From Nitrosopumilus sp. (GTDB lineage Archaea > Thermoproteota > Nitrososphaeria > Nitrososphaerales > Nitrosopumilaceae), in the NCBI GenBank assembly GCA_965223425.1, contig OZ245003.1, positions 288,001 through 352,000 of the forward strand: DNA of 64,000 nucleotides, in the 5' to 3' direction. Position 1 is the first letter of the stretch. Each line of letters opens with the position of its first letter. Positions 1 to 64,000 of the stretch are shown piece by piece. The notes under the pieces are model-generated. The model was given only the letters and a program-made list of their open reading frames with translations. It was not told the origin of the DNA and searched no databases. The translations under genes were made by a program, and so were the position numbers.

Positions 1-768
1 CGATACCTTTGCCAGCTTGCTGTCTGACATTATCTCCCTCATTGTTTGAGATTTTGTGAATGTGTAGATTCCATCCTCCCCGCCCGAATCAATTCCTTCA
101 ACGACTTGAATCTTGCATTTTTCGACATTCTGTGATTTTTGGATGAAATTAGCAAATCTTTTTTTTGTCTCGCCTGGACCAAAGACTACCATTGTATCTC
201 CCTTTTTGAGTACAGTTGATGTGGCCTGTTGCACTTGTTCAAAGAACTTTTGAATGTTGAAACTTGTCTTGTATCTCTTTCCGCCAGAGCCTGAATAAAT
301 ATTTGGAATAAATTCCAAGTGTGTTCCCCTCAACCTTGCAATTCCACAATCTCCAGTATCGATTGCAACAAGCAAAAAACCCGTTTGATTGTTGTTTGAT
401 TCTAGAATGCTCTTTTCAATCGGCAGCCATCTTTTTTTTGAAATTGTTATGCCATCATTGATTTTCAGAATAAATGAATGATGAGATCCGTGTGGTACTG
501 ATTCATTACTTGACTCAGAAATCGTCCCCCCAATTCTTAGCCTGTCCAAGACATCATCAAGGGAAATTTTTTCTGCAGTTAATGCAATTCTGACTTTGAC
601 CCTTTCGCCCTTGTCAGGTCTTGAGTAGTCTTTGTCTTGTTTTAGAACTCGCGTTGTATCCCCAATTATTTTGTCATCTTCCTTAATTATGCGACGTAGG
701 CTCAAAAGATCATCGGAATCTTCTGGTATCACGGAAATTGAATTTTCATCAATAATCTTTGTAATCAT
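1..768 (-). CDS. pelA: mRNA surveillance protein Pelota/Dom34 (runs off window start)
   Basis: Manual translation from ATG at 768: MITKIIDENSISVIPEDSDDLLSLRRII...RPDKGERVKVRIAL...LDRLRIGG...GSHH...YSGSGGKRY, typical of archaeal Pelota. Not in the ORF track. Confidence 0.88.
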   Translation of the reverse strand, partial: MITKIIDENSISVIPEDSDDLLSLRRIIKEDDKIIGDTTRVLKQDKDYSRPDKGERVKVRIALTAEKISLDDVLDRLRIGGTISESSNESVPHGSHHSFILKINDGITISKKRWLPIEKSILESNNNQTGFLLVAIDTGDCGIARLRGTHLEFIPNIYSGSGGKRYKTSFNIQKFFEQVQQATSTVLKKGDTMVVFGPGETKKRFANFIQKSQNVEKCKIQVVEGIDSGGEDGIYTFTKSQTMREIMSDSKLAKVS

Positions 769-801
769 GATATTTTTTTCAGTATACAAAAAGAAAAGAG
801 T

Positions 802-1236
802 TTAGCTTGTAACTTTGCTAGTATTTTGTTCTTCGGATTTTTTCCTTAGATAGTTTTCAACCCAGTCCAAAGTTAGAACGCCTGACTCTGCCAGATTTGT
901 AAGAGAGTTTGCAGAAGCTTCTCCGGTTACTTTGCCGTTATTTCTCCTCAATTGGCGCCATTTTAGGGACGTATTTCCACTTTTTGAATTATAGATTACT
1001 CCAAGTATGTCCCTTGCGTTTACAAACGTAATGTCCCTAATTTTTTTCAAGGTCACTTTATCGGCTGCCTCCACATAAATTGATCCCAAACTGTCCTCCC
1101 TTTCAGCAAACACCTCAAAATCTTCCAAATAACTTCTTGGCGCATAAGATTTGCATGTGCTTGAAATGACAAATCTTCGGAAACTTTCCACTGATGCGGG
1201 TGTGTCAATTGCAACCATTTTGAATGATTGAACCAT
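802..1236 (-). CDS. hypothetical protein (144 aa)
   Basis: Clean ORF co-oriented with pelota; no recognisable motif; start uncertain because the frame stays open upstream. Confidence 0.7.
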   Translation of the reverse strand: MVQSFKMVAIDTPASVESFRRFVISSTCKSYAPRSYLEDFEVFAEREDSLGSIYVEAADKVTLKKIRDITFVNARDILGVIYNSKSGNTSLKWRQLRRNNGKVTGEASANSLTNLAESGVLTLDWVENYLRKKSEEQNTSKVTS

Positions 1237-1396
1237 TGGCCATTTATCAAGCTTCTTGAAAGACTCAATAGGAATCTGTGAGAAATATGGCTTGCGGGCC
1301 GTGATGAACCTATCCCTTTGAAATGATGATGATGATGAGGATCTTGAGTTCTGAGCCTGCCTTAGGATTTTAATGGACGGCTTGCTTGAGTACTGT

Positions 1397-1816
1397 ATGA
1401 AATCTCTAACTGAACGCCTGACATTTCATGTCAAAACAAGAAGAGCCTTTGTCAATATTACTCCTGATATTAGAAAACTGGTTACAAAAAGTAAGATTCA
1501 GGAAGGACTTTGTCTTGTAAACGCAATGCACATCACTGCCAGTGTCTTCATAAATGACAATGAAAGCGGCCTGCATAAGGACTATGAAAAATGGTTAGAA
1601 GGGCTAGCGCCACACGAACCAGTTGATCAGTATGATCACAACAAAACCGGTGAGGACAATGCAGACGCTCACCTAAAACGACAAGTGATGGGGCGAGAAG
1701 TGGTTGTTGCTATCACTAATGGCAAATTAGATTTTGGTCCATGGGAACAAATTTTCTACGGTGAATTTGATGGAAAACGACCAAAGAGAGTTTTAGTTAA
1801 GATAATTGGCCAATAG
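1397..1816 (+). CDS. yjbQ: YjbQ/UPF0047 family protein (secondary thiamine-phosphate synthase-like)
   Basis: [36 protein letters not shown] motifs; start placed at MKSLTE. Confidence 0.9.
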
Positions 1817-1820
1817 TCTC

Positions 1821-1985
1821 CTATCCAAAGTCTGCATCGCGTTTTTGACTTTGTGACTCATTTTGTCTTGCAGCTGCTCTGAACTCCTCATCGTGATTTT
1901 GAGGCCCATGTCCACATTTTACACATGCTATCTTGAACCCATCATCATACTTTTCATATGTCTCACATCCACAAAAGCATGCCAT
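1821..1985 (-). CDS. small Cys/His-rich putative metal-binding protein (54 aa)
   Basis: Manual translation MACFCGCETYEKYDDGFKIACVKCGHGPQNHDEEFRAAARQNESQSQKRDADFG*; below the ORF-track size cut-off; fills the gap between DtxR and yjbQ. Confidence 0.65.
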   Translation of the reverse strand: MACFCGCETYEKYDDGFKIACVKCGHGPQNHDEEFRAAARQNESQSQKRDADFG

Positions 1986-2033
1986 ACTTGATGCAGTTTC
2001 TCAGATGATATATCTTTTAGGATGAAACTTTAC

Positions 2034-2486
2034 TTAAGCAGATTTGCAGCATTCGCCAATTGGAATATCATGATCGTGTGGGCATTTTCTTGGATGCTTT
2101 AGCATTGTACAGAGAGCATCTGTAAACTGCTTGTTCATGTGATGCTCAATTCCACATACCATCTCCTCGTCAATTTCCACCTTTAGTGCGCTATCCATGA
2201 GTACTTCTAGCAATCTGCTGTTTCTCATCATACTTGCCCCGATTGTTTGGCCTTCCTCTGTGAGTTTTACCCCTGCCTTGTTGTAGTTGACCAAATTTTG
2301 ACTGTTTAACTTTTTGAGCATTTGTACCACACTTGGCTGTCTGACATTGAGCATCTTGGCAATGGTGCTAATTTTGACATCTTCCCCCCTTTCTTTGATG
2401 TGCCAAATCGCCTTGAGATACATCTCTACGTGCTCTGCTTCTGCGGTTCCTACAAATAGAGTCTCTTCACTATCTAGTATGTCCAT
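2034..2486 (-). CDS. DtxR/MntR family metal-dependent transcriptional regulator
   Basis: EMYLKAIW, IAKMLNVRQPSVVQMLKKL HTH, IEHH, CPH motifs. Confidence 0.92.
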   Translation of the reverse strand: MDILDSEETLFVGTAEAEHVEMYLKAIWHIKERGEDVKISTIAKMLNVRQPSVVQMLKKLNSQNLVNYNKAGVKLTEEGQTIGASMMRNSRLLEVLMDSALKVEIDEEMVCGIEHHMNKQFTDALCTMLKHPRKCPHDHDIPIGECCKSA

Positions 2487-2488
2487 AC

Positions 2489-3295
2489 CTATACCTTCTT
2501 TGAATCTTTTAATAAATATTCAAAGTATTGACGTGCAAATCCAGCTAAACCTGCGTGTTCTGCCCAGATTGCCACAACATCTGAAGAGCTTTCGCCTCCT
2601 ATTTCCGGACCCAAAAGGATTACAACATATTTTTTATCAGATATTATGCCTCCTCCAAACAGCCCTTTCTTGATTTTTATCGTTGCAACTCTTTTGATTG
2701 CCTTGACGTACTCTTTGTCCATTTTGTCTGATGTAAGTATTGTAATGTCTACTCCCTTATCATGAAGTAGTCTTAATTTCGGTAATGCCTGTTTGACCAG
2801 CTCTTCCCCTGCTTCAGGCAATGCAATCATTACTTCGTTTCTACAAGACTCAACCATCTCCAAAATCTTTGCGGCAATGTTGATTGCTCCTGAGAGTACC
2901 CAAATGTCTGGTTTTTCACTGGTTCCGCTTTTCTCATACAGTGGAACCAACTCGTTTAAAATTACACTTTGGTTCTGTAAAAAATCGCTTTCCATCTTTT
3001 GTTTTGTAGTGTCTAGTCCAGTTGATGGCGATTTTGCAAAATATTTTGTCGGCCTTGAATCATCTGACCCTATCCAGCTTTTCTCTTCTAGAGATCCGAG
3101 CACTTCATAAATTTTTGAATATGGCACTCCTGACTTTTGACTGAGTTCTGATGCTGTTAGTTCTCCTGCTTTAAGCAATGCAGAAAATGTTCTGATTTCA
3201 TAGCTTGTAAGACCGACTTTTTCTAGTGCCTTTCTTGTTTTGTCAGATATGCTCATGCGATCTAGTCGATCAGCTTTCATATTTAAATCAGCCAT
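2489..3295 (-). CDS. TrmB family transcriptional regulator
   Basis: GLTSYE...LTASELSQKSGVPYSKIYEVLGSLEEK...RPTKY; start may be at MSISDK. Confidence 0.92.
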   Translation of the reverse strand: MADLNMKADRLDRMSISDKTRKALEKVGLTSYEIRTFSALLKAGELTASELSQKSGVPYSKIYEVLGSLEEKSWIGSDDSRPTKYFAKSPSTGLDTTKQKMESDFLQNQSVILNELVPLYEKSGTSEKPDIWVLSGAINIAAKILEMVESCRNEVMIALPEAGEELVKQALPKLRLLHDKGVDITILTSDKMDKEYVKAIKRVATIKIKKGLFGGGIISDKKYVVILLGPEIGGESSSDVVAIWAEHAGLAGFARQYFEYLLKDSKKV

Positions 3296-3372
3296 GCATG
3301 CTTCCTAAATTCCACACGGGGGCAAGTATGAAAGGCATTATATACCAATTCGGAAAAATTCCCAATGTAGAC

Positions 3373-5037
3373 ATGGCTCTGATTCAGATATCTAACCAAT
3401 CAACTAAAAATTTAGGCAAAAAATCTACTATCCGATTCACTCAAAGTATCTGTCCGGACTGCAACATGATTCTGGATGCTGAAGTCTTTGAGAGGGATAA
3501 CAAGGTCTTCATGTCCAAAGTCTGTCCAACTCACGGTGAATGTGAGGAACTGTACTTTGGTTCTTATGAAATGTACAAGAAATTCAGCACGTACTGGATG
3601 GATGGGAAAGGCATGCATGCCCCAAATGTAATGATTGACAAATGTTCATGTCCAAACAACTGTGGATTGTGTTCAAACCACCTATCGCACAGCGGACTGG
3701 CAAACATGATTGTAACTAACAGATGTGACTTGACATGCTGGTATTGCTTTTTCTATGTAAAGAAAGGACTTGAGGGCGCTTACATGTACGAGCCGGATCA
3801 CACTCAAGTTAGAGCAATGATGAAGACCCTAAAGTCTGAAAGACCGATTCCGGGAAACTCTATGCAGATTACTGGCGGTGAGCCAATGCTCAGAGAAGAC
3901 ATTGCTGATGTTATCAAAATTATGAAAGAGGAGGGCGTTGACCATATTCAAATGAACACAAACGGTATTAGACATGCCATGGATCCAGAGGCAGCAAGAG
4001 AGGTAAGACTTGCTGGATGCAACAACCTGTATCTCTCCTTTGATGGCGTAACTGCAAGAACAAACCCAAAGAACCACTGGGAGATTCCATATGCACTTGA
4101 CAGCTGCAGAAAGACTGGAACCACTGTAGTATTTGTTCCAACTGTAATCAAATCAATCAATGATCATGAATTAGGCGGAATAATCAGATATGCCCAAAAG
4201 AACATGGATATAGTCCATGCAGTAAACTTCCAGCCTGTATCCCTAACTGGAAGAATGGGCAAATCTGAACGTGAAAAATACAGAATCACAGTTCCAGACT
4301 GTATTCAAAGAATTGAGGAGCAAACAAACGGTGAGGTAACTGTTGATGATTGGTTCCCGGTTCCAAGCTGCATGCCACTAACTAATGTAATTGAGGCATT
4401 CTCAAGCAAGCCAAAGTACGAGTTGTCAATTCACTTTGCTTGCGGTGCAGGAACATACATCTTTGAAGATGAAGAAACAAAAAAGTTTGTTCCGCTGACA
4501 AAATTCTGTGACATTCAAGGCATGTTGGAGTTATTTGAGGATAAATCTGAAGAGATCCGCTCTGGCAAAAACAAGTACTTTACGATGCTTGAGGTTGTCA
4601 GAAAGCTCAAGGGATTTGTTGATTCCAAGAAGCAGCCGGCAGGGCTGGACTTGGCCAAGATGTTTGGCAACATACTGATGAAGAGATCATTTGATTCAGT
4701 TGGCTCATGGCACGTCAAAGGGTTGTTCCTTGGCATGATGCACTTTCAGGACAAATACAACGAAGACCTGGAAAGACTACAGAGATGTGATATTCACTAT
4801 GTCACTCCAGACCTTAGAATAATTCCATTCTGTGCATTCAACGTGATTCCGGAATGGTACAGGGACAGAATCCAAAAGAAATACTCTATCACCGTAGAGG
4901 AATGGGAAGAAAGAGAGGGAGTAAAGCTAGAAGACGGCCTATACAGAGGCCTAATGAGACGCGGTGCAGGCGACGAGCTTGCCGCCGGATGTGCAAAGAG
5001 CCAAATGTTCCATGAGGCCTCTCAGGCCACGATGTAG
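3373..5037 (+). CDS. tes: radical SAM tetraether lipid synthase (Tes / GDGT macrocycle synthase, MJ0619-like)
   Basis: N-terminal CPDC...CPTHG, CPNNCGLC..H, TNRCDLTCWYC (CxxxCxxC), QITGGEP, C-terminal RCDIHY...IPFCAFN; start placed at ATG 3373. Confidence 0.85.
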   Translation: MALIQISNQSTKNLGKKSTIRFTQSICPDCNMILDAEVFERDNKVFMSKVCPTHGECEELYFGSYEMYKKFSTYWMDGKGMHAPNVMIDKCSCPNNCGLCSNHLSHSGLANMIVTNRCDLTCWYCFFYVKKGLEGAYMYEPDHTQVRAMMKTLKSERPIPGNSMQITGGEPMLREDIADVIKIMKEEGVDHIQMNTNGIRHAMDPEAAREVRLAGCNNLYLSFDGVTARTNPKNHWEIPYALDSCRKTGTTVVFVPTVIKSINDHELGGIIRYAQKNMDIVHAVNFQPVSLTGRMGKSEREKYRITVPDCIQRIEEQTNGEVTVDDWFPVPSCMPLTNVIEAFSSKPKYELSIHFACGAGTYIFEDEETKKFVPLTKFCDIQGMLELFEDKSEEIRSGKNKYFTMLEVVRKLKGFVDSKKQPAGLDLAKMFGNILMKRSFDSVGSWHVKGLFLGMMHFQDKYNEDLERLQRCDIHYVTPDLRIIPFCAFNVIPEWYRDRIQKKYSITVEEWEEREGVKLEDGLYRGLMRRGAGDELAAGCAKSQMFHEASQATM

Positions 5038-5064
5038 AATCTCTAAAGAAACTTGTTATAGTAG

Positions 5065-5238
5065 CAATTTTTCTATACATCTGCTTGAAAATCTGGTTTG
5101 ATATTCCAACTCCAAAACAATTGTGTATACGCGGTTGGGATTTTATCTCAAAACTGGGATTATGCTTTGTCCACACATCCAAGCAACAATTATACGCGCC
5201 TTGCATCCACATCCGACATTGACCTATGGTGGTAATCT
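5065..5238. repeat. ~165-bp direct repeat, copy 1
   Basis: Near-identical to 14940-15107 (ttttctatacatct...ccgacattgaccta). Confidence 0.9.
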
Positions 5239-6428
5239 CGGTAGCTTGTTGCACAACACGCCTAAAATCCATCACGCAGTTTAAACTGACCAACAAACAC
5301 ATATGTTTCTGACCGAAAAAGCTTTAGATCATGACAGCATGCTCAAAGTGTTGACCGATAATGCAAAGTACGTACGGCGTGGTGCAGAGCTGGTAGTGCA
5401 GTACAACCCTGACTGGAGCTGCGAGGTAGGGCAGGCCAACTGCGGCAAGGAGGGGGGGCCCCGTTCCAGTATGCAGACACCATGATCATATGACAGCCGC
5501 ACTGAGAGCCGCCCTCGGCGTTCCATTCAGGCAGCTGTCCGGGATGGCAGACAAGATGCTTGAGGGGCACAACTTGCCGCACTATACCACGTGTGCAGAA
5601 GAATGGAGAAATTTGACATTAGCATTCACGGCAACGCCATATACGTTCATGATACATCCCGGCACGTAACCCTGGTGGCCGATGCCACCGGACTCAGACA
5701 GTGGAACCGCGGAGAATGGATACGCGACAAGTGGAAGGCGGTGGTGCGCAAGGGATATGTCAAGATGCACCTGCCGGCAGATGCGGACACCGGCATGATA
5801 CTGGCCGCCGTAGTCACAGACGACAGAACCGGCGACTCGCCGGTGCTGCAGGATCTGCCGGATCAGGCAGCAGCCGAACCGTTTGCCAAGACCGGGAAGG
5901 ACGATGCGAGAAGGAGGCCAAACATGCTTGCAGACGGAGTCTCTCCGCTTGCCGGTTCGGCAGGCGGCAAGGAAGAAGAAGGAAAAGAAGAAGAAGTGCC
6001 AAGTGCCAGCCTGCTTGCAGACTGCGCGTACGCCTCCAAGAAAAACATGAATGCGTGCAGGAGGAAGGGCATCGAGCCGCTTGTGCCCCTCAAGCCATGC
6101 CTTGCTGAGAGCGGCAGGGGCGATGACGGCAAGGCGTGGAACCGGGCCGTGAAAGAGCAGCTGGGAGGCAGCGCAGACATGCACGTCAAGGGACGGACGG
6201 CGGAACAGAAAAAGGAGAACAGAAGATACTGGAAGTCGACTGTAGGGTACGGCAAAAGGTGGAGAATAGAGATAATCATCTCCGCATTCAAGCGTATGTT
6301 CGGAGAGCATCTGCTCTCACGCAAATGGGAGGGCATGGTAAGAGAGGCAAGGATGAGGATTGCCATGTACAACAGGTGGGTGGCAGCAGCAATGTAGGGG
6401 AGCAGGTGCATGGATCCTGGGACGAACG

Positions 6429-9249
6429 TAGTGACTAGGATAAATAACCGCTCATCCTTGTTATCTTGACCTCACGTCTATACAGCATTGTCCATATGGA
6501 TTCCTTCATCACCTTTGTGCTTTCATACATCACGTTTGCAGTGGCCCTTCTTAACAGCCTCCACTGCCCCTCCGTGGTATTCAGCTCCGGGGTGTACACG
6601 GGCAAGTAAACAGGGACTATGTCGCCGTCATACGAGTCGACAAAATCATTGACCATCTTTGACTTGTGGTATGATGCGTTATCAAGAAATACGATGATCT
6701 TGCCGTGCTTGAGATGCAGGTGTCCGAGCATGTCCACAAAGCCGTAGCTGTCGGCCTTGGCATAGAACCTGCAGTCAAAGCCTCCGTCGTACAGCGCCCC
6801 AAACGAGTAGAACCTTTTGCGCGACAGGCTGACTGGAGTGGTGACGGGCCTGCCCTTGGGGTACCACCCGTTCTTGGTATTCCACCCAATGATAAAGGAG
6901 GCCTCGTCAACTGTAACCACCGTATGGTCTGGATGGCTCCGGATTATCTCCCCTGCTTTTTTTTAAACTCTTTTTTCTCTGATTCTGAGGCTGACTTGGG
7001 TGCTTTGGACGCGGCTTTCTGCACGAAAAGCCCATCCTGTGCAGTATGTCATATATGCTGACAGTGGCATACTGCACGCCGAACTTTTTTCTGATGTGTG
7101 CGGCCAGCAGCGGTGCCGTCCACACTCCGGACTCAAAGCCGCAACTGCGCGGGCCTGCCAGCAGGTCTGCGCGCAGCTGTTCTATCTGTTCCGGATCGAG
7201 CTTGTTTGGCGCGCCTTTGTTTTTGATGTCGTACCTGCCGTAGGTGCCAAGCTGTGCGGCGCGCACAAGCCAGCCCCGTACTGTGGAATATGACCTGTTG
7301 AGGGCCATGCATATCTGGCGTATGGACATGCCCTCCTTGCGCATGGCATATGCCAGCAGCCTTGCTGCGGCCCTGGGATCTGTCTCCTTTTTTTGCATGC
7401 TGCGCAGGCGCACACTGGAGACGCCGGACAGGAATCTTTTGTCTGCCGGTATTACTATGGAATCGTTGTATTTCATGCGGATTCTGCCATACACTGGGAT
7501 CTAGATCTTGTGGTTGAATAATGTGTAACTATTCGGATTTGTGGAGTTGTGGGGGATTTATTTTGACAGACAAATCACGCCCCGTTATATAGTGACAGTT
7601 CAAAATCGGCAAAAACGCCGCTCAGCCCCATACATGTGTGCGCGATGTTGCGGCGTTTTAGGCACAGACACACTTTACTGCCGCAGCTTTGTCCGGACAA
7701 GCCATGGGAATCCCGTCGGTTCTGCGGCCGTCAAGGCATTCCAGGATAAAACTGTACGGGTTTGCACCGCGCATCCTGCATGTGGCGTATATGCTTGCCA
7801 GCGTCTCTGTGATGTACATGCCCTTCTCGGATCTGCTGCCGTAGCTGACCTTGCGCATGGTGGCAAACATCCTCAGGGCCCTCTCGCTTTTGTTGTTGTG
7901 GTATTCCACGCCGTGCTCTAGAAACGTCAGCAGCTGATCCCCCTCCCTTTTGAGCCTTTTTGCGTACCTCCGGCAGTCCGCATCGTCGTATGACTGCCGT
8001 GCCAGCGCGTCTATCCTGTCCTGCAGCCTTTGTGTGACGTCTGCTGGAACCGCATTACTGTCGTACTTTTCCCGTGCGTCTATGGCATCCTTGAGTATGC
8101 CGTGCAGTCTCTTGAAGAATGTGGCAAACTCGTTACTGCAGCTCTCCTCCAGGGTCTTGTACATGTCCCTGAAATAGTGCAGCAGGCACTTTTGGTGTAG
8201 CAGGCCTACTCCACTCCATGCCAGATACGAGTCCGATATTACAATTCCGTCAAACTCACCTGCCAGTGCCTCTGCCACCTGCTTGCTGCGCGTCGATGAT
8301 ATGTGGTATATCACGCCGTGCGTGGAGACTAGAACCCATACCCAGTAATGCAGTCCGTTGAGAAACCATCCGGTCTCGTCCCCGTATATGGCGCGAGCCC
8401 TGTGAATCATCCCTGCAAGCAGTCCGTCGTAGACGGGCCTCATCTGGCATGCCGCCTTTTCGCACATGGAGACCAGCGTTGAACCCGGGATTTGTATCCC
8501 GTATATCATGTCAAATAGGTCAGTTATCCTTTCAAACGGTATGCCCATGCAACGCATCAGCACTACCTGGGAGATTATCGTGATTCCATACTGAGAGCCG
8601 GACAGGGTGCCGGGTATGCGTGCGGAGTGTGACGTTTTACAGTTCCTGCAGTAGCGGCGCGCCACGCTCCATCTGATGCGGCGCGCCCTGCCGTCCTGTA
8701 TGTCTGTTATGTCACGGTCGTAATCGGTACTGCTGTCTGCAAGTCTGAGACCGCATCCGGGACAATATGAAATGTCTGCGTCCCTGTGATCTGTGACTGG
8801 GATGTCAGTCTTCTGTTCCCTGTCGCGCATCCCGGTATTTTTGTCGCTTTTTGGCCGCGGATATTCCTTGAATTTTCTCACATTGTAGCTTCTTGCCTTC
8901 CTGGCCGGCTTTTGGGTTGCGGATCCTGTCCTTAGCTGCCTGTTCTCTTCTTCCAGCTGCCTGATTGTGTCATTTTGCTGCTTGATTGTATCATTTTGCT
9001 GCTTGACTTTTTCTTCCAACGACTTTCTCTCTCTTCTCTCCTGATCAAACACTGATTTGAAATGCTTAAAGAGATAGTTTGTGTCTTGGTTGTCCCAGTC
9101 TACGCGGGTAGGATCAAACTCCGCCGGCATCACATGTGTGTTCTAGCCGTGATCTTTATCTCTTTCGGCACCCCAAAATTCACTCCAGAAATCCGAATTG
9201 TTACAATAATGTTGTCTGTTTTGTGAGCGATTGTTAATCCAATTCACTA
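6429..9249 (-). mobile_element. IS630-family element type A (orfA 6907-7494, orfB 6435-6920), IS66 inserted in its left end
   Basis: IRs tagtgactagga / tccaattcacta; HTH orfA, DEA...LDNASYH...YTPELN orfB; flanked by CG/CG. Confidence 0.92.
7525..9204 (-). mobile_element. IS66-family element, single-ORF transposase 7658-9133
   Basis: GTAA...TTAC ends with IR (gtaactattcggatt / aatccgaattgttac), 8-bp TSD aataatgt; zinc ribbon, DETGW, SDSY, QKCLLH, NNKSERALR. Confidence 0.95.
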
Positions 9250-9330
9250 CGGGATGTGGTCATGCTGAGTTATGCAACACACTAGCCTACATGATCTCAG
9301 GCTTGGGACACACTTCGCTTAGCTGATTTT

Positions 9331-9457
9331 GATTCTAGATGTAGAAAAAACATATTATTCTAGAATTATACACTTTCTAAAAATTGTATAAACGTTCCAC
9401 ATGAAAGAAATACGCGCCTAAAAGATTCTAGACATAGAAAAAACCTTAAATTCTAGA
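9331..9457 (+). promoter_or_regulatory. promoter with two 34-bp direct repeats, each bounded by TCTAGA palindromes (candidate operators)
   Basis: 9331-9364 and 9424-9457 match at 28/34; the second encloses a BRE/TATA-like gaaaaaaccttaaa ~25-30 bp before ATG 9475; inverted ttataca/tgtataa lies between them. Confidence 0.6.
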
Positions 9458-9474
9458 TTTAAGCTCATTTTGCA

Positions 9475-11412
9475 ATGGTTAAGAAGGCAGACATAACTCC
9501 AGATAAATCCCTGATTCAAAAACTTGGATTGACAGGATACAGAACAGAACAAGCAATTGCAGAATTATTAGATAATTCAATTGATGCCAGAATTTCAAAT
9601 AAAGTAGAAGAAATTACAGTGCAATTAAGCCCAGAAGAAAAAATGATTCGTGTTACCGATAACGGTTGTGGAATGAATGATAAAGATTTAATCAATGCAA
9701 TGACCATTGCCAAGGGAACAAAATCAGCAGGAAAGTTAGGACAATTTGGAATGGGAATGAAAAGTGCGTGTTCTGCACTGGGGAAAAACTTTATCATAGC
9801 TACATCAGAAACTGATTCAGATAAAGAATATCAAATAGAATATGATGAAGACAGATGGTTATCAGATGAATCAAAAAATTGGCAAAATTTTGAGATATCT
9901 GAAAAAACATTGAACAACAAAGAGCAATGGCATGGAACAATAATCACAATTAAAAAACTAAGGGTACCAATATATCCAAATCAAGTATCAAAATTCAAAG
10001 AAAGTTTTGGAATACGTTATGCACCATATTTAGAATCAAATCAAATTTTCATACAAATCAATACTGTATTTTGTAAACCAGAAAAACCAGAGATGATAAA
10101 GGAAAGCATGACAAAAGTCAGAATAAAGCTATCAAGAGAGAATAAAATTTGTGGACATGTTGCATTATTGAAAAAAAGATCCATAAAAGGACACTATGGA
10201 ATTCATTTACTTAAAAATGGAAGGCTAATCAAAGCACATGAAAAATTTGGATTTTCTGCACATCCAGAAAATGCAAAAATAATCGGAGAATTGAATTTGG
10301 ATCATGTTCCAGTTAATTTCAACAAGAGTGAATTCATTAAGGAAAGTTCAGAATACCGAGAGGTTCTTGAAGCATTTAAGGCATCCCCCGAGTTAAAAGA
10401 AGCACTACATCAATCCCAATCTAAAAAAGAGATTACCGCATCAGTAGAATCAGTCTTTGACTATTTTAATGATTTTAATGAAAAATCATCATCACACCAA
10501 CAATATTATCTGGATGGAAGTGTGCGCTCAAAAATTGCAGTAGATATTTTGAACAAGACACCAAAACTAGGCACAAAAATAGGCAACAATCCGGTAGAAA
10601 TACGCTTGGAATCTATGGAAAACGCCCCACTTTATGTTACAAGTAAGAATGATTCGGGGATTGTGATCGCAATTAACAAAGGTCATAACGCGTTCAGGTT
10701 TGTAAAAAATCCATTATTTTTAATTGGTATGATAGCGTCAGAGGTCAAACTTCTTGCAATGAATTCGGATTTTGACAACATCATGCAACAAAGAAACCAA
10801 AGCTTTGATAAATTTATGCAAGAATGGTCCAAAAAACCAGTCAAAAAGGAGGAGGATTTCAGAGACAGGGAGATCAAATTGCCCAACATATCAAATTACA
10901 AGCTAGTTGATGAATTATTTGGACTGCACGATTATCTCAAAGAAAAAATAGGATTCAAATTCCAATTTACTGCACTATCAACATTGGCAACATATCTGCA
11001 TAATTTGCGCGGAAAGATCGTATATGCAATATATACAGAATCACAAAAAGGGGAATATCTTGCTGACATATTAAGCGAAGAATTTGGAAGCAAATTCACT
11101 ATTATACACAAACCGGATCTTAACACACTAAATGCACTATTAAAAATTTCAACAACAAATAGAATTATTGCAATAAGAGAGTATTCGGTAATCAAGGGAT
11201 CAACTATTGCAACTCCTGAAAAGGCTTATCTTGATTTGCTAAATGAAGTAGTTACCCACTATATACCCTTAGATAAAACAGAGCTCAGACGAATATTTTC
11301 AACTATGCAAAGATATAATCTCATAGACTATAAAAAATTAAGAACATATTCCAACTTTATCAAGAAAACAAATACACTTGAAAACATATTGGGGGATAAA
11401 TTACAATGGTAG
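9475..11412 (+). CDS. GHKL (MORC/HATPase_c-like) ATPase fused to a C-terminal AbiEi-like antitoxin domain
   Basis: AIAELLDNSIDA, DNGCGM, GQFGMGMKSA, HGTIITI GHKL motifs; C-terminal IATPEKAYLDLL and IDYKKLRTYS resemble the AbiEi C-terminal domain. Confidence 0.8.
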   Translation: MVKKADITPDKSLIQKLGLTGYRTEQAIAELLDNSIDARISNKVEEITVQLSPEEKMIRVTDNGCGMNDKDLINAMTIAKGTKSAGKLGQFGMGMKSACSALGKNFIIATSETDSDKEYQIEYDEDRWLSDESKNWQNFEISEKTLNNKEQWHGTIITIKKLRVPIYPNQVSKFKESFGIRYAPYLESNQIFIQINTVFCKPEKPEMIKESMTKVRIKLSRENKICGHVALLKKRSIKGHYGIHLLKNGRLIKAHEKFGFSAHPENAKIIGELNLDHVPVNFNKSEFIKESSEYREVLEAFKASPELKEALHQSQSKKEITASVESVFDYFNDFNEKSSSHQQYYLDGSVRSKIAVDILNKTPKLGTKIGNNPVEIRLESMENAPLYVTSKNDSGIVIAINKGHNAFRFVKNPLFLIGMIASEVKLLAMNSDFDNIMQQRNQSFDKFMQEWSKKPVKKEEDFRDREIKLPNISNYKLVDELFGLHDYLKEKIGFKFQFTALSTLATYLHNLRGKIVYAIYTESQKGEYLADILSEEFGSKFTIIHKPDLNTLNALLKISTTNRIIAIREYSVIKGSTIATPEKAYLDLLNEVVTHYIPLDKTELRRIFSTMQRYNLIDYKKLRTYSNFIKKTNTLENILGDKLQW

Positions 11413-21103: not shown

Positions 21104-21982
21104 GTGGGGTATAGAGATAAGGCTAAAAAATGGCTTTCAGAGCATCCATACCTATATGCAATCTACGCCCAAAACAAGTTTCGGGGATTTACCTCACATT
21201 TGAGGGGGTTGCCAGATTTTGTCATTATCGGTGCAATGAAATCTGGAACTACTTCGCTATACGATTTTGTTGTCAGACACCCTGCCATAGAACCAGCTTT
21301 GAGAAAAGAATTGCACTATTTTTCTCTATTTCATCACCGTGGCGAACTTTGGTACCGTTCTAATTTTCCAACCAATCGAACAAAGAATTCTTTTACAAAA
21401 AAAACGGGCCAGAGACTCCTTAGTGGAGAAGCCACCGTGGATTATCTTTTTTACCCAGAAGTTCCTGCCAGAATGCGGAAGATTTTGCCAGATGTGAAAC
21501 TGATCGTGATTTTACGAAATCCTATTGATCGCGCATACTCCCACTACCACCACAATATATCGAGAAAAAATAATGAACTGTTATCGTTTGAGAAAGCCAT
21601 CGAGTTGGAAGAAAAACGGTGGTTGAAAGAGAGAATGGCTAATCAAGGACTCGAAGTTTTTACCCAACACTATCATCATAACTCGTATCTTGCCAGAGGC
21701 ATTTACGCTGATCAGCTGGAAAATTGGTTTAATCATTACCCTCGTGAACAGTTTTTGATCTTGACCACGCAAGATTTTCGTAAAAACCCTCACCGTACAC
21801 TAAATCAGATTTTTGAGTTTCTGGAGGTTTCTCCCTTTCATGTAGACAACCTGAAGGATCTCAATGTCAAAGATTACGAGGAGATGAACACGGATACGCG
21901 TTACCATCTTATTGAATACTTCAGGCCACACAATGAGAGATTGTTCAAACTCCTGCAGCGTGATTTTGATTGGAATAAGTAA
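21104..21982 (+). CDS. PAPS-dependent sulfotransferase (heparan-sulfate O-sulfotransferase-like), copy 1
   Basis: PDFVIIGAMKSGTTSLY (5'-PSB), KELHYF, LRNPIDRAYSHY (3'-PB), RGIY; start reassigned to GTG 21104. Confidence 0.92.
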   Translation: MGYRDKAKKWLSEHPYLYAIYAQNKFRGFTSHLRGLPDFVIIGAMKSGTTSLYDFVVRHPAIEPALRKELHYFSLFHHRGELWYRSNFPTNRTKNSFTKKTGQRLLSGEATVDYLFYPEVPARMRKILPDVKLIVILRNPIDRAYSHYHHNISRKNNELLSFEKAIELEEKRWLKERMANQGLEVFTQHYHHNSYLARGIYADQLENWFNHYPREQFLILTTQDFRKNPHRTLNQIFEFLEVSPFHVDNLKDLNVKDYEEMNTDTRYHLIEYFRPHNERLFKLLQRDFDWNK

Positions 21983-22230
21983 ATCACTTAACAGATTCGC
22001 CTGTTAAGTTATCGAGGGGCAGCCTTGGGCGTTAACCGGTGGGAGGTACCGTTACTTGGTTGTCAGACAAATCTTGACTTCGCGACTGACTTGTGGCCTT
22101 CCTTGAACTCCGTCATGCTTATGCCGATCTTGTCCAAGAGGCTTTCAGCAAATTCATAGCTCATCTCGCTATGCTTGAACACCGTGAACAGCTTGACAGA
22201 ATCATTGGATACCACTATCATGTCATGCAC

Positions 22231-22326
22231 TCTAGAGTGACGATTAGTGAAAAAATTACCTCACAGTAGGATTTTCTACAGCACAGCCTTTCCAGGGGCG
22301 AAAATTTCAATGAGCGTCACTCTAGA
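22231..22326. mobile_element. ~96-bp MITE
   Basis: Terminal IR tctagagtgacg / cgtcactctaga, extending imperfectly (attagtgaaa / tttcaatgag). Confidence 0.7.
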
Positions 22327-22513
22327 CCTACTGATCTTTGATACCCGTATGCTTGTGTACTGAGTACTTGAATTGTATGGATAGGATCGATCTATACGTT
22401 GTGATTGAGCCTTAGCATAAACAGGACAATTTCAGATGTACATGCCGATCATACAAGTTTCCCAGACGAATCTGAGGCGTAACCATTTTTATGTATATTG
22501 CGAGATCTAGACA

Positions 22514-23380
22514 GTGTTGTCGGAAAACTATAGGTGGAATGCATTTCTTGTAGTCCGAAACGAGCAGGATCACATACAAGACGTGATTAACTCAATAAAA
22601 GCTCAAGATCCCCTCCCGCCTTCACGTATACTTGTCATCAATGATGAATCTACAGACAACACAAAGAATATACTTGACTCTATAACGGACATTGAAGTTA
22701 CTCACTACAGCCCTCTCCCCCCCCACACACGCGATCAGATGTTTAGACGAGTTAGTAAACTGCGAGGTAATCTTTTCAAAGAAGCAATCAACGACGCAGA
22801 CTATGTAGTCTGTGTAGATGGCGACACGGTAATCCCCAATCAATACATCAGCGAAATCACAAAAAGAATGCGTCGTGATGGGATAGTTATAGCATGTGGG
22901 CAAGATCCAAACAACAAACTAACTTTGGTTGCAGAATCTCCAGTAGTAGTTGATGTCCAGTGGCTAAAAAAATTCCAATGCCCTACAAGAACAGATAGAA
23001 TGAACGGATCAATCCTTGGCATACATGCCTCCCTTACAGGATTTGGATCTGCCGTTTACACTGACATACATATAGAATACAAACGAAAGGTGGGTGCCAA
23101 CTACAATAAATTGCAGGTCAGACAACATGGGAAAGCGTTTAAACGAGATGGGTTCTCACTCTGGTACGTATTCCTCCTAGCAGTAAAGCGACGCAGGCCA
23201 CACTACATCAGTGGGTATCTGTTCTCCAAGGTTGAAGGTAGGGATCACGAGATAGCCTCATGGAACAAGAGGTACCAAATGGAGAGTGTGTTTGGGAGGC
23301 TGGGTATGAAATGCTCGCTACTAAGGAAGACCGACACTGCCATTTACGTAGAGCCGGCAAAGGCATCTGTGGAATTCTAA
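22514..23380 (+). CDS. glycosyltransferase family 2 (paralog group 2)
   Basis: RNEQDHI, INDESTDNT, DYVVCVDGD. Confidence 0.88.
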   Translation: MLSENYRWNAFLVVRNEQDHIQDVINSIKAQDPLPPSRILVINDESTDNTKNILDSITDIEVTHYSPLPPHTRDQMFRRVSKLRGNLFKEAINDADYVVCVDGDTVIPNQYISEITKRMRRDGIVIACGQDPNNKLTLVAESPVVVDVQWLKKFQCPTRTDRMNGSILGIHASLTGFGSAVYTDIHIEYKRKVGANYNKLQVRQHGKAFKRDGFSLWYVFLLAVKRRRPHYISGYLFSKVEGRDHEIASWNKRYQMESVFGRLGMKCSLLRKTDTAIYVEPAKASVEF

Positions 23381-24562
23381 AAGTAGTTCACCCCCTGCTA
23401 CTTGGTTTCATATTACTCCCCTGTCTGCTTGATGCCAGATCTTCGTCCCTCAATATACGGTGAACCTGCTACTTGGTTTCATATTCCTCCCCTGTCTGCT
23501 CATCTACGACTATCTCCCCCTTTGGCGGCATCTTGCGCACAAAGGCCTGTGCAGGTGTTTCCCTCTGCTTTCTGTTCAGTGACATGTGGGGCCTGCGGTT
23601 GTTGTACCAGTCCATGAGCAGGTCCACCGGATCGCTTTTGCGCATCATAATTGCCACAAACTCCGGAAGCTTCCGCTGTATTTCGCCGTGCAGGCGCTCC
23701 AGCTTTCCATTGGTTTGCGGGTGTCCTACTCCTGCAAGAATCTGTTTTATTCCAAGCTCGACTAGCCTTTTTTCAAACCTGCTTGCGCCCCCCTTGCCTT
23801 GACCTCCTTTTCGTTTGCATAAAACTGCGAGCCGTGATCCGTCATGACTGCCGCAGGCTTGCCGTGGTTCCTTATGGCCTGATCCAGCACCCTGAGTGCG
23901 TTTTCTGTCGTGGCATTATCAAACATGCCATACCCTGTCACGAACCTGGAGGCGTCGTCCTCGTAGCACAGGAACCACCTGCCGTCATCAAGCAGCTTGT
24001 AGTCAGTATGCCACAGGGAGTTTGAGTAGGTGCGCTCGTAGCGAACCCATCTTCGCTTTTTGCCCTTCCTTGACTCCTCTGATGCCATGTCTTCGTCCCT
24101 CAATATACGGTGAATGGTGTTGTGGGGGATATTTATTCCGGTCTGATCCCTGACTGCATCCTGTATGTTTGCAGCACCCAGGTGCTCCTGACACCGTACG
24201 GCAAGGACTGCAGAATGCTCCCTGCGTCCTGGCATGCTGTTTTTGGGCCTTCCCATGTGTGCAGGATGCGATATGTCCTGTATCGTGTGGTTTCTGTGCC
24301 TGGCCCACAGCTTCTGGACCCACCGTACTGACACTTTCATGGATTGGGCTATCTGGGTGTTGGCAAGCTGGCCCTTTCTCTTTTCTTGCACTATCCATGT
24401 ACCTGTGATTTCTTTAGTTTCATGTTGTTGGGGTGTTCCAAACTTGTGTATCTTCCTAGCCTTTTCTTCCAGACCCACACACCCTTGTTTCCTGTGACAG
24501 TAAGGTCGATGCGCCTGTTCTTTATCGACCTTACATACTCGGAGAAGGGGTGAACTACTTTT
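23379..24562 (-). mobile_element. IS481-like element, transposase split at a C-run near 23790
   Basis: IR aaaagtagttcacccc / ggggtgaactactttt; WHTDYK, TDHGSQF, then PQTNGKLER...YNNRRPHMSL in the next frame. Confidence 0.9.
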
Positions 24563-24827
24563 TGTATAAGACAATGTGACCCGTTGGGCCCGAGAGTTGG
24601 AGTGACATTACCCCGCATGAGGATGAGTACAATACTAACAACCGCAAGCGGACGGCTAAATACCGCGCAGACGGTGAATAGAAGTTATGTGTAGTTGAGG
24701 TCAAAAAGATCCGCTCATTTTCCAAGAGCGGCGCACCGGTGACAAACGTGTGGCGCATCGGCTTCCTGTACCGTTGCGTGTGAGGTGAAATTTTCACTGA
24801 TCGTCAGTATAGACATAGCACACACGT

Positions 24828-26196
24828 CAGTAGTTCCCAGATGTAGATTTGTGCCCAGATGTAGGTTTATGCCCAGATGCCGGTGCGTTACCGCATAACT
24901 GCAATGCAAAGATCCAGATTAGGCTACGGCGTGCAATATGTCATGAAAGTCGAATTACATGACGAACTGATCGCACGCCAGTACAATATAACATCAAACC
25001 GGTTTAAAATCCTGCGCTCGTCGTTTCAAAAGCTTGGCATGCCAATGTCTGAGAGGCACAACGCCGTATACGGATGCAATGACATACTGGACGTGCTAAT
25101 CAAGGCGTCTGAGAGAAACACGTTTGTAGAATCCCTCGTACGGCACAACAGGCTTCAAGACACGGGTGCACGTACGCCTGATGCAGACCTGGTCATGTCT
25201 GCAGTCCGTGGCGTCAAACCGGCAGACGTGCAGGCCTGGTGTGCAAGGACGCTGGCACGCACGGTGCGGCACGCCCGCCATACAGGAATGCTGCAGGACA
25301 TCGACGCCATTGCAATAGACGTTACGGACATACCATACCATGGGGAGCAGCTGCAGGAGCATACAAGAAAGTCGCGTCCAAGGGCAGGAACATCCACGTT
25401 TCTCTCGTATGTCGCAGTGCACGGAGTCGGCAGGGACTCCTCGCAGATTGTCCTGGAATCGAAGCTACTACCGGCAAAGGAAAAACTGGCCGATTTTATA
25501 GCCAAAACACGCACGAAAATCCTCAGAGGGGGCGCACACTCAAAGACTGTGTTCCTGTACGACCGCGCCTTTTACAACGTTGACTGCATGACAGAGGCAG
25601 GAAAGGGCGGGTGCCGCTACATTATGCCTGTCATCATGAACTCCAAGATCAAGAGGATAGTCAAGATGTACAAGGACGGAAAGGCAAGCCAGGTATCGCA
25701 GCAGTCAATGACCAACAAAGACGGCGTAACTGTGACCTACAACCTTGTAATTGTCAAAAGAGACAGGAAGAAGAAGAAAAAGGGGGAGGGGGAAGAGGAG
25801 GGGGAGGAGCAATACATTGCGTTTGCAACAAACATTCCCATCAGGAGCGCCAGAGCCATGACAGGCATCATACCGGAGCAGTACCGCAAGAGATGGGGCA
25901 TCGAGACGGGGTTTCGCGTCATAAAGGAGATCATGGGCAGGACATGCAGCAACTCCCTGTCTGTGAGGCTGCTGATGTTTTACCTGCCGCTGCTGCTGTA
26001 CAACCTGTGGAGGATTGCCAGGTTCTGCCTTGATGCGGGAAAGAGGCACGGAAGAGCGTCTTCTGCGGGAAAAAAACTCACCATGGCGTTGTTTATCGTG
26101 TACATTACAAGCAGAAACGAGTTGTTTGTCAATGATCGAGGCAAGTAGAACCGATGCCAGTTGCGGTTGCGGTAAATCTACATCTGGGAACTACTG
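24828..26196 (+). mobile_element. ISH3/IS4-like element type A, intact transposase 24877-26148
   Basis: IR cagtagttcccagatgtagattt, 4-bp TSD acgt; AIDVT, YDRAFY, YRKRWGIETGFR; three cccagatg repeats in the left end. Confidence 0.92.
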
Positions 26197-26358
26197 ACGT
26201 AGACAAAATAGTGGAGATCTGCCGGATCATAACGACTGGGCAGTGGAATTACCGGCCAACCTCGGGATTCCAAAACTGAACCTAAATCATCTAGACGCTC
26301 ACAGCGAGACTAAGGACGCATCATGCTGCCCAAAAATGATAATGTTTTAGGATGCCAT

Positions 26359-27564
26359 TCACCCTACATGCCTGCCAAGGAAGTCAATTACTGATTCAAC
26401 GTGATACTCATGCGCCCCGTCGTGTGGGTAATAGTAAAAATTGTCGGATGCTTCGTGCATATCGTAGACGCTTTTCAGAAAGTCTCCCGTGTGGTTCGTG
26501 TTGGCCTCCCACCCGTAAATTCCCGCTTCGGCCCTTCCAAACGAAAGGTAAAGCGGCATTGGAGCCAAGGCCGCTATCTCGTCGGTGGTATCACAGCAGA
26601 GTAGTAGTCCCAACCCCGCAGAGGATATTGGACCGTTGGCCACACTTCCAAGGCGGCTTGCCAGTACGACCGCATCTACCACATCATGGTTTATTATGGC
26701 TTGTCGTGTGGCAATGCCGGCCCCCAAGGACAGTCCAACCACTGCAATCTCTGTGGCGCCCTCATCGTATACAATGTGTGCCAAGACTTGGGTCACCTCG
26801 TCTGTCTGGATGGTGTGTAGCTCGATTCCATATGCCTCAAGGTTATTGGCAAGTTTTTGTGCAGAGCATCTTGTCAGCATGTTCAGACTGGATTCATTGT
26901 CACATGCGCTCCCAACGTCAAGTTTGCGTTCCCCGTAGCCGTGGAGCTCTATGGTATACACATCATACCCTTCCATGACAAGGCGTTTTGCGATCTCATC
27001 CTGGTAATGGTATGCGGACAGTGCAGTCGGTTCCCCCAAAACGTCGCGTGCGCCCTGGTGGCCGCTTCCAGGTATCACAAGTATGGTGCCTTTTTTGTTT
27101 GCCTCACCTGCGGTCAAGACTGCAGCATCCATGGGGGGGGGGGTGGTCAGTTTGTAGAATATAATATCGTTCGGATAGGATGTTTGCATGGCAAACTTGC
27201 TGATGGTGTATCCGTCGCGCAGGTCACTCGATAACATGGTGTAGTTGTGGGGAACCTGATGTATTGTAGGCCGTGCTCTATACTCCTCTAAAACCGGGCC
27301 TTCCTTCCAGACATAAAAGTCATCGACTGTCGTCACGTGCTTGGAGTATGTGTATGGAAGTATGTCTATGCCGTCATAGTAATATTCCGGAAGAAACACC
27401 ACGTGATCAAGCATGGCAGGTTCCACAGTCGCATCCATGACTCGTCTCAGGATATACGAAGGATCTTTGTCAAACGCATAATATACAATGGAGACAGAAA
27501 ACAGTAGAATGCCCACCACCACAGCCAAAACACAAAAACCGACTTTGTATGTACTGCCATTCAT
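26359..27564 (-). CDS. membrane-anchored alpha/beta hydrolase (esterase/deacetylase-like), copy 1
   Basis: N-terminal TM helix, VIPGSG, HGYGER, GLSLG nucleophile elbow, HDGAHEYH. Confidence 0.82.
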   Translation of the reverse strand: MNGSTYKVGFCVLAVVVGILLFSVSIVYYAFDKDPSYILRRVMDATVEPAMLDHVVFLPEYYYDGIDILPYTYSKHVTTVDDFYVWKEGPVLEEYRARPTIHQVPHNYTMLSSDLRDGYTISKFAMQTSYPNDIIFYKLTTPPPMDAAVLTAGEANKKGTILVIPGSGHQGARDVLGEPTALSAYHYQDEIAKRLVMEGYDVYTIELHGYGERKLDVGSACDNESSLNMLTRCSAQKLANNLEAYGIELHTIQTDEVTQVLAHIVYDEGATEIAVVGLSLGAGIATRQAIINHDVVDAVVLASRLGSVANGPISSAGLGLLLCCDTTDEIAALAPMPLYLSFGRAEAGIYGWEANTNHTGDFLKSVYDMHEASDNFYYYPHDGAHEYHVESVIDFLGRHVG

Positions 27565-27725
27565 TTTTGTCTCTGTGGCATGGATAAGTGATTGTCAATA
27601 TACGTTACGCGGGGCTTGTTGTATGGATTCAGATCGCCTTCATTTCTAGGTGTGGTTTTGTAGGATGCTGCGCTTTTTCGTGCCTGCGTTGACACCCAAC
27701 CTGAGTCTGTACTGATCAAATACGC

Positions 27726-27821
27726 ACAAGTTTTATTGATTTCACGCACCAGGGTTCTGCACCGGTTGAAGGAATACTGGACTGGAAGGCAATTGGCAAG
27801 CTCGGCGTCAGATACGGGTAG
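27726..27821 (+). pseudogene. 3' remnant of a group-1 glycosyltransferase
   Basis: TSFIDFTHQGSAPVEGILDWKAIGKLGVRYG* aligns with FLDFIYQGSNPVKDILDWKKIGKLGTGYT* of 15141-16049. Confidence 0.75.
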
Positions 27822-27861
27822 ATAGTTTCGACAGTCCGGCTGAGTGTGGCGCACGTTCGTT

Positions 27862-28773
27862 TCATTCCTGTTCGCTTGTATCTTGACCTTTCCATACTCC
27901 ATAATCGTCGCGGTATTCCCTTGACTTGATCTTTTCTGGCATGATATAGTTTGCAAACTGGGTTCTCTGGGACATTCTTCTTTTTCTGAGTACCTTGTGC
28001 AACGCTATGTCGCGTTCCCATCGTTTCGTCCATTCGGTAAATTCGTTTTTCCTGCTGGTATCTTCTTTCAAATATCCACGAAGAAAGTGGAGATTTCTAA
28101 ACCTTGCCGACTGGTACAGCACGAAGACAAGGGAGTGTCCCAGCATTTTCCAATGTCTCCCCTTCAGCTCGTACCATTCCGTGTTGTGACGCGTACCAAT
28201 CTTTCTCATGTAGCAAATGCCGACGTCATAGTATACCGCAGTGCGCATTCCGGTGACCGAGGCACATACTATGACGTTCGATGCTGGAAGCTTCGCGCGG
28301 TATCTCCTTAGCCAGTTTGACTTGATTACCATGCCTGGTTCTACCAGCGTGTGCTGCGGGTCTGCTTTGTCAAACCCGTGCGCGGCCACCACGCCGTCGC
28401 GTTCCATACGCACTATTATTTCATGTACATATGATTCCTGTATGTGCGCGTCGCCATCCATGCAGAGTATGTAGTCTGCGTCATTTTCGGCACGTAGCAT
28501 CAGATGGTTTCGTTTGGCCCAAAACTCGGCGCCAAGCGACGGTTCATGTGGATCTACATGCTCCACGCAAAGCCCCCCGATGTCATCGATCACCGCCTTG
28601 GTATTGTCTGTGGATCCATCCTGCAACACGAATATCTTCCGAGGGGGATCCGGCTTTTGGTTTTTTATCGACTCGATCACCACTCGAATGTGCTTTTCTT
28701 CGTTCCTTGCCATCACAAAGGCATTCCACTTCAAATGTACGCCCCTCCCATCGACATAATTTTCCGCAGACAT
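27862..28773 (-). CDS. glycosyltransferase family 2 (paralog group 2)
   Basis: WNAFVMARNEEKHI, QDGSTDNT, DYILCMDGD; homologous to 22514-23380. Confidence 0.88.
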   Translation of the reverse strand: MSAENYVDGRGVHLKWNAFVMARNEEKHIRVVIESIKNQKPDPPRKIFVLQDGSTDNTKAVIDDIGGLCVEHVDPHEPSLGAEFWAKRNHLMLRAENDADYILCMDGDAHIQESYVHEIIVRMERDGVVAAHGFDKADPQHTLVEPGMVIKSNWLRRYRAKLPASNVIVCASVTGMRTAVYYDVGICYMRKIGTRHNTEWYELKGRHWKMLGHSLVFVLYQSARFRNLHFLRGYLKEDTSRKNEFTEWTKRWERDIALHKVLRKRRMSQRTQFANYIMPEKIKSREYRDDYGVWKGQDTSEQE

Positions 28774-29054
28774 GCTTTGTTATATAATCTTCTGGTGAAG
28801 ACCCGTACTTGGAAAAGTACCGACCTTCACGGCCTTCGAGAGCTGCACATGCGCGCATCGACCTTGAGGCCTTGGCCGTCATCACGTAAAATCAGCCACG
28901 GCGTGGATCGTTTTTGATCCTGCCCGTTAAATGTGCGGCGCGCGATTGCGTCTTGAACTTGGTAGTCTGCACGCGTGGCAGAACGGATCGTCGGTAGGGT
29001 TGCGAGGACCCTACCTTGTAGGTATACAGTACAAATAGCACTGCCTCGTTAACC

Positions 29055-30020
29055 TTGGCATTGGGATATTTTCGTGATAAGGCTAAAGAATGGCTTTATA
29101 GACATCCGCGGTTACACGCGTTCTACAGCCAAAACAAGTTCCGAATAATCACATCGTCCATGAGGGGGTTGCCAGACTTTGTTATAATCGGAGCGATGAA
29201 ATCTGGAACTACTTCGCTATACGATTTTGTTGTCAGACACCCTGCCATTACACCTGCTTCCAGAAAGGAGGTGCAGTATTTTTCCTTTTGGCATGATCTT
29301 GGCAAGCTCTGGTATCGTTCTAATTTTCCGACCGATCTGTCAAGGCGTCGCTTTTACAAAAAAACTGGTCAGAATCTCCTCAGTGGAGAAGCTAGCCCAG
29401 ACTATCTTTTTCACCCGGAGGTTCCAGGTAGGATGAAGGAGCTCCTGCCTGACGTGAAACTGATCGTTATTTTGCGCAACCCGGTTGATCGCGCATATTC
29501 ACACTACCACCACAGACTATCTAGGAAGATGTTAACGCAGTCGTTTGAGAAGATCCTCGGATTGGAGGCACATGACCAAACAGAGGAAACGGAGGATCAC
29601 GACTCCAGATTTCGCTTCCGGCATCTGCGGGACAGTTCGTACCCATCTCGGCAGGTGAGAGGAGAGGGGGGGGGGGGTAGCCTGCAAAGAGGCTCCAAAA
29701 TCCGGCATCTGCGGGACAGTTCGTACCTATCTCGGGGCATCTATGCCGATCAATTGGAACGCTGGTTCAAATACTACGACATAGAACAGTTTTTGATTTT
29801 GACCGTGGAGGACTTTCATGAAAATCCCCAGCAGACGCTAGATCAAGTTTTTGACTTCTTGGGGGTGACCCCATTTCGGGCAAAGAGCCTAAAGAATCTT
29901 AACGTCGGGAACTATAAGAAGATGAGCGAGGATGTGCGTAAGGTTCTCATCGAATATTATATGCCCTGCAACGCAAGGTTGTACAAACTATTGCAGCAAA
30001 GGTTTGATTGGGATAAGTAA
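29055..30020 (+). CDS. PAPS-dependent sulfotransferase, copy 2 (in-frame internal duplication)
   Basis: GAMKSGTTSLY, GEASPDY, LRNPVDRAYSHY; RHLRDSSY occurs twice. Confidence 0.92.
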   Translation: MALGYFRDKAKEWLYRHPRLHAFYSQNKFRIITSSMRGLPDFVIIGAMKSGTTSLYDFVVRHPAITPASRKEVQYFSFWHDLGKLWYRSNFPTDLSRRRFYKKTGQNLLSGEASPDYLFHPEVPGRMKELLPDVKLIVILRNPVDRAYSHYHHRLSRKMLTQSFEKILGLEAHDQTEETEDHDSRFRFRHLRDSSYPSRQVRGEGGGGSLQRGSKIRHLRDSSYLSRGIYADQLERWFKYYDIEQFLILTVEDFHENPQQTLDQVFDFLGVTPFRAKSLKNLNVGNYKKMSEDVRKVLIEYYMPCNARLYKLLQQRFDWDK

Positions 30021-30067
30021 TGGCGCCATGCAGGATTCGGCCCGTTGATCTTGCCCAAACATTATTA

Positions 30068-30333
30068 GAACTTGTGCGTATTTGATCAAAAAATAAGACG
30101 CGCGGCAACACGGGCTTTGCCACGTGTCAAATCCGCGTAGCATACATGCCCAAATACGGACCTGCAGACCATACGCCATGCCAAAGCACGACCAGGCCGC
30201 GCTGCTTGATAAGATCAGGGAGCTCGAGAAGACCAACCGCGAGTACAGGGAGGCCAACCGTTCCTTGGATGAGCGGGCCGGGGCGCGGCATGCCGTCCTA
30301 AACCGGAAGTTTTGGGCAAATGAGCATAATCTC
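30068..30333 (+). mobile_element. internally deleted non-autonomous IS (~266 bp); related left end at 31381-31410
   Basis: Imperfect 24-bp IR gaacttgtgcgtatttgatcaaaa / ttttgggcaaatgagcataatctc, TA on both sides; short coiled-coil ORF inside. Confidence 0.6.
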
Positions 30334-30455
30334 TAGTACACGCCGATCGTCTGTGCAGGCAGACTCTCAAAAGATCAACCCCGAACCACGAACGCAAGTG
30401 GTAGCCTCGGGTCTACGGGGATACAATACAAATAACACCTGCATGTCAATACGAC

Positions 30456-31355
30456 ATGGGATATTTCAGGAGTGTTGCGGGCAGGTGGCTTCGCCGACAT
30501 AAGCGTGTTCACGAGCACTACAGACGAAACGTGTTCCGGAGAATGACTGCACGTTGGAGGGTACTTCCTGATTTTGTCATCATTGGGGCACAAAAGTCCG
30601 GAACCACCTCGCTGTATAACTTTCTCATCAGACATCCAGCAATTGCTGCTGCCTCTGAAAAGGAGATCGAATATTTTTCCACACGACACAAACATGGTGA
30701 GTTGTGGTATCGTTCTAATTTTCCAATCAACATGTCAGGACATTGCTCTTTCAAAAAAAAAAAACAAACAAACAAACCGAAGCGCCTCACGGGAGAAGCC
30801 AGTCCGAAGTATCTTTTTTACCCCACGGTTCCAGACCGGATGAAGAGTCTTTTGCCGGATGTAAAACTGATTGCGATCCTGCGCAACCCCGTGGATCGCG
30901 CATATTCCCACTATCATCACTACGTGAGAGACAATATCGAGTCGCTGTCGTTTGAGGATGCCATCAGTACAGAGGAAGAACGGTGTGCTGGGGGGGGGGA
31001 GCAGTTGATCAAGGATCCGGATTCTGATCCCTGCCACTACAGACGCTATTCATATCTTGCCCGAGGTCGCTACGCCGAGCAGCTAGAAAACTGGTTCAGG
31101 TACTACGGCAGGGAGCAGTTTTTGATCCTGACCACAGAGGAATTTTACGAGGATCCACAACGGATTTTGGATCAAGCATCTGCTTTCTTGGGACTGCCCC
31201 CTCACCCATTTCAGGCAATGGGTCTAAGGAATCTCAACGTTGGAGACTACAAAGAGATGAGTGCCGATACGCGTAAATTCCTAGTCGAGTACTTCAAGTC
31301 TCACAACGAAAGGCTGGCCAAGCTGTTACGATGCAGTTTTGATTGGGACAGGTAA
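30456..31355 (+). CDS. PAPS-dependent sulfotransferase, copy 3
   Basis: GAQKSGTTSLY, GEASPKY, LRNPVDRAYSHY, RGRYAEQL. Confidence 0.92.
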   Translation: MGYFRSVAGRWLRRHKRVHEHYRRNVFRRMTARWRVLPDFVIIGAQKSGTTSLYNFLIRHPAIAAASEKEIEYFSTRHKHGELWYRSNFPINMSGHCSFKKKKQTNKPKRLTGEASPKYLFYPTVPDRMKSLLPDVKLIAILRNPVDRAYSHYHHYVRDNIESLSFEDAISTEEERCAGGGEQLIKDPDSDPCHYRRYSYLARGRYAEQLENWFRYYGREQFLILTTEEFYEDPQRILDQASAFLGLPPHPFQAMGLRNLNVGDYKEMSADTRKFLVEYFKSHNERLAKLLRCSFDWDR

Positions 31356-31437
31356 ATGAGCCAGCAACGTCACTGCAATAGATCTTGTGCGTATTTGATC
31401 AAAAAATAAGGTATGAGTTTAGGTAGCCACTATCCAT

Positions 31438-31536
31438 AGACCTTATGCGTAATCGATCAAACTAATATTGCTAGATGATTCTTGTCTTAGCAAACCAATT
31501 TGATTTTGAATTTTTAGTCGATTGCGCATAAGGTCT
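31438..31536. mobile_element. 99-bp MITE with ISL2-like ends
   Basis: IR agaccttatgcgtaatcga / tcgattgcgcataaggtct; 3-bp TSD CAT. Confidence 0.85.
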
Positions 31537-32136
31537 CATGTACCATCTTTATAAGAATTCCCAACATTTTTCATCCTGACAGGTACGGCACAAGCTAGAA
31601 TTATTTCCAGACCGCAAAGGCCCAAGACAGCAAAGAAGCAAACAGTTATCCATCCGAGGCAACCACGGAGGCAATCCCTCAGCATCATTCTCCATTCTTT
31701 TATCAGGCTATAATGCAATTACAAGGCGAGGCATACAAACTACTACTGGGTCTGTCCCTCAACGAGTTCATCGCAATTGACATCCTGACTGTAATTTGTA
31801 ACAAACGCCCTTCTCTCCTTGAGCATCCGGTAAATGACTCGCAGCAGCTTTGAGGCAGCTGCTGCTACTACTGATGCCCGTCCCTTGCCTCTCTTCTTTG
31901 CAAGCCTCTTGTAGAATATCAAAATGTCAGACTCGGGTGCATACCTTACATGTGACAAAACACACTCTGTCAGAACCTGTCCTGTGGCGTACCGTGTTGT
32001 GCCGATAATTCACCAGATCCCTGTTGTTCATGTTCTGCAATGAGGGTACGTGACATGATATTGTGTATCCTCTCCTGTGCATGTCTGCCAGAATTCTGGC
32101 ATCTGCCTTGCCAGTCTTCTTTTTGGACTCTGCTAT

Positions 32137-33204
32137 AGACCCTATCCGTTATTAACATAATTTTACCATTTTCCAGATATTTGTTCGCAACTAGATCCAA
32201 AACAGGCAAAATGCCATGCATGTCATGTTAAACCACAAAAAGCTGGCAAAAAAACCAAAATTATTCCTGTCCATGACGGGAGTTACCCCCGGGCAGTTTT
32301 ATGATCTGTGCCCGGAGATAGAGTCACAGTACAAGATAACGGAGGAAAGACGCCTCTCCAGGAATAACAGAATCCGAGACATCGGCGCAGGGCGCAGGTT
32401 CAAACACTGCCGCAGGGACAGAATCCTGATGGCACTGATCCACTACAGGACATACGTCACACAGGGTCTCCTGAGCCTGCTTTTTGACCTGAGCCAGTCA
32501 AATGTCAGCACCGGCATACGATACATGGAGCCTGCCATAAAATCTGCACTGTCACTGCCTGACAAAAAGCTTGCAGAGACCAGACAGATATCAGACATTC
32601 GGGAGCTGGCATGCGCCTTTCCTGGGCTGCACGCAGTCATTGACGCATCAGAGCAGCAGATTCAAAGGCCCAAGAACAAGTCCATGAGAAAAACACACTA
32701 TTCGGGCAAAAAGAAGATGCATACGGTCAAGACACAGTACGTTGTAAACGCAGACGGCATGATTATGCACAGGACGCCGCACTCGCCTGGAAGCAGGCAT
32801 GACTATTCTGTCTTCAAGTCAAAGTGCCCAAAACTTTCAAGAGATCTGAAAATCCTTGTGGATCTTGGATATCAGGGGATACGGAAGGACTATCCGGAGC
32901 TTGACGTGTTGATCCCGTACAAGAAGCCAAGGGGCGGCAAGCTTGATGATGCGCAGAAGGAATTCAACCGGGAGCTGTCCAGAGCAAGGGTACCGGTGAG
33001 CATGTCATCTCAAGGATCAAGAAATTCGGCATAATGAGGGACAAGTTTAGGAACAGACTGTGCAGGTATGACTGCATCAATGCCATAATCTGCGGCCTGA
33101 TCAACTACAAGCTGAAGACGCGCGATTTTGTTGTGATACCATGACGTAACAAGGAATCAGTTTGGTGAAACGTCAGGTTTTGTTAGTAATTACAGATCAG
33201 GTCT
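32137..33204 (+). mobile_element. IS5/ISL2-like element (HTH + DDE_Tnp_4), transposase 32216-33144 with a frameshift near 32998
   Basis: Ends agacc... / ...ggtct; 3-bp TSD TAT (empty site tgctatgag in sister IS110 copies); IDASEQ, YSGKKKMHTVK, HD, DLGYQG. Confidence 0.9.
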
Positions 33205-33631
33205 TATGAGTTGGTGGTGTACGGGTTTGATAGCGACGCGTCCATGCTTAGCTCGTCTCTTATCTGAAAGAACGGCGCCTTCCAACAGACGAGGATTCCA
33301 TTACAAGCTTAGAGTCCTTATGTAAATAGCTGATGTTGTACCTGATGTCTTTTGGTGTGTTTGCTATCTTTTTGTTGAGCAGTTCCTCGCCGTTTTCATC
33401 CATGACAGACATGTGATGGTCTTCTTGTGGACACCCAGGCCGACAAAGACAGCTGACATGCATATCCTCGGATCTGGGGTTGTGTGTTTGTTTGCATTTC
33501 TGATCTTTGCAGTACTGGCTCTGTTTTCTGAACCAGAACCATTCTTATCATCTAATTTCCTTGATCGAGGCACATCAGATTACTATTTGTAGACAAATTA
33601 TGTTATTAACAATGCTACATTATAAAAAAAA

Positions 33632-35128
33632 TTGAGTAGTATACGAGTAACGTATTCTGGCCTTATCGGGTTTGTAGTTGCTATGAGTGGAATTTTATTC
33701 GGACTGGCTTTTACAATTATTGTTACCAGGCAGTTAGAACCACAGGAGTTTGGCATTTGGGCAATAATTGGAAGAATGCTGGGGTACTCCATTATTACTG
33801 AGGTAATAATTTCTTATTGGTCTGTAAGACAAATTGCACGAAATGAGCCTATTGGAAAAACATCTATTATATCCAGCTCGCTTTTCTCTGTCGGTTCTAT
33901 TCCGATTTACGTAATTTGCGTATACTTGTTCTCAGATGTGAACGATGCGTTCTTTAGCTCTATGTTACTTGCTACGATTTTAATTCCCGTAATGTTCATC
34001 CGTGGCACCCTACATAGTATAAATTTTGGTCATATGCCACATGCTACAAGCATCGGAATAGCTGTTTTTCAACTTCTAAAAATTCCCTGTAGCCTTGGAT
34101 TGGTTTTTTTCCTAGACCTAGGACTGAATGGCGTAATTATCGCCATTTTCATTGCATACTTGGGTGAGATCGCAGTTCAACTTAGATATGCAATACCAAA
34201 GCTATCCGTCTCTCTGAACTTTTCATATTTAAAAAACTGGATTAAACAAAGCTGGATACCAATGTATGCAACAATATCAAATGTTATGGCAATCCTAGAT
34301 GTGATAATTTTTACAATAATTACCGGTTCCATTATTGGCGTTGCATATTATGCGGCAGCTGCAGTGGTGGCCAATCTTGTTGCTCGTACAGGATCAATCC
34401 ATAAGGCACTTTATCCAAAATTGTTAGCTAGTGGAAGTCGTGAACATATCAATGAAAATTTTATATTGATACTATATTTTGCAATACCCCTATTGTTCAT
34501 TACGATTATTTTCCCTAAACACATCTTGTTTGTACTAAACTCCGAATATGCCCATATGGGAATGGCAGTCACGTTCTTGTCCCTTCATGCATTTTTTTAC
34601 ATGATTACCACATTTTTCAATCGGACTCTGCTTGGAATAGAGGATGTAGACGTTGAGAAAAGACCTAGTCCGTCACAGTTGTTCAGAAGCAAATTATTCC
34701 TAATCTCTAGCATATCTAATATACGTCATGTACTTTACATAGGAACTTTGGCTACACTCCTATATGCCTTTCAAGATCTATCAGATACAGAACTAGTCAA
34801 CATGTGGTCAATGATTGCATTAGCGTTTTCAATTCCGTTTTTGATTTACTCGGGTATTTTAGTAAGAAGATATGCCATACTCCCAACACCCTATGTGCCA
34901 ATTCTAAAATATTTGATAGGCGGAATAAGCATAGCAATTACGTTTGTATTTACTAATGAGTATGTTGTGGTGTTTGAATCTAATATTTATTCATATTTGC
35001 CCAATCTAATATTGGAGCTAATGCTTTGCTGTGTCGTGTATGTGGGAGTTACATATGCAATTGACCGCAAAACTAGGAACCTCTTCAAACTGGTCGCCTT
35101 GGAAACTCTTTCCCGGTGGAAGAAATGA
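33632..35128 (+). CDS. polysaccharide flippase / MOP superfamily exporter
   Basis: 498 aa, many TM helices, IIVTRQLEPQEFGIW, GVAYYAAA, LYPKLL. Confidence 0.85.
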   Translation: MSSIRVTYSGLIGFVVAMSGILFGLAFTIIVTRQLEPQEFGIWAIIGRMLGYSIITEVIISYWSVRQIARNEPIGKTSIISSSLFSVGSIPIYVICVYLFSDVNDAFFSSMLLATILIPVMFIRGTLHSINFGHMPHATSIGIAVFQLLKIPCSLGLVFFLDLGLNGVIIAIFIAYLGEIAVQLRYAIPKLSVSLNFSYLKNWIKQSWIPMYATISNVMAILDVIIFTIITGSIIGVAYYAAAAVVANLVARTGSIHKALYPKLLASGSREHINENFILILYFAIPLLFITIIFPKHILFVLNSEYAHMGMAVTFLSLHAFFYMITTFFNRTLLGIEDVDVEKRPSPSQLFRSKLFLISSISNIRHVLYIGTLATLLYAFQDLSDTELVNMWSMIALAFSIPFLIYSGILVRRYAILPTPYVPILKYLIGGISIAITFVFTNEYVVVFESNIYSYLPNLILELMLCCVVYVGVTYAIDRKTRNLFKLVALETLSRWKK

Positions 35129-35145
35129 CAGTAGACTTTATGCAT

Positions 35146-35362
35146 CCATGTGAATTCTTTATAAACATTCCTTGCAAACTGTCACAGTGTTGAATGGCTC
35201 ACGTTAGGGTTGATCCAAATTCCAAAAGATGAGCGGACAAGTATCCATTCGGGATCTTACTCCCAGTGCCATTCTTCATCCATTTGTTAGATTGAACCGC
35301 AGTTAATTGCCCGAGGTGTAACCTCAACGCATAAAACGCAGACAGACTCTAACCGTAATAAA
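35146..35362 (-). ncRNA. putative bridge/seek RNA of the IS110 element
   Basis: Hairpins gagg..cctc and ggga..tccc plus aatgga/atggata motifs shared with the non-coding region at 31537-31790; two 9-mers match the target IR. Confidence 0.65.
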
Positions 35363-36372
35363 TTATTTTTGGGCAACATACTCTTTTTTCTCCTTTAGCA
35401 TCCAATATATTACACGTATCAGCTTTGATGCCGCTGCAACCTTTGCCTTTGATCTTCCTCTCTTTTTTGCAAGACGGTTGTAGAATCTTGTAATGTCGCT
35501 GTCAGGCGCGTGTCTTGTATGGGTCTGGATTGCCTCCACTGCTATCCATCGCAGCATACGGCTTCCCCTCTTTGTTATCCTGCCGTGGTGTACCGTCTCA
35601 GCAGAGTTTCTCACGGACGGAACAATGCCCGCGTATGCACACAGTTTGTGCGAGTCTGAAAATCTTTTGACATTGCCAATCTCCGAATATATTGCAAGCG
35701 CAGAATAATACCCTATTCCAGGAACGGTGGTCAGCAGACTGATGTTCTGATCCCTTTTGACTATCCGGCGGGTTTTTACATCCATTTTGTAGATCTGCCC
35801 GTCTAGAAACGCTATGGAATCAAGGAACGAATCTATGCGATAGTTCCTCAGTTTTCTCAATTCCCTTACGTGGCCGGATCCGAATCCGCCGGATTTTGTC
35901 TTGATTCCGTTTTGCAAGAGTATCCCATGTATGGAATTCTTCATGACTGTTCTTGTCTTGACCAGTTTGTTTCTGTGTCTTGCAAGGTGTCTTAGCTCTA
36001 CTATGTCATTGTCGGGCACGTGGCACTGTGCAATGTAGCCCCCTCTCAATAGATTTGCCAGCGCCTGCGCGTCCACCTTGTCTGTTTTTTTGAGCGACGT
36101 TGCAATTACCTTGGTGCTAAACGGATTGGATACGATTACATTTAATCCCAGCGTATCTGTGAGAAACCGGTATAGGCCGTACCAGACAGATGATGATTCC
36201 AGCACGTATTTTGAGTCCCTTGGGATCATGGCAAATGTTTTCCTGATCTCCGCATGATTGTTCTTTATCTTCATGTTGGACTGCAGTGTCCCGCCGCCAT
36301 CCAGTACTGCAACTTGAATCGTCTCCTTGTGTACGTCTAGTCCAACATACATGATCTTGTCAGAACCACGGG
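35146..36372 (-). mobile_element. IS110/IS1111-type element (type 1), apparently intact; transposase 35363-36352
   Basis: VGLDVHK, LESS, KKTDKVDA (DEDD RuvC), VPGIG, YAGIVPSVRNS, GRITKRG; 20-bp left end, ~215-bp downstream non-coding region, 1-nt core T at both junctions. Confidence 0.92.
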
Positions 36373-36563
36373 TAATCTGTTTCTTTGTTTTTTTCTTTTT
36401 AAAGGACTTGATGCCAGTGTCATCTAAAATTCCTTTTCTCCGAGCCTTCACATATGGTTAATTGAATCATAAAAATTTTTCCGAAAGATTTAGATCCATT
36501 TTGATCGCCGCAACAGGTAATGGAATCTTCAGAACAGACTATACGCAGGCTGCAAAGGGAGCT

Positions 36564-36714
36564 CAAGCAAAAGGACACAGCAATCAGGCAAAAGGACACA
36601 GCAATCAAGCAGAACAACAGAGCAATCAAGCAGAACAACAGAGCAATCAAGCAGAACAACAGAGCAATCAAGCAGAACAACAGAGCAATCAAGCAAAAGG
36701 ACGCAGCAATCAGC
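36564..36714 (+). repeat. 21-bp coding tandem repeat (heptads KQKDTAI / KQNNRAI) in the transposase N-terminus
   Basis: About 7 units of (a)gcaatcaagcagaacaacag-type sequence; in-frame coiled coil. Confidence 0.9.
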
Positions 36715-37987
36715 AGGCGCGAGAAGACGATTGGCCTGCTGCGCGAGCAGCAGCTGCTGCGCGAGGACAGCCTGTGGGCCGTTACAGATGCAGGCCGCCC
36801 TGATACGGACACGTCGCTGCTGCACATCAGGGAGGTGATCCACGGCATACTGCACAACAGCGCAAAGCTTGCAGGGATTACCTCGTATGACCTTGACCAG
36901 TTTGACTACATCTGCAATGACTTTGTGGTAGAGTCAAAGAGGCACAACAAAGACGCGCCGCTCTTTTCAGAGGACGGGACACCGGATCCCGGAAACCGCT
37001 GCCTGCCTGGCCGCAGGTCCGTCCTGCTGCTTGCGCTGTTCCGCAAGCGCTCAAACGTGACGCAGGACGCTCTGGGGCGCTGTTTGATGTTGACCAGTCC
37101 ACCGTGTGCAGGTACCTCCGGTTCGCAGATTCCGTGCTGGCAAAGATTCTGCCTACTGCAGACAGGATGACCCGTCTGGTAAAAAAGGCCGAGACATCAG
37201 GGCAGCTAGAGCAGCTAATGCCGGACAGAACCATCATAATTGACGGCACCGAGGTGGTGCCAAGGCAGCGTCCGCAGGACAGGGATAAAAGAAAAAACAC
37301 GTACTCTGGCAAAAAGAAGCGCTTTACGATTAACACCGCCATAACAACAAACAGGGCAGGCCTGATACCTGCAGCAGGCAGGTCCTTTGAGGGCGGGACG
37401 CACGACCTTACCATGATAAGAGAGGATCCGACAGACTTTGGCAGGCGGTCTAAATCCATGTACAAAAAGGACACTCCGGAAAAGGACAGGATACGGTGCT
37501 TGCAGACAAGGGGTACCAGGGATGCCAATCACTACACGGGAATGGCACTTGAGATGCCGGAAAAAAAGAGGCCGCGGACGGAGCTGACGCAGCAGCAAAA
37601 GGACTCGAACAAAAGGATCAGCGCCAAGAGGGTAAAGGCGGGGCACGCCATCGGAAGAATAAAGCAGTGGGCGAGGATGACAGACCCGTATGACGGCACG
37701 GTAGAGGAGTTTCGCGAGGAGCTGGCTGTGTGTACCGGCCTTGCAAACTTTCAACTGCTGTGGGATGCAAAGAAAAAGCGGCCGTCACTTGGTTATTGAC
37801 GGCACAGCACAGGGTGCATGAGGCACTGCAAGAGTGCGCACGGATTTCTAATTTCTGCGAATTTACACGGCCTTTTGCGTCAAAATTAAATAATTTCCTG
37901 GACTGGCTTTGTGTGTCTTGGTAATGTATGCTGCAGAAAAAATTTGACGGGTCAATTATGCATAAAGTCTCTTATCCTTGGATTAGT

Positions 37988-38589
37988 GTAATCTTATGTG
38001 CCTCGATCAAGGAAATTAGATGATGATGATAAGAACAGTTCTGGTTCAAAAAGATCCACTGTTAAAAGGATCAGAAATGCAAACAAACACACTAGCTGTG
38101 CTGGGCCCACGAGATACGGCAGGTAAAGCACGTAGCGCAAAAATATGATATTGCAGGGGACGTACGGCGGCGGCAACAGTACCACGAGGATCTCAAATGG
38201 GTATTTGCAGAGGCAAAACAGCTTGCTCAGTGTGCTGCGCCATCGTCCCGCCTGTGGTACTCTATGAACTGTGCGCTACATGACATACTGGACAGGTACC
38301 GCAATACCGGAGACGGCTTGCTACAAAAGATCATAGAGAGGATGGAGCGGCATCTTCCGTGCATGTTTGCATTTCTGGAATATTCCGGTGTTGATCCGAC
38401 TAACAACGCATCTGAAAGGGCGCTGCGATATCTGGTGGTGTTCCGGAAGATAAGCGGGCAGACCAAGAGCGGCGTTGTTGCCATGAAGCGTCTTGGAGAT
38501 TTTGTGACATGTGTTCTGACATGGAAGGCTCATGGCAAATGTATTGCACATGAGGTTGCCAGACTGATATAGGGGGTAGGTGAAGTTAC
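37988..38589 (+). mobile_element. internally deleted IS66 derivative
   Basis: GTAA...TTAC ends; left segment joined directly to LCWAH...PTNNASERALR...RKISG; no TSD seen. Confidence 0.75.
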
Positions 38590-38639
38590 AATACGAGTAC
38601 TATGACTGATATAAGGGGTAGGTGAAGTCATACGCAGAG

Positions 38640-39623
38640 ATGGTGCAAAAATTCAGCACAGTAATACCCTTTCGTGACACGCCGATAGAGCGCGAGTTCG
38701 CGAAGACATCAATCCCGTCAGCTATACGATTGAATCCCGACGAGTTGGTTATAGGTGTAGACGAACCTGCCGACGAGTCGTTTCTAGACTACATACGAGA
38801 TTTGTGCAACAAAGAGTCATATGCGAACTTCAAGATCGTGCGTGTGGAGCATTCTGATCAGTGGAGTTTTCAACTAGCCAATGTAATATGGCACTGCTAT
38901 AATGCCTGTAAAAACGACAAGATACTGGCAACGGATATAGACAATGTACTGAGAAATACGGTGCTAAAAGGGTACGACTTGATCGGTTCGAACAACAATG
39001 GCGTAGTATCTTTTACCAAAAAAACGTTGATCAGGAATGTGAGCGATCTAATAAGATATGTTTTTTATCGCTTGTCGGTACGCAGGCGATCCGATGTTTT
39101 TTCAGGTATTTACTGGGTGTACAAGCCGTATTATTTTGAGGATGTAGACATTGAGCAGTTCAAATCCATCCGCAACGGCATAGACGCCTACATGAGAGAC
39201 CAGATCACGGAAATGGGACGGCATTGCATCGTAACGCTAAAAGAGATCGGAGTGGAATCCTTGGATTACCAAAACGAAGATTATCCTTGGAGGCAGTTTC
39301 AAAAAGGCATATGGTTTTACGCAAACTATGAAAAGCATGGCAAACTGGAAATCGAACGGGAGCAGGATAGGCCTTTCATCTACAAATATGTGCACAAAAT
39401 CCTTGACAATCATCCTGGCTTGTATATACGGCTTATCAGCTATATGCACCAGCACCCATACTTCAAAAAAGGTTATTTTTGGGCCAAAAAAAACCCAACA
39501 CACGAATCTGTCCTAGTTGCAGGCAAAACATCTAGGAGCGGTTGGGGCTATCTGGGCTCCAAATACATCAAAGACATCTATTATTGGGAAAGACATGGTA
39601 GACATGGAACCGGGTTTGGCTAG
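38640..39623 (+). CDS. putative GT-A fold glycosyltransferase (paralog group 1)
   Basis: STVIPFRD, VIGVD, TDID (DxD), GIYWVYK, PWRQFQKGIW. Confidence 0.7.
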   Translation: MVQKFSTVIPFRDTPIEREFAKTSIPSAIRLNPDELVIGVDEPADESFLDYIRDLCNKESYANFKIVRVEHSDQWSFQLANVIWHCYNACKNDKILATDIDNVLRNTVLKGYDLIGSNNNGVVSFTKKTLIRNVSDLIRYVFYRLSVRRRSDVFSGIYWVYKPYYFEDVDIEQFKSIRNGIDAYMRDQITEMGRHCIVTLKEIGVESLDYQNEDYPWRQFQKGIWFYANYEKHGKLEIEREQDRPFIYKYVHKILDNHPGLYIRLISYMHQHPYFKKGYFWAKKNPTHESVLVAGKTSRSGWGYLGSKYIKDIYYWERHGRHGTGFG

Positions 39624-40101
39624 AATAGTTGGTAAATTCAACGACATACACGAGACTGCTAAGATTTCGGACTCTGCACGCATATGCGGATGGTGCTATA
39701 TTGGATCAGATGTGGAGATTGGCAACGATACCGTGATTAGTAACTTTTGCGAGATAAACTCAGGAGTCAAGATAGGCAACAGGACTCTGATCAATTCACA
39801 CTGTCATCTAAATAGCGACACGCAGATAGGGGACGATACAATACTAGGCAGTGGCGTGCTAACGGCAGATGAAAAATACATGACAGCAAAAACGCGAAAC
39901 GTTGAAAAAAAACCCTGCAAGATAGGCAGTAATTGCCGTATAGGCCAGAACTCGAACCTGATATCCACAGTTCTGGGCGATCACGTGTCCATCGGTGCTG
40001 GATCCACAGTCCTTGAACCGGAGATCAAGCCGTATGAGGTGTGGGTTGGTACCCCGGCAAGATTCTTGCGCAAGATGACCGAGTACGAACTTGGAATATA
40101 G
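39616..40101 (+). CDS. hexapeptide-repeat (left-handed beta-helix) acyltransferase
   Basis: Repeated IG-x4 hexapeptides, IGAGSTV, VWVGTPARF; start uncertain (39595-39616). Confidence 0.88.
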   Translation: MARIVGKFNDIHETAKISDSARICGWCYIGSDVEIGNDTVISNFCEINSGVKIGNRTLINSHCHLNSDTQIGDDTILGSGVLTADEKYMTAKTRNVEKKPCKIGSNCRIGQNSNLISTVLGDHVSIGAGSTVLEPEIKPYEVWVGTPARFLRKMTEYELGI

Positions 40102-40322
40102 ATGTGCGTTCGTTTATACGCATGAATAATGCGTATAATAATTCAGAGGATTATCGGAAAATGCTTCAAAATATCTGATTTTGCTGTATCTATCCGTACA
40201 TATGCTAAGAAAATCAAGAATGATTCTATGCAGTATTTGTGTATTCTGTCATGGAAATAATTAGTAGAAATTGTTCTATGTCATACATTGCAAAGTACAT
40301 TTGGATGTAAGATTGAGACACT

Positions 40323-42293
40323 AGACTTTATGCATAATTGACCCGTCAAATTTTTTCTGCAGCATACATTACCAAGACACACAAAGCCAGTCCAGGAAAT
40401 TATTTAATTTTGATGCAAAAGATCATTGTAAATTCGCAGAAATTAGAAATCCGTGCGCACTCTTGCGATGCGTCATCATCATCATCATGCACCCAGTATC
40501 GTACCGTCAATAACCAAGTGACGGCCGCTTTTTCTTTGCATCCCACAGCAGTTGAAAGTTTGCAAGGCCGGTACACACAGCCAGCTCCTCGCGAAACTCC
40601 TCTACCGTGCCGTCATACGGGTCTGTCATCCTCGCCCACTGCTTTATTCTTCCGATGGCGTGCCCCGCCTTTACCCTCTTGGCGCTGATCCTTTTGTTCG
40701 AGTCCTTTTGCTGCTGCGTCAGCTCCGTCCGCGGCCTCTTTTTTTCCGTAGTTAGCACATTAAATAATTGAATATTTTCACAGGCAGGATCTCCTTTCTG
40801 GCAAACAGCTTGCGTACTGACTGCTCCATCTCATCTAGCGTGCCAAACACTTTTGCAGACAGTACCCGCTTTATCACCCTCCACTGCATCTCAATGGGAT
40901 TAAGCTCCGGCGTGTACGGCAGCAGGTACTCCAGAACTATCTCGCCGTTGTATCTTTCCAGAAACTCCCTTGCCTTTTTGGATTTGTGATATGACGCATT
41001 GTCTACAAACAGCAGCACCTTGCCGAATCTTTTGTGAACCCGTTCCAAAAAGCTGCAAAAGCTGTCGCTGTTTGACTTTTCATAAAACATAAAGTAAAAT
41101 GCGTTTGCCGCCAAAGCTCCAAAGATGTATCTTCTTTCGCGTGACAAAACAGAGGGGGATGTGGCGCGCTTGCCGCGCCTTCTCCACCCGTAGCCGGGCC
41201 TGTTTGATGCCTTTTGAATCGAGGATGCATCGCCGGCCAGTACGGTGTATCCCTGCGCCGACTTTTCTGCAACGAGTTTTTTTGCCCGCTCCTGAAACTC
41301 TTTTTGCTTTCTTTTTGAGGCTGATCTTGGGTTTTTTGGACGCGCCTTGCTCCACGAAAAGCCCATCTCCCTGACCAGCTGCAGCGCGCCTGTCTTGCTG
41401 TACTGCACGCCGAACTTTTTCTTGATGTGCAGCCTTACCAGGTTGGAATCCCACAGGCTGCTCTCAAAGCCGCATGACTCCGGGCCCGCATCCAGGTCTG
41501 CTGCAAGCTGTCTTGCCTGCGGCCCGCCTATCAGGTGCTTTCGTCCCCTGCCGCTGCGCTCGAACCTTGCGCGTATTCCCTCGTCCTGTGCGCGGTTGAG
41601 CCATGCAGATATGGTGGACTTGGGCCTTCCCAGCATTCTTCCGATCCTGTCTAGCGGCACGCCGTCCTTGCGCTGCATGTACGCAAGCAGCCTGTCGCGC
41701 CTTCTGGGATCGGTCTCTTTTTTGTATGCCCTTTTGAGGTCTGCAACGCTGGTGTTTGGCAGAAATTTTGCCCCCCTTGCAACCTGTCTCTTTTTTTGTT
41801 TGTACATGCAGTGTGTGCGGTATGGCCGGTCTTGGATCTTTTGGCCAAAAATAATTGTCAAAATGATTCAGTTTTTTTATGTGCATACTACGGCATCTCA
41901 AGTGCCATTCCCGTGTAGTGATTGGCATCCCTGGTACCCCTTGTCTGCAAGCACCGTATCCTGTCCTTTTCCGGAGTGTCCTTTTTGTACATGGATTTAG
42001 ACCGCCTGCCAAAGTCTGTCGGATCCTCTCTTATCATGGTAAGGTCGTGCGTCCCGCCCTCAAAGGACCTGCCTGCTGCAGGTATCAGGCCTGCCCTGTT
42101 TGTTGTTATGGCGGTGTTAATCGTAAAGCGCTTCTTTTTGCCAGAGTACGTGTTTTTTCTTTTATCCCTGTCCTGCGGACGCTGCCTTGGCACCACCTCG
42201 GTGCCGTCAATTATGATGGTTCTGTCCGGCATTAGCTGCTCTAGCTGCCCTGATGTCTCGGCCTTTTTTACCAGACGGGTCATCCTGTCTGCA
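40323..42293 (-). mobile_element. partial ISL2-like element (copy of 35133-37970), interrupted by IS630-B and truncated by IS630-A
   Basis: Reverse complement of ~37156-37970, including the right IR agactttatgcataattg. Confidence 0.9.
40749..41890 (-). mobile_element. IS630-family element type B, single ORF 40752-41861
   Basis: IR tagttagcacat / gtgcatacta; VDNASYH, YTPELNPIE; CG duplicated. Confidence 0.93.
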
Positions 42294-43424
42294 TAGTGAA
42301 TTGGATTAACAATCGCTCACAAAACAGACAACATTATTCAACCACAAGATCTAGATCCCAGTGTATGGCAGAATCCGCATGAAATACAACGATTCCATAG
42401 TAATACCGGCAGACAAAAGATTCCTGTCCGGCGTCTCCAGTGCGCGCCTGCGCAGCATGCAAAAAAAGGAGACAGATCCCAGGGCCGCAGCAAGGCTGCT
42501 GGCATATGCCATGCGCAAGGAGGGCATGTCCATACGCCGGATATGCATGGCCCTCAACTGGCCATACTCTACAGTACGGGGCTGGCTTGTGCGCGCCGCA
42601 CAGCTTGGCACCGACGGCAGATACGACATCAAAAATGAAGGCGCGCCAAACAAGCTCGATCCGGAACAGACAAAGCAGCTGCGCGCAGACCTGCTGGCAG
42701 GCCCGCGCAGTTGCGGCTTTGAGTCCGGAGTGTGGACGGCACCGCTGCTGGCCGCACACATCAGAAAAAAGTTCGGCGTGCAGTATGCCACTGTCAGCAT
42801 ATATGACATACTGCACAGGATGGGCTTTTCGTGCAGAAAGCCGCGTCCAAAGCACCCAAGTCAGCCTCAGAATCAGAGAAAAAAGAGTTTAAAAAAAAGC
42901 AGGGGAGGTAATCCGGAGCCATCCAGGCCATACGGTGGTTACAGTTGACGAGGCCTCCTTTATCATTGGGTGGAATACCAAGAACGGGTGGTACCCCAAG
43001 GGCAGGCCCGTCACCACTCCAGTCAGCCTGTCGCGCAAAAGGTTCTACTCGTTTGGGGCACTACGACGGAGGCTTTGACTGCAGGTTCTATGCCAAGGCC
43101 GACAGCTACAGCTTTGTGGACATGCTCGGACACCTGCATCTCAAGCACGGCAAGATCATCGTCTTTCTTGATAACGCATCATACCACAAGTCAAAGATGG
43201 TCAATGATTTTGTCGACTCGTATGACGGCGACATAGTCCTTGTTTACTTGCCCGTGTACACCCCGGAGCTGAATACCACGGAGGGGCAGTGGAGGCTGTT
43301 AAGAAGGGCCACTGCAAACGTGATGTATGAAAGTACAAAGGTGATGAAGGAATCCATATGGACAATGCTGGATAGACGTGAGGTCAGGATAACAAGGATG
43401 AGCGGTTATTTATCCTAGTCACTA
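42294..43424 (+). mobile_element. IS630-family element type A
   Basis: IR tagtgaattgga / tcctagtcacta; orfA 42361-42948; orfB carries an extra small deletion near 43060; flanks come from two different truncated IS. Confidence 0.92.
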
Positions 43425-44234
43425 CGTTATGTGTCCATAGTGCACGGACTCGCCGGAGGATCTCACAGACGGAACAACGCCGACATAAGAGCACAGCTTG
43501 TGCGAGTTGACGAACCTTCCTATGCCGTCTATTGTACATGCAATGACCAGTGCAGAGTATGCCCCGACACCCGGAACGGTCTGCAGCAGAGTTGCATCCT
43601 CGTTCTCCTTTGCTGCCTGGCGCACCCTTGCATCTGACTGGAGTATCTTGTCGTTTATGCTGTTTATCGTGTCCAGGTACGAGTCTATCCTATAGTCGCT
43701 TATCTTTCGAACCTGCGCAATCCATGGCCCGCAAAACGGCTTGCCGTCAGGCCGAATCGATCTCTGCAGCAGTATGCCGTGTATGGAGTTCTTCAGTCCT
43801 GTCCTGTGGCGTACCAGGTTGTGCCGGTAATTCACCAGGTCCCTGTTGTTCATGTTCTGCAACGTGGGTACGTGGCACGATACTATGTATCCTCCCCTGT
43901 GCATGTCTGCCAGAATTCTGGCATCCACCTTGTCAGTCTTCTTTTTGGACTCTGCTATGAGCTTGGTGGTGTACGGGTTTGACAGCGACACGTCCATGCT
44001 TAGCTCGTCTCTTGTCTGAAAGAACGGCGCCTTCCAGACAGACGAGGATTCCATCACAAGCTTAGAGTCCCTGTGCAAACAGCCTATGTTGTACCTGATG
44101 TCTTCGGCTGTGTTTGCTATCTCTTTGTTGAGCAGTTCCTCGCCGTTTTCATCCATGACTGACATCTGGATGGTCTTCTTGTGGACATCCAGGCCGACAA
44201 AGACAGCTGACATGCATATCCTCGGATCTGGGGT
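43425..44234 (-). mobile_element. IS110-family element type 2, 3'-truncated by IS630-A
   Basis: MSAVFVGLDVHKK, MESS, KKTDKVDA, VPGVG, VPSVRSSG...YGHIT then abrupt end. Confidence 0.9.
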
Positions 44235-44334
44235 TGTGTGTTTGTTTGCATTTCTGATCCTTGCAGTACCGGCTCTGTTTTCTGAACCAGAACCACTCTT
44301 ATCATCTGATTTCCTTGATCGGGGCACATAAGAT

Positions 44335-44539
44335 TACATTTTTTTAAACTTGTATGATATAGAATTTTGTGGATGTTACGTTTTTAGTGCCATACAGAGG
44401 CATCCCAAAAGAGGCAGAGTTGGCAAAGATAACCATACATTTTTTTAAACTTGTATGATATAGAATTTTGTGGATGTTACGTTTTTAGTGCCATACAGAG
44501 GCATCCCAAAAGAGGCAGAGTTGGCAAAGATAACCATAC
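44335..44539 (+). repeat. perfect 101-bp tandem duplication of promoter and first codons of a glycosyltransferase
   Basis: 44335-44435 equals 44436-44536, with TAC microhomology. Confidence 0.9.
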
Positions 44540-45363
44540 CTGCAATGGCTAGACTAAATCCATCAGAAGTATTATTTGGCATGGACTGGGGGGGGGGTGC
44601 AGATTCTTCTCCAATTCATGCAGACATGTTTAAACAATCTAGGGTTATTCGAGTAAAAAAATCAGGTTGGAACATGCAGCTTGCCAAAGTCATGTGGGAT
44701 TGCATACTAGAGTCTTCTAATGATATTATCTGCGTCATAAATATAGATGAGCTTGTAAATCCTATCCTGATGGAGGGAGCAGGTGTTGTTGGTGTGGATG
44801 GTGTGGCCTTGCATTCCGCACAAGCAAGGCCGTGCATAAAGACGTTTCGGGACAAAATAAGGCACATGGGTTATGAAAAGCACATCAGTACCGCACCAGA
44901 ACCGTTTGAGAATTTTACTGGTGTCTTCTGGCTTTATAGACCGTACATTCTTAAAACAATAGATTCAGCCAAGTATTCTAAAATCCATAACGGTAGTGAT
45001 GGTTTCATTTTTCATCATGTGCGAAAATCTAGATATGACATTGTATATTCTAGGAAATTCAGCCACACCATGCTTGACTATGATAACAATACTCTGCCAT
45101 GGAGACAGTTTCACGATGGTGTGTGGTCATATACGCATAACTGGCCATGCCCAGGTAGGATTTTAAGGAATGTAAAGACACGTACATGGTTTTATTCAAT
45201 AATAAAAAAACATCCATATTTTTACCGAGGTTGGATATGGGCTAGAGACAACAAAGGAAGCCATGCAGTAAGTATAGCACAAAAAGAATCGTTTTATGAA
45301 TGGGCATTTCGAGGAAATTGGATGAAGGCCGAAATATTACTATCTTGTGGCAGAGAACTCTAA
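44470..45363 (+). CDS. putative GT-A fold glycosyltransferase (paralog group 1)
   Basis: TFLVPYR, FGMD, NIDE, FTGVFWLYRPY, LPWRQFHDGVW. Confidence 0.65.
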   Translation: MDVTFLVPYRGIPKEAELAKITIPAMARLNPSEVLFGMDWGGGADSSPIHADMFKQSRVIRVKKSGWNMQLAKVMWDCILESSNDIICVINIDELVNPILMEGAGVVGVDGVALHSAQARPCIKTFRDKIRHMGYEKHISTAPEPFENFTGVFWLYRPYILKTIDSAKYSKIHNGSDGFIFHHVRKSRYDIVYSRKFSHTMLDYDNNTLPWRQFHDGVWSYTHNWPCPGRILRNVKTRTWFYSIIKKHPYFYRGWIWARDNKGSHAVSIAQKESFYEWAFRGNWMKAEILLSCGREL

Positions 45364-45493
45364 TTTTTTTTCACATAATTTTTGAATTTTAGGAAAGTTT
45401 GGGAATAGGCATTTTTCTGATTCTTGTGGGTTCTGGAAGATTTCGGTGATCAGGTCACCAAAATTTACCAGATCCGTCCTAATTGCCGTGCCG

Positions 45494-46495
45494 CTACGGA
45501 TCGGAGACTGTCTTTAGGATCTCTCCTGCCACACACACAACCTCGTCGTTGTCAAGATTCGTAGTTGAAGGCAGATATAATCCGGTCTTATGCCGTCTCT
45601 CTGCGTTGGAAAACTCCCGGCTTCCCAGAAATCCCGAGGCCACCGGCTGATTGTGCAACGGTTTTGGGTACGGCCTACAGTGTATACCCTTGGCCTTTAG
45701 CGTTTGGTGTATCCTTTGCGCGTGTGACGTAAACACGTCTACATACCACTGGGGCTCGTCTGCATCAAACGATACTACGTCCCCGAGTATATCGCGGTAT
45801 ATCTCGTACATCTTTCCAAGCTTGGCGATCCGCCTCTTGAGGCTTGCCAGCTGAACCAAGCCAAATGCGGCCTGGATCTCGGTCAGCTTAAAGTTCATGC
45901 CCCATGAGTCATAATTATCTGACATGGGCTTGAGTATCTGGCGGTCGGTTCGCCCGTGATCCTTGAGCCGCACTAGCTTCATGAACAGATCATCGTCGTC
46001 ACAGCACACCGCCCCACCCTGTCCGCCCGTGGTTATGTGCTTGGTCGATGCAAAGCTGTATGTACTTACCTTTCCCCGTGTGTGATGCCCTATCGCCTGT
46101 GCGCAGTCCTCTATAATCCGCACATCTTGTACCAGCCGTCCGTTGGCGTGCACTGCGATGGCCTCATTCTCCACGGTCTCTATCAGACCCTGCTGATCAA
46201 CGTCTACGACCACCGGCGAGATGCCGGATGCCATGAGAGCATTGAACGCAAATATGCCGTCGTGTGCTGGCACCGCCACTCTTTTCTCCCGCCCGTACAC
46301 TGCATTTATCGCGCAGTAGAGCGCTACGGTGCCACTTGTGACTGTCACGCAGTGCTTTGCCCCCACATGTTCTGCAAAGCCGCGCTCAAAGGCCCTAACT
46401 GTCTTATGCTCGTTGAGATAGTCCGAGTTCTCAAGCACGTCTGCGACCGCCTTTACTTCGTCTTCTCCCCAGTAGGGGATAAACTGTGGGATCAT
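45494..46495 (-). CDS. DegT/DnrJ/EryC1/StrS sugar aminotransferase
   Basis: FERGFAE, TSGTVAL, IIEDCAQAIG, SFASTKHITTGGQGG; start at MIPQF overlapping the upstream stop. Confidence 0.93.
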   Translation of the reverse strand: MIPQFIPYWGEDEVKAVADVLENSDYLNEHKTVRAFERGFAEHVGAKHCVTVTSGTVALYCAINAVYGREKRVAVPAHDGIFAFNALMASGISPVVVDVDQQGLIETVENEAIAVHANGRLVQDVRIIEDCAQAIGHHTRGKVSTYSFASTKHITTGGQGGAVCCDDDDLFMKLVRLKDHGRTDRQILKPMSDNYDSWGMNFKLTEIQAAFGLVQLASLKRRIAKLGKMYEIYRDILGDVVSFDADEPQWYVDVFTSHAQRIHQTLKAKGIHCRPYPKPLHNQPVASGFLGSREFSNAERRHKTGLYLPSTTNLDNDEVVCVAGEILKTVSDP

Positions 46496-47415
46496 TTTGC
46501 ACCCTTCACCGAAGACTTCCATGTGCTTACCAAGGAAGGTAAGGCCGATTCTGGGGTGTGTTTTGCCTCAAAGCCCAGATCCCTGCAGGCCTTTGAAAAG
46601 TCCACCTTGTAATCGCGATTGTCTATGCTCTCGATGATCTGGATCTCCGCGCCGGTGTGCTTACACACCATCTCTGCCAGCTCTCTCTTGGTAAAGTTCT
46701 GTGAGTTACTGCCCACGTTGTATACGGATTTTTCGTCCTGCTTTGCCTTGGACACTGCCAAGCCAATTGCCCGTGAGATGTCCTCTACGTGGCATATGGG
46801 CCTGCACGCATCAGGCTGGAAGACATCTACGATGCCATTTGAGATTGCCCTCTTAACAAAGTCATTGAGCAACACGTCCCAGCGCGTCCTGCCAGTTCCG
46901 ATGCCATATGCGGTGGCACACCGCAGTATGGTTACCCCTGGCACATTGCGCAACAGGTAGTTTTCTGCGTCCACCTTAGTGCGCGCATACATGGATACTG
47001 GAAGCAGTTCCGAGTCCTCGTCTACTGGCTTGTCAGACTTGCCGTAGTTGCTACATGTGCTCATGAACACCATCTCCTTCCCGAGCTTGGCGCAACAGTC
47101 GCCCACGATCTCTGCCATGTACTGGTTTACGAACATCCCGTGCTCCGGCCTCCTGGCCGTCTCTGGCATGGTAAGTGAGGCCATGTACACCACCATGTCA
47201 TGGTTCTTGAGCAGGTTCCATGTCAGGTTCATGTCAGCCACGTCACCCTTGACAAATCTGAACCGGTGGTCGCTGAATGTGCGGTGAAAGTATGCCGGCT
47301 CGACATCGAACTCTAACGTATCGAGCACTGTGACGCTGTACTTTTGGGTTCTCTGCAGGTGACCCATCAGGGTCGATCCTATATAGCCTAGGCCTCCGAT
47401 TACTAGTACGTTCAT
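46492..47415 (-). CDS. NAD-dependent sugar epimerase/dehydratase
   Basis: GGLGYIG, STCSNYG, YARTK (YxxxK), RPICHVED. Confidence 0.93.
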   Translation of the reverse strand: MNVLVIGGLGYIGSTLMGHLQRTQKYSVTVLDTLEFDVEPAYFHRTFSDHRFRFVKGDVADMNLTWNLLKNHDMVVYMASLTMPETARRPEHGMFVNQYMAEIVGDCCAKLGKEMVFMSTCSNYGKSDKPVDEDSELLPVSMYARTKVDAENYLLRNVPGVTILRCATAYGIGTGRTRWDVLLNDFVKRAISNGIVDVFQPDACRPICHVEDISRAIGLAVSKAKQDEKSVYNVGSNSQNFTKRELAEMVCKHTGAEIQIIESIDNRDYKVDFSKACRDLGFEAKHTPESALPSLVSTWKSSVKGAK

Positions 47416-48656
47416 TGCCTTCCCAGATGGTGTACGGTGATGCCACTTTTGGGTTTTACGTATCCGAACGGATCTATGATAACGCTGCCCTCGGGGTAGT
47501 CAAAGTCCTGAAAATAGTCGTGCTTGGTACCTACAAAGAAGATCGCCGGCTCCCTGATTAGTCCTGCTAGTCCGTCGGTTCCGTCCACGTGAGGATCCCA
47601 TATGGTCACATGCACACCGGCGTCTTTGAGCTCGTTGTACAGCCGTACAGATGGGCTTCCCAGTGTGAGGTTGGTCTCCGGCTTGTAGGACTTGCCGAGT
47701 ATCACCTTTGGCATGTCGTAGGATTTTATCATGTCTGCAAACCACTCTATGTGGTGCTCGCGTACCACCATGCTCTCCGTGTATATGTCATTTGACAGCT
47801 CGTGGCGTTTTGCAAGGTCTGCCAGCGCTATGTTGTCACGCGGGTGGCATCCGCCTCCATCCGGCATGCCTCCTTTCATGTATGCCGGGCTGATTATGCG
47901 CTTTTTGCAGTCGGAGAGTGCGTCGATCACCACGTCCACGTCGGCTCCCATATCCTTCATCTTGTGGCACACCTCCATGAGGTTGTTGGCAAAGTTGATC
48001 TTCATGGTTATGTAGGTGTTGTAGTTGACCTTGACCAGCTCGGCGTTGACTATGCTCATCTCATGGAACGGCGCATCTGTTATGGTACTGTAAAACTCCT
48101 TTGTCTTCTCCACAGCCTGCTTGTCGTCCACTCCAAACAGGACTATCTCGGGGTTCAGAAAGTCGTGCACCGTCGTCCCCATCGCTATGAAGAACGGGTT
48201 GTAGCACAGCTTTACATGCGGCGAAAGCAACGGCTTTATCTCCCGGTCTATAGTGCCCGGTAACACCGTCGATATTATTATGATTATTCTGTCCTGTCCC
48301 ATCTTGTCCAACTCATCCGATATGGCCTTGCAGGCAGATTTTAGGTACTCGTAGTTAAAGTCGGCCGTGGTAGGCGGTAGCTTCGTGACCCCCTCGTATA
48401 GCGGATCATGCGGCGTCTGCACCGGCACGAAGACCATCTCGGATCTCTCTAGTACGTCCCTTAGCGGGAGCACCTGCAACCTTGTATTTTTTAGCAGCTC
48501 AGCTACCCCAGCCTCAAGGTAGGGTATGCTACCTGACTCGATGTATTCCTTGATTTTCGGGTTTATGTCATAGCCATTCACGGTGTGTCCCTTGGACTCT
48601 ACTGCCAATGCGGAGGGAAGGCCGAGCTTACCAAGTCCCACAAAACCTATATTCAC
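47412..48656 (-). CDS. UDP-glucose/GDP-mannose dehydrogenase family protein, copy 2
   Basis: Near-identical to 16180-17424. Confidence 0.92.
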   Translation of the reverse strand: MNIGFVGLGKLGLPSALAVESKGHTVNGYDINPKIKEYIESGSIPYLEAGVAELLKNTRLQVLPLRDVLERSEMVFVPVQTPHDPLYEGVTKLPPTTADFNYEYLKSACKAISDELDKMGQDRIIIIISTVLPGTIDREIKPLLSPHVKLCYNPFFIAMGTTVHDFLNPEIVLFGVDDKQAVEKTKEFYSTITDAPFHEMSIVNAELVKVNYNTYITMKINFANNLMEVCHKMKDMGADVDVVIDALSDCKKRIISPAYMKGGMPDGGGCHPRDNIALADLAKRHELSNDIYTESMVVREHHIEWFADMIKSYDMPKVILGKSYKPETNLTLGSPSVRLYNELKDAGVHVTIWDPHVDGTDGLAGLIREPAIFFVGTKHDYFQDFDYPEGSVIIDPFGYVKPKSGITVHHLGRQ

Positions 48657-48698
48657 AGAACATATCCGCGTATTGTAGTATAAAGATTTAACGTGATA

Positions 48699-49284
48699 CA
48701 GTAGTTGGGATTGTACATTTTGGATAGCCCAAACTGATCATTTTAAGAACAAAACACGATCAACCAGATCCAAATACAAGGCATGTTCACCCACCTTGAC
48801 TTGTACGAAAAAGATGGGCAAACACACCAACAGAACCAAGACATCAGGGGATTTAAAATCTTCCAGTCTGCGTTGCAGCGCCTGAACCTTGCCTTTGGCA
48901 CAAGACACAGCACGCTGTACGGCCTCAGGGATGCGGCGCACATGCTTCTTCTGGTCATGGCCAGCTCCAACGGATACGCCAACGGCGCACGCGATCTCGG
49001 CTCTCCCGGCATCCGCATGCCGTCGGGCAGCTGGCTGCTCAAAAAGCTGCGCATCACAAAGCAGGACAAGATGAGTCATTTCTGCAACCAGATGATGCAT
49101 GATACGGTCAACACGGCATGCCGCAGCATGAGGCGACGCATCAGCAACGAAACGACAGTGGCTGCAATAGACAAGCACAAGATTCCGCACCACGACAGGA
49201 ATCCCGACCTCAAACACCTCATACAGTCAAAATACGAGTCAGGAACGTACAGGTTTGAGTCATACATAACATCCAAGATATGCA
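48699..49284 (+). mobile_element. ISH3/IS4-like element type B, truncated by IS630-B
   Basis: Left IR cagtagttgggattgtac; matches the 5' half of 51799-53103. Confidence 0.88.
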
Positions 49285-50426
49285 TAGTAAGCACATAAAA
49301 AAACTGAATCATTTTGACAATTATTTTTGGCCAAAAGATCCAAGACCGGCCATATCGCACACACTGCATGTACAAACAAAAAAAGAGACAGGTTGCAAGG
49401 GGGGCAAAATTTCTGCCAAACACCGGCGTTGCAGACCTCAAAAAGGCATACAAAAAAGAGACCGATCCCAGAAGGCGCGACAGGCTGCTTGCGTACATGC
49501 AGCGCAAGGACGGCGTGCCGCTAGACAGGATTGGAAGGATGCTGGGAAGGCCCAGGTCCACCATATCTGCATGGCTCAACCGCGCACAGGAAGAGGGAAT
49601 GCGTGCAAGATTCGAGCGCAGCGGCAGGGGACGAAAGCACCTGCTAAACGGGCCGCAGTCAAGACAGCTTGCAGCAGACCTGGATGCGGGGCCGGAGTCA
49701 TGCGGCTTTGAGAGCAGCCTGTGGGACTCCAACCTGGTAAGGCTGCACATCAAGCGAAAGTTCGGCGTGCAGTACAGCAAAACAGGCGCGCTGCAGCTGA
49801 TCAGGGAGATGGGCTTTTCGTGGAGCAAGGCGCGTCCAAAAAACCCCAAGTCAGCCTCAAAAAGAAAGCAAAAAGAGTTTCAGGGGCGAGCAAAAAAACT
49901 CGTTGCAGAAAAGTCGGCACAGGGGTACACCATCCTGGCAAACGACGAGTCCTCGATTGAAAAGGCATCAAACAGGCCCGGCTACGGGTGGAGAAGGCGC
50001 GGCAGACATGCCACATCCCCATCTTTTTTGTCACGCGAGAGAAGATACATCTTTGGAGCTTTGGCGGCAAACGCATTTTACTTTATGTTTTATGAAAAGC
50101 CAGACAGCGACAGCTTTTGCAGCTTTCTGGAACGGGTTCACAAAAGATTCGGCAGGGTGCTGCTGTTTGTAGACAATGCGTCATATCACAAATCCAAAAA
50201 GGTAAAAGAGTTTCTGGAAAGATACAACGGCGAGATAGTTCTGGAGTACCTGCTGCCGTACACGCCGGAGCTTAATCCCATTGAGATGCAGTGGAGGGTG
50301 ATAAAGCGGGTACTGTCTGCAAAGGTGTTTGGCACGCTAGATGAGATGGAGCAGTCAGTACGCAAGCTGTTTGCCAGAAAGGAGATCCTGCCTGTGAAAA
50401 TGTTCAATTATTTAATGTGCTAACTA
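49285..50426 (+). mobile_element. IS630-family element type B, intact ORF 49314-50423
   Basis: IR tagtaagcacat / atgtgctaacta; NDES, DNASYH, PELNPIE; CA on both flanks. Confidence 0.93.
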
Positions 50427-50843
50427 CAGATTGTGTCTATAATTCACCAGGTCCCTGTTCTCCATGTTCTGTGATGAGGGTATGTGACATGATATTATGT
50501 ATCCTCCCCTGTGCATGTCTGCCAGAATTCTGGCATCCACCTTGTCAGTCTTCTTTTTGGATTCTGCTATGAGCTTGGTTGTGTATGGGTTTGATAGCGA
50601 CACGTCCATGCTTAGCTCGTCTCTTATCTGAAAGAACGGTGCCTTCCAACAGATGAGGATTCCATCACAAGCTTCGAGTCCTTGTGTAGGCAGCCGATGT
50701 TGTACCTGATGTCTTTTGGTGTGTTTGCTATCTTTTTGTTGAGCAGTTCCTCACCGTTTTTATCCGTAACAGACACCTGATGGTCTTCTTGTGGACATCC
50801 AGGCCGACAAAGCCAGCTGACATGCATATACCTGGATTAGGAC
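50427..50843 (-). mobile_element. IS110-family type 2 variant, 5' fragment
   Basis: GLDVHKK, VMESS, KKTDKVDARILAD; frameshifted; cut by IS630-B. Confidence 0.85.
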
Positions 50844-50993
50844 TGTGTGTTTGTTTGCATTTCTGATCCTTTTAGCAGTGGATCTTTTTGAACCAGAACT
50901 GTTCTTATCATCATCTAATTTCCTTGATCGAGGCACATAAGATTACGCCATGACACTAGCACCATTTTTATGCCTAGAATTTGCTAAATTGTT

Positions 50994-51779
50994 TTGTTGA
51001 ACAGGAAAATTCTGGGGGAGATCATTGATAGGGACTACATGCAGATGGCCAAGTCGATTGAGGAGTTCCTCCGTCGGGAGGTGTCCGAAAAAAGATCCAA
51101 CGGCGTAGTCCTCGGCTTGAGCGGTGGCATCGACTCGGCGGTGGTCGGGACTCTATCATGCAGGGCGCTAAAGGAGAAGGCCTTTGCTCTGATAATGCCC
51201 GACTCTGATGTCTCACCTGACAGCGAGACTAGGGATGCAGTAAGTCTAGCAGAATCACTTGGACTGGGATATGAGATGATCGACATAAACCCCATAGTAA
51301 AAGAGTACTCGAGTCACCTAGAACCGGACGAGATGGCCACGGGGAACCTGAGAGCTAGGATCAGAGCTAGCATCTTATACTACTATGCAAACTCAAAGAA
51401 TACCCTAGTTCTTGGTTCCAGTGACAGAAGCGAGTGGCTGATAGGATATTTTACAAAGTTCGGCGATGGCGCATCAGATCTACTCCCAATAGTCTCCCTG
51501 TACAAGCTACAGGTAAGGAGCATTGCAGAACACCTCGGGATCCCACGGAATATAATCGCCAAGAAGAGTAGCCCGCACCTGTGGAAGGGCCACTTGGCAG
51601 AAGAAGAGATAGGCTTGGATTACGAGGAGATGGATCCCATACTGTACTGTCTGATCGACAAGAAGATCTCCGCCGGGGAGACAGCAATCATATGTGATGT
51701 GGAAAAATCATCCGTGGATAGGGTGTTAACGTTATACAGAGATAGCGAACACAAAAGAAGTGATGCCGTAAGGTGGTAG
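50994..51779 (+). CDS. nadE: NH3-dependent NAD+ synthetase
   Basis: GLSGGIDS, GNLRARIR, GYFTKFGDG, LYKLQV, SEHKR. Confidence 0.92.
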   Translation: MLNRKILGEIIDRDYMQMAKSIEEFLRREVSEKRSNGVVLGLSGGIDSAVVGTLSCRALKEKAFALIMPDSDVSPDSETRDAVSLAESLGLGYEMIDINPIVKEYSSHLEPDEMATGNLRARIRASILYYYANSKNTLVLGSSDRSEWLIGYFTKFGDGASDLLPIVSLYKLQVRSIAEHLGIPRNIIAKKSSPHLWKGHLAEEEIGLDYEEMDPILYCLIDKKISAGETAIICDVEKSSVDRVLTLYRDSEHKRSDAVRW

Positions 51780-51798
51780 TAGGCAAACGGCCCGTTAG

Positions 51799-53103
51799 CA
51801 GTAGTTGGGATTGTACCGTTCCAAAACAGCCCACAAATCACCCGGTAGGCGGTGGTGGCCACCTGGCATACACATATTCTGCAAACACGCGGATCATCCT
51901 GTTTAAAACACCGGCAAGCGTCACATGATATCTTTGTCTGCACACCGTGCGACGCAGGCCTATCCAGATGTTGTTTATCACCAGTGACAAGACAAACAAA
52001 AGCATCCGTACGGAGGGGTTCCTGCTGGCAGTGCGCGCGCGTACGCTCTTTGCAGACCTGTACCCCGTTTCAATTCCCCAACGTTTTTTGTACTGCTCTG
52101 GGATGTACTTGACAACGTCCCTTTCATTCTCGCATGGCAGCGACGTTGCAAATGCGCGATACCTGTCAAACATGGTGCCGTCTTTTTTCCCGGCGTCATC
52201 CCTGATCAGAACCAGGTTGAACGTGAACTTTTCGGAGCCTGATTTTATGGTGTACCTGGAGACATCGCCGCGCTTTCCTTGGGCGTGCTGTACAATGGCG
52301 CGCTTGATGCCGGCATTCTTTTTTGCCGGCATGATAAAATGCCTGTGAAGCGATCTGACAGTCCGCATCACGTCTGTTGCGTAAAACTCCCTGTCAAGAA
52401 GGTAAAGATTGATTCCAAGGTGCAGCTTGGAGCACTTTTTGATGGTTTTACGCACGAACTCGCCGTTGGATGTACCCCGGGTGACCGGACTGAAGCACAG
52501 GTTGGCCTCCTTGCCGCCCTGCACTATCTTGGATGTCATGTATGACTCAAACCTGTACGTTCCTGACTCGTATTTTGACTGTATGAGGTGTTTGAGGTCG
52601 GGGTTTTTGTCATGGTGCGGAATCTTGTGCTTGTCTATTGCAGCTACCGTTGTTTCGTTGCTGATGCGTCGCCTCATGCTGCGGCATGCCGTGTTGACCG
52701 TATCATGCATCATCTGGTCGCAGAAGCGGTTCATCTTGTCCTGCTTTATGATGCGCAGCTTTTTGAGCAGCCAGCTGCCCGACGGCATGCGGATGCCGGG
52801 AGAGCCGAGATCTCGCGCGCCGTTGGCGTATCCGTTGGAGCTGGCCATGACCAGAAGCATGTGCGCTGCATCCCTGAGGCAGTACAGCGTGTTGTGTCTT
52901 GTGCCAAAGGCAAGGTTCAGGTGTTGCAGTGCGGACTGGAAGATTTTAAATCCCCTGATGTCTTGGTTCTGTTGGTGTGTTTGCCCATCTTTTTCGTACA
53001 TGTTAAGGTGGGTGAGCATGCCTTGTATTTGGATCTGGTTGATCGTGTTTTGTTCTTAAAATGATCAGTTTGGGCTATCCAAAATGTACAATCCCAACTA
53101 CTG
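51799..53103 (-). mobile_element. ISH3/IS4-like element type B, intact transposase 51838-53019
   Basis: IR cagtagttgggattgtac, 5-bp TSD gttag; AID, LDREFY, YKKRWGIETGYR. Confidence 0.93.
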
Positions 53104-53239
53104 GTTAGAGTTTACCATAATATGAGATTTTTGCCACGCATGGTTAAAGAGATGATCTGGCAAGTGGAGGCCGTACTAACTTTAAATACGTCGTATGAAA
53201 AACGATTTTGTTTTTGGAAATCATTATTACATGTAGAAC

Positions 53240-54454
53240 ATGGAGAGTATTATGCAAGATGGTAAAAAACCACCAGAAATTAGGAGATACAAGATTGGAT
53301 TCTTCGTGTTGGCAGCAGTAGTAACGGTAATGATACTTTCTAGTTCTTTAATACTATCCGCATTTGACAGAAGCCCATCATACGTCATAAATCGTGTGTT
53401 TGATTCTGGTTATGTAGAGCCAGACTTGCCAATGGTTTTTCTACCTTCGTATTATTATGATGGCCTGGATGTACTACCCCACACGTTTGACAAAAATGTG
53501 AAAACGTTGGATGATTTTTACAAATGGAAGAATGGTCCCATACTGGATGGGTACAGAGACAGGCCCACGATACACCAAGTATCGCACAACTACACCATGG
53601 TACTTAGTGAGGAACGCGATGGATACACTTTAGACAAGTTTACAATGCAGACATTCTATCCGGACAACATAATATTCTACAAGCTGACTCCCCCCCCTAC
53701 AATAGCCAAGAAAGCAGGCGCGGTTCTCGTAATTCCCGGAAGCGGTAATCAGGGAGCTCGAGATGTGCTTGGAGAACCGTCTCCAATATCGCCCTATTAC
53801 TATCAAGGAGAGATAGCAAAGCGCCTCGTAATTGAAGGATATAACGTATATACTATAGAGCTTCACGGATACGGCGAGCGCGAGTTTAATGTAGGACATG
53901 CTTGCATATCCAAGATCAAAAAAGACTGGCTTCTAATCTGTTCTGCCAGACAGCTGGACAACCGGTTAAATATGTACGGCATAGACCTGCATACTATACA
54001 CACAGATGAGATAACACAGATTCTGGCACATATTGTGTATGATGAGGGTACGGAGGATATAGCAGTAGTAGGACTTTCTCTAGGTGCAGGCTATGCAATG
54101 TCCCAGGCAATAATAAACACCGATGCCGTAGACGCAGTGGTTGTGGCAAGCGGTTTGGGAAGTAACGTGAACTCACCCATATCGCACCAAACTCTTGGAA
54201 GAGGCCAGTTTTTGTGTTGTGATACCAATGACCGAGCCGCCACCATAGCACCCAAGCCTATGTATGTCTCATATGGAAAAAATGAGATAGGTATGCTTGG
54301 TTGGGAGGCGAATACCAACCATACAGGAAATTTCCTCAAAAACGTCTATGGACTACATGGTGCGGAAGATAATCTTTACTATCATGTCCACGATGGGATA
54401 CATGAATATCACGTAGAATCGGTAATTGATTTTCTTAAAACTCACATAAGATGA
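53240..54454 (+). CDS. membrane-anchored alpha/beta hydrolase, copy 2
   Basis: Paralog of 26359-27564; TM helix, GLSLG, HDGIHEYH. Confidence 0.82.
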   Translation: MESIMQDGKKPPEIRRYKIGFFVLAAVVTVMILSSSLILSAFDRSPSYVINRVFDSGYVEPDLPMVFLPSYYYDGLDVLPHTFDKNVKTLDDFYKWKNGPILDGYRDRPTIHQVSHNYTMVLSEERDGYTLDKFTMQTFYPDNIIFYKLTPPPTIAKKAGAVLVIPGSGNQGARDVLGEPSPISPYYYQGEIAKRLVIEGYNVYTIELHGYGEREFNVGHACISKIKKDWLLICSARQLDNRLNMYGIDLHTIHTDEITQILAHIVYDEGTEDIAVVGLSLGAGYAMSQAIINTDAVDAVVVASGLGSNVNSPISHQTLGRGQFLCCDTNDRAATIAPKPMYVSYGKNEIGMLGWEANTNHTGNFLKNVYGLHGAEDNLYYHVHDGIHEYHVESVIDFLKTHIR

Positions 54455-54533
54455 CGGGCAGTTGCCTTGTATTCTAATACATAATTGCCATATTCTTCTT
54501 CATATTTGTCAATTCAAAATCACGTTTAGACAT

Positions 54534-54625
54534 TCATATTCCAAGCTCGTACTTGGGTCATTTTGTACAAGAATCTTGGAGAGGTATCAGCACGTACATC
54601 ATACGGCCTGATCACTGATTCAAAA
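54534..54625 (-). pseudogene. 3' remnant of hexapeptide acyltransferase paralog
   Basis: IRPYDV..TSPRFLYKMT..YELGI* versus IKPYEVWVGTPARFLRKMTEYELGI* at 40101. Confidence 0.65.
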
Positions 54626-55386
54626 GTATCTGATCATCATATACTTCACATATCGAAGTTTGTATTTGATTTCCAACATGGGATGTTAAAAATTATACCT
54701 CATGAATGCAACATAACCAGTCGTTAGTGGTTACATCTCATATCTACAAATCTCTCATCTTACACTTGAACCTAATCACTTGCAATCATAGTTAGCATAT
54801 TAAATAACTGAACATTTTCACAGGCAGGATCTCCTTTCTGGCAAACAGCGTGCGTACTGACTGCTCCATCTCATCTAGCGTGCCAAACACTTTTGCAGAC
54901 AGTGCGCGCTTTATCGCCCTCCACTGCATCTCAATGGGATTAAGCTCCGGCGTGTACGGCAGCAGGTATTCCAGAGCTATCTCGCCGTTGTATCTTTCCA
55001 GAAACTCTTTTACCTTTTTGGATTTGTGATATGATGCATTGTCTACAAACAGCAGCACCCTGCCAAATCTCCTGTGAATTCGTTCCAAAAAACTGCAAAA
55101 GCCGTCGCTGTCTGGCTTTTCATAAAACATAAAGTAAAATGCGTTTGCTGACAAAGCCCCAAATGTATCTTCTCTCACGTGACAAAACAGAGGGGAATGT
55201 GGCGCGCTTGCCGCGCCTTCTCCACCCGTAGCCGGGCCTGTTTGATGCCTTTTCAATCGAGGATGCATCACTGGCCAGTACGTGTATCCCTGTGATGATC
55301 TTTCTGCGGCAATCTTCCCTGCGCGCTCGAAACTCTTTTTGTTCCTTTTTTGAGGCTGATCTTGGGTTTTTTGGACGCGCCTTGCT

Positions 55387-57891
55387 TAGTGAATTGGATT
55401 AACAATCGCTCACAAAACAGACAACATTATTCAACCACAAGATCTAGATCCCAGTGTATGGCAGAATCCGCATGAAATACAACGATTCCATAGTAATACC
55501 GGCAGACAAAAGATTCCTGTCCGGCGTCTCCAGTGCGCGCCTGCGCAGCATGCAAAAAAAGGAGACAGATCCCAGGGCCGCAGCAAGGCTGCTGGCATAT
55601 GCCATGCGCAAGGAGGGCATGTCAGTAGTTCCCAGATGTAGATTTACCGCAACCGCAACTGGCACCGGCTCTACTTGCCTCGATCATTGACAAACAGCTC
55701 GTTCCTGCCTGTAATGTACACGATAAACAACGCCATGGTAAGTTTTTCCCCCGCAGAAGACACTCCTCCATACATCTTTCCTGCATCAAGGCAGAACCTG
55801 GCAATCCTCCACAGGTTGTACAGAAGCAGCGGCAGATAAAACATCAGCAGCCTCACAGCCAGGGAGTTGCTGCATGTCCTGCCCATGATTTTCTTTATGA
55901 CGCGAAACCCCGTCTCGATGCCCCATCTCTTGCGGTACTGCTCCGGTATGATGTCTGTCATGGCTCTGGCACTCCTGATGGGAATGTTTGTTGCAAATGC
56001 AATGTATTGCTCCTTCTCTTCCTCCTCCTCCCCCTCCTTTTTCTTCTTCTTCCTGTCTCTTTTGACAATTACAAGGTTGTAGGTCACAGTTACGCCGTCC
56101 TTGTTGGTCATTGACTGCTGCGATACCTGGCTTGCCTTTCCGTCCTTGTACATCTTGACTATCCTCTTGATCTTGGAGTTCATGATGACAGGCATAATGT
56201 AGCGGCACCCGCCCTTTCCTGCCTCTGTCATGCAGTCAACGTTGTAAAAGGCGCGGTCGTACAGGAACACAGTCTTTGAGTGTGCGCCCCCTCTGAGGAT
56301 TTTCGTGCGTGTTTTGGCTATAAAATCGGCCAGTTTTTCCTTTGCCGGCAGCAGCTTCGATTCCAGGACAATCTGCGAGGAGTCCCTGCCGACTCCGTGC
56401 ACTGCGACATACGAGAGAAACGTGGATGTTCCTGCCCTTGGACGCGACTTTCTTGTATGCTCCTGCAGCTGCTCCCCATGGTATGGTATGTCCGTAACGT
56501 CTATTGCAATGGCGTCGATGTCCTGCAGCATTCCTGCACGGCCGGCGTGCCGTACCGTGCGTGCCAATGTCTTTGCACACCAGTCCTGCACGTCTGCCGG
56601 TTCGACGCCACGGACTGCAGACATGACCAGGTCTGCATCAGGCGTACGTGCGCCCGTGTCTTGAAGCCTGCTGCGCCGTACGAGGGATTCTACAAACGTG
56701 TTTCTCTCAGACGCCCTGATTAGCACGTCCAGTATGTCGTTACATCCGTATACGGCGTTGTGCCTCTCAGACATTGGCATGCCAAGCTTTTGAAACGACG
56801 AGCGCAAGATTTTAAACTGGTTTGATGCTATGTTGTACTGGTGTGCGATCGGATCGTCGTGTGTTTGATTGCTCATGACACCTTGCACACCGTAACCTAA
56901 TCTAGATCTTTGCATTGCAATATGCGGTAACGCACCGGCATCTGGGCACAAGCATACATCTGGGCACAAATCTACATCTGGGAACTACTGATGTCCATAC
57001 GCCGGATATGCATGGCCCTCAACTGGCCATACTCTACAGTACGGGGCTGGCTTGTGCGCGCCGCACAGCTTGGCACCGACGGCAGATACGACATCAAAAA
57101 TGAAGGCGCACCAAACAAGCTCGATCCGGAACAGATAGAACAGCTGCGCGCAGACCTGCTGGCAGGCCCGCGCAGTTGCGGCTTTGAGTCCGGAGTGTGG
57201 ACGGCACCGCTGCTGGCCGTACACATCAGAAAAAAGTTCGGCGTGCAGTATGCCACTGTCAGCATATATGACATACTGCACAGGATGGGCTTTTCGTGCA
57301 GAAAGCCGCGTCCAAAGCACCCAAGTCAGCCTCAGAATCAGAGAAAAAAGAGTTTAAAAAAAAGCAGGGGAGGTAATCCGGAGCCATCCAGGCCATACGG
57401 TGGTTACAGTTGACGAGGCCTCCTTTATCATTGGGTGGAATACCAAGAACGGGTGGTACCCCAAGGGCAGGCCCGTCACCACTCCAGTCAGCCTGTCGCG
57501 CAAAAGGTTCTACTCGTTTGGGGCGCTGTACGACGGAGGCTTTGACTGCAGGTTCTATGCCAAGGCCGACAGCTACAGCTTTGTGGACATGCTCGGACAC
57601 CTGCATCTCAAGCACGGCAAGATCATCGTATTTCTTGATAACGCATCATACCACAAGTCAAAGATGGTCAATGATTTTGTCGACTCGTATGACGGCGACA
57701 TAGTCCTTGTTTACTTGCCCGTGTACACCCCGGAGCTGAATACCACGGAGGGGCAGTGGAGGCTGTTAAGAAGGGCCACTGCAAACGTGATGTATGAAAG
57801 CACAAAGGTGATGAAGGAATCCATATGGACAATGCTGTATAGACGTGAGGTCAGGATAACAAGGATGAGCGGTTATTTATCCTAGTCACTA
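55387..57891 (+). mobile_element. IS630-family element type A, interrupted by ISH3-A
   Basis: Same IRs as the other type A copies; CT duplicated. Confidence 0.92.
55623..56990 (-). mobile_element. ISH3/IS4-like element type A (diverged copy), transposase 55671-56969
   Basis: IR cagtagttcccagatg; TSD atgt. Confidence 0.93.
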
Positions 57892-58054
57892 CTCCACGAA
57901 AAGCCCATCTCCCTGATCAGCTGCAGCACGCCTGTCTTGCTGTACTGCACGCCGAACTTTCTCTTGAGTGCAGCCTTACGAGGTTAGAGTCCCACAAGCT
58001 GCTCTCAAAGCTGCATGACTCCTGCCCTGCATCCAAGTCTGCTGCAAGCTGTCT

Positions 58055-58770
58055 CAGTAGATGAAAATGTGTTTTCACGGAGTGGAAGGACGACAAGATT
58101 TTGCCTGATCTGCAAACAATCTGGACAGAAAAGGCAATTGATCAGGTGCCCCTGCAGTTCCTTATGCTTCACCAAAAAGAGCAACAAAGACACCGACTTG
58201 GCATGGCAGGCAGGGCGTTTAAAATGTTGTCTGCAATGCTGGGAAGAGTCGGCATCAGTTTCTCTGGCAGATACAACGCCCTGTACGACATAGGCGACTT
58301 TGTGCGCGTCATCATATCGATGTGCGAGAGCAGCTCGTGCGCCTCTGGCGTGACAAAGATGCTCTCCGCGCGCCACGGGCCGTACCGCATACCGTTGTCG
58401 ATGTGGACCATCTCAAAGGTAAGGAATGCCTGCACTGACGCTGATGTGATGGAGAAGCGGTGCAGGGACATGATGCGCATCACCATACACGAGGCAAGGC
58501 GCACCGGCCTCCTCAGGAACATTCCCCACACCATGGCAATTGACACCCACCTGATACCCAGATATGACAAGAATCCCAGAACCTTGGAAGAGCAGCTGGT
58601 GCGCTCAAGACACCGCAGTGGAACCTCGCGGTTTGAGGATACAGGGATGCTGAAAGGACGAGGCCCAAAACCACCAGCCAGAATGCCCCTGTCAGAATGT
58701 TTCTGTTTTTCATGGCACTTGTGATGTACAATCTGTGGGTGATCTCAGTTGCAAGGTCTGTTGCGTAGCA
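58055..58770 (+). mobile_element. ISH3/IS4-like element type C, internally deleted
   Basis: Starts cagtag; MAIDTHLIPRYD N-terminal half joined to GYR...VRMFLFFMALVMYNLW C-terminus; right end not found. Confidence 0.7.
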
Positions 58771-59166
58771 TGGGAGCTACGACACTGCCGCAATCCAACT
58801 TGTGATTATGTAAGAGGCTAGGTTAGTCACGAACTCAAACATTCTAGATCATACTGATCCAAATTCGATGATCCCTGATTCTGTCTAATGAGTGACTCGG
58901 AGATCAAGATATTACGGGATGCTCTGGCAAGGGCGTTTGCTGAAAACGACAGCTTGCGAAAGATTGTCAGCCAGTTGGCAGGCGATGTAAAAAAATTACA
59001 GGCAAGGGAAGCCGAGAAGGATTTGACAATAGCGGAACTAAAGAGGCGCGTAGCGTTCTACGAGAATCCGCACTCACCGCCGTCGGCAAACTCCATTCCC
59101 ACGCGCCGAAAAAAGGCAGACCGTGCAAAAGGCAGTTCCTCCCCTCCAAACAAGGGCGGAGCAAGT

Positions 59167-61618
59167 CAGTAGTTCCCAGATGTAGATTTGTGCCCAGATG
59201 TAGGTTTATGCCCAGATGCCGGTGCGTTACCGCATAACTGCAATGCAAAGATCCAGATTAGGCTACGGCGTGCAATATGTCATGAAAGTCGAATTACATG
59301 ACGAACTGATCGCACGCCAGTACAATATAACATCAAACCGGTTTAAAATCCTGCGCTCGTCGTTTCAAAAGCTTGGCATGCCAATGTCTGAGAGGCACAA
59401 CGCCGTATACGGATGCAATGACATACTGGACGTGCTAATCAAGGCGTCTGAGAGAAACACGTTTGTAGAATCCCTCGTACGGCACAACAGGCTTCAAGAC
59501 ACGGGTGCACGTACGCCTGATGCAGACCTGGTCATGTCTGCAGTCCGTGGCGTCAAACCGGCAGACGTGCAGGCCTGGTGGGGGTTGTCGCCAAATTCGA
59601 CCAAATGATCTAATTTTGTGATTTTTCACGCATATTGATCAGGGAGGATGTGAGTTCTCTAATGATCTGTCATAAGAGACGTGATCAGTACTGGAAGTAC
59701 TATCACGATGCCCACACCCGAGAACTGGATTTTCTCACGTCCCATATAGTTTCTTTGATTGTGAAAAATCCGTGTCCCGTACATGCCAGAAGGTCTGGTG
59801 CGGGGCGCAAACCGGTACATGACAAAAACAAGCTTGCATTTCTCTGCATACTCACGGTGTGCCTTGACTTTACATTCAGGGACATGGAGAATCTTGCAGC
59901 CCTGCTGAGGATGCCGTGGAACGAACCCCTGCCGGATCACAGCACCATTGCCAGGTTCATGCAAAAGATTCCTGTTGCGTGGCTTGAGGACATGATTGCC
60001 GTCACGGCAGCATCGTGCCTTGCAGGATTTGATGTCTCTGATCTCACGCTGGCATCAGACAGCAGCGGCGTTGCCACTGACAGGTATGAAAGGGTGCAAA
60101 AAAAGGCCAGAAACAGGCACAAACCGGAGGCAAAGCGTCAAAAGAAGTATCTGAAATGGCACGTGGCCTCGGTACTGGGCCTGCAGGTCATACTCTCCTG
60201 CCGCATCACATCCAACAGGATGGCAGACACTACAGTCTTTGCCTCGCTGCTAAAGAAGATCAAAAAGACAGGCATTGCCTTTGCAGGCAGGTTCAACGCA
60301 GACAGGGGGTATGATTCTGATAGGAACTGCAGGCTTGTCTTTGGTGCCGGCATGACCCCGAACATAAAGCAGAGGGGCAATGCCGTGAACAGAACAAAAA
60401 AGTTCAGGAAAAAGGCCGCAGGGCTGTTTGACGGGGAGATCTACAAAAAACGAGGCATGATAGAGGGAATATTTGGAGCAGAGGAGACAGAGGGCCACCG
60501 GCTGCTGTGCAGGTTCAGAAAGACATCCACAAGAAGGCGGTTTGGACTGTGCAAGACAATAGGATGGAACTTGGAAGTGTTAAACCGTTTGGAGTGCGCC
60601 GCAAGGCGAAATATTCAGGTGGTGGCAGCTTGATGTGAATTTGGCGACAACCCCGGCCTGGTGTGCAAGGACGCTGGCACGCACGGTGCGGCACGCCCGC
60701 CATACAGGAATGCTGCAGGACATCGACGCCATTGCAATAGACGTTACGGACATACCATACCATGGGGAGCAGCTGCAGGAGCATACAAGAAAGTCGCGTC
60801 CAAGGGCAGGAACATCCACGTTTCTCTCGTATGTCGCAGTGCACGGAGTCGGCAGGGACTCCTCGCAGATTGTCCTGGAATCGAAGCTACTACCGGCAAA
60901 GGAAAAACTGGCCGATTTTATAGCCAAAACACGCACGAAAATCCTCAGAGGGGGCGCACACTCAAAGACTGTGTTCCTGTACGACCGCGCCTTTTACAAC
61001 GTTGACTGCATGACAGAGGCAGGAAAGGGCGGGTGCCGCTACATTATGCCTGTCATCATGAACTCCAAGATCAAGAGGATAGTCAAGATGTACAAGGACG
61101 GAAAGGCAAGCCAGGTATCGCAGCAGTCAATGACCAACAAAGACGGCGTAACTGTGACCTACAACCTTGTAATTGTCAAAAGAGACAGGAAGAAGAAGAA
61201 AAAGGGGGAGGGGGAAGAGGAGGGGGAGGAGCAATACATTGCGTTTGCAACAAACATTCCCATCAGGAGCGCCAGAGCCATGACAGGCATCATACCGGAG
61301 CAGTACCGCAAGAGATGGGGCATCGAGACGGGGTTTCGCGTCATAAAGGAGATCATGGGCAGGACATGCAGCAACTCCCTGTCTGTGAGGCTGCTGATGT
61401 TTTACCTGCCGCTGCTGCTGTACAACCTGTGGAGGATTGCCAGGTTCTGCCTTGATGCGGGAAAGAGGCACGGAAGAGCGTCTTCTGCGGGAAAAAAACT
61501 CACCATGGCGTTGTTTATCGTGTACATTACAAGCAGAAACGAGTTGTTTGTCAATGATCGAGGCAAGTAGAACCGATGCCAGTTGCGGTTGCGGTAAATC
61601 TACATCTGGGAACTACTG
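59167..61618 (+). mobile_element. ISH3/IS4-like element type A interrupted by an IS5-family element
   Basis: Matches 24828-26196; TSD aagt. Confidence 0.93.
59581..60654 (+). mobile_element. IS5-family element, transposase 59635-60633
   Basis: Perfect 18-bp IR ggggttgtcgccaaattc; 9-bp TSD ggcctggtg; PDHST, DSSG, KWH, ADRGYDS, R..IE..F. Confidence 0.93.
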
Positions 61619-62772
61619 AAGTGCAGGCCACGTCGGCGCATCCCACAAGAGAAGGCCTTGTCACACAACGGTGCACAGGCCAAAGAAATGCGCAAAGTGC
61701 GGCAGCAAAGGCATTACAGTTACAAAAACCACGACAAAGATGACAGTCGACATTCCGGAGATTCCAAGGACCGTATCCACAAACAACGTCATACAGCACT
61801 GCACCTGCAGGTGCGGACATGTCACAACGCCCCAGGTCGGAATAGACGGAACATCGATTGGCAAGAACCTCATGACAATAACCATGTCGATGTATAAACA
61901 AGGCTGCAGCCTGAACTCAATCAGGGAGGCAGCAAGCCTGTATGACACGTCAATCTGCAAAAAAACAATACAAAACGCGCTGTTTGCATTAGGAGGAGCG
62001 TTAGAGTCAGAGGTAGAGTCATGGAAAGAAAATATTGGCAGATCAAAATACCTGAAACTTGATGAGACGTCATATACAATATACGACAAACTGGGATATG
62101 TCTGGGTATGCATCGGTGATGATGCGGTACTGACTCATGTGGACAGAAGCAGGGCCGCTGCCGTACTGGATATTCACTTTCCTCACTGGGATATTCCCGT
62201 GACAGTCGACGGTTATGCGGCATACAACAGTTTCAGAACAATTCAACGGTGCTGGTCACACATACTGTGTGATGCCGAATTTGAACAGGATGATGATGAT
62301 GATGATGATGAACCAAAAACCATGCTGTATGAGAAACTGCGTTTGCTATACCACGATGCAAAGCAGGTTGCGCTGCGGCCTGACGCGCACACGCATTATG
62401 ACTCGTTTGTGATCTCCTGCACGGCAATTGCGGATTCGTACAAGGGTTGTCCGGACTGCAAGTTCGGAGACAAGCTGGAAAAGGCCACACCAAACCTGCT
62501 TACGTTTCTAAAGCATCCCGGAATGGATCCCACAAACAACGAATCAGAAAGGATGCTTCGCCGGGTCGTCATATCGCGCAAGATTAGACAGCGTCTTGTC
62601 ACCGAAGCAGGCATGAAGGTATTTGGCATACTTGTGAGCTGCTTGCTGACATGGCAGAAAAGGGGCACCAGCATTCAAGAAGAGATACTGAGACTGTACT
62701 AGAGACCTAGCCTCTTACGTGATTATTGACTATAACCTTATATTACAAAATTCTGTACGGTAAAAAGGGTTT

Positions 62773-63555
62773 GTGACAATGATCAGTGTGGATAGAATTG
62801 TACGGTATGCAAAACTCAAAATTTTTGGTCCCAAAATGACACAAGAGGCGCATGAATTCATTATCCGATACAGACAGATACTGGATGATGCAATGCTTGA
62901 TGCAGATCAGTTTATGGAAAAACATGCGGATTCCGACATGGTTGAATTCCTCAAATCGTCTAAGCAGTTCATGGATGATATGGCAACGATGCAGGATAAG
63001 AATAAGAAAAGTAGGGATTTGTATCTTCCAATTCACACGATGTTGTATATGCTCTGTAAAAAGCAAAAACCATCACGTATCATAGAGACAGGAGTTGAAA
63101 AAGGCGGTTCCACCTATGCAATTCTAAAAGCCCTCAACACAGTTAACATAAACACGTATCTTTATTCAATCGATATCGCCGAAAACTATACATACAAAAA
63201 TGAATATGTTGCCAAAATTGGACCGCTCGTAACTGATCATTTGAAAAAACGATGGAAGTTTGTTCACGGAGATGCCCAAAAAATACTTGGAACAGTGCTG
63301 GAAGAAACTGGCGAGTTGGATGCATTTATGGCATTGCAGGGACACACATACGAAGTGCAAAAACATGAGGGAGATACCGCGTGGCCGCACATAAAGAGTG
63401 GCGGGATATTTGTGCTTGACAGACCTGACTGGAACGAAGGCATGTACTTGAAGGAATTCCTTGCAGAACATGGCAGCGAAGTGGCTCATCATGAAACATA
63501 CAAGGAGGGTGCAGTGAGCGACCCATTCGAGTTTACCGTAATCATAAAGAAATAA
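62773..63555 (+). CDS. class I SAM-dependent methyltransferase (Methyltransf_24-like)
   Basis: IIETGVEKGGST, YSIDI, HGDA, HTYE....E...AWPHIKSGG. Confidence 0.82.
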   Translation: MTMISVDRIVRYAKLKIFGPKMTQEAHEFIIRYRQILDDAMLDADQFMEKHADSDMVEFLKSSKQFMDDMATMQDKNKKSRDLYLPIHTMLYMLCKKQKPSRIIETGVEKGGSTYAILKALNTVNINTYLYSIDIAENYTYKNEYVAKIGPLVTDHLKKRWKFVHGDAQKILGTVLEETGELDAFMALQGHTYEVQKHEGDTAWPHIKSGGIFVLDRPDWNEGMYLKEFLAEHGSEVAHHETYKEGAVSDPFEFTVIIKK

Positions 63556-63607
63556 CCAGTTCAGTTATCAGTCTTCCCAGAAGTACCTCGAAAATAGTTC
63601 CTAAACA

Positions 63608-64000
63608 AGACTTTATGCATAATTGACCCGTCAAATTTTTTCTGCAGCATACATTACCAAGACACACAAAGCCAGTCCAGGAAATTATTTAATTTTGATG
63701 CAAAAGATCATTGTAAATTCGCAGAAATTAGAAATCCGTGCGCACTCTTGCAGTGCCTCATGCACCCTGTGCTGTGCCGTCAATAACCAAGTGACGGCCG
63801 CTTTTTCTTTGCATCCCACAGCAGTTGAAAGTTTGCAAGGCCGGTACACACAGCCAGCTCCTCGCGAAACTCCTCTACCGTGCCGTCATACGGGTCTGTC
63901 ATCCTCGCCCACTGCTTTATTCTTCCGATGGCGTGCCCCGCCTTTACCCTCTTGGCGCTGATCCTTTTGTTCGAGTCCTTTTGCTGCTGCGTCAGCTCCG
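63608..64000 (-). mobile_element. right end of a third ISL2-like copy (runs off window)
   Basis: Reverse complement of ~37578-37970. Confidence 0.9.

What the first reader, a model, noticed from the sequence alone, without database searches (positions are those of the whole stretch)
35133..36380. IS110/IS1111-type element with a readable RNA guide aimed at another transposon's terminal inverted repeat
Seen: the element splits the left IR of an ISL2-like IS (agactttatgcaT | Taatctg). Its downstream non-coding region, read in transposase orientation, has TTTATGCGT (35335-35327), a GAGG-N5-CCTC hairpin, then GGGCAATTA (35312-35304). These match opposite strands on either side of the core in the host's right IR ggtcaatt-A-tgcataaa, each at 8/9. 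The match to the left-IR half actually used (cagatta) is weaker. A second hairpin is followed by ATGGA, matching the element's own right end catgg-A. Established: IS110/IS1111 recombinases use bridge/seek RNAs with target and donor loops; IS4321/IS5075 target Tn21 IRs. Inference: an apparently intact archaeal programmable recombinase that parasitises an IS family. Three unoccupied right-IR targets remain in this window (37950-37970, 40323, 63608).
Basis: partly seen in the sequence, partly recalled or inferred. Interest (0 to 1): 0.8.

Follow-up and report, generated by a model that had tools for sequence, protein, structure and literature searches.

The report
Archaeal RNA-guided jumping gene targeting transposon ends
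This is an apparently intact IS1111-type insertion sequence in an ammonia-oxidising-type archaeon that carries its own guide ("bridge/seek") RNA aimed at the terminal repeat of another insertion sequence: a good new example of a mechanism already described in bacteria.

Summary
The element is an IS110-family, IS1111-type insertion sequence on the minus strand at about 35145-36460, not 35133-36380. It sits in the left terminal inverted repeat (IR) of an IS5-family IS, at CAAT^TA^TGCAT.

The genome holds three full copies and one right-end remnant. All four lie at the same IR position, and at least one is in a right IR. 31 perfect targets remain empty, three of them in the window.

The 3' non-coding region encodes a ~132-nt RNA (35224-35355, minus strand) with two internal loops:
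- **Loop 1:** UUUAUGCGU and GGGCAAUUA match opposite strands of the IR on either side of a TA core.
- **Loop 2:** AUGGAUA(C) and AUGGC match the element's own right and left ends.

In relatives, mostly Nitrosopumilaceae, 16 of 27 base pairs show compensatory changes. The guide segments change together with each element's own flanks (0 of 20,000 permutations reach the observed match).

A TATA-like box lies 13 nt from the right end. The transposase frame is open from a GTG inside the left inverted repeat in 25 of 26 relatives. Together they suggest an archaeal promoter formed at the circle junction.

No RNA data were available. Verdict: new member of a known kind.

The parts
35145..36460 (-). 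Whole IS1111-type element, about 1316 bp when the left TA is counted with the element. It reads 5'-TAACCAT-ATGTGAA...TTCACAT-GGA-3' in transposase orientation. The ends are uncertain by 2 nt.
   Evidence: Comparison with 15 empty left IRs. Junctions of copies A, B, C and remnant D. Contig loose ends at 36459.
35363..36451 (-). Transposase ORF of 362 aa starting at a GTG inside the left subterminal repeat. The conserved DEDD core begins at the ATG at 36352 (329 aa).
   Evidence: ORF list. Pfam PF01548 and PF02371. NF033542 at 240.5 bits. D6, E52, D91, D94 and S250 align with the IS621 catalytic residues. The frame is open from the GTG in 25 of 26 distinct relatives, against 2 and 1 of 25 in the other two frames.
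36447..36460 (-). Left end: terminal extension TAACCAT (36460-36454) and subterminal repeat ATGTGAA (36453-36447). The repeat contains the GTG start codon (36451-36449).
35224..35355 (-). Predicted bridge/seek RNA: five helices and two internal loops.
   Evidence: Covariance model R1 scores 110.4 bits, E 2.3e-23. RNAalifold and pair counts.
35327..35335 (-). Target loop, 5' guide UUUAUGCGU. It is complementary to the top strand A-(C/T)GCATAAA to the right of the core.
   Evidence: It matches 9 of 9 to the flank of copy B, and 8 of 9 plus a G:T to the flanks of copy C and remnant D.
35313..35325 (-). Distal hairpin of the target loop (GAGG-UUACA-CCUC), closed by a U:G pair at 35326/35312.
   Evidence: helix 3; 3 of 5 pairs have changes on both sides.
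35304..35312 (-). Target loop, 3' guide GGGCAAUUA. It has the same sense as the top strand GGTCAAT-TA to the left of the core, so it pairs with the bottom strand.
   Evidence: It matches 8 of 9 to right IRs and 6 of 9 to left IRs.
35268..35272 (-). Donor loop, 5' segment AUGGC. It is complementary to left-end nt ACCAT at 4 of 5.
   Evidence: AUGG goes with ACCAT, AUAG with ACTAT, ACGG with ACCGT and CGAU with ATCGG across relatives.
35241..35248 (-). Donor loop, 3' segment AUGGAUAC. It has the same sense as the right end ATGGA plus core TA plus the first flank base.
   Evidence: the segment follows the right-end variants GGATA, AGATA, GGGTA, AGGTA and AGAAG in relatives.
35158..35165 (-). TATA-like box TTTATAAA preceded by a purine-rich GGAAT, 13 nt from the right end and pointing outward.
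   Evidence: a TATA-like word starts 18-20 nt from the end of CACATGG in 32 of 38 distinct right ends. The background rate is 0.4% of equivalent windows.
35145..35154 (-). Right end: subterminal repeat TTCACAT (35154-35148) and extension GGA (35147-35145).
35133..35144 (+). Outer part of the host IS left IR (AGACTTTATGCA). This copy lacks the TA found at this junction in copy C and remnant D; copy B has it too, next to a T-to-C change in its flank.
   Evidence: An 'AT put in behind 35143' appears in contigs of other copies.
36461..37970 (+). Rest of the host IS5-family IS: inner part of the left IR, a split DDE_Tnp_4 transposase (36520-37170 and 37104-37799), and the right IR at 37950-37970.
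37953..37970 (+). Unoccupied perfect target (right-IR type) in the same host IS.
40323..40340 (-). Unoccupied perfect target (right-IR type).
63608..63625 (-). Unoccupied perfect target (right-IR type).

Best explanation
This is an IS1111-type member of the IS110 family in a Nitrosopumilaceae-like archaeon.

**Shown by comparison**
- The element carries a DEDD/Ser recombinase gene.
- Downstream of that gene lies a ~132-nt structured RNA with two internal loops.
- The first loop holds two guides that match opposite strands of the target on either side of a TA core: GGTCAAT-TA-(T/C)GCATAAA, the terminal IR of an IS5-family IS.
- The second loop matches the element's own right end (ATGGA-TA) and left end (ACCAT).

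**Inferred, by analogy with ISEc11/ISPa11 seekRNAs and the IS621 bridge RNA**
- The element excises as a circle that joins ...CACATGGA to TA-ACCATATGTG....
- The RNA holds the circle junction and the IR together in a recombinase tetramer.
- Strand exchange at the TA core inserts the element in one orientation at CAAT^TA^TGCAT. This splits the host IS's IR and probably disables it.

**Further inference, about 50% likely**
- Full-length transposase is made mainly from the circle.
- A BRE/TATA-like box 13 nt from the right end would then lie 22 nt upstream of the GTG start codon in the left repeat. That is the usual archaeal distance from TATA box to transcription start (recalled from general knowledge), and it would give a leaderless mRNA.
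For: **Protein**
- PF01548 E 2.8e-24 and PF02371 E 2.8e-22.
- NF033542 scores 240.5 bits against a cut-off of 140.
- The catalytic D, E, D, D and S align with IS621 and ISCro4.

**Boundaries and target**
- 15 empty left IRs, junctions of the 3 full copies and 1 remnant, and loose ends at 36459.
- 4 of 4 insertion events are at the same IR position. Two are in left IRs and one in a right IR. The inner half of the remnant's site is lost.

**Independent insertions**
- The copies differ at 4-9 of 1313 nt.
- The host IS bodies of copies A and B are only 95.3% identical.

**RNA**
- RNAalifold on a MAFFT alignment of 25 relatives gives 27 pairs, 16 of them with compensatory changes.
- Shuffles give 6.9 +/- 1.6 such pairs, with 0 of 500 reaching 16. 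Slid controls give 3-6.
- The covariance model finds the RNA downstream of the transposase in 48 places in 97 loci and 12 places in the own genome.

**Guides against flanks**
- 5' guide against right flank: cognate mean 7.1 of 9, non-cognate 4.47 (30 distinct guides). 0 of 20,000 permutations reach the observed sum.
- 3' guide against left flank: 3.84 against 1.42 (19 guides), 0 of 20,000.
- The donor-loop segments follow the variants of the right and left ends.

**Guide order and architecture**
- The top-strand complement comes first. The long non-coding region is downstream. The terminal extensions are 7 nt on the left and 3 nt on the right. All of this is as described for IS1111 in PMC11187229 (sections 4 and 9 read).

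**Promoter idea**
-.
Against: - No RNA run holds the region, so expression of the RNA is not shown.
- No circle-junction or excision contig was seen (contigs only).
- 31 perfect targets remain empty and only 3 are filled, so activity is low or regulated.
- The window copy lacks 2 bp (TA) at its right junction compared with copy C and remnant D, which may impair it.
- The 3' target guide matches the left IR, used twice, at only 6 of 9.
- The motif after the catalytic Ser is S-A, not S-G as in relatives.
- The subterminal repeat is only 7 bp perfect, against the 11-13 bp usual for IS1111.
- The single-sequence fold is unremarkable (z -1.65).
- Rfam has no matching family.
- Not every relative fits. 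6 of 30 cognate 5' guides score only 4-5 of 9. One locus (L040) has guides that do not match its flanks and was left out of the tests as an apparent chimera.
- The covariance-model alignment used to cut out the guide columns is fitted to the model.
Confidence: 0.88

Rival explanations
1. The three copies arose because the host IS transposed while carrying a passenger. The shared position in the IR would then reflect one chance insertion that was copied, not RNA-guided targeting.
For: Copies A and B lie in left IRs with identical inner flanks. The host IS is abundant in the genome.
Against: Copy C is in a right IR, and remnant D is at a fourth locus. The host IS bodies of A and B are 95.3% identical, while the passengers differ at only 4 of 1313 nt. 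An IS with a split IR is unlikely to move. Relatives with other guides sit in other sequences that match those guides.
Confidence: 0.03
2. The matches to the IR in the non-coding region are a captured fragment of the target or are recognised by the protein, and no functional guide RNA is made. On this view target choice would be protein-DNA recognition, as in classical site-specific recombinases.
For: No RNA evidence was obtainable. The single-sequence fold is not exceptional.
Against: The two matches are on opposite strands, separated by a conserved hairpin. They change in step with the flanks in relatives whose proteins stay similar. The helices keep pairing through 16 compensatory changes. 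The homologous bacterial systems have been shown experimentally to use such RNAs (PMC11187229 sections 9 and 10; PMC11208160 passages).
Confidence: 0.05
3. The family is real, but this lineage is now inactive in this genome. The copies would be relics that no longer move.
For: 31 empty perfect targets. The right junction of the window copy lacks 2 bp, and one copy is reduced to a 35-bp remnant. S-A replaces S-G after the catalytic Ser.
Against: There are three copies with intact 362-aa ORFs, an identical RNA region and only 4-9 differences in 1313 nt. This suggests recent movement.
Confidence: 0.2

Closest known systems
ISEc11 / ISPa11 / ISKpn4 (IS1111 family) with seekRNA (Siddiquee et al. 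2024, PMC11187229)
   Same: DEDD transposase, long non-coding region downstream of the transposase gene, and subterminal inverted repeats with asymmetric terminal extensions (7 nt left, 3 nt right). Two short guide segments overlap at the insertion point, and the top-strand complement lies 5' of the bottom-strand match. Natural retargeting by guide replacement among relatives is seen here too.
   Different: The host is an archaeon. The protein is only distantly related (IS4321 transposase about 20% identity). The subterminal repeat is shorter (7 bp perfect). The RNA is not matched by any Rfam model. The ORF extends into the left repeat, and a TATA-type box lies in the right end instead of the bacterial -35/-10 junction promoter. 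None of this has been tested experimentally.
IS621 bridge RNA system (Durrant et al. 2024, PMC11208160; Hiraizumi et al. 2024, PMC11208158)
   Same: One RNA has a target-binding and a donor-binding internal loop. Each loop reads both strands around a 2-nt core. Guide positions running past the core into the partner DNA resemble the 'handshake' guides.
   Different: IS621 belongs to the IS110 group, where the RNA is upstream of the gene, the guide order is reversed and the core is CT. Sequence similarity to this protein is weak (E 5e-8, C-terminal half mostly).
IS4321 / IS5075 (IS1111 family), which target the terminal IRs of Tn21-family transposons (Partridge & Hall 2003; seen only as a reference in PMC11208160)
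   Same: Insertion at one fixed position and orientation inside the terminal inverted repeat of another transposable element.
   Different: The target here is the IR of an IS5-family IS in an archaeon. The protein shares about 20% identity.
ISHvo10 (Haloferax volcanii pHV4), the nearest named IS
   Same: It gave the best match among named elements: 37.4% identity over 99% of the protein. It is archaeal. PMC11187229 section 6 places it among the diverged relatives of IS1111.
   Different: ISHvo10 has long non-coding regions on both sides. Covariance model R1 does not find the RNA there: the best hit is 6.9 bits, a lone hairpin upstream of the gene.

Membership tests
IS110 family (DEDD transposases) | N-terminal DEDD_Tnp_IS110 domain plus C-terminal Transposase_20 domain | tested here: met
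   PF01548 E 2.8e-24 and PF02371 E 2.8e-22. NF033542 scores 240.5 bits against a cut-off of 140.
IS110 family (DEDD transposases) | Catalytic D, E, D, D and the C-terminal Ser | tested here: met
   D6, E52, D91, D94 and S250 (numbering of the 329-aa form) align with the corresponding residues of IS621 and ISCro4. The residue after the Ser is A, not G.
IS1111 group | The longer non-coding region lies downstream of the transposase gene | tested here: met
   217 nt lie downstream (35146-35362). Upstream there are 106 nt before the ATG, or 9 nt if the ORF starts at the GTG.
IS1111 group | Subterminal inverted repeats, usually 11-13 bp | tested here: inconclusive
   ATGTGAA / TTCACAT is 7 bp perfect, or CCAT..GTGAA with a 2-nt gap. 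The repeat is present but shorter than usual.
IS1111 group | Asymmetric terminal extensions, 7 bp left and 3 bp right (PMC11187229 section 4) | tested here: met
   TAACCAT on the left and GGA on the right when the TA is assigned to the element. The filled site in copy C then equals the empty site plus the element.
IS1111 group | C-terminal motif GL-P----S(t)G | tested here: inconclusive
   The window protein has G-I-V-P-S-V-R-N-S-A. Relatives have GLVPSVRSSG (consensus).
IS1111 group | Transposase branches with IS1111 relatives in a phylogeny | not tested
   No tree with reference IS1111 and IS110 proteins was built. The nearest named element is ISHvo10 at 37% identity; IS4321 is at 20%.
Bridge RNA / seekRNA | Conserved structured RNA in the non-coding region | tested here: met
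   16 of 27 pairs have compensatory changes, against 6.9 +/- 1.6 in shuffles (0 of 500) and 3-6 in slid controls.
Bridge RNA / seekRNA | Two segments complementary to opposite strands of the target, overlapping at the insertion point, with the top-strand complement first in IS1111 | tested here: met
   UUUAUGCGU and GGGCAAUUA overlap at the A of the TA core. Family-wide tests give 0 of 20,000 permutations for each guide.
Bridge RNA / seekRNA | A second loop complementary to the donor (element ends) | tested here: met
   The 3' segment follows 5 or more right-end variants, and the 5' segment follows 4 left-end variants. The 5' segment is short (4-5 nt) and there are exceptions (L057, family P).
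Bridge RNA / seekRNA | The RNA is expressed, binds the transposase and is needed for movement | not testable with these tools
   No RNA holder was listed. This needs wet-lab work.
IR-targeting IS (IS4321/IS5075-like behaviour) | All insertions at one position and orientation in another transposon's terminal IR | tested here: met
   4 of 4 events. All 58 genome sites within 2 mismatches of the 18-nt target look like IRs of this IS or its variants.

The most novel reading that the evidence does not exclude
A clade of archaeal IS1111-like elements (Nitrosopumilaceae, and apparently also Bathyarchaeia, Hadarchaeota and Thermoplasmata) has rebuilt the bacterial 'junction promoter' in archaeal form. 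A BRE/TATA box in the right end and a GTG start codon inside the left repeat come together only in the excised circle. This would give a leaderless mRNA for a transposase with a 15-78-residue basic N-terminal extension, so expression would be gated by circularisation. The clade also seems to specialise as an RNA-guided parasite of the termini of other mobile elements, disabling them. The targets seen are IS5-family IRs, MITE-like units and even the left end of a sibling IS1111-type element.
Probability: 0.4. Interest if true: 0.6.

Novelty: new member of a known kind. Interest (0 to 1): 0.45.

Why it matters
Bridge/seek RNA recombinases are being developed as programmable genome-editing tools, and every experimentally characterised system so far is bacterial.

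This locus gives a compact, apparently intact archaeal system with:
- a fully readable target loop and donor loop;
- natural retargeting series among close relatives, which show which RNA positions are programmable;
- a defined natural target that is present 31 times unoccupied in the same genome.

It also shows how an element of bacterial type may have adapted its expression signals to archaeal transcription, with a TATA box in one end and a start codon in the other. That idea can be tested directly by mapping transcription start sites.

For genome biology, it documents RNA-guided 'transposon-on-transposon' parasitism in ammonia-oxidising archaea with many insertion sequences.

Tried and rejected
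- **Rfam.** The search of 30000-42000 at E up to 1 gave 0 matches, so no curated family covers this RNA.
- **RNA expression.** No RNA holder was listed. The 6 runs that hold the stretch, from 3 studies, are kept as contigs and are not on record as RNA.
- **Laid contigs.** Contigs of 4 runs showed no joint, no circle junction and no excised site at this locus. Contigs drop rare variants, so this says nothing either way. The call was useful only for the boundary (loose ends at 36459) and for the ~2.9x depth of the element relative to the unique flank.
- **ISHvo10.** Model R1 run with filters off on the ISHvo10 locus found only a 6.9-bit hairpin, so the RNA model does not extend to the nearest named IS.
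- **Single-sequence folding.** It gave z = -1.65, which is not informative alone.
- **Composite transposition.** I considered and rejected that the three copies are one insertion carried along by the host IS (see rivals).
- **Copy B's flank.** I considered that its C (TA-CGCAT) came from the RNA or the donor. Rejected: the same C variant occurs in uninterrupted IRs at C1:2353394 and C1:1059944.
- **'ISL2-like'.** Only IS5 family / DDE_Tnp_4 could be supported (PF13359; NF033581 at 60 bits, below its cut-off of 140 because the gene is split). 3-bp direct repeats flank 3 of about 10 copies that I inspected by eye. The subgroup was not tested.

**Rows dropped before the permutation tests**
- L049:1-57, a partial hit.
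- L064:2470-2554, a weak antisense hit.
- L128, a degenerate copy whose right end was mis-detected.
- L040, whose guides do not match its flanks. It looks like a chimera of two element types, and dropping it favours my reading.
- For the 3' guide test also L039 (left end mis-detected) and L027 (guide region carries an insertion).
- Guides were de-duplicated by exact sequence. Related guides remain, and relatedness among the elements is not otherwise corrected.

**Literature**
- Searches.
- I found no paper describing bridge/seek RNAs of Nitrosopumilaceae elements (terms IS110 + Nitrosopumilus: 3 papers, none relevant by listing or by the passages of PMC13343696) or an archaeal IS junction promoter (1 paper, on E. 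coli).
- Supplements were closed. Supplementary Table 5 of PMC11208160 and the supplementary figures of PMC11187229 may already list predicted RNAs for archaeal IS such as ISHvo10.
Full report
**What is there**

The minus strand of 35363-36352 encodes a 329-aa protein with the two Pfam domains of IS110-family transposases: PF01548 (E 2.8e-24) and PF02371 (E 2.8e-22). NCBIfam NF033542, 'IS110 family RNA-guided transposase', scores 240.5 bits against a cut-off of 140. The only solved relatives are the ISCro4 and IS621 recombinases, at E 3e-8 and 5e-8. In those alignments D6, E52, D91, D94 and S250 sit opposite the catalytic residues. The genome is archaeal: after clan competition its SSU and LSU rRNAs match the archaeal Rfam models best. 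The nearest transposase relatives are in records titled Nitrosopumilus or Nitrosopumilaceae MAGs, at 43-62% identity.

**Boundaries**

That right-hand boundary is wrong.
- BLAST of the downstream DNA showed that most copies of the host IS align only from about 81-87 nt further in.
- 15 uninterrupted left IRs read AGACTTTATGCATAATTGAATCAT. The host IR therefore resumes at TAATTGAATCAT, 36459 onward.
- Contigs of empty IS copies leave the window sequence exactly at 36459 (loose ends).

In transposase orientation the filled site of copy C is GGGTCAAT-TA-ACCATATGTGAAGG ... GAATTCACATGGA-TA-TGCATAAAGTCT, and the empty site is CAAT-TA-TGCAT. If the left TA is counted with the element, the ends are TAACCAT + ATGTGAA ... 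TTCACAT + GGA. That is a 7-bp subterminal repeat with extensions of 7 nt on the left and 3 nt on the right, the asymmetry reported for IS1111 elements (PMC11187229, section 4). In the window the element is 35145-36460. Its right junction reads GGA-TGCAT and lacks the TA present in copy C and remnant D. Copy B reads GGA-TA-CGCAT.

**Copies and targets**

The genome has three full copies and one 35-bp right-end remnant that still abuts the outer half of an IR.
- Copies A (the window) and B are in left IRs.
- Copy C is in the right IR of another host IS copy.
- All four lie at the same position and in the same orientation relative to the IR.
- The copies differ at 4, 5 and 9 of 1313 nt, while the host IS bodies of A and B are only 95.3% identical. 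These are therefore separate insertions, not one insertion copied along with its host.

The 18-nt target CAATTATGCATAAAGTCT occurs 31 times uninterrupted and perfect: 17 of left-IR type and 14 of right-IR type. The host IS carries a split DDE_Tnp_4 / IS5-family transposase. I could not test the 'ISL2' subgroup.

**The RNA**

UUUAUGCGU is at 35335-35327, the hairpin GAGG-UUACA-CCUC follows, and GGGCAAUUA is at 35312-35304. After a second hairpin (GGGA-GUAAGA-UCCC) comes GAAUGGAUAC.

I collected relatives from related genomes and from public genome contigs, and aligned 25 downstream regions with MAFFT.
- RNAalifold predicts five helices that frame two internal loops. 16 of 27 pairs have compensatory changes.
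- On the same alignment, which is independent of the structure, shuffles give 6.9 +/- 1.6 such pairs, with 0 of 500 reaching 16. Sliding the partners by 1-3 columns gives 3-6. 96.2% of cells are paired, against 31-47% when slid.
- A covariance model built from the alignment scores the window RNA at 110.4 bits.
- It gives 12 hits in the own genome and 48 hits in 97 loci.
- All strong hits lie just downstream of an archaeal transposase homologue. None is in a bacterial locus except one 1.3-kb contig binned as Campylobacterales.
- Rfam has nothing for this RNA.

**Do the loops read DNA?**

Using the model alignment, I cut out for each hit the four loop segments and the sequences flanking the element ends.
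- **First loop, 5' segment against the right flank.** The reverse complement of the segment matches the element's own right flank at a mean of 7.1 of 9. It matches other elements' flanks at 4.47 of 9. This covers 30 distinct guides. 8 cognate pairs score 9 of 9, while only 8 of 870 non-cognate pairs reach 8. No permutation of 20,000 reaches the observed sum.
- **First loop, 3' segment against the left flank.** It matches the left flank upstream of the shared TA at 3.84 against 1.42 (19 guides), again 0 of 20,000.
- **Close pairs.** L012 has left flank CTGATA and guide CUGAUA. L017 has CTGGTA and CUGGUA.
- **Second loop, 3' segment.** It follows the right-end variants (ATGGATA, ATAGATA, ATGGGTA, AAGGTA, ATAGGTA, ATAGAAG) and often runs 1-3 nt into the right flank. 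This resembles the handshake guides of IS621 (PMC11208158, passages).
- **Second loop, 5' segment.** It follows the left-end variants: ACCAT with AUGG, ACTAT with AUAG, ACCGT with ACGG, and ATCGG with CGAU.

For the window element the 5' target guide matches copy B's flank at 9 of 9, and the flanks of copy C and remnant D at 8 of 9 with a G:T. The 3' target guide matches right IRs at 8 of 9 and left IRs at 6 of 9.

The order of the guides, with the top-strand complement first and the two overlapping at the insertion point, is the order reported for IS1111 seekRNAs and the reverse of IS110-type elements (PMC11187229, sections 4 and 9).

The fit is not universal. Six cognate 5' guides score only 4-5 of 9, and one locus (L040) does not fit at all. 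The dropped rows are listed under Tried and rejected.

**Mechanism**

The following are shown by comparison:
- the element's limits;
- its fixed target and orientation;
- an RNA with a conserved structure;
- loop segments that change together with the target flanks and with the element ends.

The following are inferred from the homologous bacterial systems:
- excision to a circle that joins ...CACATGGA to TA-ACCATATG...;
- an RNA-bridged synapse of the circle junction with the IR;
- strand exchange at the TA core.

No RNA data exist for this organism in the runs offered, and contigs showed no junction.

**An addition: expression signals**

- In 32 of 38 distinct right ends, a TATA-like word preceded by a purine-rich stretch starts 18-20 nt from the end of the CACATGG repeat. 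In the window it is GGAAT-G-TTTATAAA at 35158-35165. Such words occupy only 0.4% of equivalent windows elsewhere in the elements. The word list was my own ad hoc choice.
- The transposase frame is open all the way up to a GTG inside the left repeat (36451-36449) in 25 of 26 distinct relatives. The other two frames are open in 2 and 1 of 25.
- The extension of 15-78 residues is basic and has conserved motifs (R-N/K-S/L-D-G/S; K-K-Q-I-R/T). The real ORF in the window is therefore probably 35363-36451 (362 aa), as listed.
- In a circle, the 3' end of the TATA box would lie 22 nt upstream of that GTG. As I recall, this is the usual archaeal spacing between TATA box and transcription start.
- I therefore propose an archaeal counterpart of the bacterial circle-junction promoter mentioned in PMC11187229 section 4, giving a leaderless transposase mRNA only after excision. 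This is inference, and I rate it at about 50%.

**Comparison with known systems, and novelty**

- The nearest named IS is ISHvo10 of Haloferax volcanii, at 37% identity. Its RNA is not found by my model.
- IS4321, the classic IR-targeting IS1111 member, shares about 20% identity.
- Archaeal IS110-family recombinases are known in bulk: 662 in the bioRxiv preprint 10.1101/2024.06.21.599552 (passages).
- Bridge RNAs were predicted for most ISfinder IS1111 entries (PMC11208160, passages).
- I found no description of this Nitrosopumilaceae clade or of its RNA.

I file it as a new member of a known kind. The junction-promoter arrangement and the clade's habit of hitting the ends of other mobile elements are the parts most worth following up.

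Noticed in passing
Own genome C1:1500644-1501621(+), 1502218-1503195(-), 1158883-1159862, 1202834-1203813, 2373774-2374750, 1804405-1806517; window 43422-44204(-) and RNA at window 31629-31791(-): A second IS1111-type family ('P', about 50% aa identity) has the same RNA architecture but different guides. Its 5' guide UGAACUCGU is the reverse complement of its right flank A-CGAGTTCA. It inserts at G-TA-(C/T)GAGTTCAC, the terminal repeat of a 79-bp MITE-like unit flanked by 8-bp direct repeats. 4 of the 5 units in the genome are occupied, one of them at both ends by two P copies facing each other. One solo unit lies at C1:2012428.
   Followed up: partly
L043, L044, L045, L049, L053, L062, L063 (Nitrosopumilus MAG records): Two further relatives with different guides insert 2-3 nt apart in the terminal repeat (TTGATACATACC) of another MITE-like unit of about 95 bp. 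Targeting the ends of other mobile elements looks like a habit of the clade.
   Followed up: partly
L041:2508-2642 and L061:1114-1248 with their flanks: One element type carries guides (UUUUCACAU and AAACUAUA) that match the left end (TAACTATA^TGTGAATAA) of a sibling IS1111-type element. It is found inserted there, so one bridge-RNA element parasitises another.
   Followed up: partly
Right junctions: window 35143-35146; L012, L014, L043 versus L045 and L049: The junction between the right end and the flank varies by 1-2 nt among copies of the same element (GGA-TA-TGCAT, GGA-TGCAT, AGA-TT-GATTC, AGA-T-GATTC). I have no explanation. It could reflect imprecise events, core mismatches between donor and target, or later deletions.
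   Followed up: no
Window 36560-36700 (+): The N-terminal part of the host IS ORF contains a tandem 21-nt repeat encoding (AIKQNNR)n. Copy number differs among IS copies, which shows as staggered BLAST hits.
   Followed up: no
Window 31800-32136, 33284-33590, 37985-38100, 50427-50811: Fragments of P-type transposase genes and left ends (GTAATCTTATGTGCC...) lie scattered between IS5-family copies. The window is a dense patch of nested and decayed insertion sequences.
   Followed up: no
Genome-wide, e.g. C1:27569, 107997, 371202: Nine sites read AGTTTGAT-CGATTATGCATAAGGTCT. This looks like the IR of a related but distinct IS whose terminal repeat differs at 2 of 18 positions from the target. None is occupied.
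   Followed up: no
L040: An element whose left end and transposase are of one type while its RNA and right end are of another. Its guides do not match its flanks. It may be a recombinant between two co-resident IS1111-type elements.
   Followed up: no
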